Of a stretch of DNA of 64,000 bases, positions 1-64,000 are shown piece after piece. This stretch comes from the human T2T-CHM13v2.0 reference genome, Homo sapiens: assembly GCF_009914755.1 (NCBI RefSeq), contig NC_060929.1; one strand, 5' to 3'. How positions within the stretch are numbered: the first letter of the stretch is position 1; each line of letters starts with the position of its first letter. The notes beneath the pieces were generated by a model. That model ran no database searches. It had not been told where the DNA came from and was given only the letters and a program-made list of their open reading frames with translations. The translations under genes and the position numbers were made by a program.

Positions 1-433
1 ATCATGAGACAAGGACTTGGGTACAGGAGATAGGTTGTTTGGGAGGTGATCTCAAGAAGCCAAGTGACAGCGTCGAGAAAGTGAAATAGGAAAGGGAGAA
101 AAGCCAACAGAGGGTGTTTTAGTGGTTAGTGCTGTGGGCAACTGGGCCTCACTCCAGCTGGGGACCTCTGAGGAATCTTATAGGACTGTCCTCAGAGTTT
201 CCCTACTAAGGGGTGGGAAAGCTGAGTTATCTGTCTACCAAATCCCAAACCTCACTCGTTGAGCGTTGCTGTGGGGACATTAAACACCAGCTTTTATACG
301 CTGCCCATACAATGGCTAAACAAGCTTCTAGAGAAAGCTGTTAGGTCAAGAAGCGGAACAGCATGGACACAGGTGGAGGCCGTCAGTGTAGATGGGTGAA
401 CTCAGAGGCAGGACATCTACAATGTGTTGCTAC
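1..433 (-). mobile_element. ERVL LTR fragment (LTR16/LTR33 group)
   Basis: Reverse complement resembles recalled LTR16/33 motifs (GATCACCTCCCAAA, CAGTTGCCCACAGC) and starts TGTAGCA near 433. Confidence 0.6.
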
Positions 434-3057
434 AAAGGCAAAGAGCAAAAGGAGGATGACAGCAGACCTGCCACATTTAAAAAAGCTTTCCTATGAGTCC
501 TCCCTACCCAATGCCCTCCTCTTAGGTATCATTGACTATAACTGAATCACACAGCCACCCCTAGCTACAAAGCATCCTGAAAATATACTTTATTGGGGTT
601 ATTATGAGGATGAGTGGGTTAGTTGCTAGCATTGCCTGCCATACCAACCTGTCTTTTTAATTGTTCTTGTTTCTTGGTTCATAAGGTTCATAAAAATAGG
701 CTTGGGTGCAAGCCTATTTTTCCTCTAAGTCTACATATTATTAAAATACTATTTGAAAATATTTTATAGTCAGTTTTACTGCACATTATTATATTCCCTC
801 CCAATCTTCACTTAATTTTTTGAATTCTTAATCTGTCTTAGTCTTCTGATACTTATGTTTCTATTTTTTCTTCTTGTATCTCCTGTAGTCCTTCTAATGA
901 ATGTTGATGCTGCGTTATTTAGGGTATAGAATATATAACTTAGATTTTCATTGTGGATTACACCTGTTATTATTGTAAAGTATACTTCCTGTTTAATTAT
1001 TTTTGCCCTGAATTCAATCTTATATTTAAAATCACTGTCTGGTGATTCCTTTTTGTTCACATTTATTCTGGTACGCCTTTGCCCAGCCTTGTAGTTTCAA
1101 CATTTTAGAATCACTTTGTTTAGGCCTGGCTCTCATCTGCACCATATAACTCAGTGTTGTTTCACGACCAATATGTGAGTCAAGTCACAGCCTTCTATTT
1201 TTTCTATTCCATTTCATTGTCAGTTTTTTGGAAAAAAAAAATACTCTACATTTACTGTCACCAGTTCCTGACTTTTCATTAGCTTCTCAAACCTTCCTTG
1301 ATCCTGAAGTACTCAGTAGCAGTGTGTTGAATGCAGAAAGGGGGTAGGTCAAGGAGAGTGGAAGAAGAACCTCTGCCTGTCTTCTCCACTGCTGGTTACT
1401 GATTCTGGGTCAGGAATAAGGAAAAGCTTTAAGTTGGACATGATATGATGGTTGTGATTTAGGGAACGCTGACGTTTCAATACCTGAAAATGAGTAGTAC
1501 TCAAGGTGATCAGAAAATATATGGGCTCCACCTAAGATATTATCTGAGAGAGGGAAGAGATATCTAACAGATTAAGTTTAAAAAGCAATCAGTAAGAGGA
1601 AAAAAGAGGCTATTTTCCAATTATAACCAAACAAGTTCAACCCAATTAATGAACTTGTTGCCCAGTGTTGCAACTAGTGATTTGATTTTCAAATCAAAGT
1701 GATCCTTACATAAGGATCACTATTGCAAACTGAACAGATGGTGAGACAGTTTTGATTCATTCTAAGGTCACAGAATAATTTGCTGAAAATGGGTGGAATT
1801 GTTCCAGAGAGTTACACAAAATCAAATGTCTTCATATGCCTGGGGACTGGATTTTTAAATAAGACTTAATTATAACAAAATATTTGTATTAATCTTTCAA
1901 ATACACCAACAAATGGATGATTTTACAGTGCCCTCTAGAATTCACCAGTATAAATGGACAAGGCAGGAATAAATTGTTTTTCACTGACTAGTGAAATCAC
2001 AATGCAAGCTAAGCAATATTACATATAGGGTGATAGCTCCCGCCACAATTCTCTCTCTCAGGTAAAAACAACTGAATGTCTTCTATCAACTTTTCACTAT
2101 TTCCATATAAAATATTCTATTGTTTAAACAATATTTCTGGATATGAAAAAGAGACAGTTATTTAAATAATTCCCAGTCATTTAGCTTCTATTTTACAATT
2201 CCTTGGTAATGTTAGAGTTCCCTAACCAGACACTCTCTAACAGACTATAGTTCCCCAAAGATGGGCCTTAAAAGATGGATTCTTTAACAACTGTAAAAGC
2301 TGCAGCAACAACCGTGAATCTTCAAGTGTAGCTGTTAAGATAAGATAGTTTGAGGGCAGGTATAATAAAAGGAAAAAGTTTAAATATTTATTTAAAAAAT
2401 AATAATTCCTACTTTTGATTGCCTGTTATGTGTCAAACATTCTTATTAACACTGATAATCTCCTTTTGGTGTAAATAAATTAACTATGAGAGCGTAGTTA
2501 ATACATTTTTTTAAGACAATATAGCTAAAATATAGCAGAACCAATCATCAACCATGAACCTGCCTTTATCATTAATACTTATTTTCCTAAACCACCAAAC
2601 CCTCAAAGTCTATTTTTCTTCTTTTGAAAAATAAGTATTTCTTGGAGGCCAGTAGAAAACAAAACAATCAATTGTGTTTGAATGGATGTTGATTATTCTG
2701 TTGCTGATAGTATCCGGTTTACGCCCCTCAGACCATCCTCAGAGAAATAAAAAAATCTTCAATGTGGATGACAGTTTTATGACTACACCGCTTAGTCCCA
2801 ATACAGTATTTTTCTTTGAGAATTCAAACCTATATGACTGACCACAAACCTACCATTTAAAAATTATTCCAGTTATTATATTATAGTCATTTATTTTACA
2901 GTTAGAAAATCAAATGCGTACAGTAGATCATCTTTCTACATATTTCCTTGGATTACAGGAAAATTCTCAGAAACTTCTAGCTCATAGGTACAAAATAAGT
3001 TTTAAATTATTTACCCTTGCTTGAGAATTTTAAATAAAAACCAGGTCCCTATATATA

Positions 3058-3115
3058 AATATAGAAGGTAAGAAATGTACTTCAAGAATATAGAAGATAA
3101 GAAATGTACTTCAAG
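3058..3115. repeat. 29-bp tandem duplication (1 mismatch)
   Basis: aatatagaag(g/a)taagaaatgtacttcaag x2, read directly. Confidence 0.9.
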
Positions 3116-4833
3116 AAATGATAAAACATCAGTGGATGGGTGGGACTTAGGTAATGTTGAGAATTTTTCACAATTATCATGCACTAATTTTAACAGCTTT
3201 ACTGACTACCTCTAATTGCTTTTTATGTGAGAAAAGCAATTAACTGTTTTTTCAACCACTGCTTTTGGATTTTTGTTATACGTAGTCTGAGATATAATAA
3301 TCCCAACTGATACTGTTAGTTTAACATTAACTGGGATCTATAAAATATAAGAGAAAGGAAATGTCTAGTGATGGGTGTAATCTGGAGCACAGAAACATTT
3401 TATAGCTTGTTCATGTTGGAAGGAAAATCAACTAACATTAGGCTGTTACTAGGCATTAAGACTGCAGATACCAAACCAGTTTGCCTACTACAGAGAAATA
3501 CCAGGAAGTGGATGTCCCACCCTGATTTGGGCATGGAAGCAGGCCATGTTGAGAGACTGCTTAGGGTATTACAGGTCAGTCTGAGGAAAGTGCCTGGTGG
3601 AAACCTTGGTGGAATCAGAAGAGAAAGCAAAAAAGTGCATGTAGTTGGAGAGGTTTGTTTTTGTATACATATGCAAATAAATATGCAAATGTGCATATAA
3701 ATATGCAAGCCTGTGCTTGACCTGGCTGCCAGTCAGTGTAAATGAATGAGAGGTAATAACTTCTTGATTTTTTTTTTCTCTTCCTATCAATATTTCTGCA
3801 AGGTTTGGTTGTTAATATTGGACGCAGGAGTATTCACTCCCTTGGCAGAGGTTGGAGCTATAGCTGTTAGACACCTGTCACAGAATTGCTGATCTTCTTA
3901 AAGGCTGCTGTGGGGAGACTACCTGAAGAAGGGTATAAAGAGTGGGGTTTCAATATAGAGTAGACTAAATGATATGTTTTATAAGGTAGGTCTAATTGAC
4001 ACATATTGACTCTATGCACTGAAAACAAGGATTATACCTTCTTTTCTAACAGTTTCACAAAAATTTAGGCCCCAAATCCTCAGTAAATGCCAAAAAGCAG
4101 AAATAATGTGGATATATTTCATTGATCACAAAGCAAATCAACTGAGAAGACAAAAAGACTCTATTATCTGGAATTTTAAAACTCTCTTAAAACTCGAGTC
4201 AAAGATGATATCAAAACTAAAATTGCAGCTTAATTAGAAAATATTGATAACACTACATACTAATATCCACGGAATACAATTAAAGCAACCCTCAGAAGAA
4301 ACAGTGGTTTTCAATAATTGTATTAATAACCACAAAAGAATAAGAGTAAATGAATTAACTACCCAGCTAAAAAATATAGAGAAAAAAACAGCTACCAAAA
4401 AGGAGATAAGGAAAAATGAATTATAAAAGAAAATAATAAAATCAAACTAAGAAAAATGATAATCCCAATGAATAAATTTAACAAGACAGATAAACTACTA
4501 GCTAACTTGGCCAAGAATAAAATTAAGAAAGCACAAAAATACATAATAAAAAGATACAAAGGAAAATAAAATAATCATAGGAGCCTATTTCCCTCAACTG
4601 CCTGCAAATAAATTTAGGTGAACATTTAGGTGAAATTAATCCTTTTTCTAAAAAAACACAATTTACTGAAATTGGTGAATTAAAAATATAAACATTAAAT
4701 ATTAAATGTCCAAGAAAAATAAAAAGAAAACAGTTGTCAAGGAGGTAGGCTCCCAAAGAGCATCAGGCTCAGAGGGCTTCAAAGGCTAATCTTACAAAAT
4801 CTTTATGGAAGAAATAAATAGGCTGTAATGCTA

Positions 4834-5137
4834 TTTTTTTGTTTTTCAGACAGGGTCTTGCTCTGTCACCCAGGCTAATGTGCAATGGCATGATCACAAC
4901 TCACTGCAGCCTTGAACTCCTAGGCTCAAGCCATCCTCCCGCCTCAGGTAGCTAGGATTATAGACACTGCACCACCATGTCCAGCTATCTCTTAATTTTT
5001 TTTTTTTTTTTTTTTTTTTTGTAAAGATGGGGTCTCCTTATGTTGTTCAGCTGGTCTCAAACTCCTGGCCTCAAGCAATCCACCTGCCTCAGCCTCCTAA
5101 AGTCCTGGGATTATAGGCGTGAGCCACCATGACTGGC
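4834..5137 (-). mobile_element. AluJ with expanded central A-tract
   Basis: Antisense Alu with J-type features (cagggtcttgctctgtcacccaggct, ctcaagccatcctccc); T25 linker; short TSD taatgct. Confidence 0.9.
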
Positions 5138-5389
5138 ATCTAATGCTTTTTAAATTGTTCCAGAGCAGAGGCAAAAGAGGAAAGCTTCCAAATTCTATTA
5201 ATGAAAGTAGCATACGCTTGTTACCAGAAACTGACAGCACAAAAATCACTTATGAATACTGATTTTAAAATGTTCACCAAAGTTTTAGCAAACAGAATCC
5301 AGCAGCACCTTAAAATAATTAAGGGAAAAAGAATTTTTTCCCTATGGTCTCAAGAATGATTTAACATTATTCACTATTTTAATAAGTGG

Positions 5390-5950
5390 TTGGGTATAGT
5401 AACATGGTTCATTCACTGTCTACCCCAATCTCTCTTTTGTATGACATCCTATACCATAAAGGCTGGAAAGTTCAGAATCTTCATTTCCTAGGCTCCCTTG
5501 CAGCCAGGGTCTTCAATGTGAATTACGTTTGACAATCAGACAGATGCATTTGTGTGAGACTTGTTTTCAGAATACAGTTGGTGGCACCTGAGGCAGCCAT
5601 TTTGCTGGGGTAGCTTGTAGCAGACACAGTGAGACTCTGGAGCTGGTAGTCCTTTTATCGGTTTTCTGATCCAGAGGTGAAAGATAGGAAGGTGTGTTCC
5701 TGGAGCTAAGAATTGTGGTGGCAGGCTGTCATTCCCAGATCACCTTAAGATGACATGCTCACAAACTGTGGGATGGGAGCATGACTTCCTGACTGTGACA
5801 GAGGGGGCAGATCCCTGGGTGGGCCAGTTTTGCAGTATGGTTCCGGGAGCCACTACTAGACAGCTTGCTCCTCCAGCTTTCTACTGATTTGTATGCAGCC
5901 AATTCCCTGTATAAAACCCTCTTCTGTTTTCTGCAACTGAAATTTGTCTG
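5390..5950 (+). mobile_element. ERVL LTR (LTR33-like) inserted in L1
   Basis: catttcctaggctcccttgcagccaggg and ccaattccctgtataaaaccctcttctg resemble LTR33-family sequence. Confidence 0.55.
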
Positions 5951-7739
5951 ATAAAAGTGATTAAAAAAGAAAAAAGTTATGCATGATTTTCTCCAAATAT
6001 ACTGAAAAGGCATTCAATAGATCTCAACATCCATACTTGATTTTTAAAAAAAATCACAATAAAGGGGAAAGATGGGTATTTCCCAAAAGCCAGCAGTCTG
6101 CTCAATGAGGAAACACTAATGCTCAATGAGCATTGCTGTTAAAATGAGCAGCAAGACAATTGTATCTACAGTCATCACTATTATTTGGTGTAGTTCTGGA
6201 GGTTTAACCAATGCAATTAGACAAGACAAAGACATGAGTTATAAACATTGGAAGAGTGGTACAATATCACTATTTACAGATCACTGTATGCCTGGAAATC
6301 CCAAGAAACTCAATTATACATGTGTTGTGAACAATGTGAGAACTTGTGGAATGGATGGGTACAAAATTAGTGTGCAGAAAGGAATCACCTTCATCTATAC
6401 AAACAACAAGCAGTTAGAAAACATAATAGAAATAAAGACCCAATTTGACATAGTGAAAAAAAAAAAAAACTGAATGTAAGCTCCATTCTGGAAAGGACTT
6501 TGCCTGCCTGCTCACTGTTATGGTTTTTGAATATGTGAAAGAATACAATGAAAACATAAATATTTTAAGTAGACAAGCTGGTCTATAGCTTATAATAAAA
6601 AGTAAAGAAAAAATCCAGAAATTTTCAGAAAAAATAAACCAATAACAGTGAGGGGCATGCTCTAATAAACACTTAATGGAATACACTCGCTTTCCCCAAG
6701 TAGAAACATTTGACAATTGAGTAAATGATAAAAATAGCATTTTAAATAGTAATTCTTTCAAAGAGAACTCATGCAAGGTTAACTTCATACCCATGCATGT
6801 CTGAAAATGCCTTTATTTTTACATCTGTTGGAGAGTTTGGCTCAGCAGAGAACTCTAGACAGAGTAAAAATTCTCTTCAGAATATTTAAGATATTGTTCT
6901 CTTGTTTTTCCTATTTACTATTGTCACTGAGAAGTCAGATATTAATCTGATTCTTGTCCCATCTGTAGCTAATCTGTTTACTCACTTTGAAAACTCCTAA
7001 AAAAACAAAATTAAATCAGGCCATTTAGCTACTTATTGCCAGAGGTTTAAGCAGGACCCAAAGCCTACCAAATCTACTAGGGCACTGAAGTGTTCTTCCC
7101 ATCAAATCTCTATCGCAATTTCTACTTACTGAGAATAATAGGATGCCAAAAATATAAGCAAAATTAATCATCAATCAGTAAGGCTCAACTTCTTTAATGA
7201 CTTCCTACCAATGGAATTTGAGAACCTCACCTTTCTTAAACTATATAAAATTGCATTTCAGTTTTTATCCACCAGATGTCACCTGAGCAACAGTAGAAAA
7301 CATACAGTTCATATTTGATTCTTTCCAAAAGAAAAAAATATTTTCATCTTTTAGGCATGAAAATTAGAATGTTCTTGTTATAATATATCAGTAATAGAAG
7401 TAAGAGCAAACCAGTTGAAATCCTGGCAGATAAATAAAAACACTTACTTTCATATTAAGACTCACAAATACAGTCAACTGACATTTAGCTTCTTAAATGG
7501 ATTGTTCCCAAAATTTTATACTAAATCTAATAATTATTTTTAGCAAAAATGGTTAGAATAGTTTTTAATGCTACCAATTTCTATGTGATACAAATAGTTT
7601 TTTAAAAAAACACCTCAATTACTTATACCAGAATATAAATCAAAACAATAGATACTAGCAACTTTGAAGTTCATGAACTAATTTTTACCTGCAATCTCAT
7701 TCAACCTTCATTAGTTATTCCCTAATGTATTTGAACAGA

Positions 7740-8330
7740 CTTCTTAAATGACCTGTAAAACCCTGCATGATATGGTCCCTGACCACTTTTCCTGCTTCTC
7801 TCTCCATCTTTCCTGGTTCTCTAGCTACCCTGGGCTTTTTTAGCTCTCATAACATGCCAGCATCCCTTAGCCTGTATTAGTGGTTATGTCTGGAGGGAGC
7901 CTCTAACCCTCGCTTCCTGACACAATTCGAATGTCAGTTCCTAGGGAAGCCTTTTTTGGCCACCTCCACCCACATCTAGATTTGGATCCCATCTAATCTG
8001 ATTTTTCCCCTTTATAACAGTTGTCATAATTCATTATCTATTTGTGTGATTATTTGATTAATATTCTTTCCCTTCTAGAGGACAACCTCCATGGGGCACC
8101 CCTGTGTCTCTGCTATTCAGCACGGAGTCCATAGGAGCACTTAATAAATATTTGTTGAAGGAAAGACTTCCTGAATATAGGTTATAATGTTTATACTCCT
8201 CCCCCATTCAAATGCAAACTCCACAAGAGATGATGTTTGTTCCATTTACTATTGCATATCTATGCCTGAGGCAGCCCATCTTAGACATCAATTTGAATTT
8301 TTTAGATGGATCCATGAAAAAATAAATGAG
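7740..8330 (+). mobile_element. L2 3' fragments
   Basis: Degenerate L2 3' end ending ttaataaatatttgttgaa. Confidence 0.6.
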
Positions 8331-8742
8331 TATGTATTTTCTAAACTAAAAATTAGGACATATTTGGACAAGTATTTGGAATGAGGGTCAGCTTCAGATA
8401 TATGGGACAGATAACTTCTAAATATGAGAACAGTTAAATGTCATTTCTTAATAACTATTTTTGTTCCATTGGTGAAGTGAGATGGAGATGACAAAAACAC
8501 TGGTCATCTAAGGCAAGTCCTAGGTATATACATTTCGCTTATTTTTTTTTCAATAGTAATTTTTTTTTATTATCCTCACTCACTCAGGAATCAACCAAAA
8601 ACATGACATTGAGCCATCTTTCCTAGGGAAATTACAGGATTTTTCAATTGGGATGGCTCAATGTAGTTATTGACTGTATCTCACAGGTGGGTGGAAGGAT
8701 GAAGCACTCTTCAATCCAGGGAAGGGCTTGGATAGATTTTTT

Positions 8743-8772
8743 ATTTTATTTTATTTTATTTTATTTATTCAT

Positions 8773-8815
<43 letters not shown>

Positions 8816-9087
8816 TTTTGAGATGGAGTCTTGCTCTGTTGCCCAGGCTGGCGTGCAGTGATGTGATCTTGGCTCATTGCAAGCTCCACCATTCTCCTGC
8901 CTCAGCCTCCCCAGTAGCTGGGACCACAGGTGCCTGCCACCAAACCCGGCTAATTTTTTGTATTTTTTTTAGTACAGACGGGGTTTCACCATCTTAGTCA
9001 GGATGGCCTCGATCTCCTGTCTTCGTGATCCACCCGCCTTGGCCTCCCAAAGTGCTGGGACTACAGGCGTGAGCCACCGCGCCCGGC
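8743..9087 (-). mobile_element. AluY-like element with (TTTA)n tail and small internal deletion
   Basis: Antisense Alu with aagctcc / aggatggcctcgatctcctg; TSD tggatagattttt at 8729 and 9088; tail expanded into a TTTA/TTTTA microsatellite. Confidence 0.93.
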
Positions 9088-9169
9088 TGGATAGATTTTT
9101 TTTTTTAGCCACTGCCACAACATGGCACAGGGACCCTGACTGGTGTAATTCAGTTATTCCATAAACATT

Positions 9170-9620
9170 ATTTATTCATTCAAACAGCTTTTAATTAGAC
9201 GATCATTATGTGCCAGTTACAGTGCTTGCTGCTAGGGCTACAAAGCCAAATGAGGCATGGTCGTTGCTCTCAAGCAGCTATCTTGTCAGGGAAGACAGGT
9301 CAATAGACCAATAGCTGAAGTCCAGTTTGGCTCAAATAAATACAATGCACAGGGTATTATAGGAATATGCAGTTTGGTATAAATTAGAGTTGTGGGAAGG
9401 GGTCTTCAGCAGGGCTTCCTTAAAGAAGTGACACCCAAGCTTAGTTTTCAAGGACCAGACGCAGTTAGCTGTATTAATTCCACTATTAGCAGTAGTAATA
9501 GTGGAAAGGAAGACAGCTTCTTAGGAGAGAAAACCTGAGATAGAGAGCACGGAGAAATGATATACAATAGTTTGTTTAGGGAACTAGAAGAAATTCAGCA
9601 TGGCTATAACAAAGCATGAT
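9170..9620 (-). mobile_element. L2 fragment
   Basis: Begins tttattcattcaaaca (antisense L2 3' end), followed by typical L2 body. Confidence 0.6.
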
Positions 9621-9929
9621 GCCATTTGATGTAGCAGCGAGGAGACTCTCACTGAATTTGAGAGAGCTGACCGGTTCATTCATCTACTCCTCACTCTCAC
9701 AACCTGAGCCCCAATGAATAATTCTTTCTTTGCACACAAGACAAAACTAGAGATAGTAGAAAAGAAATTTTTAGTATGAACGACAGTTATGGCAAATGCA
9801 GTCTTACAAATTGGCATGAGCTTCTATTACTAGTTTTCTAGGAAAAATAATTGAAGCTTGTCATAGAGACCAGGCAAAGGCTCTAATAAGAATACTTTGC
9901 ATCTGCAGTGAGATGCTTTTGCACCCGTA

Positions 9930-10795
9930 GAAACCAGAGCCTAAAGGAAAGGCTTATGTGCTGCTATCTGTTTTGGGAGTTACATTCCCAGGGAAACAGA
10001 AGTGAGGGAAAAGGGGCAAACATGAGGGAAGTTTGAGTCAGCCTCTTGTTGGCAACAAGTATAGTTCATGTTGCATCTCATGGGATGTGCTCAGTAAGGC
10101 CAAATGAACTTTACATATCAAGGCAGCCCACCAGGGGAGAGGAAGGGAAAACAATTTATCTGCCAGTCCATTTCATTCTACATATGCCCCTGGTCAAGAG
10201 TCTGCCCATGGGCATTAACTCCCCGGGAAGATGTGACCCGGGCTTTCCAGGTCCCCAGGGGAAGCTAAGGTTATACTACTTGAAGTGGGCATTGCCACTC
10301 ATTACCTTTGAGCCCATTTTATATTTGGAGAGTTTCCTGATTTCTGAGAGTTCGTTCTTCAAAGATGAAGTCAGAAACTCTGCTGACATCTTCAATTTGA
10401 GGATCTAGTGTCCAGGTTCTGCCAATTAGACCCATCTTATTGAGACCTCCATGCTGGAGTGAGTGAGGCATCTCACAGAATCCATCATGGCAGATAGAGG
10501 GAGAGGCTCTACCTTCCAGAGATGTTGCCAGAGGTTCTAGGCAGAGTTTCCAGTGTCCGCCACTCGGGGCAAAAGCTGGGTTGTCTGTGCCCAGGCACAG
10601 CAGCAATAGAGTGCCCCCTGGAACCATCTGTGTAACTTTCATATGGCTCCCAGCCTCAGAGCAGCCATGGTTTATTCTGTAGCCCTCACTGAGATTCCAA
10701 GAACTGCTTAAAATCTTTAATACAATTCCTTTTGCTGCCTAAACTACCTAGGGGGAGTTTCATTGTCTGAAATCAAGAACTCTGAAAGATTCATG
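9930..10795. mobile_element. Degenerate ERVL-type LTR fragments (probably two)
   Basis: LTR-like terminal motifs (aatacaattccttttgctgcctaaact...caagaactctga); subfamily not resolved. Confidence 0.4.
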
Positions 10796-11809
10796 TAGCC
10801 TAAAAATAAATTTTGGGTTGCCTTCAAGTTATGACATGCTTCTAATCCTAAATCTGCTTGCTTATGTGAAACAGATTCCATTAATTTTTATACTATATCC
10901 TAGAACCATAGAATTCTTGAATTTAGATGTAGAAGTGTCCTTTTAGAGCCCATTTTATTTTATCATTCACCTTCGGCTTTGAGCGAATTTTCATATCACA
11001 ACCATTTGAGGGAACCAAGTTTCTCACAAAACCAGAAAAAAGGTAATTTATGTGGGCTGAAATGTCTTTGTGCCAGTCATGAGTAGGGCTGAGAGGACAC
11101 CCTTGGGTAATGTTATTTACGTGAGAGACAGGTGAAGGGCCTGCAGGATGTAACCTAATTTAGTCAGACATTTCTGGCACAAAAAAACCAGTGACCTATA
11201 AACCAGTACTTTCCTGCAATTTCTAGTGAAACCAGGTCACTATTTCCAGCCTTTACTTTGTTCCCTGGACTCTTAGCATTGAGCTATGTCATGAATTTCC
11301 TTTTGATAAGGGTAATTAGTAAATTTATGGGAAAAATTTAAGTAAAAGCTCACAAGAATCTTTGGAAAGTGTCACTCTATAAAGTGTTCAGTTATGTCCC
11401 AGTAAGTCATGGCTGTATTATACTAGGATCACAAATTCTTAGAATTGTTATGGTAGTTTTTGTTCTTTTTAGTACATTGAGAAGAATCTGGTGAAACTTT
11501 CCTTTGATTCAGTTTAATTTCCCCCTCAGGTAGAAGGCTATAATGACCCAATGGGCCACCAGTTTGATATTTGATTCTGAACAATTTATTCACCAAGAAT
11601 GGCTGCCTGAATGAGTAAGTATAGATGTTAAATTGGACTTGGTATCAGAATCACCAAAGGATAGTATTGCCCCTCTCCTTCCCCAAGGTTTTCATATGCT
11701 ACCCTTTAGATCAGGATGGGAAAGAAACAGGATCCTATATTGGGTTTAGCTGAGGCTGATCGAAGCATTTTAATGCAAAATGCATTAGCTGGCAAGATGG
11801 CACTAAGCA

Positions 11810-11811
<2 letters not shown>

Positions 11812-11882
<71 letters not shown>
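11812..11882. repeat. Compound microsatellite (TA)~19(GA)~16
   Basis: Directly visible. Confidence 0.97.
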
Positions 11883-11886
<4 letters not shown>

Positions 11887-13711
11887 ATATGTAGAAATTA
11901 TCTTAGTTATAATAGGGGAACACAAAACAATAATGGTTCAAAAGCCTGTCTAATAGTTTTCTAAGGATATGTTCCTTTAAAGCAAACCATTCTGTGATTA
12001 CATTTTTGGGAATGTTCTACTCTCCCATCCCTCTCTGCCAATGGCCCCTGGAACAAGTTTAAGGCTACATGTCCTAGACCTACGAAGTACGTGGCACTAA
12101 ACTGAGACTCACCTTTAAGAGGAGTGGCTGTTCATGAACAATGTGGATCCTTCAATGTGTTTGGGGCCAAAACGAGATTGAGGAGCATTAACTTAAAACA
12201 ATTTGAGGATAGGCCTTATAATATTTGGCTTTCCTTTCCCTTTAATTTCAAATGATAACTGTGTCTACTTTCACTACACTTGAATCCTTAATTTGAAACT
12301 CTATTCTCAGTAGGGTGTGGAATTGACTACTGTACCTCTCTATGCTTCACCATAAATACACAAACACATTCACACACACATGCACACATTTATACAGCAC
12401 ATTCAAACATAAAAGAGTGTATGGTGATGAGTTAGTTGACCTCCCTGCCTTGAAATCCATTCCCCTCTCTAGAAGTAACTATTGTTACAGGTTTCTTTTT
12501 TTTCTTTTTTTTTTTTAATAATTCTAGAGATATTGTTTCCTACATAAGCAAATACATGTGTAGGCATTTATATATACATATATCTTCTTTTTACACAAAT
12601 ATTTACATAATACATACACTGTTTACACATGCTTTTTAAATTTAAATATATCTTAGAGATAATTCTATATCAGCACACGATTATTCTTTTTTGATGGCTG
12701 CAACATATTTGTGAGAGAAAACCTGACAATCTCTTAGCTTAACTGTAGTTATGTTACTTTTTCCTTAGTCTCACGTAATTGTCAACTCTAATTATGTCAA
12801 CCCATAATTAGAGATTGTGGCAGCATTTGCAATTAGTCAAATAGCAATCACCTGTAGAAAAGCATTTTGTTGTCCATCTATCTGACTCTGACTTCCTTTT
12901 ATTTGGTCCAGAACTTGGGTGGGAAGAGGGATTTTCTATAGAAAATGACTTTCTATAGGTGATTGGAAGGTACTTTGCTAAAAGTGAGATATTTTTTAGT
13001 TTTCCCTGTATTTTTAAAGCCTCTTTTTAAAAGAAAGACTTAAAACTCCATTTTTCCCAAATACCTTCCCTCCTCTTGGCACCAATTGTTACTTCATCTA
13101 AATATGTGTAGGATTAGTTTTACATTATCCCCAGGTCTTTTTAATAGGATTGTGTTTCCTGTTTTCACTCAGTTAGATGACCAGAGAGTATACAAGGGTC
13201 TAAAGGCAAGCCAGAGTTTTGGAAGGATAGAGGAAGAATCCAAGCTACATCTCTGTCCTAGCCCAAGAAGTTCTTTAGCTATATTGGCCTCAGAAAATCT
13301 GCCTTTGGAACTTTTGTTGGCATAATGTTTTGGTAAAACCAATCTGATATTCTTCTGGTCTATTTCTTTAGATTTAATAAGATTTTTCTAATGAGATCAC
13401 AGGCATTGCAGTAATTGAAGGCTCTGTCAAAGTCTCATTCAAAGTCTGGGAAAGTGACAGTGAGAGGAGTCTGCTGTGTTACCCTTCCCTCACCCCACCA
13501 CCAACAATTAACAACCAACAATGGCTCTCTTTCCTCATACCAGCAGATTTGATGATAACAAAGAGAAGCTAGTAGTGATTCCACCTATTTCTGCTGCCAA
13601 AAAGCCTCGCAAGCCTATAACAACACCCTTTAGTACAAGGAAAAGGCCAGAAAATAAAAACTTTATAGTGAATAACTCTTCTTTGAAAGAACCAGCAATA
13701 CCACTTTTAGG

Positions 13712-14150
13712 TGTTGCGGCAGAGATGGTCAGCTATCCTGTAAACATTATGTTCCCCATTCCACGGGTAGGGTAGTCTTGGGAATGAGGCTGCCCAATCA
13801 ACGTCCATATTTCTTAGCTGGATAGCATTTAAGTGTACTACTGTTTCTCACCAATAGAAGGTAAGTGGAAGTAATGTGTGAAATTTCTGAGCCAGAGAGA
13901 TTAAAAAGCTGGTGTATCTTCGCTTTTTCTTTCTTCGCCTTCTGGCTAGATGTTGACAAACAGGCTGATCTTGAACAGGGGCAGAACATCCTTCAGACTG
14001 GATCTTTGGATGGCCCTGTGAAATGGTTGTCTCTCCCTGTTCCCCACATCGACTTGGGCTTTACATTAAGTGAGAAATAAATTTTCATTATGTTAAGCCA
14101 TTGACATTTCAGAGTTTATTTACCACATCAGCTAGTATTTGTTAACTCAT
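13712..14150 (+). mobile_element. MLT1 (MaLR) LTR
   Basis: catttctgagccagag, gagaaataaattttcattatgttaagccattg resemble the MLT1 LTR 3' end. Confidence 0.6.
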
Positions 14151-14249
14151 CTAGATATCTACCACTGAAAAATTCTGATACAAGGAAACATACAATAAAA
14201 TTAATTGTAGTGTTGCTCACTCTGAGGATAAAATGGGAAAGAACAACTG

Positions 14250-15100
14250 TGGGTTATTCATATGATTAAATACTATACAGTAGTTAAAATGACTAGATCT
14301 ATGTATGTATCAACATGGAAAAATCTGAACAATAACATGGAGTGAAAAAGGTGGGTTTCAAAAGGATGTGTGCAGGATGAAGCCATTTTACAAAATTGTA
14401 AAACACATAAAACAATATAAGATTGTTTACAGACATATAACTATACAGTAAAATTACCAAAACATGTATAGGAAGGATACATTAAGCTTAGTGGGTAGCC
14501 CTAGGGGAAGAAGAAGAAAATGAGGTGTGGGATGGAAGAAAGCTTTAGCTATAATGTTAACTTTTATTCATTTTTAAAAGGAGAGTTCTGAGTATGGACA
14601 AATTTTAATGTTGGAATTTGAGGAGTCCCTCAAAATAGCACCCTTCTTCTCACCTAAGTTCTGGACCAAATAGAAGGCAGTCAAAGTCAGACAGGTGGTC
14701 AACAAAATGCCACATTTATTACTAGCTAAATAGATGATGCAAATGTGGCTCAGATCTGGAATTCAAAATATTGGACCCATAGAAATACACAGGAGTGCTC
14801 ATCCAGTCACCAACAGGGCTAGCCCTCCCACACAGGGGCCTTTGAAATGTAGCTTGTCACATGGCAGAAAGCAATGAAGAACATATGTACCCTGTGGTCA
14901 AGCATGCTGTCAAAAGGAAGAAAACAGCAAGAGAAATGAGTAGTTATTGCTCCCAAACCTTAGAGTGCATTAAAATGCACCCCATCCCCACCCCAACAGT
15001 TAGCATCTCCTTAATCTTGGAGGTGGTTACATAGGCATCTGTTACATTATTTTTCTTTACTTTTTTGTTTGTTTGAAATATTTCCTAGTTAAAAATTTAA
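14250..15100 (+). mobile_element. L1ME 3' fragment interrupted by a ~410-bp LTR-like insert (~14589-14998)
   Basis: tatgtatcaacatggaaaaatctgaacaataac is L1ME 3'UTR-like; the inner segment runs TG...CA and is unassigned. Confidence 0.45.
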
Positions 15101-15379
15101 ATTAGAAGACTCTTTAGTGTAAATGCCTCCCAAGTGTCCAGGAGCCCTCCTGTGATACAGAAATCATGCTTCAATGTCAATACTTCTTTTGCATTAAGGC
15201 TCATAGTGAAAAACAAAAGCACTAAGACCAAGTATCTTTGCTGGGCATTGTCAAAATGAGTTCTTCAAATGCTCTGGAGTTTGTCCAGTGGATCTAGGCA
15301 CTTCACTTTAGGAAAATAGCCAAGTGGACCATAATACTGTCTAGATTCAGATTTATGTTTAAATGACATTTCTCAACTG

Positions 15380-15620
15380 AGAGACCCGAGTGAAATGGTT
15401 GAATGTTTATGGACTCTAAAGTCAGACCTAAATAAAAATCTAGGCTCTCCCACTGACCTACTAGCTATGTGAATCTTCACACATCACTTAACTCTGAGTT
15501 TCTGTCTGTTTTCTTACCTGCCTGGTCAGGTTGTTCGCAAGGTTTAAATGAAGTAATGGTTCCTGGCACTGGGCAGAGACTGTGCAGTTGACAGGTAGAG
15601 CCCAGAGTCTTCCTATGTAT
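15380..15620 (+). mobile_element. MIR
   Basis: Degenerate MIR core (tagctatgtgaatctt...cacttaactctgagtttc). Confidence 0.6.
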
Positions 15621-17199
15621 GTGTGTGTTCTTTAGAGATGGTCTCAGGGCATGCTCTCCATGCAAACAACAATACATGTCGCTCCATGAACACTAATCTT
15701 TCTTATCCACCAAATAGGTAAAAGCTATTCTATAAACTCCATTTAGAAAATGCATTTTGTTACATGATTAGAACAAATGTCCAATATTTAATTTGTTTCA
15801 GTAAAATCTGGGTAGAATCCTCTTTCAGTTCAATAAAAATATAATCCTACTGGAAGACATACTTCTCATCTGCCCCACATATCTCACTGGAATCTGTATC
15901 TTAATGAAATTCTGAATTCTTGCTAGAGTTAATGTTTCCTAGATCTGTCCAGATAGGTATAAAATAATCTACATGAAGAATATTAAAGATGGGTCAGGAC
16001 TATTATTTCAGAGATCTTGCTTGACATTTAGAACCACCAGATTTAAATCTGGATTAAATTTATTTGCTTACTTTATAATTGTCTGTTTGCCTCCACTAGT
16101 ACATAAGCTCTGTGCAACCTTGGAATTTCACTTAGTACATAATAGGTACTTAATAAGGCATTGTTGAATAAATGAATTAAAAGATTTTCACTATTCAACT
16201 ATAAAAATAATGTCTGAGCTAGAAAATAAGGTTGGCATTCAGACTAAGTGTCTTTCATTTAAATGCAATAAGAGTTTTTCTCTAAATTCAATAAATTATT
16301 TTAACTTTCCCCCTTTTTCATCTCTAAAGTTAAATCTAGAACCTTTTACATGTATGAACTGCATACATTTACATTGTATGTACACATGAGTCCATTTTTA
16401 ATGATAATATCCATATGCTACTGCCTAATGCATGAGATATGTTTTGTCCTAGGAGTGGATCCTGAAAAATATGATGTCTGCTGAACAGCAGCCTTAGTTC
16501 ATCTGTGTGTAGGTAACTTAAGGGGCTGTTTAGGTCTGTCATTCTATTGTGGAGTGTTTGTCTAAGTTTAGTAACAGTACAGATGAATGTCTGTTAGAGG
16601 TCTTTCCAAGGATAAATGACATCATTTCTTCCATGTGACAAGTCTATTTTTATTTTTTGTGAAAATATTGGAGAACTAGTTTAAGGTACAAGGCTATTTT
16701 CCCTACTAGGCTTTGTATGTTAATAGCTTCTCATGCATTTTTTAGAAACTACAAAGGGAACTATAAACAAAATGTTCAAAGAGTGTTTATAAGTGATTTT
16801 TGTTCTCTTCTGAAAGAGGGACTTGACTTTTTAACCATGATCCCAGAGACATTGAAGGGAAAAATTACCCCCAGGTATTTAAGTGAGCTCAGCACTTGGG
16901 AATTTCATTTTTTTTTTGCTGGCCTTAATGGCAGGTAGATGAAGATTGACAAGAAATAATGTAATTACTAGTTAAAATATACCTCCCATAGACTTTCCAA
17001 GTATGTTGCCTAAATGGTAGGAGATAGGACCCATGTAGGAGAATGCACTTCAAAAGCACATTCTGAATAGTTCTACTACTTGACACTTATTTTTTGCATT
17101 CTGACCGCATATTGCTCTTTGACCTAAATTAATTTTCCCTAAAAATTTCTTATTTTCTACTTCAGACATGTTTTATAGTTGTAGGGTAAAAATCCTGCT

Positions 17200-17795
17200 G
17201 GTTCATTCATTCATTCATTTAATGATGATTTATTAGCTACCTATTATATAAAAGAAGATATTCCAGGTTCTCATAGAGCTTATGTACTAATGGAGGGAGA
17301 TGCACAAAGATTAAGGAGGCAAATGAAGAAACAAGATAATTTCAGCTAGTGATGAGGGCTATGAGTGAAATAAAATGGGAAGATGTGATGGAGAGTGTGA
17401 GTGGGTGGTCTTGAGAGAAGGTTGGTTGGGGAAGTGCCATTTGAGCCAAGACCAGCATGTGAGCAGGAGTCAGCCCTGTGAAGATATACGGACACACTCT
17501 TCCAGGCAGAGGGAAGAGACGAAAGCAGGTGCAAACATCCGAAGGCAGAGCATGCTTGGCATGTGCTAGGAATGAAAGAAGGCTTATGAGCTTGGCTCAA
17601 GGGAGTGAGGGGAGAAGAGTGGCAGATTAAGGTCAGAGGAGGAACTAGAGCAGGATCATGGAATTTGGACTTTATGCTAAAATAAGAAGCTGCTGGAAGA
17701 TTTTAGTCAAGGGAGGTACCTAATCTGATTTGTGTTTTCAATCTGATTTGTGTTTTCAAAGATTACTCTGCATACTGTATGGAGAATAGATCCAT
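17200..17795 (-). mobile_element. L2 fragment
   Basis: (TTCA)n start followed by antisense L2 body; contains an 18-bp perfect tandem duplication at 17722-17757. Confidence 0.75.
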
Positions 17796-18413
17796 TTTAG
17801 CCTTGTATTTTGCACTGACACCAATTAAACCAGTATTTCTACCTGGGTCAGTAAAATAATTATTATTTTTATTTTATTATGAATCTAGATTAGTTTATGA
17901 TCTCTCCCATTATTCTTTTTTATCTTTACACTTGACTTGCAGAAATAGCAGGGCTTTTTTAGGTAATAATCTTTCCTATCCTCAGAGAACATGCCCAGAA
18001 TGACCTAGAACAGGGGAAAAATCAGCCCATTGCTTCGTGCATTCCTAGCAAACATATTTGTTTGTCTGACCTGGAAAACCCATGCTACAACTGTGCCAAA
18101 AACCAAGACCTTTTGATAGGTCAGCTATACATGATTAATTAAAGTGACTCTGTAGTTTTCCTGGAAAGTAGAAGCCTTATTCTACCAAGCTACTGCCCTC
18201 ATGATACAGGCCTAAAACATGTATGGATTTTCTAAGAGAGAGGCTTCAGAATTATGATGGAAGGATAAACTATTTGGAATATGACTGTATCAGGCTCTTA
18301 ATGGATGGGAGAGGTTTGTTCTCCAAGACATCAGGGTGAACTTTTATAATAATAGTGAGAACAATAGTAAACACTTACTAAGCATTTAGGTTTCGCCAAG
18401 CCATCATTTAAAT

Positions 18414-18650
18414 CAGGTGTCAGCAAACTTCTTCTGTAAAGGACCAGATAGTAAATATTTTCAGTGCTGTGAGCCATATGATCTCTGTCACAAGTACTCA
18501 ACTCTGTTGTAATGAGAAAGCAGCCACAGATATTATGTAAGGGATGAATGTGCCTGTGCTCCAATAAAACTTTATTTCCCAAAACAGATGGTAGGATTTG
18601 TGGGATTTGGCCACAAATTTGGCCCACGGGACATAGTTTGATGACCTCTG
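18414..18650. mobile_element. MER58A (hAT-Charlie MITE)
   Basis: Termini caggtgtcagcaaact ... agtttgatgacctctg; imperfect 8-bp TSD atttaaat/atctacat. Confidence 0.85.
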
Positions 18651-19679
18651 ATCTACATGACTGACATATATGAAATTATTTGATCCTCAAAATACCCTGA
18701 TTGTTATTATTATTTTTAATTTACAGGTGAGGAACTTGTGGTTGAGAGAGGTCATGTAACTGGCCCCAGACAGTGTAGCTCAGACATTGTAGAGCTGAGG
18801 TTCACACTCACACAGTGTGGCTCCAGAAGCCAAGCACTGACTCACTGTGAATGTGGCTGGGCCAGGGCTAGCCCATACTTAGTCACCCATAGACTTAATT
18901 GACACATTTATGTTATCTGGTCTCTTTATCTGTAAGATGTCTACCTCATAGGATTGTTAGAGAATAAAATGTTGGGGAATGAAATGAACCGACAGCACAA
19001 TTCTTGTATCAGCACCGTGCTTTGGAGGAGTTGTCAAGTCACTCCGCATTTGTGTGTCCTTTTGGTATAATATTTGAGGAAATACCTGAAGTCTCTGGGC
19101 TACACTGAGCACCTGTGACTGGGTATGTGTGTTGGCCTTGGCAGTTCCTAGAAGAATGGTAGTATTATCAGTCCGTGGTTTTTCTACTTATGTTTTTTCC
19201 TCTATATACTTCATGCAATTATTTTGAGGACCAAATAAAAGGGAAAGAAATACAGAGAATTGTGGAGAATTAAGAATTTCTGTGATAACAGAAATTCTGA
19301 AGCATGTTGTATGCATATAGTGAGAACATTTATGCTTCACTTTCTTTCTCTAAAAATATGGATAAGTATGTGTTATTTAAAAGCCATGCCAGGAACTCTT
19401 TGATTTTTAAAAGATTAATAACAACATTTGGAGTTAAAGTTTAATATTATTTTAGAGAGCATACTTTTTATGATAAAATCCACTTCATCTGTGTTAAGAA
19501 GCTAAGTCAAAGAGGAAGTCCTTTGGATTACTTTTTTGAATCTAAAGGTCCCTCAGTGCTCACTCTCTATACATCATTTGTACTTCCATAGGGCTCCCTT
19601 TTTATATATGTCTCTTGAAAAAACACTATTGTGTGCAATGGAAATATATTTTGTGCAGAGCTTCTATTTATTATTTTTT

Positions 19680-20885
19680 GTTTTTGCTTTGAAATAATTA
19701 TAATTATTATAACTATTGTGAATAATTATAGATTCATGAGAAGTTACAAAAAATGTGTAGACAGGGATGTCCCGAGTACCCTTTATCCAGCTTCCTCCAT
19801 TTGTATCATCTTGCATAACTGTAGCTCAACATCAAAACCAAAAAATGGACAACGGTAAAACACACAGAGCTTATTCAGATTTTACCAGTTTTATATGTCC
19901 TTAATTGTGCATGTGTGTGTGTGTGTGTACATAGTCCTATGCAATATTATCACATGTGTAGATTAGTGTAACCATGACCATAATCAAGATACAAAACTGT
20001 TTCATCCACACAAGGCTCCCTCATGCTATCCTTTAATAGTCAAGTCCCCACTCCCTAAACACTAATCTGGCAACTGTTAATCTGTTCTCCATTTCTATAA
20101 TTTTGTTATGTTAAGAATGTTACAATAAATGGTGTCACACTTTATGTACCCTTTCGATATTGGCATTTTTCACTCAGCATGATTCCTGTTAGATCCATGC
20201 ATTATCTATCTTGTTGCATGTATCAATAGTTTGTTCTTTTTATTGCTGAGTAGTATTCCATGGTATGGATGTACCACAGTTCGTTTAACCATTCATCCAC
20301 TGAAGGATGTCTGGGTTGTTTACAGGTTTTGGATGTTATGAGTAAAGCTGCTATGAATATTCATGTACAGGTTCTTGTGTGAACATGAGTTTTCATTTCT
20401 CTGAGATAAATGTCCAAAAGTGCAATTGCTGAGCTGTATGGTGTGTTAGTTTGTTTTCTGTTGCTATAACAGAATACCTAAGACTGGGTAATTTATAAAG
20501 AAAAGAAATTTGTTTCCTCTAGTTCTGGAGGCTGAGAAGTCCAAGATCATATCACTGGCATCTGGTGAGGGCCTGCTTGCTGTGTCACAACATGGTGGAA
20601 AGCATCACATAGCAAGAGGGCAAGAGCATGTGTGTATGGTAGCCCAGGTTTCTCATCCTGTTCTTATAAAGCCACCAGTCCCATCATGAGAGCCCCATCC
20701 TGATGAGCTTATCTCATCCTAATCATCTCCCCAAGTCCCACTTCTAATCATCATATAAACTTGGGGATTACGTTTCCAATACATGGAATTTGGTGGATAC
20801 ATTCAAACCATAGCATATGGTATGTGCATGTTTAGTTTTAAAGAAACTGCCAAATTGTATTCCAGTGTGACTGTACCATTTTATT
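19680..20885 (-). mobile_element. L1MC-type 3' end with nested MaLR LTR
   Basis: Antisense L1 3' region (ttattgctgagtagtattccatggtatggatgtaccacag). Confidence 0.85.
20442..20815 (-). mobile_element. MST (MSTC/D-like) MaLR solo LTR
   Basis: TG...CA ends; perfect 5-bp TSD TATGG (20437-20441, 20816-20820); MST motifs (agaatacctaagactgggtaatttataaag). Confidence 0.88.
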
Positions 20886-21519
20886 TCTATTTATTTTCTA
20901 AAGTATATGTTAAATAATAAAACACTTTTGTTATTTAATATTAACTGCAATATTTATTATGTGTATTTTAAAATTTAATCAAGTTGTTTATTTTACCACT
21001 TGGTAAATTACAAAATTCATCTTAGAGATTTATTTTTAATGTAAAATTAACCTAATAGAGGAAGAGAATGTAATCCTCTTAGTGTTCTTCTGCTATTGAA
21101 TATACGTTATGTAGTTGATCTTTATTGATGTTTACCTCTTTAGTCTTATAAAAAAGCTGTTGCACTCCAAGGATATACAGAATGTGTTTTTTTCCTCTTT
21201 TCATAAATAGAGAATATAAATAAAGTGAAACCAAAAGATTCTTCCAATAACATACAGTTTAAGAGGAGAAGCCCTTATTGGGTTGGCTCAAAGTAAAATT
21301 TAAAAACCACAGAAGAACTTGATTTTTGTCTCTTCTCTTCCTTTATATTGTATGTAGGTAGATCAAAAGATCAAATTTCAAGAACTTTAAAAAAAGTCAG
21401 AATGTGCTTAGAAATAAAGGTAGGATTCTATATATAAGGAGCAAACAGAAACTAGGACAACGGGTGACACAATTTCATGGACTGCAGAAGAAAAAGAGTC
21501 CATGATCAACTGCAATATC

Positions 21520-21870
21520 CATGACTCAACTGACAAATATTTGTTGAGAACCCACTATATGCCAGACACTGTAATGGGAGCTGTGGGGAGATGGGAGTTT
21601 AAAGATTTAGGATAAGAAATATAATGCCACCCAAACCCTTCCTGTCTAGCTGGGAGGCAGTGGATCATGCATGAAGAGACTGGAGAGTGATACAGAAAGG
21701 CAGATACTTAATGACAATGGCTGACATGCACTTGATTGTGGGCCGAACACTGGGCAGAGTTTTGCAGATGTTACTCAATCCTCACAACAACTCTGTGAGG
21801 TCACTCTCAGCATTACCATTTTACAGATGAGGAAACTGAGGACTGAGGAGTTAAAATATAACATGTTATT
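21520..21870 (-). mobile_element. L2 fragment followed by MIR
   Basis: aaatatttgttgagaacccactatatgccag; ccattttacagatgaggaaactgagg. Confidence 0.65.
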
Positions 21871-24299
21871 TACAACAGTCATTTTCCATGTTCACTGAAA
21901 GAGTCTTTCTCATCTATATTATCTTTCCTGTCTTGAAGATGGAATGGACACATTCTCTCTCTTACAAATGTGTAGGCTGAGCTGGGAGGCAACTATAGGA
22001 TACAATCTTCTCTGGCCAAATGTAGCACCAAGGCTTACTCTAGCCACTGCATATTGAACTTCTCTGAGCTCCAGGAAGCAGGGATTACAACCCAGATCCT
22101 TTCCACTCCTCCATCTTTGTTTTCCACCTTTCTTTTGGCCAAAACCCCTTGTCAAACATTTTACACTGAAGAAAAGGAAAAGCAAGGAATTTCTTTGAAA
22201 AATAAAGTAGGGAAGGAGTCAGTCCCACCTGTTCTCACCACTTCCCTCCCATGGAGGCCCCTGAAGGGCTCATATTTAAGAAGCTCCTGCACCAAGCCCT
22301 GCTGACTCTTGTTTTTTCTCTGAACCTAGGAGGCACAAAACCATTATCCTTTTGGCTGCAATGGAATGAGAGTCCTGTTGAGAAAATGGAAGTGGTACCC
22401 AGGTGAGCAGGGTGAAGGAGGTCACACCTCACTTACTTGAGTACTTGGAAGGCCCAGGTGCCCAAAGGGTCCCACCTCATCTGCTCCTCTTCTTGCTAAC
22501 ACCGGGATTCCACAATTAGAGCATTGATGTTAAAATGCAGGTGTTTTTAAAGGAGTAAAAGTTTAAGCTATAGTCAGTCTGTCATTTGCACCTAAATCTT
22601 AATTAAAATTTTGAAAGTTGTTAACAGCTGGGAGAAAGAAGCAAAAGATTGCCCAAACTGGGAAACCAGGCTAAAAAATATCCCTCAGCTTCACAATATT
22701 TTTGAGATCCAGACTTCAATGTGATATTGTGTCCAGAAACCTTCCTGCCTGATTCAAGTAGGTGAAACCATATCAGAGCAGAGGCAGTTCAAGGCACAAA
22801 CAAGCTGCACAAAGCATTTGCTTGGCTTTTGTACTGGGCTTTAAATAGAAAACACAACGGCTATGTCCAGATTTGAGAATTTCATATGGAACATGAGGTC
22901 ATCCAGCCGCTTTTTAAAACAGGCAAATCTTTTAAAGTAGATTTTATTGCTTCCAAAATAATTTGGTATTCTTTGGAGGCTTGCTTTCTTTTATACCATG
23001 TGGTTTTCTTTTGGCTTCTTAGATTAAAAGAATATGATAAATATATTCAACATTTAAAAAACAAACCCAAAGTTATGCATGTTCAAGAGAGAGAACTTTC
23101 ACCCTTGCGTTTCTGATGTCAGTCTTTGATACTCTGCCAGGATTTGATTTTGAGCCATTAATCCATTGGGATGATATAAAAATCTATGTCCTCTGCCCCA
23201 TGACCCACAGCTGGAGGCATTCAACAGAAAAACTAACATTACAGATGATGTTTCACAGAGCCCACTGGCAGCTTTCAGGGTCAGAGGTTCTAAAAAGAGG
23301 AAAATTTTATAGAGAGTTTCTATGTAAAGATTCTTAGCAAGTCTCTCTCTTTTGACTATTCTGATCCACTCATCTTTCCTTTTTGTAGAGTGAAAAGAGA
23401 TTAGAACAAGATAGACTGAACACATATGCCTACCTCTCCAAATCCTTTCAATTAACAGAATACATATTTTATAAATAAATAAATGCATATAATGCCGGAA
23501 AACAAGAATGACTGCCATTAATGTACTAGGAATTTTGAAAGTTACCTGAAAAACAGAAAGAACTTAGGATTGGGTTGATAAAGGAAATCATAGCAGCCCA
23601 GACCACTGCTGGGAGGACTGCTGCAGAGGTGGGAGCTGTTCTGGTACGTCCAAGCACAGAGACGCTGGACTCCAGATGTGAACAAATGAGACTCACACAC
23701 TATGGGGAGTTTGTGACTTACTGGAAACAATGTATGAAAAATTCAATTTCTATATATTTTCCCTAGAAAAATACATGTATACATGCACAAAGAGTATGAG
23801 TAAGTTATTCATTGTAGGATTGACTGAATTATGATACAATCATGTGATATGTTTACAACAGTGGGAAATAAAAAAACTACTGGCATTTAAAATCCTGTAC
23901 TAGCATGTACAGATGTCTATGACACTGTGCTAAGCTTTAAAAAAGCTTTTAAAAAGTAGTAGAATTAACCCTAAAAGCCTAATTCTGCTTATCTTAAATT
24001 CCAGTGGTTAATTTTCTGTATGTAAATCTATAAATATATGTATGTATTTGTGTAAATATATATAAAATTGTCTGGAAGGATATATATATATATATCAAAC
24101 TGTTAGCCATGATTACATTCTTTTTTAACATGCTTCTGTGTAGATTGAATTTGAAGAAATAGAATATACTTATGTATTGTGTGATTTTTTAAAAAAAATT
24201 AAAGTTTTAAGGACATAGAGGAAACCAACTATTGCAAACAACCAAAGTGCTAGACTTAATAAAGTTCTAATTAATAGATTTCAGGTAAATACATTATTC

Positions 24300-25987
24300 C
24301 TTACTGTGCTTATTCCTAGTCTCACTATGTATCATAGTTTAAAAAATATGTGTGATACCCTCAGGCTGGGAAAAGTGGACCAAGTAATAGCAAATGCCTC
24401 TCTCTGCTTTAGAAGTAAAAGGGAAGGACCATGCTTGGGAGATCTCAAGTATTGTAACATCACACTTGTAATTGCTGAAATTCAAAGATTTGGGGAAGAG
24501 AATGCAACAAGCATAATCTACAACTATCGGAAGCCCTAGTAGGGGGCTTTCAGAATCTAGCTGCTCCCATTGGTTGGAAGTCTCAATGGGAATGGCATGC
24601 TCTAAATAACCACCTTGACTGTAATGTAAAGAATAACACATGGGCCTTTCCAAACATGCCCCGTCATGGAACTCCAAACCCTTGTATGACGTTTGCTAAT
24701 AGTAGTGGCTTACAAATATGTGGGCGAACTGGAGACATCTGGACCGACAGCCCTTGCCACAAGGATCTTCTGAGATATTGGCCAGGGCATATTATGTCTC
24801 TAATTTTTTGAAACTCCATTTGTCAGGTGGACCCTCTTCATTTGGCATGTCAAATTCCAAATGGCACTGTAAGTGACTATCCTAAATATGGTTATCCTTA
24901 TCCCAGGATGTCCTTATTATATGTAAAGAGGGAAAACTTCTGAGATATGAGAAAAATCTGCCAGTGTCTCTCACAAGCCACAACTTAAAACCATCTCTTC
25001 AAGGAACAGGGCTATATTTTCTGTGTGGCTCCTGGATACACTTAATCCTCCCAAGAAAGTGGAAGGGAATTTGTACTACAGTTGCAGTAGTTCCTGACTT
25101 ATTATTTTTAAGTTCTACTGAGATGGCAGCATCATCTGGGGACATCCCTAACTTAAGCTCTTTTCTAGAAACTGCACTAACTCGAATACACCAGACAAAA
25201 AGATCTATCATTTCTATGCCTTCATATGGAGATTTAACTGAAAGCGCAGACTGGGGAGGGCATGCACATGACAATCTCTTCTTAGAAGAATCCATGGATG
25301 GGAAATTCTATAGCCAGAGGTCTATTCTGGTCTGCAGACATACCTCTCCTTGAAAGATCAATACTTAATATCTCTGTTATGATGCAACGAGGATGGAAGG
25401 AAACTGTAGGGGCCATAGAGGCACGACAGCAATCTATAGTCTCTTTAGCCTCAGTAGTAACACAAAATAGACAGGCCTTCCATGTCCTTATGGCTGGAGT
25501 AGGAGGTACCTGTGCACTTTCAAATGAAACATGTTGCTTCTAGATTAACACCTCTAGTAAAGAAGAGGAAAATCTACAGGTGCTTAAAAGATCAAATCAA
25601 AATTTTTGACAGGCTCAGAGAAAATGCCGGCTTCAGCCCCCGGTGGCTACAATCCTTATTTAATGAATTCCAGTCTTCTTCATGGAATTGGTTGACCCCT
25701 TTATTAATCCCTCTCTTGCTTGTATATCTTGTATTAATATTTGGACCCTGTATACTCAATACTGTAACTCGATTGTTTCTTCTCACCTAGAATCAGTCAA
25801 ACTCCAAATGGTGCTGCAAACTGAACCACACATGGACACGCCGTTCTGAGGACCTTTAGATCAACCCCAGGAGAAGTCTTAGATGCTGTTCCCCATTCAA
25901 TGCCCCTTTTCAGCAGGAAGTAGCCAGATAGAGTTGTCACCCAGAACCCCCTAACAGCCGTTGGGGTGATATCTCCACAGGGAGAAA
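24300..25987 (+). pseudogene. env: Disrupted endogenous retrovirus (ERV1, gamma-type) envelope gene, 5'-truncated
   Basis: Consecutive ORFs give the SU C-terminal motif GLYFLCG...P..W.G.CT, a furin-like site (HQTKR|S), a heptad/ISD-like SLASVVTQNRQAFHVL, CX6CC (CALSNETCC) and a TM anchor (WLTPLLIPLLLVYLVLIFGPCILN). Frameshifts near 25300 and 25580; stop at 25541-25543; polypurine tract 25979-25987. Confidence 0.93.
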
Positions 25988-26206
25988 TGAGGTAGGAGTT
26001 ATTAAGAAATTATTTTAGACAGGTAGAGAGGAAAAAGGGGTCCTTGGAAAATTTTTTTACAGCTCTTCTCTAGCATGAAAGCCCTGGCTCTTAGACCCAG
26101 GCCAGCAACCTTTGATATGCAAATGCAAGCCGTTAGAAACTGGGTCCACCCAGCACGGCTGGGCTGGCAACCTTAATATGCAAATGCAAGTCATTAGAAA
26201 CTGGGT

Positions 26207-26829
26207 AAACGGTCACACTCCCATTATTGTGAAGGTGCAATTCTACCCACGAGGCCTGCAGGCTCTCCTCCTGCAGCTCAGGCTTTCCTCTCTGATGTGA
26301 CACTAGAGTGCTGCTGTGGGAAATGTGGTTCACATAAACTGAGCTGTGCTCAAGGCTGTGCCTCAGTGGCAGATGATAGAGGTCAAGAGAGGACACTAGC
26401 AACAGGAAAAAGCAAGCAGGAGTGCTGTAGCCCAATGCCACGGAGCACAGAGCCACTGCTCTAAAAGGTAAATAGCCAAGAGGATAGAATGCTTTTCAAC
26501 CATTTTTGTAGCAGGTTCAAAGCCTACCTTCAGCAAGTACCTGGCTTCAAGCTGCTAAACTACCTCCTGTTATGAAGATGTGAAAAGTTTTTTTGTCATT
26601 GAATATAAACAATTAGCATACACAGATAGCCTCTTCAATCTCCATGTGAATTTAGGATTAACTATGTATGACATGGTACTGTAAATTCTTCTACTTGTGG
26701 ACTAATTTTGGTGACCATCTTTCTGTCTCTGCAGTCTCTTAAGCAGATTGACTATGATGCATGTCACATTCAAGTTTGTGTAATAAAACAGTTTTCTTTC
26801 TGTTCTAAAAAAAAAAAAAAAGAAAGAAA
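26207..26829 (+). pseudogene. L1-mediated retrocopy (5'-truncated, polyadenylated) inserted into the LTR
   Basis: TSD agaaactgggt at 26196-26206 and 26830-26840; TT/AGAAA endonuclease-type site; AATAAA 26782-26787; A-tail 26807-26829. Confidence 0.92.
26210..26380 (-). pseudogene. BNIP3P: BNIP3 pseudogene fragment (5'UTR and N-terminal codons), antisense within the retrocopy
   Basis: Minus-strand translation LQEESLQASWVELHLHNNG matches recalled human BNIP3 MQEESLQGSWVELHFSNNG, including the WVEL LIR motif (26220-26276). Upstream bases resemble a CpG-decayed BNIP3 5'UTR; start codon lost. Confidence 0.88.
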
Positions 26830-27357
26830 AGAAACTGGGTCCACTCAACATGGCGATTCCCACAGCTGTCCTCTTGCCCTTCCCCCACATGTGTCTGGCA
26901 GCATGACCACCCCCACATATCCCCACGTGTGTGGAACATCATGGTGCCCTACATTTGCATATTAAAAGGCTAGGGTAGGAGGGCCAGTTTTTTCCGCCGG
27001 TTACGTGAATGACATGCCTAGTCAAACCAATCCCCTGAGTCCTATGCAAATCAGACCCAGCCTCCTCCAGCCATTGAATATAGCTGGCTGATATTAGCTA
27101 AGTGTGGAGTTCTGTCTCTCAGCTTTGGAGCCCCGCTCCCTCTGTCTCTGTACAAGGGAGCTTCTTCTTTCTTTCTTCCCGTTTCTTTCTTGCCTATTAA
27201 ACTCTGCGCTCCTTAAAACCACACACACACGTGTGTGATAGCAGTTACTTTAAGTATCATTTAGAACACACTGGCCTAGAATTGAGGAGGTATCATTTCA
27301 GCAAGGTCACAGTAAGGTAAATAACCATATGATGAATCTCATGAACAAGAGTAAAAA

Positions 27358-28071
27358 CATCAGTCAGAATGGCTATTATTTAAAAGTCGAAAAATAGCAG
27401 ATGCTGGTGAGACTGCAGAGAAAAGGGAACGCTTATACACTGTTGGTGGGAATGTAAATTCGTTCAGCCATTGTGGAAAGCAGTTTGGAGATTTCTCAAA
27501 GAACTTAAAACAGAACTATCATTTGACCCAGTGATCCCATTACTGGATATATACACAAAAGAAAATAAATAATTCTACAAAAAAGACACATGCACCTGTA
27601 CATTCATTGCAGCACTATGCACAATAGCAAAGACATGGAATCAACCTAGGTGCTCATCAATGTGGATTGGATGAAGGAAGATGTGGTACATATACACACG
27701 GAATATTACACAGCCATAAAAAGAATGAAATCATGTTCTTTGTAGCAACATGGATGCAGCTGGAGGCCATTATCTTTAGTAAACAAATGCAAGAACAGAA
27801 AACTCAATATTGCATGTTCACACTTACAAGTGGGAGCTAAACGGTGGGTACACATGGACATAAAGATAGAAATAATGACACTGGGGACTACTGGAGGTGG
27901 GGAAAGAGGGGAACAGGGGTCGAAAGACTACCTATCGAGTGCTGTGCTCACTACCTGGGTGACAGGATCATTCATACCCCAAACCTCACGCAATAAACCC
28001 ATGTAAAAAACCTGCACATGTATCCCCTAAATCTAAAATAAAAGTTGAGATAAATAAATAAATAAATAAAT
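27358..28071 (+). mobile_element. L1PA (PA13-16-like) 5'-truncated 3' end
   Basis: ORF2 end plus 3'UTR ending aatctaaaataaaagttga; (TAAA)n tail; TSD aagagt(a/g)aaaa. Confidence 0.92.
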
Positions 28072-28329
28072 AAGAGTGAAAAAAATGAGCATAACTCTTA
28101 GTTTTTTCCTGGCACTTTCTGATTTCCTTGACCAATATGGTTTCATGCTGGAGCTTTTATAGAGATTAGAAATGAATATGCAAATTTAGAAGCCAGGCTC
28201 AAATCCTCAGAATTTAGCTTAAGTTCATTCCAATATTTCAGTGTTGTAGTTTAATTTCATTTTCCAAAAACGATGTTTTTCTCCTTATCCAAAATCTAAG
28301 CAATTTTTTTTTTTAATTTTTACCAGCTT

Positions 28330-31300
28330 AGTCATTGTATAGCTTTATCATTTGCTTCCTTCTGCTTGCTTTGGGTTTTTCTAGGGTTTTCCCCTTTTTC
28401 TAGGTTCTTGAGATTTTTCTTCTTTTCTAAGGTAGGCATTTGGTGCTGCAAATTTCCCTTTCAGCACTGCTTTAGCTGTGTCCCACAAATTTTTATATGT
28501 TGTATTTTCACTTTCATTCAGGTCAATGTAATTTTAAAATTACCATTAAAACTTCTTCCTTGACCCACGGATTATCTAGAAATATGTTGCTTAGTTTCCA
28601 AATGTTTAGAGATTTTCCCCTTATCTTCTTGTATTGGTCACTAGTTTGGTACCACTGTGGACAGAGAATACACTCTGTATTATTTCAATCCTTTTAAATA
28701 TGTTGAGGTGTGTTGTTTGACTCAGGATGGGCCTGAGCATATTGATGGGACTTGTTCACTGTGCTCCAGCTTAGTATACATTCTGTTGGCACATGAAAAG
28801 AATGGGTATTTTTTTGTTGCTAGTTGGCATGTTCTATAAATGTTGATTAGATTCTGTTGCAGCTCTTTTTTTGGGTACATACACATTTAGGATTGATATG
28901 TCTTCTTGGTGGATTACTCTAAATGTCCTTCTTTGTTTCTGATAATAATGTTCTTTGCTCTGAAGTCTACTTTATTTGATGTTAATATAGTCACTTCTGC
29001 TTCCTTTTGACTAATGTTCAAATGATGTATCTTTCTCAGTGATACTTTTTTTTAACTTTCAATCTGCTATATTGTTATTGAAGTAAACTTCTTGTAGACA
29101 GTATATAGTTGAGTCATGTTTTTAAATCCATTCTGCCAGTCTTTTAAGTGACATATTTAGACTATTTACATTTAATGTAATTATTGATATCTTAAGACCT
29201 AAGTCTGCCATTCTATATTTTATTTCCTCTTTGTTCTCTTTTTTTTTGTTTGGTTTGTTTCCATTTTCCTTTTCCTATATTCCTGTGGATTACTTGAAAA
29301 ATTTTTAGAATTCCATTTTGATATTTGCAGTGTTTTTTAGTGTTTTGAGCCTATGTCTATAGCTTTTTTGGTCATTGCTGTAAGTAGTAACATTACTTAT
29401 ATAACTTATCACAGTCTATTGGTACTGTCATTTTACTAGATTGAGTGAAATGTAGAAACCTTACATGACTTTATCCTTCCTCATTTATAATTGTTTGAAG
29501 TATTTCCTTTTTACACATTTAGAATCATACCAGACAATGTTATAATTTTTGCTTCAATCTTCAAACATGATTTAGAAAACTAAAGAGGAGAAGGCTCTGC
29601 TCATTTTTTTTTCAAATTGATATAAAATTATTGTACAGATATCTGGGATACCTGAGGTATTTTGATATAAATACACAATATGTAATGATCAAATTAGGAT
29701 AATTGGGATATTCATCTACTCAAATATCATTTTAAAGTCCATTTTCTCTGCTGTTGTTCAGATTAGCTAATTTCTATTTTCCAGTTGACCAATTCTTTCT
29801 TCTTTTTCCTCTGTTCTGCTGTTGAGCTGATTCACTGAGGGTTTTTTTTGTTTTTTTTTTACTTAGGTTGTTGTACATTTCAGTTTTAAAAATTTCTATT
29901 TTTTTAACATTGTCTATTTCGTTGCTTCACTTCCTTTGTTTTTTTTTTTCTTTAGACAGAGTTTTGCTTTTGTTGCCCAGGCTGGAGTGCAATGGCGCCA
30001 TCTCAGCTCACCACAACCTCTGCCTCCAGGTTCAAGCGATTCTCCTGCCTCAGCCTCCCGAGTAGCTGGGATTACAGGTGCCTGCCACCATGCCCGGGTA
30101 ATTTTGTATTTTTAGTAGAGATGGGGTTTCTCCATGTTGGTCAGGCTGTTCTCAAACTCCCGACCTCAGGTGATCCACCCACCTCAGCCTCCCAAAGTGC
30201 TGAGATTACAGGCCTGAGCCACCACACCCGGACTTCTTTGCTTCACTTTCTAAGTTTCTGTTTGTTTCATGCATGTTTGTAATTGCTTGCTGAGACATTT
30301 TTTATGGTGGCTGCTTTAAAATGTAATCAGCTAATTCTAACATCTCTGTCATCTTAATGTTGGCTTTTTTTTCCATTGAATTTGAACTCTTTTTGGTACA
30401 ATTGACATTTGGACATTTGAGGTATTTTGTTACAAGGCTCTGGATCTTATTTAAGCCTTCTGTTTTATCTGGATTTCCAGACACTGCTCCAAAAGTGAAA
30501 GGGGGTTGCTACCTTATTACTGCTGGGTGGGGTAATTCAGGTTCTTCTCTTGGCCTTTGTTGACACCTTCTAATTTGTGCTCCTCATTACTGCTACATAG
30601 GGGTGGAAGTTCTGACTCCCATGAGGCCTCTATTGATGCCTCTGTGGCTGCAGGGGGTAGAAGTTCCCTTGATACTGTGCCACTTAAGGAGGTATAAAAG
30701 GTTAGCCTCAAAACCACTGGGTGGTGTTGAAAGTGCTGACTCTCCACTAGGCCTCTTCTGACACTAGCCCAGCGGGGAGGAGGAGGATGTCTTGCTACCA
30801 TCCACTGAGTGTAGAATTACAGGCTTCCCACATGGCCTCAACTGACACCATGGTGGGAGAGGCTTGTTATATTCTGGCAGGGATGAAAGTCTCAGCTTCC
30901 TTCTTGGACTTTTTTGACACAACCTCACTATAGCCTGGGGAAGGTGGAAGACTGGGCACCCCACTCAATATTTGCTGGTATGGGTGAGGGAGCCACAGTT
31001 TTTTCTGCGCAGTTAGGCTGGAGGGGAGCAGTTTTTTGCCTTGCTATGTTGTCCTTTTCCTGGTCCTTTGGTAGAGAGAACAGGCTTTTGTTGGGCCTTT
31101 TTTTGTCTGTATACATTGACTTTTCTGGGTGGCTGGCTTCTTCAGTTCCAAGTCTGGGAAACAAAAGGAAAACCCAAGGAGTTCAACACTAAATTTCTTC
31201 TTGTGTTCCTATTGTTCCTAGACGATCTGCCTTTTCTCTACATTTCAGAGTCTTTTTATTTTCCTTTTATACATAATGTCCAAAGTTTTTAGTTATACTT

Positions 31301-31360
31301 AATGAGAGGAATAGGGAAAAATGTGTCTACTTCAGCTTCCTGGAAAGGGAAGTCTACCTT
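28330..31360 (-). mobile_element. Old L1 (L1MD/L1MC-like) 5' region and ORF fragments
   Basis: T-rich antisense L1 ORF sequence, then a GC-richer 5'UTR-like segment ending gaggaatagggaaaaatgtgtctact...gaagtc. Confidence 0.75.
29936..30232 (-). mobile_element. AluSp/Sq
   Basis: Antisense Alu with ctcaccacaacc and ctcccgacctcagg; ~17-bp imperfect TSD ttc(g/t)ttgcttcactt(c/t). Confidence 0.93.
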
Positions 31361-32599
31361 TTCCTTTTAAAATGTTCTCTATTTTTATTTAATTTAGAAA
31401 ACAATGCATGCTACTTTAACAGGTGAAATAATAAAAAGATACATAAATAAAACCTAAATAATAAAAGTACTATCATTGCTACCCCTCTGTTCTCATGCTT
31501 CTTTCTGAGACAACAAATGTTTATGGCCTGGGGTATATACTTATCATCTTTCTTTGTCATGTTGATATGAACATACTTAAATATAAATATGCACTTTTTG
31601 TTTGATTTTATCTCTGCAAAAATGATTTTCTACTTGTCCAACATAAGCAAAATTTGCGTTGTATTTAAGTTTAAAAATTATCAGAGGAACTATTATTAAG
31701 ACACTGGAGGAGAGACAAGCAAAATAAATTGCTATCTCAAATAGCAGAAGTTACCGTGAGTCTTCATTATGTGGGAGAAAGACAGAGATGGGAAAGGAAA
31801 AGTAGAAAAAAAGCATCAGCGATACATTTTTTTCTGAGTATATACATATACATATATATACACACTTTTGATCATATATATGATTAAAACAGTTTAACTT
31901 ATAGCCTATCACACTTTTCTACACTTGGAATCTGATCCTAGGATATATTTAAAAAGGGGAACCTGTGGTCCAGAAGGTGTCCAGAGAATGGACTGCAGGA
32001 AAGACGATTATGTCACTTGGTGAGTACCCAAGAGCCATTTGGACCAGGTCCCAACAGAAGTGTGTCTTCTTACTCTCTGGTGAACACCTCTCATTGCCAC
32101 AACTAGGGTCTTGAGGATCCTGTTTGCGCAGAGGAAAAAAATCTCCATCTGCATCAAGTCCTCAAAGTTCAGAAAGACTCCTGCCCAACCAGAGGGATGA
32201 GGGAGGTGGATCTTTGGCACCTCAGCTTTAGGGACTGAAGGCTCAAGACCAAGGAGCCAAGACAGAAGATAGTGACCCCCTCCCCCACCCGGACATACAT
32301 GGTGGGGGTCTTGACACCTAAGAAGGCAATGAAGCATCCTCTTAGAGGCATTTCTGCTCAGCGTGGTGACAATTGCTCTTTTAGAGCTCTGTGGTTTCAG
32401 GAAAGAATGAGGCCTATTTTCCAGAGCCCAGGTCTGAGGAGACTCACCTAACATTTTGTCAGCTACTTCAGAGGGTTCTCAAGTGGAGGTGAAGCTGGGT
32501 CTCCTGAGTAACAGCAGCACTGCTCTATGCTTCCCCACTTCTATTCATCATAGTCCATTTAAGGTCTTAACTGTTTGGTTCATCTTGTTTAAATAGTGG

Positions 32600-32810
32600 C
32601 TAGAAGCACAGACTCTATAACCATACTTCTGGGTTCCAATCCTAGCTCCAAGCCTTGCAATTGTGGCCTTGGAAAAGTTACTTATCCTTCTTTCCCCTTG
32701 ATTTACTTCTCTGTAAAATCAGTATGATAAACATAGGTCTGATATGGGGATTAAATAAGTTAGAACAAGGCTAGTCACATGATAAGCACTCCTAAAGTAC
32801 CAGCTGCTTA
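32600..32810 (+). mobile_element. MIR
   Basis: ctgggttccaatcctagctcc...ccttggaaaagttactt...ctgtaaaat core. Confidence 0.7.
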
Positions 32811-34514
32811 TTCTTCTAGTCTTTTCAAATCCAATGCTTTTCATGAGTTCACAGAGTAATTGTGGTGCATCTTGAAGCTGTGTTACAGCTTTCTGAGTTT
32901 CATCATTCTCCTTTGATAATTTTTGAACAGAGGGAGTAGGAAGTTAAATGTGTAAGTGACCGCAGTGGAAAGGGTTGAAAGTGTAACCTCTTCTTGTTCA
33001 AAGAAGTCTGAGGGTGGGAGGCAAAAGATGGACAGATAGCTGGACGGCATATCTATGTGAAGGCAAAGAAGAGGTATGCATGGAAATTCAGTTATTTTAT
33101 AGATTGAAAACAATTGGCAAAAAGATTTCTTCATTTAAAATATTGTAGGAAACTTTCTGAATTTCATCATGTACAAACTGTCCCTGTGATGGCATTTGGG
33201 AAGGTTGTGGAGGAAGGCATGGGAAGTGTGATATTGTCTATTTTGGAGACAGAGTAGAAAGGCTCTTGTTCCCTCTCTGGGCTGCAGATCAGCTTCCCTC
33301 CGCCTGGTTCCAGAAGTCATTCGTTCTATTTTACTGTTTTCATGTTCACTTTCGAATGTAAGATGGCCTGGAGATGTCAGGCCTCCAGGTCACTTCTCTT
33401 GAAAGATGACTTCAGAAAGAATAACATTGCTTTCAGTCTTGTGTTTCTGAATGTTTTCTCCTTAAGTGATTTAATGATCCCCCCACCTCCTTTAAATATA
33501 GCCAGGTTAAATGGGTGTGCTGTTTGAAGCCAGGCTCAAAATAGGAGCAATTAAATTCATTCGACCTTTGAGGGATGAATTAGTTAAAGAAGTATACTCT
33601 TTATTTCCAATAAATGGTACAACAACTTGAAACCTGATTCACAGCTACATTGCAACATTCTCAATATTATGAGATGATCTTGGTGTTCAACCTTACACAA
33701 CTATTTATATCTCACCATCTTAAAGCATGGAAACTTCTGTTGCTGAACCTGTTCCAGGGATGTGCATGGATCTGAATAATGAATAGGGAACTTCCTTTAA
33801 GAACACAGAGTCTCTGTCATACAAATACTTCATTTCTTAGAAATAGCCAGCTGGGCATTTGCAACAATGCCAAAGTTGTTCCCAAACTTACATTGTAGAA
33901 AAGAACTGACAGTCATCCCCTACTTCCATATGCATTAATTACATCATGGAAGAGGGTAAGGCATTATTAATTTTATCTGCACATGATTTTTCTCTTCCCA
34001 AATCCAGGAAATACTGATGTTGTGGTTTAACATAATTAGAACCTTGGAGTCAATTTTCATTCCTGAAAACATATAAAAATTACTCGTATAATTACTTGAG
34101 TCCTCACTGACCACATTAATGAACCATATTCTTTTTGTTTAGTAAAAATCCTTTTAATTATTCTTTGACAAACCTTTTCTTTCATGTATTTCTGTGTCCT
34201 TAAAGTCAGAAAATTCCTCCATTCATCTTCTCTAAAACCAAGACAGAGTCTCCTAATCATTGGAAAATTCATCTTTTATTTATATGTCAGCTGATAACTA
34301 AGTAAGGATTCTGAAGTGAAAACAGAAGAGTTGCGCTCCACTCCCCTGGCCATGACCCTCTCTGCCATTTTTCTATATCTTATTTTTAAAAGCAATTTTT
34401 TATTGTGTAATTTGGTAAAAAGAAAATAGAAATAAGTAATATGAGGTAGATAGCTGAGCCTAAAATAGCACTGGACACAAACAGCATTTCTCAATTTGTG
34501 ATGACAACATCACC

Positions 34515-34665
34515 TACATCAGAAGACTCTCCTAGAGAGCTTGTTAAAAATACAGATTACTGGGCACTACCCCAGATTTATTTAGTCAAAATGTTTATGG
34601 GTGGGGCCAATCTTGCATTTTTAACAAGCTCCCTGAGTGATCCTTATGCCCACTGAAGTTCAAAA
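34515..34665. mobile_element. MER5 (hAT-Charlie)
   Basis: gagcttgttaaaaatacagattactgggc...tgcatttttaacaagctccc. Confidence 0.7.
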
Positions 34666-36015
34666 TGTTTAAAGTTTGCTGAAGTTGTTCCTCTTGCCTA
34701 GCCCCTCAAAAGTGACAGCTTCGTAATAACTTAGAGACAACATCTGTTCCACCTTAATACAATAGGGATGGAAAGTAAGGAATAAATAATTATCAAATGT
34801 ATAACGTGCAAGAAACTGTGCTAAGTAGGAAATTTATAGACATGCTTTCCTTAAATATTACAACAACTCTTTGTTGAGGTATTGATGAAATGTAAAGTCA
34901 GCCTCATAAGAGGTGGAACCAGAATGAATATCCAACTTTCTGTAATTTGATTATCGCACCCTACACCTATCTCCTGGAGCTGGGAACCGTCTCTATGGCT
35001 GTACAAAGTCTGGGAAATGGATTGATGCATTACCCCGGGAGATCTTAGTTGGCCCAGGGGTGGCACTTGGTCTTGGGGATGGCTCATTATTCTGATGATC
35101 AGTTGAAAGCTCACAGATGGTTTACGGAGTGACCCTTTGTCCTACATGTGTCTGGCAAGAAATATAGATAGGACGACAGGGCAAGTTTTTCCCCAATATA
35201 TCATTAAGTCAATCATTACTAAAGTTTTTTAAACAAGTGTATCAGCTACCATTTACTGATGATGCGTACTAGACTCTATGGTATGCACTTTTCAGAATTT
35301 ACTCTTCATAATGACCCTATGCAGTAGGTGCTATTATTATCCCTATCTTCTCAGTTAAGTAAGAAAAATGTTGTGAAACTTGCTTACACTCATAGCCTGT
35401 AAGCAGCAGAGGCTGAAATATCTGTTTGGCTCTAAAGTTCATTGGAGTCCCATATACAGGAACTGATGGTGCAAAGTTCAACTCATGCCATGGTACTTGA
35501 GTAGAGATCCATTCCTGTCATACATTCACAGAAAACTTTATATCTCTTCATTTATTATTAAGTAAATAGGATTCAGTAACTGTGGGCCTACCTGTTGTAC
35601 AGTCTCTTTCTCTCTTCCTGGATATCCCCAATCCTCCCTTCTTCTTACTCTTTCAAGTCTTAAGTGTCCATTTAATTTAAGGTGAGGACACATTATCTTG
35701 TTCCATTTGAGAGCTGTCTTGGGTTTTACATGCATATGATAGAACCGATGCTAACCTTCAGCAGCCTAAACAGAGTAATTTTCTTCAGACATTCCAGATG
35801 GAGCTGTGCCAATTATTGGTGAACACTTAACTGTGAGTGGGACCTGGATAATGACTATACATAATAAGTTTCACATCATCTATTAAGACGTTGCTTATGT
35901 GGATGTGGGTACAGGAACATTTGGTCCCCCACCAACACATCATACACACTGTATATCTTACATTAAGAGATAATTAGTCAAATGCTACAAGTAAGAAGAT
36001 TTAAACTTGCCTTCC

Positions 36016-36363
36016 ATCTTAGTCTGTTCTTGCTGCTATAATAAAATGCCATAAACTAGGTGACTTATAAACAATAGAAATTTATTTCTCACAGTTCTGG
36101 AGGCTGGGAATTCCAAGATCAAGGCACCAGCAGACCCAGTGTTTGGAGGGCTCACTTCTTCATTGTCTTTTCATCATAGCCTCACGTGGAAGAAAAGGTA
36201 AGGGATTTCTCTGGGATCACTTTTACAAGTACAAGGGTACTCATTCCATTCTAATCAGCTCCCGAAGAATCACCTCCAAAGGCTCCACCTCCTGATACCA
36301 TGACCTTATGGGGTAGGATTCCAACAAACGAATTTTGAAGGGACATAAACTCAGTCTATTGCA
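36016..36363 (-). mobile_element. MLT1A-like MaLR LTR
   Basis: aaacaatagaaatttatttctcacagttctggaggctgggaa; ends cagtctattgca. Confidence 0.8.
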
Positions 36364-36630
36364 GTGTTCTTCTCCTGTAATACAGCTCACTGCATATGCA
36401 GATGTCACCTGACGGTCTGTGAATCACCCTGTGGAAAATGGGGCTCAAGGAACTGGTGGGAAAAAGAGGCTGATACTCTGGCTATTGCTAGTGCTGTGTA
36501 TGAGCAATAAAGTCTCTAACCCAGGTGTGTTGTGTCTTTTTCTAGGATCTGTTAAACCATGGCAGGCTGACTTGTTATGGTAGTGAAAGGTATAAAATCT
36601 CAGACATTTCCTTCACAGTTCTTCACAACA
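36364..36630 (+). mobile_element. ERV LTR 3' part (ERVL-like, subfamily unresolved)
   Basis: AATAAA followed by taaaatctcagac...ttcacagttcttcaca LTR-type ending. Confidence 0.45.
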
Positions 36631-36888
36631 GCAATATTATTATTATTGTGCTTATTGTTGTTAACCAGAAATTATTGAGCACCTATTATAAAATAAATGA
36701 ACCAAACTCTGTTCTAAGTAATGTACTATATTATCTCATTTAATTTTTATAACAGTGTTGTGAATTATACAACATTATTATCATCTTATAGATGATAATA
36801 CTGAGATTCAAAAAATGGACATTGTTGGTTGGCTTCTTAGTATCCATTTCCCTCTGTTCAGTTGCATTCTGTTTCATTTACTCTCACC

Positions 36889-37275
36889 TAGCAAAGACGT
36901 TGTTCCTTCCTTTAGCTTTAAGAGTGAGCCTAAGGGAATGACATTCTTCTGGCCATAGGACTTGGTCAGGAAATGAAACATTATCCAGTTTGGACAAAGG
37001 AAATTGGGAGACAGTGTACTAGGGACTTTGGGGAAAGTTTTCTTGCTGTTTCATAGAGCCATAGAGAAATACAGGCTCTCACTTAGCAAAGAAGTTGTCC
37101 CCTCCTCTAGATTAAGGGGTGAGCCTAAGGGAATGACATTCTTCTTCCCATAGGACTTGTTCAGGAAATGAAACATTATCTAGTTTGGGCAAAGGAAATT
37201 GGGAGACAGTGTACTAGAGACATTGGGGAAAGTTTTCTTACTCTTTTATAGGGCCATAAGGAAAGATAGGCTCTC
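36889..37275. repeat. ~195-bp diverged tandem duplication inside an MLT1-like LTR
   Basis: Two copies of gtgagcctaagggaatgacattcttc...aaaggaaattgggagacagtgtactag...ggctctc (36889-37080, 37081-37275). Confidence 0.9.
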
Positions 37276-38561
37276 TTGTTCCATCTGAATGTTGATATGT
37301 GTCAGCAGGGTGATAGCAATAATATTTGATACATACTTACCAGAATAAGTGCTGAACATAATACTGAAGCAGGGTCTGAAATTCCTGCTTCCATATATTA
37401 CCCGGATTCCTGAATTTCATATATTGCCTCTTTATGTACTAGATTGTGAGGAAGTCCTGGGGGGAAGCTACAGTGGCTGGACATTGGGAACCCTCATCAG
37501 GTTCAGGGCAATGGGTAATTATCAACTAGTACCAAAGTATTTTAATATGTTAGTAACTAGTACTGTTATACTCAGTGTGCAGCTGTGATGCCTGAAACTA
37601 CTATATCCGTCTCATTCCCAGTCAGAGGAAGAAGTTTACACACATAGGAGGGCAGAATCAAGGCGGTCACAGAAAGATGGAGAGAGCCTTTAGATTGAGA
37701 TGACCAAACAGCGGTCCTCTCTCTCTGGGCTTTTTCAATTAACAGACAACAAATTCCCTTTTCATTTAAGCTGGTTTGGGACTGGATTTCAGCTACTTAC
37801 AGTCAAAAATATTCACTGAAGCATTAAGTAACTAGTCCAAGGACTCAGAGCAAGTACATAGCCACAGTAGAATTGAAAGTCAAGTCTTCCTGGCTTAAAC
37901 ATCTCGATTTTTCTGATGCATCATAGTGTTCCCAAGCACCAAATAAATATGAGAAGAATTATTTGCCAACTGTGAAAGGCTGCATTTAAATTTTTGGTCA
38001 TTTTTATCAGAAATAATAAATAAGACTAAAAATGCCAAGAAAAAATCCAAAGAGACTGGTGTTTCTTTATTGTATGCATTGAGAATTCTCCCCACTCCTA
38101 CTAAAAACATACTCATCTAGCTGAAGAATAATATTAATATAGGGAAAGGAAAATATAATAGAATATATGTGATGTTCAGATTATTTACTGAGATGACTGG
38201 TGGTAGATATGACTGCTGAAGTCAGATTAGATGACCAGAAATCTGTTCCAGGAAAAGCCTCTCACGTTTACACCATCTTGAGAGCATACATGACCCAGTT
38301 CTGAGTTCATCCCAGGAATATTTTAAACATCATCATCAGCATGTTCACATGATCACAGTACCTTCTAGATGCCTGTACAGGGAAAAGTTACTTTTTCATC
38401 CCTCAGTCACCTCAAAGTTCAAGCATTTGTCACTGCTTCAGAAAAAAAATGACATGGACTCTTCTTTTTTTTTTCTTAACCAAGGATCAATGTAAATGAA
38501 GATTTTACATTTGCCTCTAGTTAAATTGATGGTTTTGACAGGTAACATATTATAATACAAA

Positions 38562-38993
38562 CAGAGTTGGCCCTTGAACAACACAGGGATTGGGGTGGCA
38601 ACACCCCACACAGTCAAAAATCTGCATATAGCTTATGATTTCCCCAAAATTTAACTACTAATAACCTACTGTGGACTAGAAGGCTTATCAATAACTTAAA
38701 CAGTTTAGTAACACATATTTTATATGTTATTTATATTGTATATTGTATTCTTACAATAAAATAAGCTATAGTGAAAGAAAATGTTATTAAGAAAATCATA
38801 AGGAAGAGAAAATATGTTCCTTATTCATTAAGTAGAAGTGGATTATCATAAAGGTCTCCATCCTCATCATCTTCATGTTGAGTAGGCTGAGGAGGAGGAG
38901 GAAGTGGAAGAGTTGGTCTTGCTGTCTCAGGGATAGCAAATCTGCATGTATTTCCCATGCTGTTCAAACTTGTGTTGTTCAGGGGTCAACGTG
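38562..38993. mobile_element. Tigger2a (MER28-type) DNA transposon derivative
   Basis: TIRs gttggcccttgaacaacac ... gtgttgttcaggggtcaac; typical internal sequence. Confidence 0.85.
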
Positions 38994-40665
38994 CTTATTA
39001 AAATAGAATATTTGCACACAGAGTTCATCCACTCATACAATCTTAAGGGTTAGAAAGCCCTTAGCAACTTCCAATTCAACCCCTCTTATTTTGTATGTGA
39101 GAACACTGAGGTATAGAGGGGCCAGATGGAGAAAGCAGAGCATTTAAAAAATATCCTTAACGTTACCAAACGGTCATACTTTAGTTGTGTATTTCATTTT
39201 TGGAAATATGCAAAAGTCACTCTGTTAAATATTGTGATTAAGGGCCGGGGTGGGGCATAGATCTAGTTGAATAATATCTGACATTGCAAAAAAGTAACAA
39301 GTTATGAGTAATCAGTCTGTGTTTTTAGTATGGGTGAGTCCACCAATACATCCAAAGATAGTTTCAATGCAAATGTTTTTGAACTACACTAAACAAAAGC
39401 AGCATTATTTAGAATAAGCCCCAACCCTCACAAGGTTAACCCTAATTTGGAATAGCATTGCTGATTTTCAAAATATTATTTTCTCATCATCTTTATTTGT
39501 TAATTATCTTTTTGTGATTGATTTCTAGCTTATTTCTACTATGGTCAGAAAGCATACTATAAGTGACTTCAATCCTTTAAAATTTTAAAAATTTGTTGAA
39601 GTGTCTTTTATGGCCTAACATATTATCAATTTAAATAAATGTTCCATGTTTCCCTGAAAAGAATGCACACTCTATTGTCTTTATGTGGACTATTTATGTA
39701 TGTCAATTAGGTCAAGTATGTTAATTATGTTGTTTAGATGTTCTGTATCCTTATTGATATTACTTTCTGCTTCATTCTATCAATTATTGAGAGGTATGTT
39801 AAATTTCCCACTATAATTATAGATTAGTTAATTTCTTTTTTTAGTGCAATTTTTGCTTGGTATAATTTGAAGTTATGTTATTACCTGAATACAAAATTAG
39901 GATTGTTCTATCTCCCGATCTTTCATCACTTTGACATAATCCTTTGTATTAGTCTGAGTCCAATCAGTGGGTTAAGCAGTGGAAGTTTAATAAAGTGAAT
40001 GAACTTAATAAAGACTTTCATGCTCTGATAAGAGCGACTGTAAAATGTGCGGAAACTCTGTAAGGCACCCTAGGGCTTAGAGAATATCCAAGAAAGGTCA
40101 AACTTGGAAGGAGTCCAGATTTCACTGGATAAAACAGGGAGCAACTCTTCGGAATGCAGGGCAGGGCAGGGGATCAGCAACTGGATGTGTGGATATGCAG
40201 AAGGAGTGGGGCCTTGAAAGAAACCCTCTAGTGGGAGCAAACATGACTATTATTCTTTTTCATACTATCGTCTTCTAGCATACTTGAGATAGGCTGTTTT
40301 AATTATCTGATTTTACATAGAAAAAAATAAATACTAAGGCTGAAAATCTATAATGGTCAATTGTTCATTAAAAGTTTTCCTACAAGGAAATAAAAAAGAA
40401 AAAGGAAACCTTCCAGGCCACAGGTGAGCCGCCTGGTGGCTCAGGTTATCCCCAGGCCAAGCTGAGGCTGCAAGGTCACCAGGGGACTGGGAATTCTGGG
40501 CACATAGCTGGGGCAGAGCTCTACCAAATATCCTCACCATAATACCACCGACCTGCCATGGAGCAGCCAGAAGCAGCAGGAGAGGCCCTTCCTCCTGCAG
40601 TGTTCCTCTAGGATTGCCCACTGAGAAAGCTTAGTTAACATCATGCTCTTTAAAAAGGAGAGATG

Positions 40666-40817
40666 TCTTCACAATAAATAGCTAATGCATGTGAGTCTTA
40701 ATGCCTAGGTGATGACTTGATAGGTACAGCAAACCACCACGGCACACGTTTACCTATGTAACAAACCTGCATGTCCTGTACATGTATCCTGGAACTTAAA
40801 ATAAAATTAAATTTTAA
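40666..40817 (+). mobile_element. Very short L1PA 3' end
   Basis: cagcaaaccaccacggcacacgtttacctatgtaacaaacctgca; 14-bp TSD aaaaaggagagatg (40652-40665, 40818-40831). Confidence 0.9.
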
Positions 40818-41319
40818 AAAAAGGAGAGATGCTTAAAGAAATTCTGTCCATTGTGGCAAAACATATCTCAGGGTGACTTTGGAGCTGAGAGGCAATAAAT
40901 TGATAACGGGCTTGCTTTAATGTTGGCTTTGTTGAATATTAATATAGCTATATTAGCTTTTAGTTAGTGTGTACATGGTAAATCCCTTTTCATTCTTTTA
41001 CTGCCAACCTTTCTGGCTCTTTATATTTAAGGTATGTCTCTTATAAGTAGTATATGACTGATCAGGAATTTAAAATAATTATTGATATGTTTTCATCAAA
41101 TCTGCTAACTTACACTTTTTTGGTAATTGTCTCATTTGTTCAGTGTTTCATTTTCTCCCCCTTCATGCCTTGTTTTGAACAGAGTAAAAATTTATTTTTC
41201 TATTTTTTCCCCTCTACTTCCTGGCGTGTGTGTGTGTGTTTTAAAAATATTACTCATTTAGTGGTTACTCCAGTGATTATACTATGCATCATTGACTTAC
41301 TACAGTCTCATATAAATTA

Positions 41320-42090
41320 CAGTGGTCCCTCCTCTTCCAGGGTTTCACTTTCTGTGATTTCAGTTACCTTCAGTCAACCAAAGTCCAAAAATATTAAAAG
41401 AAAAATTCCAGAAATAAACAATTCCTAAGTTTCACACTGTGTGTGCTGTCCAGAGTAGCATGATGAAATTTTGCACTGTCTCACTCTAATCTGCCCAGTA
41501 CATGAATCATCTATTTGTCCAGCATGTTCACAATATAGAGGCTCCCACCCATTTGTCACTTAGGAGCCATCTGGGTTATCTTACCCAATGTTGAGCATCA
41601 CAGTGCTTGTGTTCAAGTCACACTTATTTTACTTAATAGTGGCCCCAACATGCAAAAATAGTGATGTTGGCAATTCAGCTATGCCGAAGAGAAACCAGAA
41701 AATGCTTCCTTCAAGTGAAAAGGTGAAAGTTCTCAATTGAATAGGAAAAAAAAAAACAAAACAAAACAGTACATTAAAGTTACTAAGATCTATGTGAAGA
41801 AAAAATCTTCTATTTGTGAAATTATAAATAAGGAAATTTACAGGCTAGTTTTACAAGTCAAATAAGGAAATTATGTGCTAGTTTTGCTCCTGTACTTCAA
41901 ACTGCAAAAGTTACAGTCACAGTGCATGATATGTGCCTTGTTAAAATGGAAAAAGTATTAAATTTGTGGGCAGACATTCCAAATTTTGGCAGTGGGGTTT
42001 GGTACTACCCGTGGTTTCAGGCATCCCCTAGGGGTCTTGGAACATATAATAAGGAAACATATAATAACATGGATTAAGGGGAGACTACTG
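41320..42090. mobile_element. MER44 (Tigger7-derived)
   Basis: Termini TA|cagtggtccctcc ... ggggagactactg; internal aaaattccagaaataaacaattc motif. Confidence 0.85.
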
Positions 42091-43489
42091 AAATTATTTT
42101 ACTACTTCCCAGATGTTGATAAGCTATTAGAACACTTTAAGTCCATTTATCCTCTCCCACTTTTGTGTTATCATTGTTAACTTTTCACTCCTTCTTATTT
42201 ATTTATATTAATACAAATACTTATTGTATTTTCAGTAGAGACAGGGTTTCACCATGTTGACCAGGCTGGTCTCAAACTCCTAACCTTAAGTAATCCACCT
42301 GCCTCAGTCTCCCAAAAAGCTGGGATTACAGGACTGAGCCACCATGCCCAGCTTCCTTCATATATTTTAGATGCCACAAGACATTATTACTTCTTAGTAG
42401 AGATGATATTCATTTACACATACCCTCGCCATTGTTCATCATCCCTTTCTTCATTTCTGTGGACATGTCTGAAGTAACTTTCCCTTTGCCTAATAATTTT
42501 ATTTAACATTTCTTTTAGTGCAGACCTCTGGGTGAAACATTCTGTCATATTTTATTTGTCTGGAAACTACTCTGTTTTGCCTTCATTTTTGAGGAATATG
42601 TGTGTTAGGTATAGATTTCTAGGTTGGCAATTGTTTTCTTTTAGCACTTTAATGATGCCATTATATTGCCTTCTGACTTTCAATGAATCTCTTTACAATT
42701 CATCTGCCTGTCTTGTTCTTTCCTGACTTTCTCTTTCTTTTAAAAGATTTATTTTTGTCATTTTTTTAGCAGTCACTATGATGTCACTTTGATGTGCTTA
42801 TTTGTAGTTTTCTTTGTATTTATCCCACTTAGGGTTTGGAGAACTTATTGAATTAGTAGTTTAATGTCTTTCATCATTTTTGGAAAACTCTTGGCCATTA
42901 TTTCTTCAAGTATTGTTTTGACCCAATTCCTTCTCTCTTCCCTTTTTTGAAGTCCAGTGGTACTTATTCAGGCCTTTTTACCACATCACATATGTATCTG
43001 CATCATGTCCTATATGTTTACCCTATTTTGTATTTTCTACCTCTTTTGTTTTTCATGCCTCAGCCTCTATATTTTCTACCATTATTGTTCTCAGTTTCGT
43101 AATCATGTCTTTTGCTGAATCTAATATACTATAAATAATCTACTTCTTAATTTCAGTACTGATTTTTTTGGTTCTAGAATCTCTATTGCATTTCTTGTAT
43201 AGATACAAGTTCTTTGATTACATTCTCTATCTTGTCATATGCTTTCTTAAATATATGAATTACAGTTAATACAGAGTTTGTGTCTGATAATTCTCAATAA
43301 CTGGGTCATCTGTGGGTCTATTTTTATTGTTAGTTTCTCTTTTTTTGGTCTTGTTTCTTCACATGCCTGGAATTTTTTATTGTTTAATCAAATGCTGTAC
43401 ATTGTGTTTGAAAAATCATAGAGGCCTTGGAGGATGTCATATTCCTCCAGAGAAGGGTTATATTGTTCTCTGTGCTAGGTCCTATGCTA

Positions 43490-45200
43490 TTCTTTGGGAA
43501 AACAGAAGGGAATAAAATAGACAAAATCCCTACCTTCATGGAGTTTACATTCTGCTAGGGGAAATAGGCAACACCAAATGAGTAAATAATAGTAAAGTAA
43601 GTAGTGGTAAATAAAAAATAATAAATCAAGTAAGGAAATAGAGGTTAAAGTAGTGCATTTGGATTGGGTGATTTGAAGGTAACATGTGAGCTAAGCCTGA
43701 ATAAAGTAAGGGGGGAGAGTCATCAAAGTATTCTGGGCAAAGGTGTTCTAGGCAGAGAAAACAATAAATGCAAAGACCCCAAGGCCTTGATAAAGGAATG
43801 GCAAGGAAGCCAACCAACGTGGCTACAGTGGAGTGATCAGCAGGAAGAGTGGCAGAAAATGTCTGAGAAGTGAGCAGATGCTGCATATTAGGGCCTTGGA
43901 GCCCATAAGTGTGGAGAAAAGAAAGAGAGATCAGATTGTTACTGTGTCTATGTAGTAAAGGAAGATATAAGACACTCCATTTTGATCTGTACTAAGAAAA
44001 ATTGTTTCTGCTTTGAGATGCTGTTAACCTGTAACTTTAGCCCCAACCCTGTGCTTACAGAAACATGTGCTGTAATGAATCAAAGTTTAATGGATTTAGG
44101 GCTGTGCAGGATGTGCCTTGTTAATAGTATGTTTGCAGGCAGTATGCTTGGTAAAAGTCATTGCCATCCTCCATTCTCGATTAACCAGGGACATAATGCA
44201 CTGCAGAAAGCCACAGGGACCTCTGCCCAAGAAAGCCTGGGTATTGTCCAAGGTTTCCCCTCACTAAGACAGCCTGAGACATGGCCTCATGGGAAGGGAA
44301 AGACCTGACCGTCCACCAGCCCGACACCCATAAAGGGTCTGTGCTGAGGAGAAGTAGTGAAAGAGGGAGGCCTCTTTGCAGTTGAGGTAAGAGGAAGGCT
44401 TCTGTCTCCTGCTCGTCCTTGGGAATGGAATGTCTCAGTGTAAAGCTGACCATTCCCATTCGTTCTATTCTGAGATAGAAGAAAACTGCCCTGTGGCTGG
44501 AGGTGAGATACGCTGGCAGCAATACTGCTCTGTTACTCTTTGCTACACTGAGATGTTTGGGTAAAGAGAAACATAAATCTAGCCTACGTGCACATCCAGG
44601 CACAGTACCTTTCCTTGAACTTATTCATGATACAGATTCCTTTGCTCACGTTTCCCTGCTGACCTTCTCCCCACCTGTTGCCCCACTACACTCCCCTCGC
44701 TAAGATAGTTAAAATAATGATCAATAAATACTGAGGGAACTCAGAGGCTGGCACCGGTGTGGGTCCTCCGTATGCTGAGTGCCGGTCCCCTGGGCCCACT
44801 GTTCTTTCTCTATACTTTGTCTCTGTGTCTTATTTCTTTTCTCAGTCTCTCATCCCACCTGATGAGAAATATCCACAGGTGTGGAGGGGCTGGCCCCCTT
44901 CAATAGGAGTCCATAGGAATAACTTTAGATTTTATCCTATGTGTGATGGGTAGCCATTGAAGAATTTTGAGGAAAGGAATGATGTGATCCAATTTAGATT
45001 TAAAAAGAATCATTCCTCCTGATGTGTTTGGAATACACTGCAGCAAAGCAAGAGTGTCAGTAGAGGACAAGTCAGGGGGCTGGAACTGCCGGAATCTATG
45101 CCATAGCTAATGGTGCTTTCATCTAGTGGGTTAGTAGCGAATGTCAGGAGGAACAGTTGGATTTGGGATATATTTTTGAAGGCAGAGGCATCAGATTCCG
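43490..45200 (-). mobile_element. L2 element split by LTR5
   Basis: L2-like sequence continues on both sides of the LTR5. Confidence 0.7.
43910..44902 (+). mobile_element. HERV-K(HML-2) solo LTR (LTR5A/5B-like), full length
   Basis: TGTGGAGAAAAGAAAGAGAGATCAGATTGTTACTGTGTC start; AATAAA near 44723; ends ...CCCCTTCA; TSD ATAAG/ATAGG. Confidence 0.95.
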
Positions 45201-46096
45201 GGGGGGTTCATGTAGGGTTTGCAGAGGTGAGTTTCCATGAAACTTAGGCTTCAGGGCCTGCCATTTGCACCAGCCCATCCAAATATGCATCTTTGTATCT
45301 AGTTTTGTAGTCTTTTACTTAATGAGAACCCCTCCCTCCCCACTAATGCATACAATTCAATTTCCACAAAATGGGACTCTTTCTCTAGGGTCTGAGAGTA
45401 AAGAGAATTAAGAATTACGGTTCTTAGGTTTTGGCCAGAAGGACAGGAGGAATAGTAGTGTCATTTCTAAGCCATAGTACTCTGGAAAAAGAACAGGTTG
45501 AAGGGGATGTAGAATTCCATTCACACCAAAAGAAAAAATTCTGTTCTGTTTGTACTAAAGTCTCAACCTCTCACACTGAAAGCCCAGAACTTATCCTACT
45601 CACCCAGGCTCTTCTCTCCCTGAAGCCCGGACTTCTGTTTGTAAAATTGTCTCAAGTTATAATATCCTTTCCTGCTCTTTCTCTTTTATTGACAGTCTAC
45701 TCACTCTTCAAGCCTTACCCTTCCATAATAGTTAACTTCCTCCTGTATGTTCCAGGGATTGAAAACTGGAAGCAGGTTTTGTTGATTTTTAAAATTAAAT
45801 GTGAATGCTTTAAATGGGGCGAGGATTCTCCTGTTTGCTTCGTCACAATCACAGATTCACGGTAGTTGTTTCAGTCCTAGAGCCATCTGAGTTTATGACC
45901 CATGACCTCAAATCATTTTGCTTACATTTCTCCTATAGCAGCTGCACACTGGGTATGTAATACATATTTAGCAAATCAATGAAGGAACAAATGCTGTATT
46001 TCCCACACACAGATACATTTGCCACAACAATAGTTTGGTCAAGGAAAGTTTTACATATTTTCATACAATTCTTTTCTTTTTAAAAATCATGTTCTA

Positions 46097-46375
46097 ATGG
46101 GAGCAGTGGCTCATGCTCATAATCCCAGCACTTTGGGAGGCCGCAGCAGGCGGAGTGCTTGAGCTCAGGAGTTCGAGACTAGCTTAGGCAACACGGTGAA
46201 ACCTCACCTCTACAAAAAATACAAAAATTAGCCGGGCATGGTGGCATGTGTCTGTAGTCCCAGATACTTTGGAGGCTGAGGTGGGAGGATGGCTTGAACC
46301 TAGGAGCCAGAAGTTGCAGGGAGCTGAGATTGTGCCACTGCACTCCTGCGTATAAGAGCTGTCTCAAAAAAAAGA
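46097..46375 (+). mobile_element. AluJb
   Basis: Sense Alu with J features (gcttgagctcaggagttcgagac, gaggtgggaggatggcttgaacc). Confidence 0.9.
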
Positions 46376-48113
46376 AATTGTTTCCTCTTGTTCTTTTTCT
46401 CTGTTGTTGCATTTTTTTCTTTATGGAAAATGTAAGGCAGGAGAAAAAGGATGCAAGGGTAGAGAAAAAGACTATTACTCACCTGCCTGGTGATGTAATT
46501 TGACCTAATTTCAAAATGCCCTCTGAGTTTATTTTGTGATGAAGCAAATATTTCACACTAATACCATCAGAATAGAAGGTACGTTTTATCTTTCCCTAGG
46601 CCAGGGCTATGTGATATAGGTCAGTTTCATTTTAGCTAAAAAGGAAGAAGAATTAAATAAATATTTTAACTGTGGAATATTTGAACAATTTTTATTAATA
46701 AAATCCATCCCCAAGTTCAACTCATAGGTTAGATCTTAGTTACACAGAACAAGAATAAAGTGAATTTATTGTTTATTAGATAATGTTTCTAAACCTATTT
46801 GCTGTTCACAAATACAAACACGTGGCAAAGTCCATGGGCAGCTTCCACAGAGAAGGGCTGTGGTGAGACCAGATGACTCATTGTTTGTCTGATTTAGCAG
46901 CTGTAATACATATTCTTGCCAGTGTGTTTTGTTCCCACTTAATTCCCAACTTCCCATCTTCTTTCTAATGAAAAATCAGCTTTGAAAAATTACTCACCAA
47001 ACTGCCTTCAGTGAGTCGAAATCTCACAAAGTAGCCCTGAATGATTAAGTCCTTTGAATGCTAGATTTTGCTAAGTTACCCCTGGGAGGCAGTCGTGGTG
47101 AGAAAAGAAACAAATGCCCAGAAATATGAACTGACATGCTAGACCATTTCTCCTCAGTGTATAATAAAATCAGGGTGGGGCTCCAGAACCACACTTTGAT
47201 TTCCCACTTATCTCTCTGACCCTTCTTTTCAGAAATTATCTTCAAGAAAGTGTTTTGAGGTATCCAGACAAAAGGCATTGTGTAAACTCATGGTGCCCAA
47301 CTCATCTTTGGTCTGTGTGTAGAGGAAAGGAAGAGTTATTCTGTGAGCTTCATGAAAGAAAGAAGAGAATCCTTCTACTCCTACTCCACTTGCTTATCTG
47401 TGGAGTTACAGCATATCTGACTTTTAATTAGTTTCTAGACCCTTTACTGCTCTGGGGCTATGGCCAAGTGCGGAGAAGGTACCATCTATCTCTGTCCAGT
47501 GGCTCTGACACCTCCTATAACTTTGTCAGAAGCCTGCTTGGCTCTATTCTCTTCTCTACAGCTCTCATTCCAGGGATGTGAAAATAGATACATAGAAGTA
47601 AGCTCTTCAGGTACCTCATGGTCAAAAGGCAAGACAGTAGAAACGACAAAGCCATTGCTTGTGTTCAGCCTCTTATGGAACGGAGGGAGTCTCTTCCCAG
47701 CTACCAGGGCTGCCATCATGGGCAGGAACGAGGCAGATAAGGTGCCTCTCCAAGAGATCCACTTGGCTTTCCTCCCTAAGGTGTGGAGACCCTGCCACAG
47801 CCACCAAGGAGAGGCACCCACAGATGCTCTCCTCAGGGAAAGCAGCACCTCCTCTTCTTTGTACAGACCTAAATAGTTCAATGATGGGGCAGGGCATATG
47901 GTTGGAGCTGACTGCACTGCCATTCCCTGCTCACGTTGGACTGCTCTGAGGCTCCTCAGTGGCGATTTCTGCCATCTCCAAGGGGTAGTCTATGAGTAAT
48001 AAGGAGTTTTCTCTCCTTCTTACTTGGGAGGCAGCACTTCTTATTTCTTCCTGAAGTAAAAAAAAATTATACGTATGTGTATATATATGAGTATTTCTAT
48101 ATGTATGTATGTA

Positions 48114-48523
48114 TGTATGAGTCTGTTCTCATATTGCTACAAAGAAATAACCTGAGACTGGTAATTTATGAAGAAAAGAGGTTTGGTTGGCTCACAGTTC
48201 TGCAGGCTGTACAGGAAGCATAGTGGCTTCTGCTTCTGGGGAGGCTTCAGGAAACTTACAATCATGACAGAAAGTGAAGGGGAAAGCAGACACATCTTAC
48301 ATGGCCAGAGCAAGAGAAAGAGAGAGAGGGAGGTGCTACACATCTTTAAGCAACCAGATCTCATGAGAACTCTATCACTATACAGTACTCGTGGGATGGT
48401 GCTAAGTCATTCATGAGAAACTGCCCCCATGATCCGATTACCTCCCACCAGTCCCCACCTCCAGAGTCAGGGATTACATTTCTACATGAAATTTGGTTGG
48501 GGATGCAGATCCAAGCCATATCA
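48114..48523 (-). mobile_element. MSTA/MSTB MaLR solo LTR
   Basis: TG...CA ends; 5-bp TSD ATGTA; MST body (ggctcacagttctgcaggctgtacaggaagcat). Confidence 0.92.
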
Positions 48524-48529
48524 ATGTAC

Positions 48530-48715
48530 GTTTATGTATATATGTATATTTATGTAAAAATTACACATATATATGTATATACATATATATTTATGTATAC
48601 ATGTATGTTGAAATATATAATAGGAATTGGATATTGAATTTATATATTATATATAAAATATATATTGAACATAATATATATTGTATAGATGAAATGTCAT
48701 ACACACATTTATACA

Positions 48716-48749
<34 letters not shown>

Positions 48750-48765
48750 TGTGTGTGTGTGTATG
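48530..48765. repeat. AT-rich low-complexity tract plus (TG)n microsatellite
   Basis: Directly visible; (TG)n at ~48718-48762. Confidence 0.9.
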
Positions 48766-49758
48766 TTTGGTGGATTTTGATTTGCATTCTTGTCTATGGC
48801 CAGATAAATAAATACCTTTTTTCTTCAATAGAGAATAATACACTCAGATCAACAAGATGACTAAGCACCAAGGTCTGACTCAGCCTTTCTTAACTGCAGT
48901 TCTGTGAGAGAATTGTTTTCTAATACCCTAATGCATTTATTGTATGTAATGAATTAACTCTATGCATCTATAATGGTACTAGTTACGAATTAACTTGCAT
49001 GTATGCATCCAGAATGGTACTAGTTATGTGCCATTCTTAGTACCATCCTTGGGAGAATTTAGATATAGCCACTCACATAATTTTCTATGCCCTGACCTCT
49101 ATCAAAAACATGGCCCTGGATAGTGATGAGCTGTTCTCTCCATTCAGAAGGCTAAAAAAAGGTAAGCAATAGGATTGAAAAAAACAAAAGAAAGATTGCC
49201 TAGCTTCTGCACTGCTGATACTGACTTGACAGTTTCTTCTCCTCTCCCTTCTCTCTCTCACTTCCACCCTTTCCCCCAGGGAGAGGAAGGCTTTCTGCAT
49301 AGACAGTGAAGCACCAGAAGTGAGGTGCATTTGCAGCATCTGAAAGTGTGCTTTGGAAGCATTCCAGTTCAGCTCAAAGTGAAATGTGTCAGATTCACTT
49401 GCCTAGAAAGAGACTTAAAACTATCCATGTACATAGAAATATAAAATGTACTTCATTTATGACATGTGCAAATGCTGCCTGTATAATCCAAACAAATAAT
49501 AAAGGTCTGAAGAAGAACTGCTTTAAAATCTGATGGATAACGTATGTTTCAAGGAAGTAATGTATGCTTTCCTTTATGCACCTGACTCTTGGCAGCCCTG
49601 TCTGGCAGTTTCGTTGAACAAACGTTTATCATCAGTAAAATACCCATTCCTTCAATATGTATTATGTAGCTACTATGTGCCAGGCAGCAGGGATTAAATG
49701 GTATCATATATATAATGGTAGCTAAAAAATGATTATGATGGTAATAATAATAATATAA

Positions 49759-50089
<331 letters not shown>

Positions 50090-50099
50090 TGCTTTTCAT

Positions 50100-50620
50100 T
50101 TCTTTAACAACAGATCCTGATTCTGATTGCAGATTCAGCCCTTGCCCAGGGGTTTCATTCACCTGGTTCTAAGGACACATGACTCAGGCCTAACCCATAG
50201 AATATGTTGCATATTCCTCTGTCTACAATCATTGATTCAGAGATGGCACACTACCTAATCTGGTCTAATCAGCATAAATCTCAGGACTTGTTTACAAGCT
50301 ACTGGAAGAGATTCTCTCTTTTCACCCAAACAGTAGCCTGAGAACATACAGGGTGAAAGCTGTCCCAGCAATCTTGTCACTGTGAAGAGAGAGCCTGGAG
50401 CTTCCAGAGAAACTAAATGGAGACTGAAAATGAAGTCAAAACAGTGGGCAGCAAATTGAAGAGGGAGAGAGAAATTGAGTCCTAATGACATAGCCATGTC
50501 TGAAGCCAGCCTAGTCCCTGGGCCTTACAGCTTCCTGAGCCGATGAATTTGCTTTCTGTCCTAAGTCAATTTGAGTTTGGTTCTATGTCGCTTGAAACTA
50601 AGGAAGAACTAATTTATATA
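50100..50620 (+). mobile_element. MLT1 (J/K-like) MaLR LTR
   Basis: tagccatgtctgaagccag...ctgagccgatgaatttgctttc...tttgagtttggttctatgtcgcttg. Confidence 0.6.
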
Positions 50621-50880
50621 AATGATAATGCTGATAATAATAACACAAATATAGTAGGGGGGAAGCCAGTGAAAACATTATGTGAAGGGAAAAGTCATAT
50701 CAGATACTAAGACCTTACAGTTTTTATAGGAACCTTGTCTTGACAAAAGCAAAGCACAAGCAAATAAGCCAGAGTGCAGGGAAATATTATTTAGAACTTC
50801 TGGCTCACTCTGTTAGCCAAATGGAATTAACCTTGGCCCCAGTGGGGTATATGAAACAAAAACTACACACAAAATACTAC

Positions 50881-52175
50881 TGAGGAAAAGAGTCAATCTA
50901 TAAAATATTTGAAGAGGTTTATTCTGAGCCAAATATGAGTGACCGTGGCTTGTGACACAGGCCTCAGGAGGTCCTGAGAACATTTGCCCAGGGTGCTTGG
51001 GGCACAGCTTGGTTTTTATACATTTTAGGGAGACATGAGACTTTAATCAAATACATTAAAGAAATATATTGGTTTGATCCAGAATGGTGGGTCAAAGCGG
51101 GTGAGGCAAGGGGGTGAGATTTCAGCTTATAGGTAGATTTAAACATTTTCTGGTTGACAATTGGTTGAGTTTACTTAAAGACCTGGGATCAATGGAAAGG
51201 AACATCTGGGTTAATATAAAGCATTGTGGAGACCCAAGTTTTTATTTGCTGAGGAAACCTTTGGCTACTAGGCTTCAGAGAGAATAGGCTGTAAAATGCT
51301 TCTTACCAGTCTGTGTTGATGTTAATGCCAGAGAGATATAATGAGGCATGTCTGATCCCACTTCCCATCATGGTCTGAAACAGTCTCTCAGGATCAATTT
51401 TAAAAGAGCCATGGCTGAGGAGGAAGTCCATTCAGATGGTTGGAGGTGAAACAGGAAATTTTCCTTGACCCTTTTGTGGGCCTTGAGACACGGGTGCCTT
51501 GCTTACTCAGCCCACAGCTCTCAACCCCTCATGGGAGGGGAAGCACACAGGTGAGCAGGTGCAAGAGCCAGAGTGAGTGCTTTTGCGCACTGGGAGGAGC
51601 AAAATTCCATGCTGGTCTCATGGCAGGGTCTAGTGGGTAGTACCTGCGACCCTGAAAGCCCCAGAAGGAGTGTTACAGGCAGCACTCTTTTAGCTTTGCC
51701 ATCCATGGATAGGTTAAGTGTTTAACTGCTCAGTGAACCCTCTGTCTTTTCGTGAGGGTAGAGGGTCAGTGTGACAGCCTTTTGTATCCCGAGCTCTTGG
51801 ACAGCATCCAGGAAAAACCAGGTCACACAAATGAATTGAAAGATAGTAAATGTGGAGGATCTTATTGCTAATGGAAGTGGCTCTCATTGGGTAGGGGAGC
51901 TGAAAAGGGGATGGAGTGGAAATGTCTTCTTCCCCTAAAGTCCAGCCTTCTCCAGCCTGCGGTTTTTATGGATGCAGGACGGGGGTCAGGGTGGGCCATG
52001 GGTAATTTTGCAAAAGGCAACATTCGAGCAGGAAAACAGAAATGCATGTTCTCACTTTGGGCTGCAGTTCCAGGCTTAAGGGTGGGGCTTCACCAGGGAC
52101 CTCGCCCTTCTGCCTAGAATTTCTGTGCCTTCTGTCCCTATCAGGGAGGCCTTAGAATTTTATTTTTGGTTCATA
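50881..52175 (-). mobile_element. MER4-family ERV1 LTR, split by MER52
   Basis: aaatatttgaagaggtttattctgagccaaatatgagtgacc; resumes after the insert with ccttagaattttatttttggtt. Confidence 0.85.
51447..52143 (-). mobile_element. MER52-like ERV1 LTR nested in MER4
   Basis: TG...CA bounded; reverse strand starts tgatagggacagaaggcacagaaattctaggcag; homologous to 61141-61941. Confidence 0.8.
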
Positions 52176-52403
52176 ATACTAAACCCCTCAGGTTCCAGAA
52201 CAGTAGAGCACTTTCCTGGTCAAGCTTGCAAGTGCCTCAGGAAGAACAGATTTTTTAAAAAGCTAGATTCAGACTAGCTTTGTGCAACCAGTATAGGTAA
52301 TTCTGTCAGGTACTTGCCTTAAAGCAGTAATGTCAAAATGATAAGAAAAACAAACTTTGAGTCAGAAATATTGGATATCAGAGACAAAGTTATACTCTCT
52401 TGC

Positions 52404-52475
52404 ATCCCTGAAGTATACCCAAATAAATGATTGCTTGGTATCCCTGAAGTATACCCAAATAAATGATTGCTTGGT
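52404..52475. repeat. Perfect 36-bp tandem duplication
   Basis: atccctgaagtatacccaaataaatgattgcttggt x2. Confidence 0.97.
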
Positions 52476-53039
52476 ATGAAGGCAAACAGACCATTATTTG
52501 GACAGCCACTGTGTTCAATCAAGTTATGTTTAGACATAGTCCCAGTTTTTAACCACTAAAATGAATTCAGAAGTGCTGTTCCTCTTCCTATATGGCACTC
52601 TTACATATCATATAACTCGGGGAACAGCCTGGAGTGCAGCAGTTTATTTACTGTCTTTTTTATTTCCTTATTTTCAAATACTCAGGTCCAAGGCTTGGCT
52701 GGCTAGGACAGTGCTTATCAATTTCTTCACTTGGTAGATTTTCCCAAGTAATGAAAAAAGCCAATAACAGGGAGAGAACTTTCCTCTTGGTATTTTAAAC
52801 TTTTAGGGGGTCCCCAAATTGCACTGGATTATCTGCCACTAATTAGAGATTAGGAATTGGTGTGAAGGGAGAGAGGGAGTGTCTCCACAGAGAGGTTACA
52901 CCTTCCTTTAAAAGCCATACCACTGTAGATTTTGTGTATCACTTCATGGATGCCTAAGGATGGGCACTTTTCCTTTTAAAATCAACATTGTTGAATGTTT
53001 TCTATATTATTCTGTTGGTACCTACCCTCTAGAGCACAG

Positions 53040-53610
53040 TGTGGCAGACTCTATTTTCCAAAGATGGCCACAAAACTTTCTCTGGCAGTGGCAGCATAAC
53101 CTTGCTACTCCCGCTTTAAGAACTGAAGTCTATTTCTCCAACTCCAGCCCTTCTCCCCTTGAACCCAAGTAGACCCTTTGACTGCTTTGACCAAAAGAAT
53201 GTGGAAGTTACATTGTGTTAATTCCAGGTGTGGCTCTTAAGTGTTAATTTCCTGCATCTTAGAATCCAGCTGCCTGTGTGACTACTCTGAAATCCCCTTG
53301 CTGTAAAAAGCCTCAGGTCATGTGGAGAGGCCGTGAAAGATAAGACACTGTGTGTAAACAGAGAGGGTAAGGAGCCAGGCCTGTAGGTGAAGGAACCATT
53401 TTGGAACACCAGCCCAGTCCAGTCTTCAGATGGTTCCAGAGCCACCCACCATGTGACTGCAACTGTGTAAGAAAGCCCAAGAGGGAACCACCCAGCTGAG
53501 CCCAGTCAACCCCAGAATGATGAAATATAATAGTACGTTACTGTGTTAAGCTTCTGAGATTTGGGGGGTAGTTTGTTAGATGCACCAACAGACCAACAGA
53601 TACCTAGAAA
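53040..53610 (+). mobile_element. MLT1G/H-like MaLR LTR
   Basis: tgtggcagactctattttccaaagatggccaca start; ccacccagctgagcccagtcaaccccaga. Confidence 0.8.
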
Positions 53611-53884
53611 TATAGGTATCATCATAAGCAACAGAAGCTAATTCTGGCTGAATGAAGCAGAAAAGTTTTCTGAAAGGACAGTGGGTAGCTCTTGAATCAT
53701 CGTGAGGCCTGAAGATCTAGCTCTAGACTTTGCAGGAAAGAATGCTCAAAGCTATGACCCCAACCATCTGGGGAGCAAAGCACTGACATCGCCATGACAG
53801 ATATGACCGAGAGCTCCTGGCCCCTTGGTTTTGGTGTTACTAGCTCCCATGCCAGACTCTTGGCATGGGAAACTGATTTACATT

Positions 53885-54175
53885 CAGTAGAAACCATACT
53901 TCGAGTAGGCATAAAATACTACAAATTTTCACTTTCAGTATAATTCAGTAAATCACAGAAGATATTCAATGCTTTATTATAAAACAGACTTTGTGTTAGA
54001 TGATTTTGCCCAACTGCAGGTTAATGTCAGTGTTATGAGCATATTTAAGGTAGGTTAGGCTAAGCTATGATGTTCAGTAGTTTAGGTGTATTACATGAAT
54101 TTTTTACTTATGATATTTTCAACTTACAATGGGTTTATCAGGATGTAACTCCATCATAAGTCAAGGAACATTTGT
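53885..54175. mobile_element. MER47/Tigger-family DNA transposon
   Basis: tttgtgttagatgattttgcccaactg...aggtaggttaggctaagctatgatgttc. Confidence 0.75.
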
Positions 54176-54668
54176 ATACATAAAGGAATATTTATTTTGC
54201 ATTATGCCATTTCTGCATTGTTATAATATTTGTCTCTCTGATACATCTAGTGTTCTAAAAAATTAACATAAAATTATCATTCACACTAAAATTAACAGGG
54301 CTTATGGGAAAAATAATATTAGAATCACATCTCTTAAAATCTATGCATATTTGTAACCAGGGCATCAACAAAAATGGGAACAATACTAATAAGAATATTA
54401 GCACAGTAAAAAAAAAGTGAAATTCCTAATTAAAAAAAAATCACAGTGTAGAGGCTGCTGAGCTATGGTGGCAAGGGCAAAATGCCCAAAGATTGGGAAA
54501 AACCATGTAATGAACACTTTCCAGACAGAACAGTGGGTAGAACTGAGCCAAAAATAAAAACAAGGGGTGAATGGACATCACAGGCACTACTATATTCCTC
54601 ACTTGCCATGTTCAGCTGTGGGGGTACACTCTGGGACCAGCTACTGTTACTCATGGAGGAGAACACTA

Positions 54669-55081
<413 letters not shown>

Positions 55082-55414
55082 ATAGGACTGTAGCAGAACA
55101 AAATGTATGTCTGTATGTGTGTATAATTTCACATAACCTCTGCCAACTAGGTGTTATTATATTATTCTCATTTTATAAATGAGAAAATGGAAGCTCAGAG
55201 AATAAGAAATCACGCCTATTGCAAACAGATCTAAGTGTTAAGCTGAGACTTGAAGCTTGTACCGTCAGGTTTTAAGATCAACATTCTTTTTACCCCATCA
55301 TGTGAAATGTTACTAAAAATCCAGCTTCCACTTTTAGAAATTTAGACCTACCTCTCTCCAGCCTCCTCTTGGCAAGCAGATATGGCCCTAATGAGACTGG
55401 ACTTACATAGTCAA

Positions 55415-56169
55415 TGGGGACTAAACTCTGATTTTTTTTTATCTTGCCCAAATTCCTATCTAAGGGGTCTGGGGAGTCATGCCCTACAAATAATAAATTC
55501 TCATCAGATGGGCTTTATTTAACCCTATATATCATGACTTACTTTCCAACCTGACTCTGGCATAACATTGCAAGACAAGGAAGAAAATCAAAATATTTTA
55601 CACCAAAACGTGTTTCTTTGCCATGTTTTGAAATGGCCCTGCAAAGCTGTTCTTTGTGGGGAAAAATCTGTATCTGTAAAGAATCTCTATTAACATAGCT
55701 GGAAGATCTTTTTCTTCCAGACCTTCCCAATACTGAAGAGATTAACTAAGATCTCAATAGGAGACATTTGTCATCTATTGTTTCTAAGGGCAGCCACTAT
55801 AAGACTTCAAAAGAACTTTGGTCTCCACAGTCTTTATCTTAACCTGAACATTCCCTTTCTATCAATCCCAGGTCCTTAGACAAACTCAACCAATTGTCAA
55901 ACAGAAAATGTTTAAATTCACCTATAGCCTGGAAGCCCCCTGGCTTTGAGTTGCCCTGCCTTTCTAGATCAAACCAATGTATTTCTTACATGTATTTGAT
56001 TGATGTCTCATGCCTCTCTAAAATGTATAAAACCAAGCTGAGTCGTGACCACCTTGGGCACATGTTCTCAGGACCTCCTGAGGGCTGTGTAACAGGCCAT
56101 GGTCACTCATATTTGGCTCAGAATAAATCTCTTCAAATGTTTTACAGAGTTCAATTCTTTTCATCAACA
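55415..56169 (+). mobile_element. MER4D/E-like ERV1 solo LTR
   Basis: atcttgcccaaattcctatctaaggggtctggggagtcatgccctac; ggtcactcatatttggctcagaataaatctcttc. Confidence 0.85.
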
Positions 56170-56188
56170 TCAACAATGTCTTTGAACC

Positions 56189-57142
56189 TGTAAACCAAAA
56201 ATAAAATTCTAAGCCCCACCCCAAACCATCTGAATGCACTCCCTCCTCTCAGATAGGGCACTCCAAAGTTACCTGAAAAACTGGTTCAGGCAAGGGTGGA
56301 AAATTGGTGGGGGATTGGGAGTGGGGGTTGAACATGCTTCATTTTACCCTTCTATCTTTTGGCATTTGGGAAGAGATGACCTGCATTTAACATCAACACA
56401 GATTTTTTTTTTTTTTTTTTGCAGTTGCAAGATTTAATAGAGTGAAAACAGGGCTCCCATACAAAGGGAGGGGACCGAAAGAGGGTAGCCCTTGCTGGCT
56501 AGAATGCCTGGGTTTATATTCCGATCATTGTCCCTCCCGCTGTGCTCTCAGGCAATAAATGATTGGATATTTCCTTATCTCCTGTTTTTGCCTAATTAGC
56601 ATTTTAGTGAGCTGTCTTTACTACCTGATTGGTTGGGTGTGAGCTAAGTTGCAAGCCCCGTGTTTAAAGGTGGATGCGGTCACCTTCCCAGCTAGGCTTA
56701 GGGATTCTTAGACACAGATCTTAAGCCTGATAAGAAACATTTATAATCTATTATCTCTGAAGCCTGCTACCTGGAGGCTTCATCTGCATGATAAAACCTG
56801 GGACTCCACAACCCCTTATCATAACTCAGATATTCCTTTCTACTGATAATAACTCAACCAACTGCCAATCAAAAAATATTTAACTCTACCTACCTCTAAT
56901 TGGAAGCCTTCCCCGATCCTTCAAGTTGTCCTGCCCTTCCCGGTAGAACAAATGTCAATCTTACATGTACTTATTGATATATTATGTCTCCCTAAAAATG
57001 TGTAAAAGCAAGGTGTATCCTGACTACCTTGGGTACATGTCATCAGGACCTCCTGAGGCTGTGCCATGGGTGTGTCCTTAACCTTGGCAAAATAAACTTT
57101 CTAAATTGATTGAGACCTGTCTCAGATACTTTTGGATTCACA
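56189..57142 (+). mobile_element. MER4A/B-like ERV1 solo LTR
   Basis: TGTAAACCAAAAATAAAATTCTAAG start; ends ...GGATTCACA; 4-bp TSD AACC. Confidence 0.88.
56403..56711 (-). pseudogene. HERV-W processed copy (LTR17 U3-R plus poly(A)), 5'-truncated
   Basis: Reverse strand reads CTAAGAATCCCTAAGCCTAGCTGGGAAGGTGACCGCATCCACC...ATTAAATCTTGCAACTGC then A18; no U5; TSD acacagat (56396-56403, 56712-56719). Confidence 0.93.
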
Positions 57143-57961
57143 AACCTAAAGATTGTTTCACATTGATTTCCTCCAAGGTAAAGACTTGGTTTCTTGGTTC
57201 CTTGCACCCTCCAGTGACAGCCTCAGCCTGCTCAGACCTGACTTCATAAGTCCATGAAACCAGCAGGTGACTTTTTTCTGCTTTGGTAGTTAGCAATTAA
57301 ATGATTGCTGCTTTAGAAGTATAACTCTATTTTCCAAAGGGAGTTTCTAATCCCTTTGCATAATGTGATATTTTTCTTGTAGAATAAACATTTCCCACTT
57401 CTCAAAGATATCAAGAGAAAGAAAATTTTTCTATTGTAAGCATAGATCTCTTCTAATTTTCCTCCAATTTATGCCTAAACCAACTAGTTGAATAAATAAA
57501 AATGCCTGAGTGGAGGCCTGCCAAGGAGTGGATAAAGTTCAGTCTTCTGAGTCTAAAAGCACCCACCAAATACTCTACAGCTGATAACACTCAGTAACAC
57601 TTAGAAGATGATGTTCACAGTCCAGCCAGTCAAATCAGGAGCTGCGATGGGCATAATGAATGAAATGGCTCCATGTTAAATGGACACAAGTTGGCAGCCA
57701 GATTTAAAACCCTTTGAAAACATTAACCTCCTGGCCAGGCCTGGATTAAAAGAGGATTGTTAACCATACTTTCTAACAAAGCTATGCAGCTGAGATATAT
57801 TCACGGGAAGGGATCCGAGACTGTTACCACTGGATAAACTCCTACCACTTAGCAAACAAGAGTGATGAGTCATTTAGTGCATTACTTTTGCATTGCCCTA
57901 AATGATCCTCTCAGGGATTTGGATAATTGATGTCCTTCTTAACACTTGCCTTTGCTTAGGG

Positions 57962-58117
57962 CAGTGGCTCTCATTGTAAGTACGCACAGAATCACTCGGA
58001 GGGTTTGTTAAAACAAGATTGCTGGCTTTGCTACCAAGAATTTCTGATTCTATACATCTGGGGTAGGCCTGGCGAATTTGCATTCCTAAAAGTGCCCAAG
58101 CGATGTTTTGAGGACTA
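57962..58117. mobile_element. MER5A fragment
   Basis: cagaatcactcggagggtttgttaaaacaagattgctgg...aatttgcattcctaa. Confidence 0.8.
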
Positions 58118-59347
58118 CAGGTATATCTCAGAGATACTGTGTGTTTGGTTCTAGATAATAAGAGAATTATCACAATAAAGTGAGTCATACAACATTTGGT
58201 GTTTCCTAGCGCACACAAAAGTGATGATTACTATATTGTAGTCTGTTAAGTGTGCAATATAGCATTATGTCTAAAAAATGTACATACCTTAATTAGGAAA
58301 TGCTTTATTGTTAAAAAAAATGCTAGTGATTATCTGAGCCTGCAATGCGTTGTAATCTTTTTATTGGGGGAGGGTCTTGCCTCAGTGAGGCTGCTAACTG
58401 ATCAGGGTGGTGGCTGCTGAAGGTTGAGGTGGCTGTGGCAATTTCTTAAAATAAGACAACGTGAAGTTTGCCACATCACTTGACTGTTTCTTTCCTGAAA
58501 GATTTCTCTGTAGCATGCAATCCTGTTTGATAACATTTTACCCACAGTAGAACTTCTTTCAAATATGGAGTCAATCTTGTACATCTGCATCAGAGCTCTC
58601 GGGTGACCAGGTGCATTGTCAATCAGCAACAATATTTTGAAAGGAATCTTTTTCTTCTGAGCAGTAGGTCTCCACAGGAATAGGGCTATTACACTTCCTC
58701 ATCCTACATGTTTTCACAGGAGTAGCACTTTTAATTTCCTTCAAGAACTTTTCCTTTGCATTCACAACTTGGCTAACTGTTTGGCACAAGAGGGTTAACT
58801 TTCAGCCTGTCTCATTTTAAACATGCCTGCCTCACTAAATGTAATCATTTCTAGCTTTTCATTCAAGAAATTCATTAAGAATTTCATTAATTCCCTGGAA
58901 CACTTAGCAGCCATTATGGCTTTATTTCTTAGCCTAATTTAAACACTATTGTATCTCACAGGATAGGGAGGCCCAAGGAGAGGGAAAGAGATGGGGGAAC
59001 AGCCAGTTGGTAGAGCAGTTAGAACATACACAACATTTTATCAATCAAGTTCACCATCTTATATGGTGATGGTTCATGGCATCCCAAGACAATTATAATA
59101 GTAACAGCAAAGGTCACTGATCACAGATCACATGACAGATATAATAGTGAAAGTTTGAAATATTGTGAGAATTACCAAAATGTGACACAGAGACATGAAG
59201 TGAGTGCATGTGGTTGGAAAAAATGGCACTGATAGATTTGCTTGATGCAGGGTTGCCACAAACCTTCAGTTTGTAAAAAAAAAAAAAAAAAAAAAAGCGC
59301 TATCTGCAACATACAATAAAGTGAAGCTCAATAAGACAAGTAGGTTG
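58118..59347 (-). mobile_element. Tigger1 DNA transposon, internally deleted, with transposase remnant
   Basis: TA-flanked ends. ORF 58402-58632(-) has [13 protein letters not shown] (pogo/CENP-B DDE motif) fused to [13 protein letters not shown]. Confidence 0.92.
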
Positions 59348-59753
59348 TATTGTCCTGGAGAAAGCCAGAGCACCAGGAAGACTCCAGCTCCATTTTGTTC
59401 CAAGTGGCCAATCTGAGATAAATATTCTTTAAGCTTCTTTGAAATCAGTGGGTTTTCAAAGAAATCATCATTTTTTAAAAGCCATACATATTTCTTCGTA
59501 TATGAGCTGCCTGTCTCTGTCCTAAAAACATTCTGTTTTCGTTATTTTAAAAGATGGAGAAAGAACAGACCCATTTCTGGCTACTAGAAGAATGCTTACT
59601 CTCCTCTCGTGAGTGCTAGCAGGCCTAATGTGTTTCCAGTTGTGTGTGGGAGTATGTGTGTGTCACAGAACAAAGTTGTTTTACTCGTGCACGATGTATA
59701 TTCATATAGGAACAATTTGATAAAAGCATCTGTCATAAGAATTCTAAAGAATA

Positions 59754-60066
<313 letters not shown>

Positions 60067-60079
60067 TTAATCTATCCTT

Positions 60080-60785
60080 TTTTTGTTAATTTCCCTGAAG
60101 TACTTTAAAGCAAATATCAGGTGTCTTCTCATTTCATCCTGCAAACTTTGGAATATCTCTTTGAAAACTATGGACATTTTCTTATATGACTGCAATGCCA
60201 ATATCTTAATCAATGAAATTAACAATTCCTTGGTATCATTTGATAGCAGTTTATGTATAAGTTTCCCTGATTGCCTCAGTTCAACTACAACACTTCCACC
60301 CCATCAGTTTGGAGTAGTCAGAATTTAAATAAGGTCTGTGCATCGCATTTGGGTATTATGTCTCTTAAGTATCTTTTAATATGGAATAAACCCTTCTCTT
60401 TCATCTTTTTCTTCTTTTCCTCCTCCTCCTACTTCTTTTTCTTACTTTTTAATCCCAATGATGTATTGGAAAAACAAGGTCAATTGTCTTGCAGAATGTT
60501 CTGTTGCATGGCTTTGACTACTTCTTGGTGGAATCGTTCCTCTACCCATGTATTTCATATAAACTGGAAGTTAGATCTACAAGATTGATTAAATTTAGGT
60601 TAAACTGTTTTGGCAAGAATATCTGATCGGTGATGCGGCACCGCACCAGGAGATCCATGTCTAGTGGTCTTGCTCTTAGAGATGTTGAGTTTCCAGTGAG
60701 TTCAGGTAAGGCCATCTTGATCCCCACTTTGTGCAATTTCCTGTCAACATATTGTCTCATGGTTTCACCTGTTGGTGATCATTCA
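60080..60785 (-). mobile_element. L1MC4/5-like 3' fragment
   Basis: tactttaaagcaaatatcag; ttaaatttaggttaaactgttttggcaagaata. Confidence 0.65.
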
Positions 60786-61140
60786 GCAGAGCTCGTGGGT
60801 TCCTAGATAGATATCATGAAGGAAATCAGAATTTCCTTCATGGCTAGTGTCACCCCCTTTCCTCTCCCTTGCCTCAGCAGACTGCAGTGTGGGGGCATTG
60901 ATGTCAATTAGTGCAGGGCAGTGGGAGTAGTCTAGGACTGGAGTGCTCCTATTTTGGAAGGTGACTTTCCAGCTCATTCCGAACTTCCCACCAGCACTGC
61001 TTTAAATGTTCCAAGATGGTGGGCAGTGTCACTTAAGGGTGCTTATGCTCAGAACATTATCTCATAGTATTTACTAGAACAATGAGTAATTGGGAGAGGT
61101 CTCCATGGCTTCCTGGTCACTTCATTTTCAGGATACTTTC

Positions 61141-61941
61141 TGAAGCAGGATATTTCTCTGGCCCCTTTGTGGGACTCACGACAGGAGTGCCTCATTTACT
61201 CAGTGTGTCGCTCTCAACTCCCCCCAGGAGGGAGCATGCAAGCGAATGAGTGTGGGAACTGGACCAAATGAGCACTGGAACCAGCCACTGCTTCAGCACC
61301 CATGAGATAAAACTCTACTCACTCAGACCCACTGTGTTCCACCCTTCGTGGGAGGGAGTGCAAGGTGAGCAGGTGCAGGAACTGGCCAGATGCTTTAGCA
61401 CTGGCAGGAGCAAACTCTGTGCAGGCCCCATGGAGGGCAGAGTGCCAGTGCAACCGCCTTTTGTATGCACAATTGTGGCTTCCGAGCTCTTGTCCAGCAT
61501 CCAGGAAAAATGAGGTTGCATGAATGAACTGAAAGATGATAAATGCAGGGGACTTTATTGCCAATGAAAGTAGCTCTCAGTGGGAAGGGGAGCTGAAAAG
61601 GGGACAGAGTGGGTAGGTAATCTTCCTCTGAAGCCCAGCTGTCTCCGGCAGGATGCTTCTCCGAAGTTATATGCCATCAAGCTGTCCTTCTGAAGTCAAG
61701 CTGCTTCTCTCCAATGTCCAGCTGTAGTCCTGTCTACCAGCTGAATCTGGGGTTTTTATAGGCACAGGATAGGGTGGAGTGGGAGCCATGGGTGGTTTTA
61801 GGAAAAGACAACATTTGAGCAGGAAAACAGGGGTATAAGTTCTCACTTTGGACTGTGGTTTCAGGCTTTTCAGCATAAGGATGGGGTTTCCCTGGGGACC
61901 CATCTTTTTCTGCCTAGAATTTCTCTGCCCTGTCCCTATCA
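61141..61941 (-). mobile_element. MER52-like ERV1 solo LTR
   Basis: TG...CA ends; TSD tttc/cttc; homologous to 51447-52143. Confidence 0.82.
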
Positions 61942-62989
61942 CTTCTATTATGTGCTTTGCATGTGGCAAACATACTTCTGTGCTGAGAATCTCAGCCACA
62001 TTTCCCTATGTTCAGGGAAGTATTACATGTTTCCCAGGATATATTTGGAAGCTCAATACTTTCCTCTTCAATGCATAGTGGTTCCTGCCCATTTCCTTCT
62101 TTTACTTAACAATAAAGGGACTAATATGTCTGTTATTATTTTTTAATGTCAGGAAATCCCAGTTATTTCTCACAGTGGCAACTCTTTTTCTTTGGGAAAA
62201 AAACCAAGGTTCTCTAACAGTTGCTCTGACTATAACTAAACTGTAAAGATAACTTTTAGAGCTCATCGAAGAATTAAAGAGGCACCTCATTTGCTTATAA
62301 TGCCTTTTATGTGTGGGTCACTGTACCTATTTCTGGAGGACAGAATTTGGTCTATAGGAACATGGTCAGGCCCAGACCTAATTCTGAGTAGGAAAAACAT
62401 ATCTTGGCCATGACCTTGAGCCCCCTGCCTTTCCTCCCTTCTCTTGTTCCCTCACCATTAAATGCTTGTTAGCTGCCTATATTGCTGCTCTTGACTTTCT
62501 GCTCTCATCACCAAGGCAGACAACTGGTTTTCTTTTCTTTCCATTTTCACTGCAGACATTGAAGTTCTGCAGTTTCCAGCAAGCAAATCGGGCACAAAAA
62601 TAGTCTCCTCCAGTTGAGTAGGTGATGGTTACCTGGATGGGAGTAATACATAGGAGGCTTGTCACAAGAAGAAAAGTACCATCTTATAGGGCAGACAGTT
62701 GATTTATAAGCAAAGAAAATAAAGAAGGAATGCTTGCATGATTTTAGATGGACCAAAGGAAAATATACCACCAGGGTGCAGGGTGTCATCTCCTCAATTC
62801 TTTTCCTGCTCAGTGGCCTCTTCTCCTTTTTGTAAAGAGTCGTAACTTTCCAATTCACCAAGTATACCCTCAGCCTAGGATGATGGTAAGAAAGAGGATG
62901 GTGGGTTTGGGTGGAGGAGGAGGTTCTTACTCTCAGGATACTGGGCCTCTTTTCCCTAATCTCATGTCTGGAGCTCTCCATTAAAGGTC

Positions 62990-63192
62990 TGATCTCCAAC
63001 TTAAACTGGACTCTAGATCTCTGGGTCTGAAGGATCAGCCTGGCTCCAATTAATGCTAAAGACCTGCCCTTTCCTCTTCACCCCTGGGCTGTGCTCTCTC
63101 TCTCTCCATCCATCCATTATCTATCCATCCCTCTATCCATCCATCCATCCATTTTATTGGGGCTGTCACTCTGGAGAACCCTTACTAATACA
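62990..63192 (+). mobile_element. MLT2 (ERVL) LTR 3' part with (TCCA)n
   Basis: Ends ctctggagaacccttactaataca, the typical MLT2 terminus. Confidence 0.65.
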
Positions 63193-64000
63193 CCAGCCCT
63201 GAGCCTGTTCTGCAAGGTGGTGTATGCAGGAGGGCCTGAGAAGCAAAAAGACTGGTTCCTATGTAAGGCTCCGGAATCCCTTATCCTTTCCTTTTCTCCT
63301 CATTTTGGGCTCCTCTCTTTTGATTATTTTTCTCCTATCTGCTCCATGAAAGGACACAAAACTCCTCCAAGGAGTGCTGGTAAGTGTAGGCTGGTGGAGC
63401 CTCCCCAGAAATACACAGAGCTGAACATTACCCTTGAGGGATTGGGGGAGACCCACCATCCCACCATGTGCTCCATGACTTCTTTATGATAGTACCAGGC
63501 CTTGGGCCCATTGATCAGCTTGAAATCTGATGACATTGAATTGCTCATTGGGCCTGAATTTGGAGTTGCATGGGGCACCTCCCACAGAGCCTGTAGCCTA
63601 GTGGCCAAGTGTCTGCTAAGCTATGAGGGCAGCTAATAGCCTTGCCAAGGCCTACCTCACTAGGGTAAATGAGTTTGTTGCTATGGCAAAGTGTAACTGT
63701 CTTTGTGCCTATGAACTGTTATGTGAGCCTATCAAGGAATGTCAAGCTGTTTCCAGTTGGCCAAGTTCTATACTGTCTGCCCTGATGCTTCAAGGAGATA
63801 AAAGACCTCGGCATTCTCTACAGCTTGCTGGATATGAATCATCACATGCATCCTGCTTTCAAGCAGCTGCTGCATAATCCTCTGCAGGCACAGGGTGGAA
63901 TGCAGGCTTAGGACAAGAGAAGGAGAGCCGCGGGCAAGTACTATACATGTTGTCCTATGTCCGAAATTGGTGGACCACTTTAGTACTAGAATGTTTAATT

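What the first reader, a model, noticed from the sequence alone, without database searches (positions are those of the whole stretch)
26196..26840. Second-generation retrocopy: polyadenylated insert carrying an ANTISENSE BNIP3 pseudogene fragment, nested in an ERV LTR
Seen: a 623-bp insert with all L1 TPRT hallmarks (11-bp TSD agaaactgggt, TT/AGAAA site, AATAAA ~20 nt before an A-tail on +). Its 5' part encodes QEESLQASWVELHLHNNG on the MINUS strand, matching the BNIP3 N-terminus with the LIR motif, and is preceded by decayed BNIP3 5'UTR-like sequence. A direct BNIP3 retrocopy would have its poly(A) on the coding strand and keep the 3' end, not the 5' end. Inference: the source RNA was a different transcript whose last exon runs antisense through an older BNIP3 pseudogene and ends in flanking DNA. 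From recollection, many BNIP3P copies lie in the 19p12 and chr7 ZNF91-subfamily KRAB-ZNF clusters. The donor may therefore be an alternative KRAB-ZNF or lncRNA 3' end, making this a fossil record of a germline antisense transcript.
Basis: partly seen in the sequence, partly recalled or inferred. Interest (0 to 1): 0.8.

Follow-up and report, generated by a model that had tools for sequence, protein, structure and literature searches.

The report
Retrocopy of a 19p12 zinc-finger-intron RNA
This is an old LINE-1-made DNA copy of an unspliced RNA from an intron of a chromosome 19 zinc-finger gene unit, and it carries a backwards BNIP3 fragment only because that intron holds an older BNIP3 pseudogene; a tidy genomic fossil, not a working element.

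Summary
Observation confirmed and interpretation supported. Window 26207-26829 is a 623-bp insert in a gamma-type ERV LTR. It has 11-bp target-site duplications, AATAAA 19 nt before an A15-led tail, and an uninterrupted site in 9 of 9 fetched paralogous LTRs.

The first ~95 bp are antisense BNIP3 coding sequence spanning a spliced exon junction, followed by ~75 bp of weak 5'UTR likeness. The remaining ~430 bp is not BNIP3.

The whole insert is collinear with ≥34 genomic paralogs in the chr19 20-24 Mb and chr7 65.7-66.6 Mb KRAB-ZNF clusters. There the element abuts a near full-length intronless BNIP3 pseudogene on the other strand. It lies inside intron 1 of ZNF91-type gene units, sense to the ZNF gene.

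A tree places the insert, with 100/100 support, beside one paralog, T2T chr19:20,358,891-20,359,463 (−). Four siblings join that clade (chr9, chr11 ×2, chr3); chrX and chr4 copies group with it and L010 on downstream sequence. Together the seven use three poly(A) sites, and three are twin-primed.

Orphan L1 transduction, a direct BNIP3 retrocopy and DNA-level duplication were each tested and not supported.

The source RNA's promoter and annotation remain open. Ordinary mechanism, neatly documented: interest 0.3.

The parts
26196..26206 (.). 5' copy of the 11-bp target-site duplication AGAAACTGGGT (host LTR sequence)
   Evidence: It is single at this place in 9 of 9 fetched paralogous LTRs.
26207..26300 (-). 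Antisense BNIP3 coding remnant, from the mutated start codon to about codon 31. It spans the spliced exon 1/exon 2 junction.
   Evidence: 18/25 aa. (64/76 nt to the chr14 processed copy). The match to the BNIP3 gene itself stops at the exon edge.
26301..26376 (-). Decayed BNIP3 5'UTR-like stretch, weakly supported
   Evidence: The nhmmer paralog profile aligned to the chr14 processed copy reaches HMM position 299 with low posterior values.
26377..26806 (+). Non-BNIP3 sequence of the 19p12 ZNF intron 1: the DNA upstream of the old BNIP3 pseudogene, forming the 3' part of the source RNA
   Evidence: Collinear with ≥34 chr19/chr7 paralogs. No significant BNIP3 match.
26782..26787 (+). AATAAA poly(A) signal (site pA1), 19 nt before the tail
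   Evidence: Kept in 20 of 25 aligned genomic paralogs.
26807..26829 (+). Poly(A) tail: A15 followed by GAAAGAAA
   Evidence: Homology to the genomic paralogs ends at 26807.
26830..26840 (.). 3' copy of the target-site duplication
26030..27240 (+). Host: 3' LTR of a gamma-type ERV, interrupted by the insert. Both boundaries are approximate.
   Evidence: The right part has 618 candidate copies genome-wide, of which 40 were scored at 81-89% identity. Env TM (TLV_coat) hits lie just upstream at 25286-25790.

Best explanation
Window 26207-26829 is a 5'-truncated, LINE-1-mediated retrocopy of a polyadenylated, unspliced RNA.

The RNA was transcribed from the minus strand of one ZNF91-type gene unit in 19p12. 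The only surviving genomic member of that lineage is T2T chr19:20,358,891-20,359,463.

In that unit, as in its paralogs, intron 1 contains an old intronless BNIP3 processed pseudogene on the opposite strand. The RNA ran antisense through this pseudogene, continued about 430 nt into the DNA upstream of it, and was cleaved about 20 nt after an AATAAA (site pA1).

L1 endonuclease nicked a TTTCT/AATG site in an ERV LTR on chr5. Reverse transcription started on the A-tail and stopped inside the antisense BNIP3 coding part. The 5' end was probably joined by microhomology.

Shown: retrocopy hallmarks, source lineage, intronic position, orientation, and the shared poly(A) site.

Inferred: that the RNA started at the unit's exon-1 promoter 16.8 kb upstream (an intronic-polyadenylation or alternative-terminal-exon isoform) rather than at an internal start, and that the chr5 copy has no function.
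For: TPRT hallmarks and the empty site.

Collinearity with chr19/chr7 paralogs, ending exactly at the tail.

The paralogs abut near full-length intronless BNIP3 copies on the other strand. For example, C19:20489040-20489582(+) covers profile positions 1-182 next to the element at 20488504-20489100(−).

The insert crosses the spliced BNIP3 exon 1/2 junction.

Tree: the window copy, chr9, chr11a, chr11b, chr3 and chr19:20358891 form a 100/100 clade on a 0.039 stem among 32 rows. K2P to that paralog is 0.0415 (23 differences in 570 sites), against 0.105-0.109 to three other paralogs.

ZNF context:
- In one intact unit, exon 1 lies at about 22149184, the KRAB-A exon at 22127218-343 and the zinc-finger array at ≤22112772. 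The element at 22135545-22136149 lies between them on the same strand.
- The source unit is collinear with that intron. It keeps an exon-1 homolog (84%, ATGG|GTGAG retained) and a KRAB-A homolog (88%).
- 20 of 34 element copies have an exon-1-like sequence 4.8-16.8 kb upstream on the same strand.

The chr3 sibling shows the RNA was unspliced over ≥2.7 kb (20360810→20358104).
Against: No transcript, CAGE or 3'-end data could be consulted, so the RNA's start, and whether it is annotated, are unknown.

No dispersed copy joins exon 1 to the element. All 40 scored exon-1 matches, of 106 candidates, are on chr19 or chr7.

Only one of ≥34 paralogous units left retrocopies. A shared ZNF promoter does not explain this by itself.

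The present-day source paralog lacks the pA1 AATAAA because of a 19-bp deletion. The deletion must therefore post-date the pA1-type copies, or the true donor is a lost sister.

14 of 34 element copies had no same-strand exon-1-like match within 25 kb. The exon-1 list was, however, incomplete.
Confidence: 0.88

Rival explanations
1. Orphan L1 3' transduction. A LINE-1 lying upstream in the source unit read through its own poly(A) signal into the flank. Heavily 5'-truncated offspring kept only the transduced flank.
For: A single source locus with seven offspring, three alternative downstream poly(A) sites and frequent 5' truncation or inversion is the pattern such a source gives. L1 material does lie 2.6-7.5 kb upstream of the RNA's known extent.
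Against: That L1 is itself a 5'-inverted insertion. Its sense 3' end and A-rich tail are on the + strand at 20368485 and point away from the element. Its minus-strand part starts inside ORF1, so it has no 5'UTR. No minus-strand L1 3'-end motif with a tail was found in C19:20353000-20382999; there was one 3-mismatch hit without a tail. None of the seven copies carries L1 sequence at its 5' end.
Confidence: 0.05
2. A direct BNIP3 mRNA retrocopy rearranged by twin priming: 5' part inverted, 3' part from the BNIP3 3'UTR.
For: Twin priming is common in this small family, at 3 of 7 copies.
Against: Window 26377-26806 has no significant match to the processed BNIP3 copy including its 3'UTR. The only hit is a 22-nt antisense stretch (E=6e-4 by blastn, E=1.1 by nhmmer). 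The whole insert is collinear with one genomic stretch on chr19.
Confidence: 0.01
3. DNA-level duplication (segmental duplication or gene conversion) from 19p12, not an RNA copy.
For: The same unit has spread as DNA to pericentromeric sites. The 72-75% copies on C13, C18, C16 and C10 keep the adjoining BNIP3 pseudogene, as shown for C13 and C18.
Against: The window copy ends in an A-tail exactly ~20 nt after AATAAA and has TSDs and a clean empty site. The genomic paralogs continue past that point.
Confidence: 0.01
4. The donor RNA started at an internal promoter inside intron 1 (for example a repeat-borne start near the 3' end of the BNIP3 pseudogene) and is an independent lncRNA, not a ZNF-promoter isoform.
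For: The farthest upstream point recorded by any copy is chr19:20360810, still inside the BNIP3 pseudogene 3'UTR. No copy shows splicing to exon 1. Only one unit was productive.
Against: The element and the pseudogene are CpG-depleted (o/e 0.0 and 0.1). The exon-1 region keeps 32 CpGs in about 900 bp (o/e 0.47). No promoter evidence of any kind could be obtained.
Confidence: 0.35

Closest known systems
L1-mediated processed pseudogenes (retrocopies) made by target-primed reverse transcription
   Same: TSDs, a near-consensus endonuclease site, an A-tail after a poly(A) signal, 5' truncation, and twin-primed siblings.
   Different: The template was not a spliced mRNA. It was an unspliced, non-coding intronic RNA, so intron loss cannot be used as a criterion. 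The only gene-like content is an older retrocopy read backwards.
BNIP3 processed pseudogenes (BNIP3P series)
   Same: Carries about 95 bp of BNIP3 coding sequence with the exon 1/2 junction spliced out.
   Different: The fragment is the 5' end, antisense to the A-tail, and is followed by non-BNIP3 DNA. It is inherited second-hand from a chr19 BNIP3 pseudogene, not made from BNIP3 mRNA.
Orphan L1 3' transductions
   Same: One source locus, several offspring, alternative downstream poly(A) sites.
   Different: No same-strand L1 lies upstream of the source sequence today.
Intronic-polyadenylation / alternative terminal exon isoforms of KRAB-ZNF genes
   Same: The element lies in intron 1, sense to the ZNF unit. 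AATAAA is retained in 20 of 25 aligned paralogs.
   Different: Use of the ZNF promoter is inferred. I found no paper linking ZNF91 with intronic polyadenylation (0 papers).

Membership tests
L1-mediated retrocopy (TPRT product) | Target-site duplication flanking the insert, with an uninterrupted site in related copies | tested here: met
   11-bp TSD at 26196-206 and 26830-840. 9 of 9 fetched paralogous LTRs are uninterrupted. Orthologous primate sites could not be checked.
L1-mediated retrocopy (TPRT product) | 3' poly(A) tail beginning at the source RNA's cleavage site, 10-30 nt after a poly(A) signal | tested here: met
   AATAAA at 26782-87 and tail from 26807. Genomic paralogs continue past this base, while three further copies (chr9, chr11 ×2) end in A-runs at the same site.
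L1-mediated retrocopy (TPRT product) | Endonuclease nick site resembling TTTT/AA (consensus recalled, not from a call) | tested here: met
   The bottom strand reads TTTCT/AATG, one mismatch.
L1-mediated retrocopy (TPRT product) | Loss of introns relative to the source gene | tested here: inconclusive
   The insert is collinear with genomic DNA, so the template was unspliced here. The criterion does not apply.
Direct BNIP3 processed pseudogene | Collinear with BNIP3 mRNA, with the A-tail on the coding strand at the mRNA 3' end | tested here: not met
   Only 26207-~26376 is BNIP3-like, and it is antisense to the tail.
Orphan L1 3' transduction | Progenitor L1 immediately upstream of the transduced sequence, on the same strand | tested here: not met
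   The only L1 3' end in C19:20353000-20382999 is on the opposite strand at 20368485.
Segmental duplication | Homology continues into both flanks, with no tail and no TSD | tested here: not met
   Homology to the chr19 copies stops at 26807 and at about 26195-26223. The flanks are ERV LTR.
KRAB-ZNF mRNA retrocopy | KRAB or C2H2 zinc-finger coding sequence | tested here: not met
   None of the 30 frames ≥20 aa over 26100-26900 shows such content by eye. Only one of them was put to Pfam. The source element lies between exon 1 and the KRAB-A exon.
Curated RNA family (Rfam) | Match at gathering score | tested here: not met
   0 matches over 25900-27300.

The most novel reading that the evidence does not exclude
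One 19p12 unit among ≥34 paralogs produced an RNA that L1 copied unusually often. There are at least seven surviving copies, using three poly(A) sites, made over a period long enough for the first site to be lost. If so, this RNA was either exceptionally abundant in the ape germline or carried a feature that favoured capture by the L1 machinery. It would then be a nascent non-autonomous retroelement rather than a one-off processed pseudogene.
Probability: 0.1. Interest if true: 0.5.

Novelty: new member of a known kind. Interest (0 to 1): 0.3.

Why it matters
- Annotation. It explains a stray BNIP3-like fragment on chr5 that could be mis-filed as a direct BNIP3 pseudogene.
- A concrete source. 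It names one chr19 source locus with three poly(A) sites. These can be checked against long-read, CAGE and 3'-end data for an unannotated or little-noticed intronic RNA of a ZNF91-type unit.
- A record of past expression. The seven copies show that this RNA was present where L1 was active in the germline. A loss of the first poly(A) signal is mirrored in the later copies.
- Limits. It does not change how retrotransposition is understood.

Tried and rejected
- The Pfam hit of the peptide alone was below cut-off. I relied on DNA and profile alignments instead.
- The apparent splice donor AAAAG|GTAAAT at 26463-26472 is private to the window copy. Most other aligned rows read AAAATGTAAAT or a close variant at that spot, and none has the window's G, so it is not a conserved exon edge.
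- A Pfam KRAB scan of the whole genome scored only 150 of 693 candidates and gave few 19p12 hits. I used one hit plus exon-1 homology instead.
- A search for dispersed copies joining exon 1 to the element found none among 40 scored of 106 candidates.
- The L1 3'-transduction test was negative.
- No 5' LTR of the host provirus lies in the window, so no LTR-LTR dating was possible.
- Two pattern hits (C15:45303228, C4:183633099) matched only 30-32 bp and are chance.
- Literature searches:
  - 'BNIP3P' found 36 papers; the 20 listed appeared unrelated to cluster structure by title and abstract start.
  - One passage was read in PMC10216271, which names adjacent BNIP3P19, BNIP3P20 and BNIP3P21.
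  - 'BNIP3' + '19p12' + 'pseudogene' found 0 papers.
  - 'ZNF91' + 'intronic polyadenylation' found 0 papers.
  - A general retrocopy search gave reviews only, seen as a listing.

Full report
**1. The observation**

The window sequence shows AGAAACTGGGT at 26196-26206 and again at 26830-26840, enclosing 623 bp at 26207-26829.
- AATAAA lies at 26782-26787. The tail starts at 26807 as A15 followed by GAAAGAAA.
- Read, the bottom-strand nick site is TTTCT/AATG. That is one base off the L1 endonuclease preference TTTT/AA, which I recall and did not test.

The flanks are an ERV LTR.
- The right flank, 26841-27235, has 618 candidate copies in the genome. Forty were scored, at 81-89% identity.
- Frames at 25286-25543 and 25503-25790, just upstream, hit the retroviral envelope family TLV_coat at E=9.7e-10 and 3.1e-6.
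- In 9 of 9 fetched paralogous LTRs the sequence runs ...GTTAGAAACTGGGT|CCACCCAACATGG... without interruption. This serves as a paralogous empty site. Orthologous sites in other primates could not be examined.

**2. The BNIP3 fragment**

The minus-strand frame 26133-26495 contains QEESLQASWVELHLHNNG.
- Against Pfam this is below threshold: PF06553, E=0.09, 12.9 bits against a cut-off of 26.
- I therefore used sequences fetched from the same genome. The translated start of the chr14 intronless BNIP3 copy matches the window peptide at 18 of 25 residues, E=4e-13 for that single comparison.
- At DNA level, window 26219-26294 matches the chr14 copy at 64/76, E=1e-19, in antisense.

The fragment comes from a spliced BNIP3 mRNA, not from the BNIP3 gene.
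- The match to the BNIP3 gene itself is only 36/41 and stops where the gene's exon ends.
- Upstream of GSWVELHF the gene reads non-coding sequence, whereas the processed copy reads MSQNGAPGMQEESLQ.
- The window fragment therefore crosses a spliced exon junction. It descends from a processed BNIP3 copy, not from an antisense transcript of the BNIP3 gene.

A profile of 25 genomic paralogs aligns to the chr14 copy at E=2e-52. It runs about 70 nt past the start codon into the 5'UTR, with low posterior values there. The '5'UTR-like' claim is thus only partly supported, to about window 26376.

The rest of the insert, about 26377-26806, has no significant BNIP3 match.

**3. Where the insert came from**

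The genome search returned 44 matches from 40 scored of 142 candidates.
- 33 lie on C19:19.99-24.25 Mb and 4 on C7:65.76-66.59 Mb.
- Most cover query positions about 4-600 of 619, at 77-92% identity.

The genomic copies are duplications, and the window copy is not.
- Aligning the 3' ends shows that the chr19 and chr7 copies remain homologous to one another beyond the base corresponding to window 26807.
- The window copy and a chr11 copy switch to poly(A) exactly there.
- At the 5' side, homology to the window stops at 26195-26223. The genomic copies continue into more BNIP3 antisense sequence.

The BNIP3 pseudogenes sit next to the element.
- The Pfam BNIP3 scan of the genome gave 94 matches: 48 on C19:19.95-24.25 Mb and 6 on C7.
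- Several are near full-length and uninterrupted. For example, C19:20489040-20489582(+) covers profile positions 1-182.
- They lie directly next to the element on the other strand; in that example the element is at 20488504-20489100(−).
- The unit is therefore an old intronless BNIP3 pseudogene plus its upstream flank, multiplied by segmental duplication.

**4. Position within ZNF genes**

Around the copy at C19:22135545-22136149(−) there is a minus-strand gene:
- a zinc-finger array at ≤22112772, with 31 finger matches in the stretch scanned;
- a KRAB-A exon at 22127218-22127343;
- 21.8 kb upstream of that exon, a CpG-rich stretch containing ...GAAATGG|GTGAGT at about 22149184, which I take to be exon 1.

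The element and its BNIP3 pseudogene lie between exon 1 and the KRAB-A exon. They are therefore in intron 1, with the element sense to the ZNF gene.

The unit around chr19:20358891 is collinear with this intron.
- It keeps an exon-1 homolog: 226/270 identical, with ATGG|GTGAG retained.
- It keeps a KRAB-A homolog: 119/135 identical.
- It has no minus-strand finger array in the 11 kb below the KRAB exon. It may be a truncated gene or a pseudogene.

Across the family, 20 of 34 element copies have an exon-1-like sequence 4.8-16.8 kb upstream on the same strand. The exon-1 list came from 40 scored of 106 candidates, so the other 14 are undecided rather than negative.

**5. Siblings and the source lineage**

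| Copy | Poly(A) site | Features |
|---|---|---|
| C5, the window copy | pA1 | 623 bp, 11-bp TSD, A15-led tail |
| C11:24213218-602 | pA1 | query 237-617, A18 tail |
| C9:110625243-649 | pA1 | sense part plus inverted 111-bp part with an 11-bp overlap, the twin-priming pattern |
| C11:~73996000 | pA1 | 157 bp at 95.5%, A-run at pA1 |
| C3:26515859-26517979 | pA2, 795 bp further on | 1385 bp at 94.9% to C19:20358104-20359478, plus an inverted 737 bp at 96.5% to 20360073-20360810; A10 tail after AAATAAA |
| C4:61599253-518 | pA2 | 5'-truncated, A12 tail |
| C23 (chrX):~15139925-15140700 | pA3, after another AATAAA | inverted 5' piece, A10 tail, 12-bp TSD AAGATGATTAGA |

The trees point to one source.
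- In a maximum-likelihood tree of 32 rows, the window copy, both chr11 copies, the chr9 copy, the chr3 copy and chr19:20358891 form a clade. It has 100/100 support on a stem of 0.039.
- chr3 is sister to the chr19 paralog at 99/94.
- On the downstream segment, chrX, chr4 and chr3 group with that paralog and with L010 at 100/99.
- K2P between the window copy and the paralog is 0.0415 (23 differences in 570 sites), against 0.105-0.109 to three other paralogs.
- With recalled neutral rates of 1.1-2.2e-9 per site per year, this suggests roughly 9-19 Myr. That figure is untested.

The poly(A) sites shifted over time.
- The chr19 paralog and the chr3 copy share a 19-bp deletion that removes the pA1 AATAAA.
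- This fits an order of events in which pA1 copies were made first, the signal was then lost, and later RNAs read through to pA2 or pA3. The order is an inference.

**6. The 5' junction**

Just upstream of the truncation point the paralogs read TAGAAACTG(A/G)GGCTGAAAC. That resembles the TSD: 10 of 11 bases in L004 and 9 of 11 in L007. The present source paralog is more diverged at this spot.

This suggests that the 5' end was attached by microhomology. It also makes the exact 5' boundary uncertain by up to about 15 nt.

**7. Rivals tested**

*Orphan L1 3' transduction.* This would explain a single prolific source.
- The L1 upstream of the source sequence is itself a 5'-inverted insertion. Its sense 3' end lies on the + strand at 20368485 and points away from the element.
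- Its minus-strand part begins inside ORF1, so it lacks a 5'UTR.
- No minus-strand L1 3' end with a tail was found in 30 kb.

*Direct twin-primed BNIP3 retrocopy.* This is excluded by the lack of any 3'UTR match and by collinearity with chr19.

*DNA-level duplication.* This is excluded by the tail, the TSDs and the empty site.

*Curated RNA family.* No Rfam family matches.

**8. What remains open**

The start of the RNA is unknown.
- The exon-1 region of the source unit keeps 32 CpGs in about 900 bp (o/e 0.47). The element and the pseudogene have o/e 0.0 and 0.1.
- For this reason I favour the ZNF-type promoter, but it is inference only.
- An internal start is a live alternative, at about one chance in three.

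Why only one of ≥34 units left copies is unexplained.

I could not consult repeat libraries, primate genomes or chr19 annotation. The four literature searches found nothing describing this element. From the papers I saw listings only, plus one passage in PMC10216271.

**9. Verdict**

The mechanism is standard L1 trans-mobilisation of a non-coding RNA. This is a new member of a known kind, of modest interest.

Noticed in passing
L002/L049-L050: C3:26515859-26517979; L033: C9:110625243-649; L019: C11:24213218-602; L040: C11:~73996000; L062: C4:61599253-518; L061: C23:~15139925-15140700: Six sibling retrocopies of the same chr19 RNA, using three poly(A) sites (pA1, pA2, pA3). Three of the seven copies, counting the window copy in the total, are twin-primed or 5'-inverted: chr9, chr3 and chrX.
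   Followed up: yes
L003/L034: C19:20358891-20359463 and L002: The source paralog and the chr3 retrocopy share a 19-bp deletion that removes the AATAAA of the first poly(A) site. The chr3, chr4 and chrX copies end at sites 795 bp and about 930 bp further downstream, as if read-through followed loss of the signal.
   Followed up: partly
window 26105-26145 vs 26167-26206: The host LTR carries an internal tandem duplication of about 61 bp (a 41-bp match at 90%), so the TSD 11-mer also occurs a third time at 26135-26145. Some paralogous LTRs (L059) show the same duplication.
   Followed up: partly
window 25286-25991: The predicted lncRNA exon 25791-25991 (LOC105379129) starts directly after the last envelope (TLV_coat) frame of the ERV. 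The exon is therefore ERV-derived. The retrocopy, with its AATAAA, lies in the following intron in the sense orientation.
   Followed up: no
L031: C10:132915088-132915183: About 1 kb upstream of the BNIP3 exon that encodes GSWVELHF... lies a second, slightly decayed copy of part of that exon (nhmmer E=4.6e-20). It appears to be an intronic duplicate.
   Followed up: no
L035 (C19:20363000-20372999) 690-5700: A 5'-inverted L1 sits in the source unit. ORF1 and the endonuclease part are on the minus strand, and the reverse-transcriptase part to the 3' end is on the plus strand. A 364-aa stop-free frame covers the three ORF1 domains. Whether it is private to this unit was not checked.
   Followed up: partly
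window 26599-26620: A 20/22 match to the antisense 3'UTR of the chr14 BNIP3 copy (blastn E=6e-4, nhmmer E=1.1). Probably chance.
   Followed up: partly
L050: C3:26517980-26518130: Between the possible 5' TSD (AAAAAGCTTC) of the chr3 retrocopy and its inverted segment lie an Alu-tail-like piece and a (GAGAGG)n run. The 5' junction of that copy is therefore complex.
   Followed up: no
C13:17707976-17709042, C18:15408676-15409767, C16:38545460, C10:43238131; C4/C15/C21/C22 at 45-59 kb: The element, the BNIP3 pseudogene or both also occur at other sites. There are 72-75% copies at positions I take to be pericentromeric on C13, C18, C16 and C10. Four identical BNIP3 pseudogene copies lie 45-49 kb from the starts of C4, C15, C21 and C22, each with a KRAB exon about 10 kb away. 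These look like DNA-level spread of the unit.
   Followed up: no
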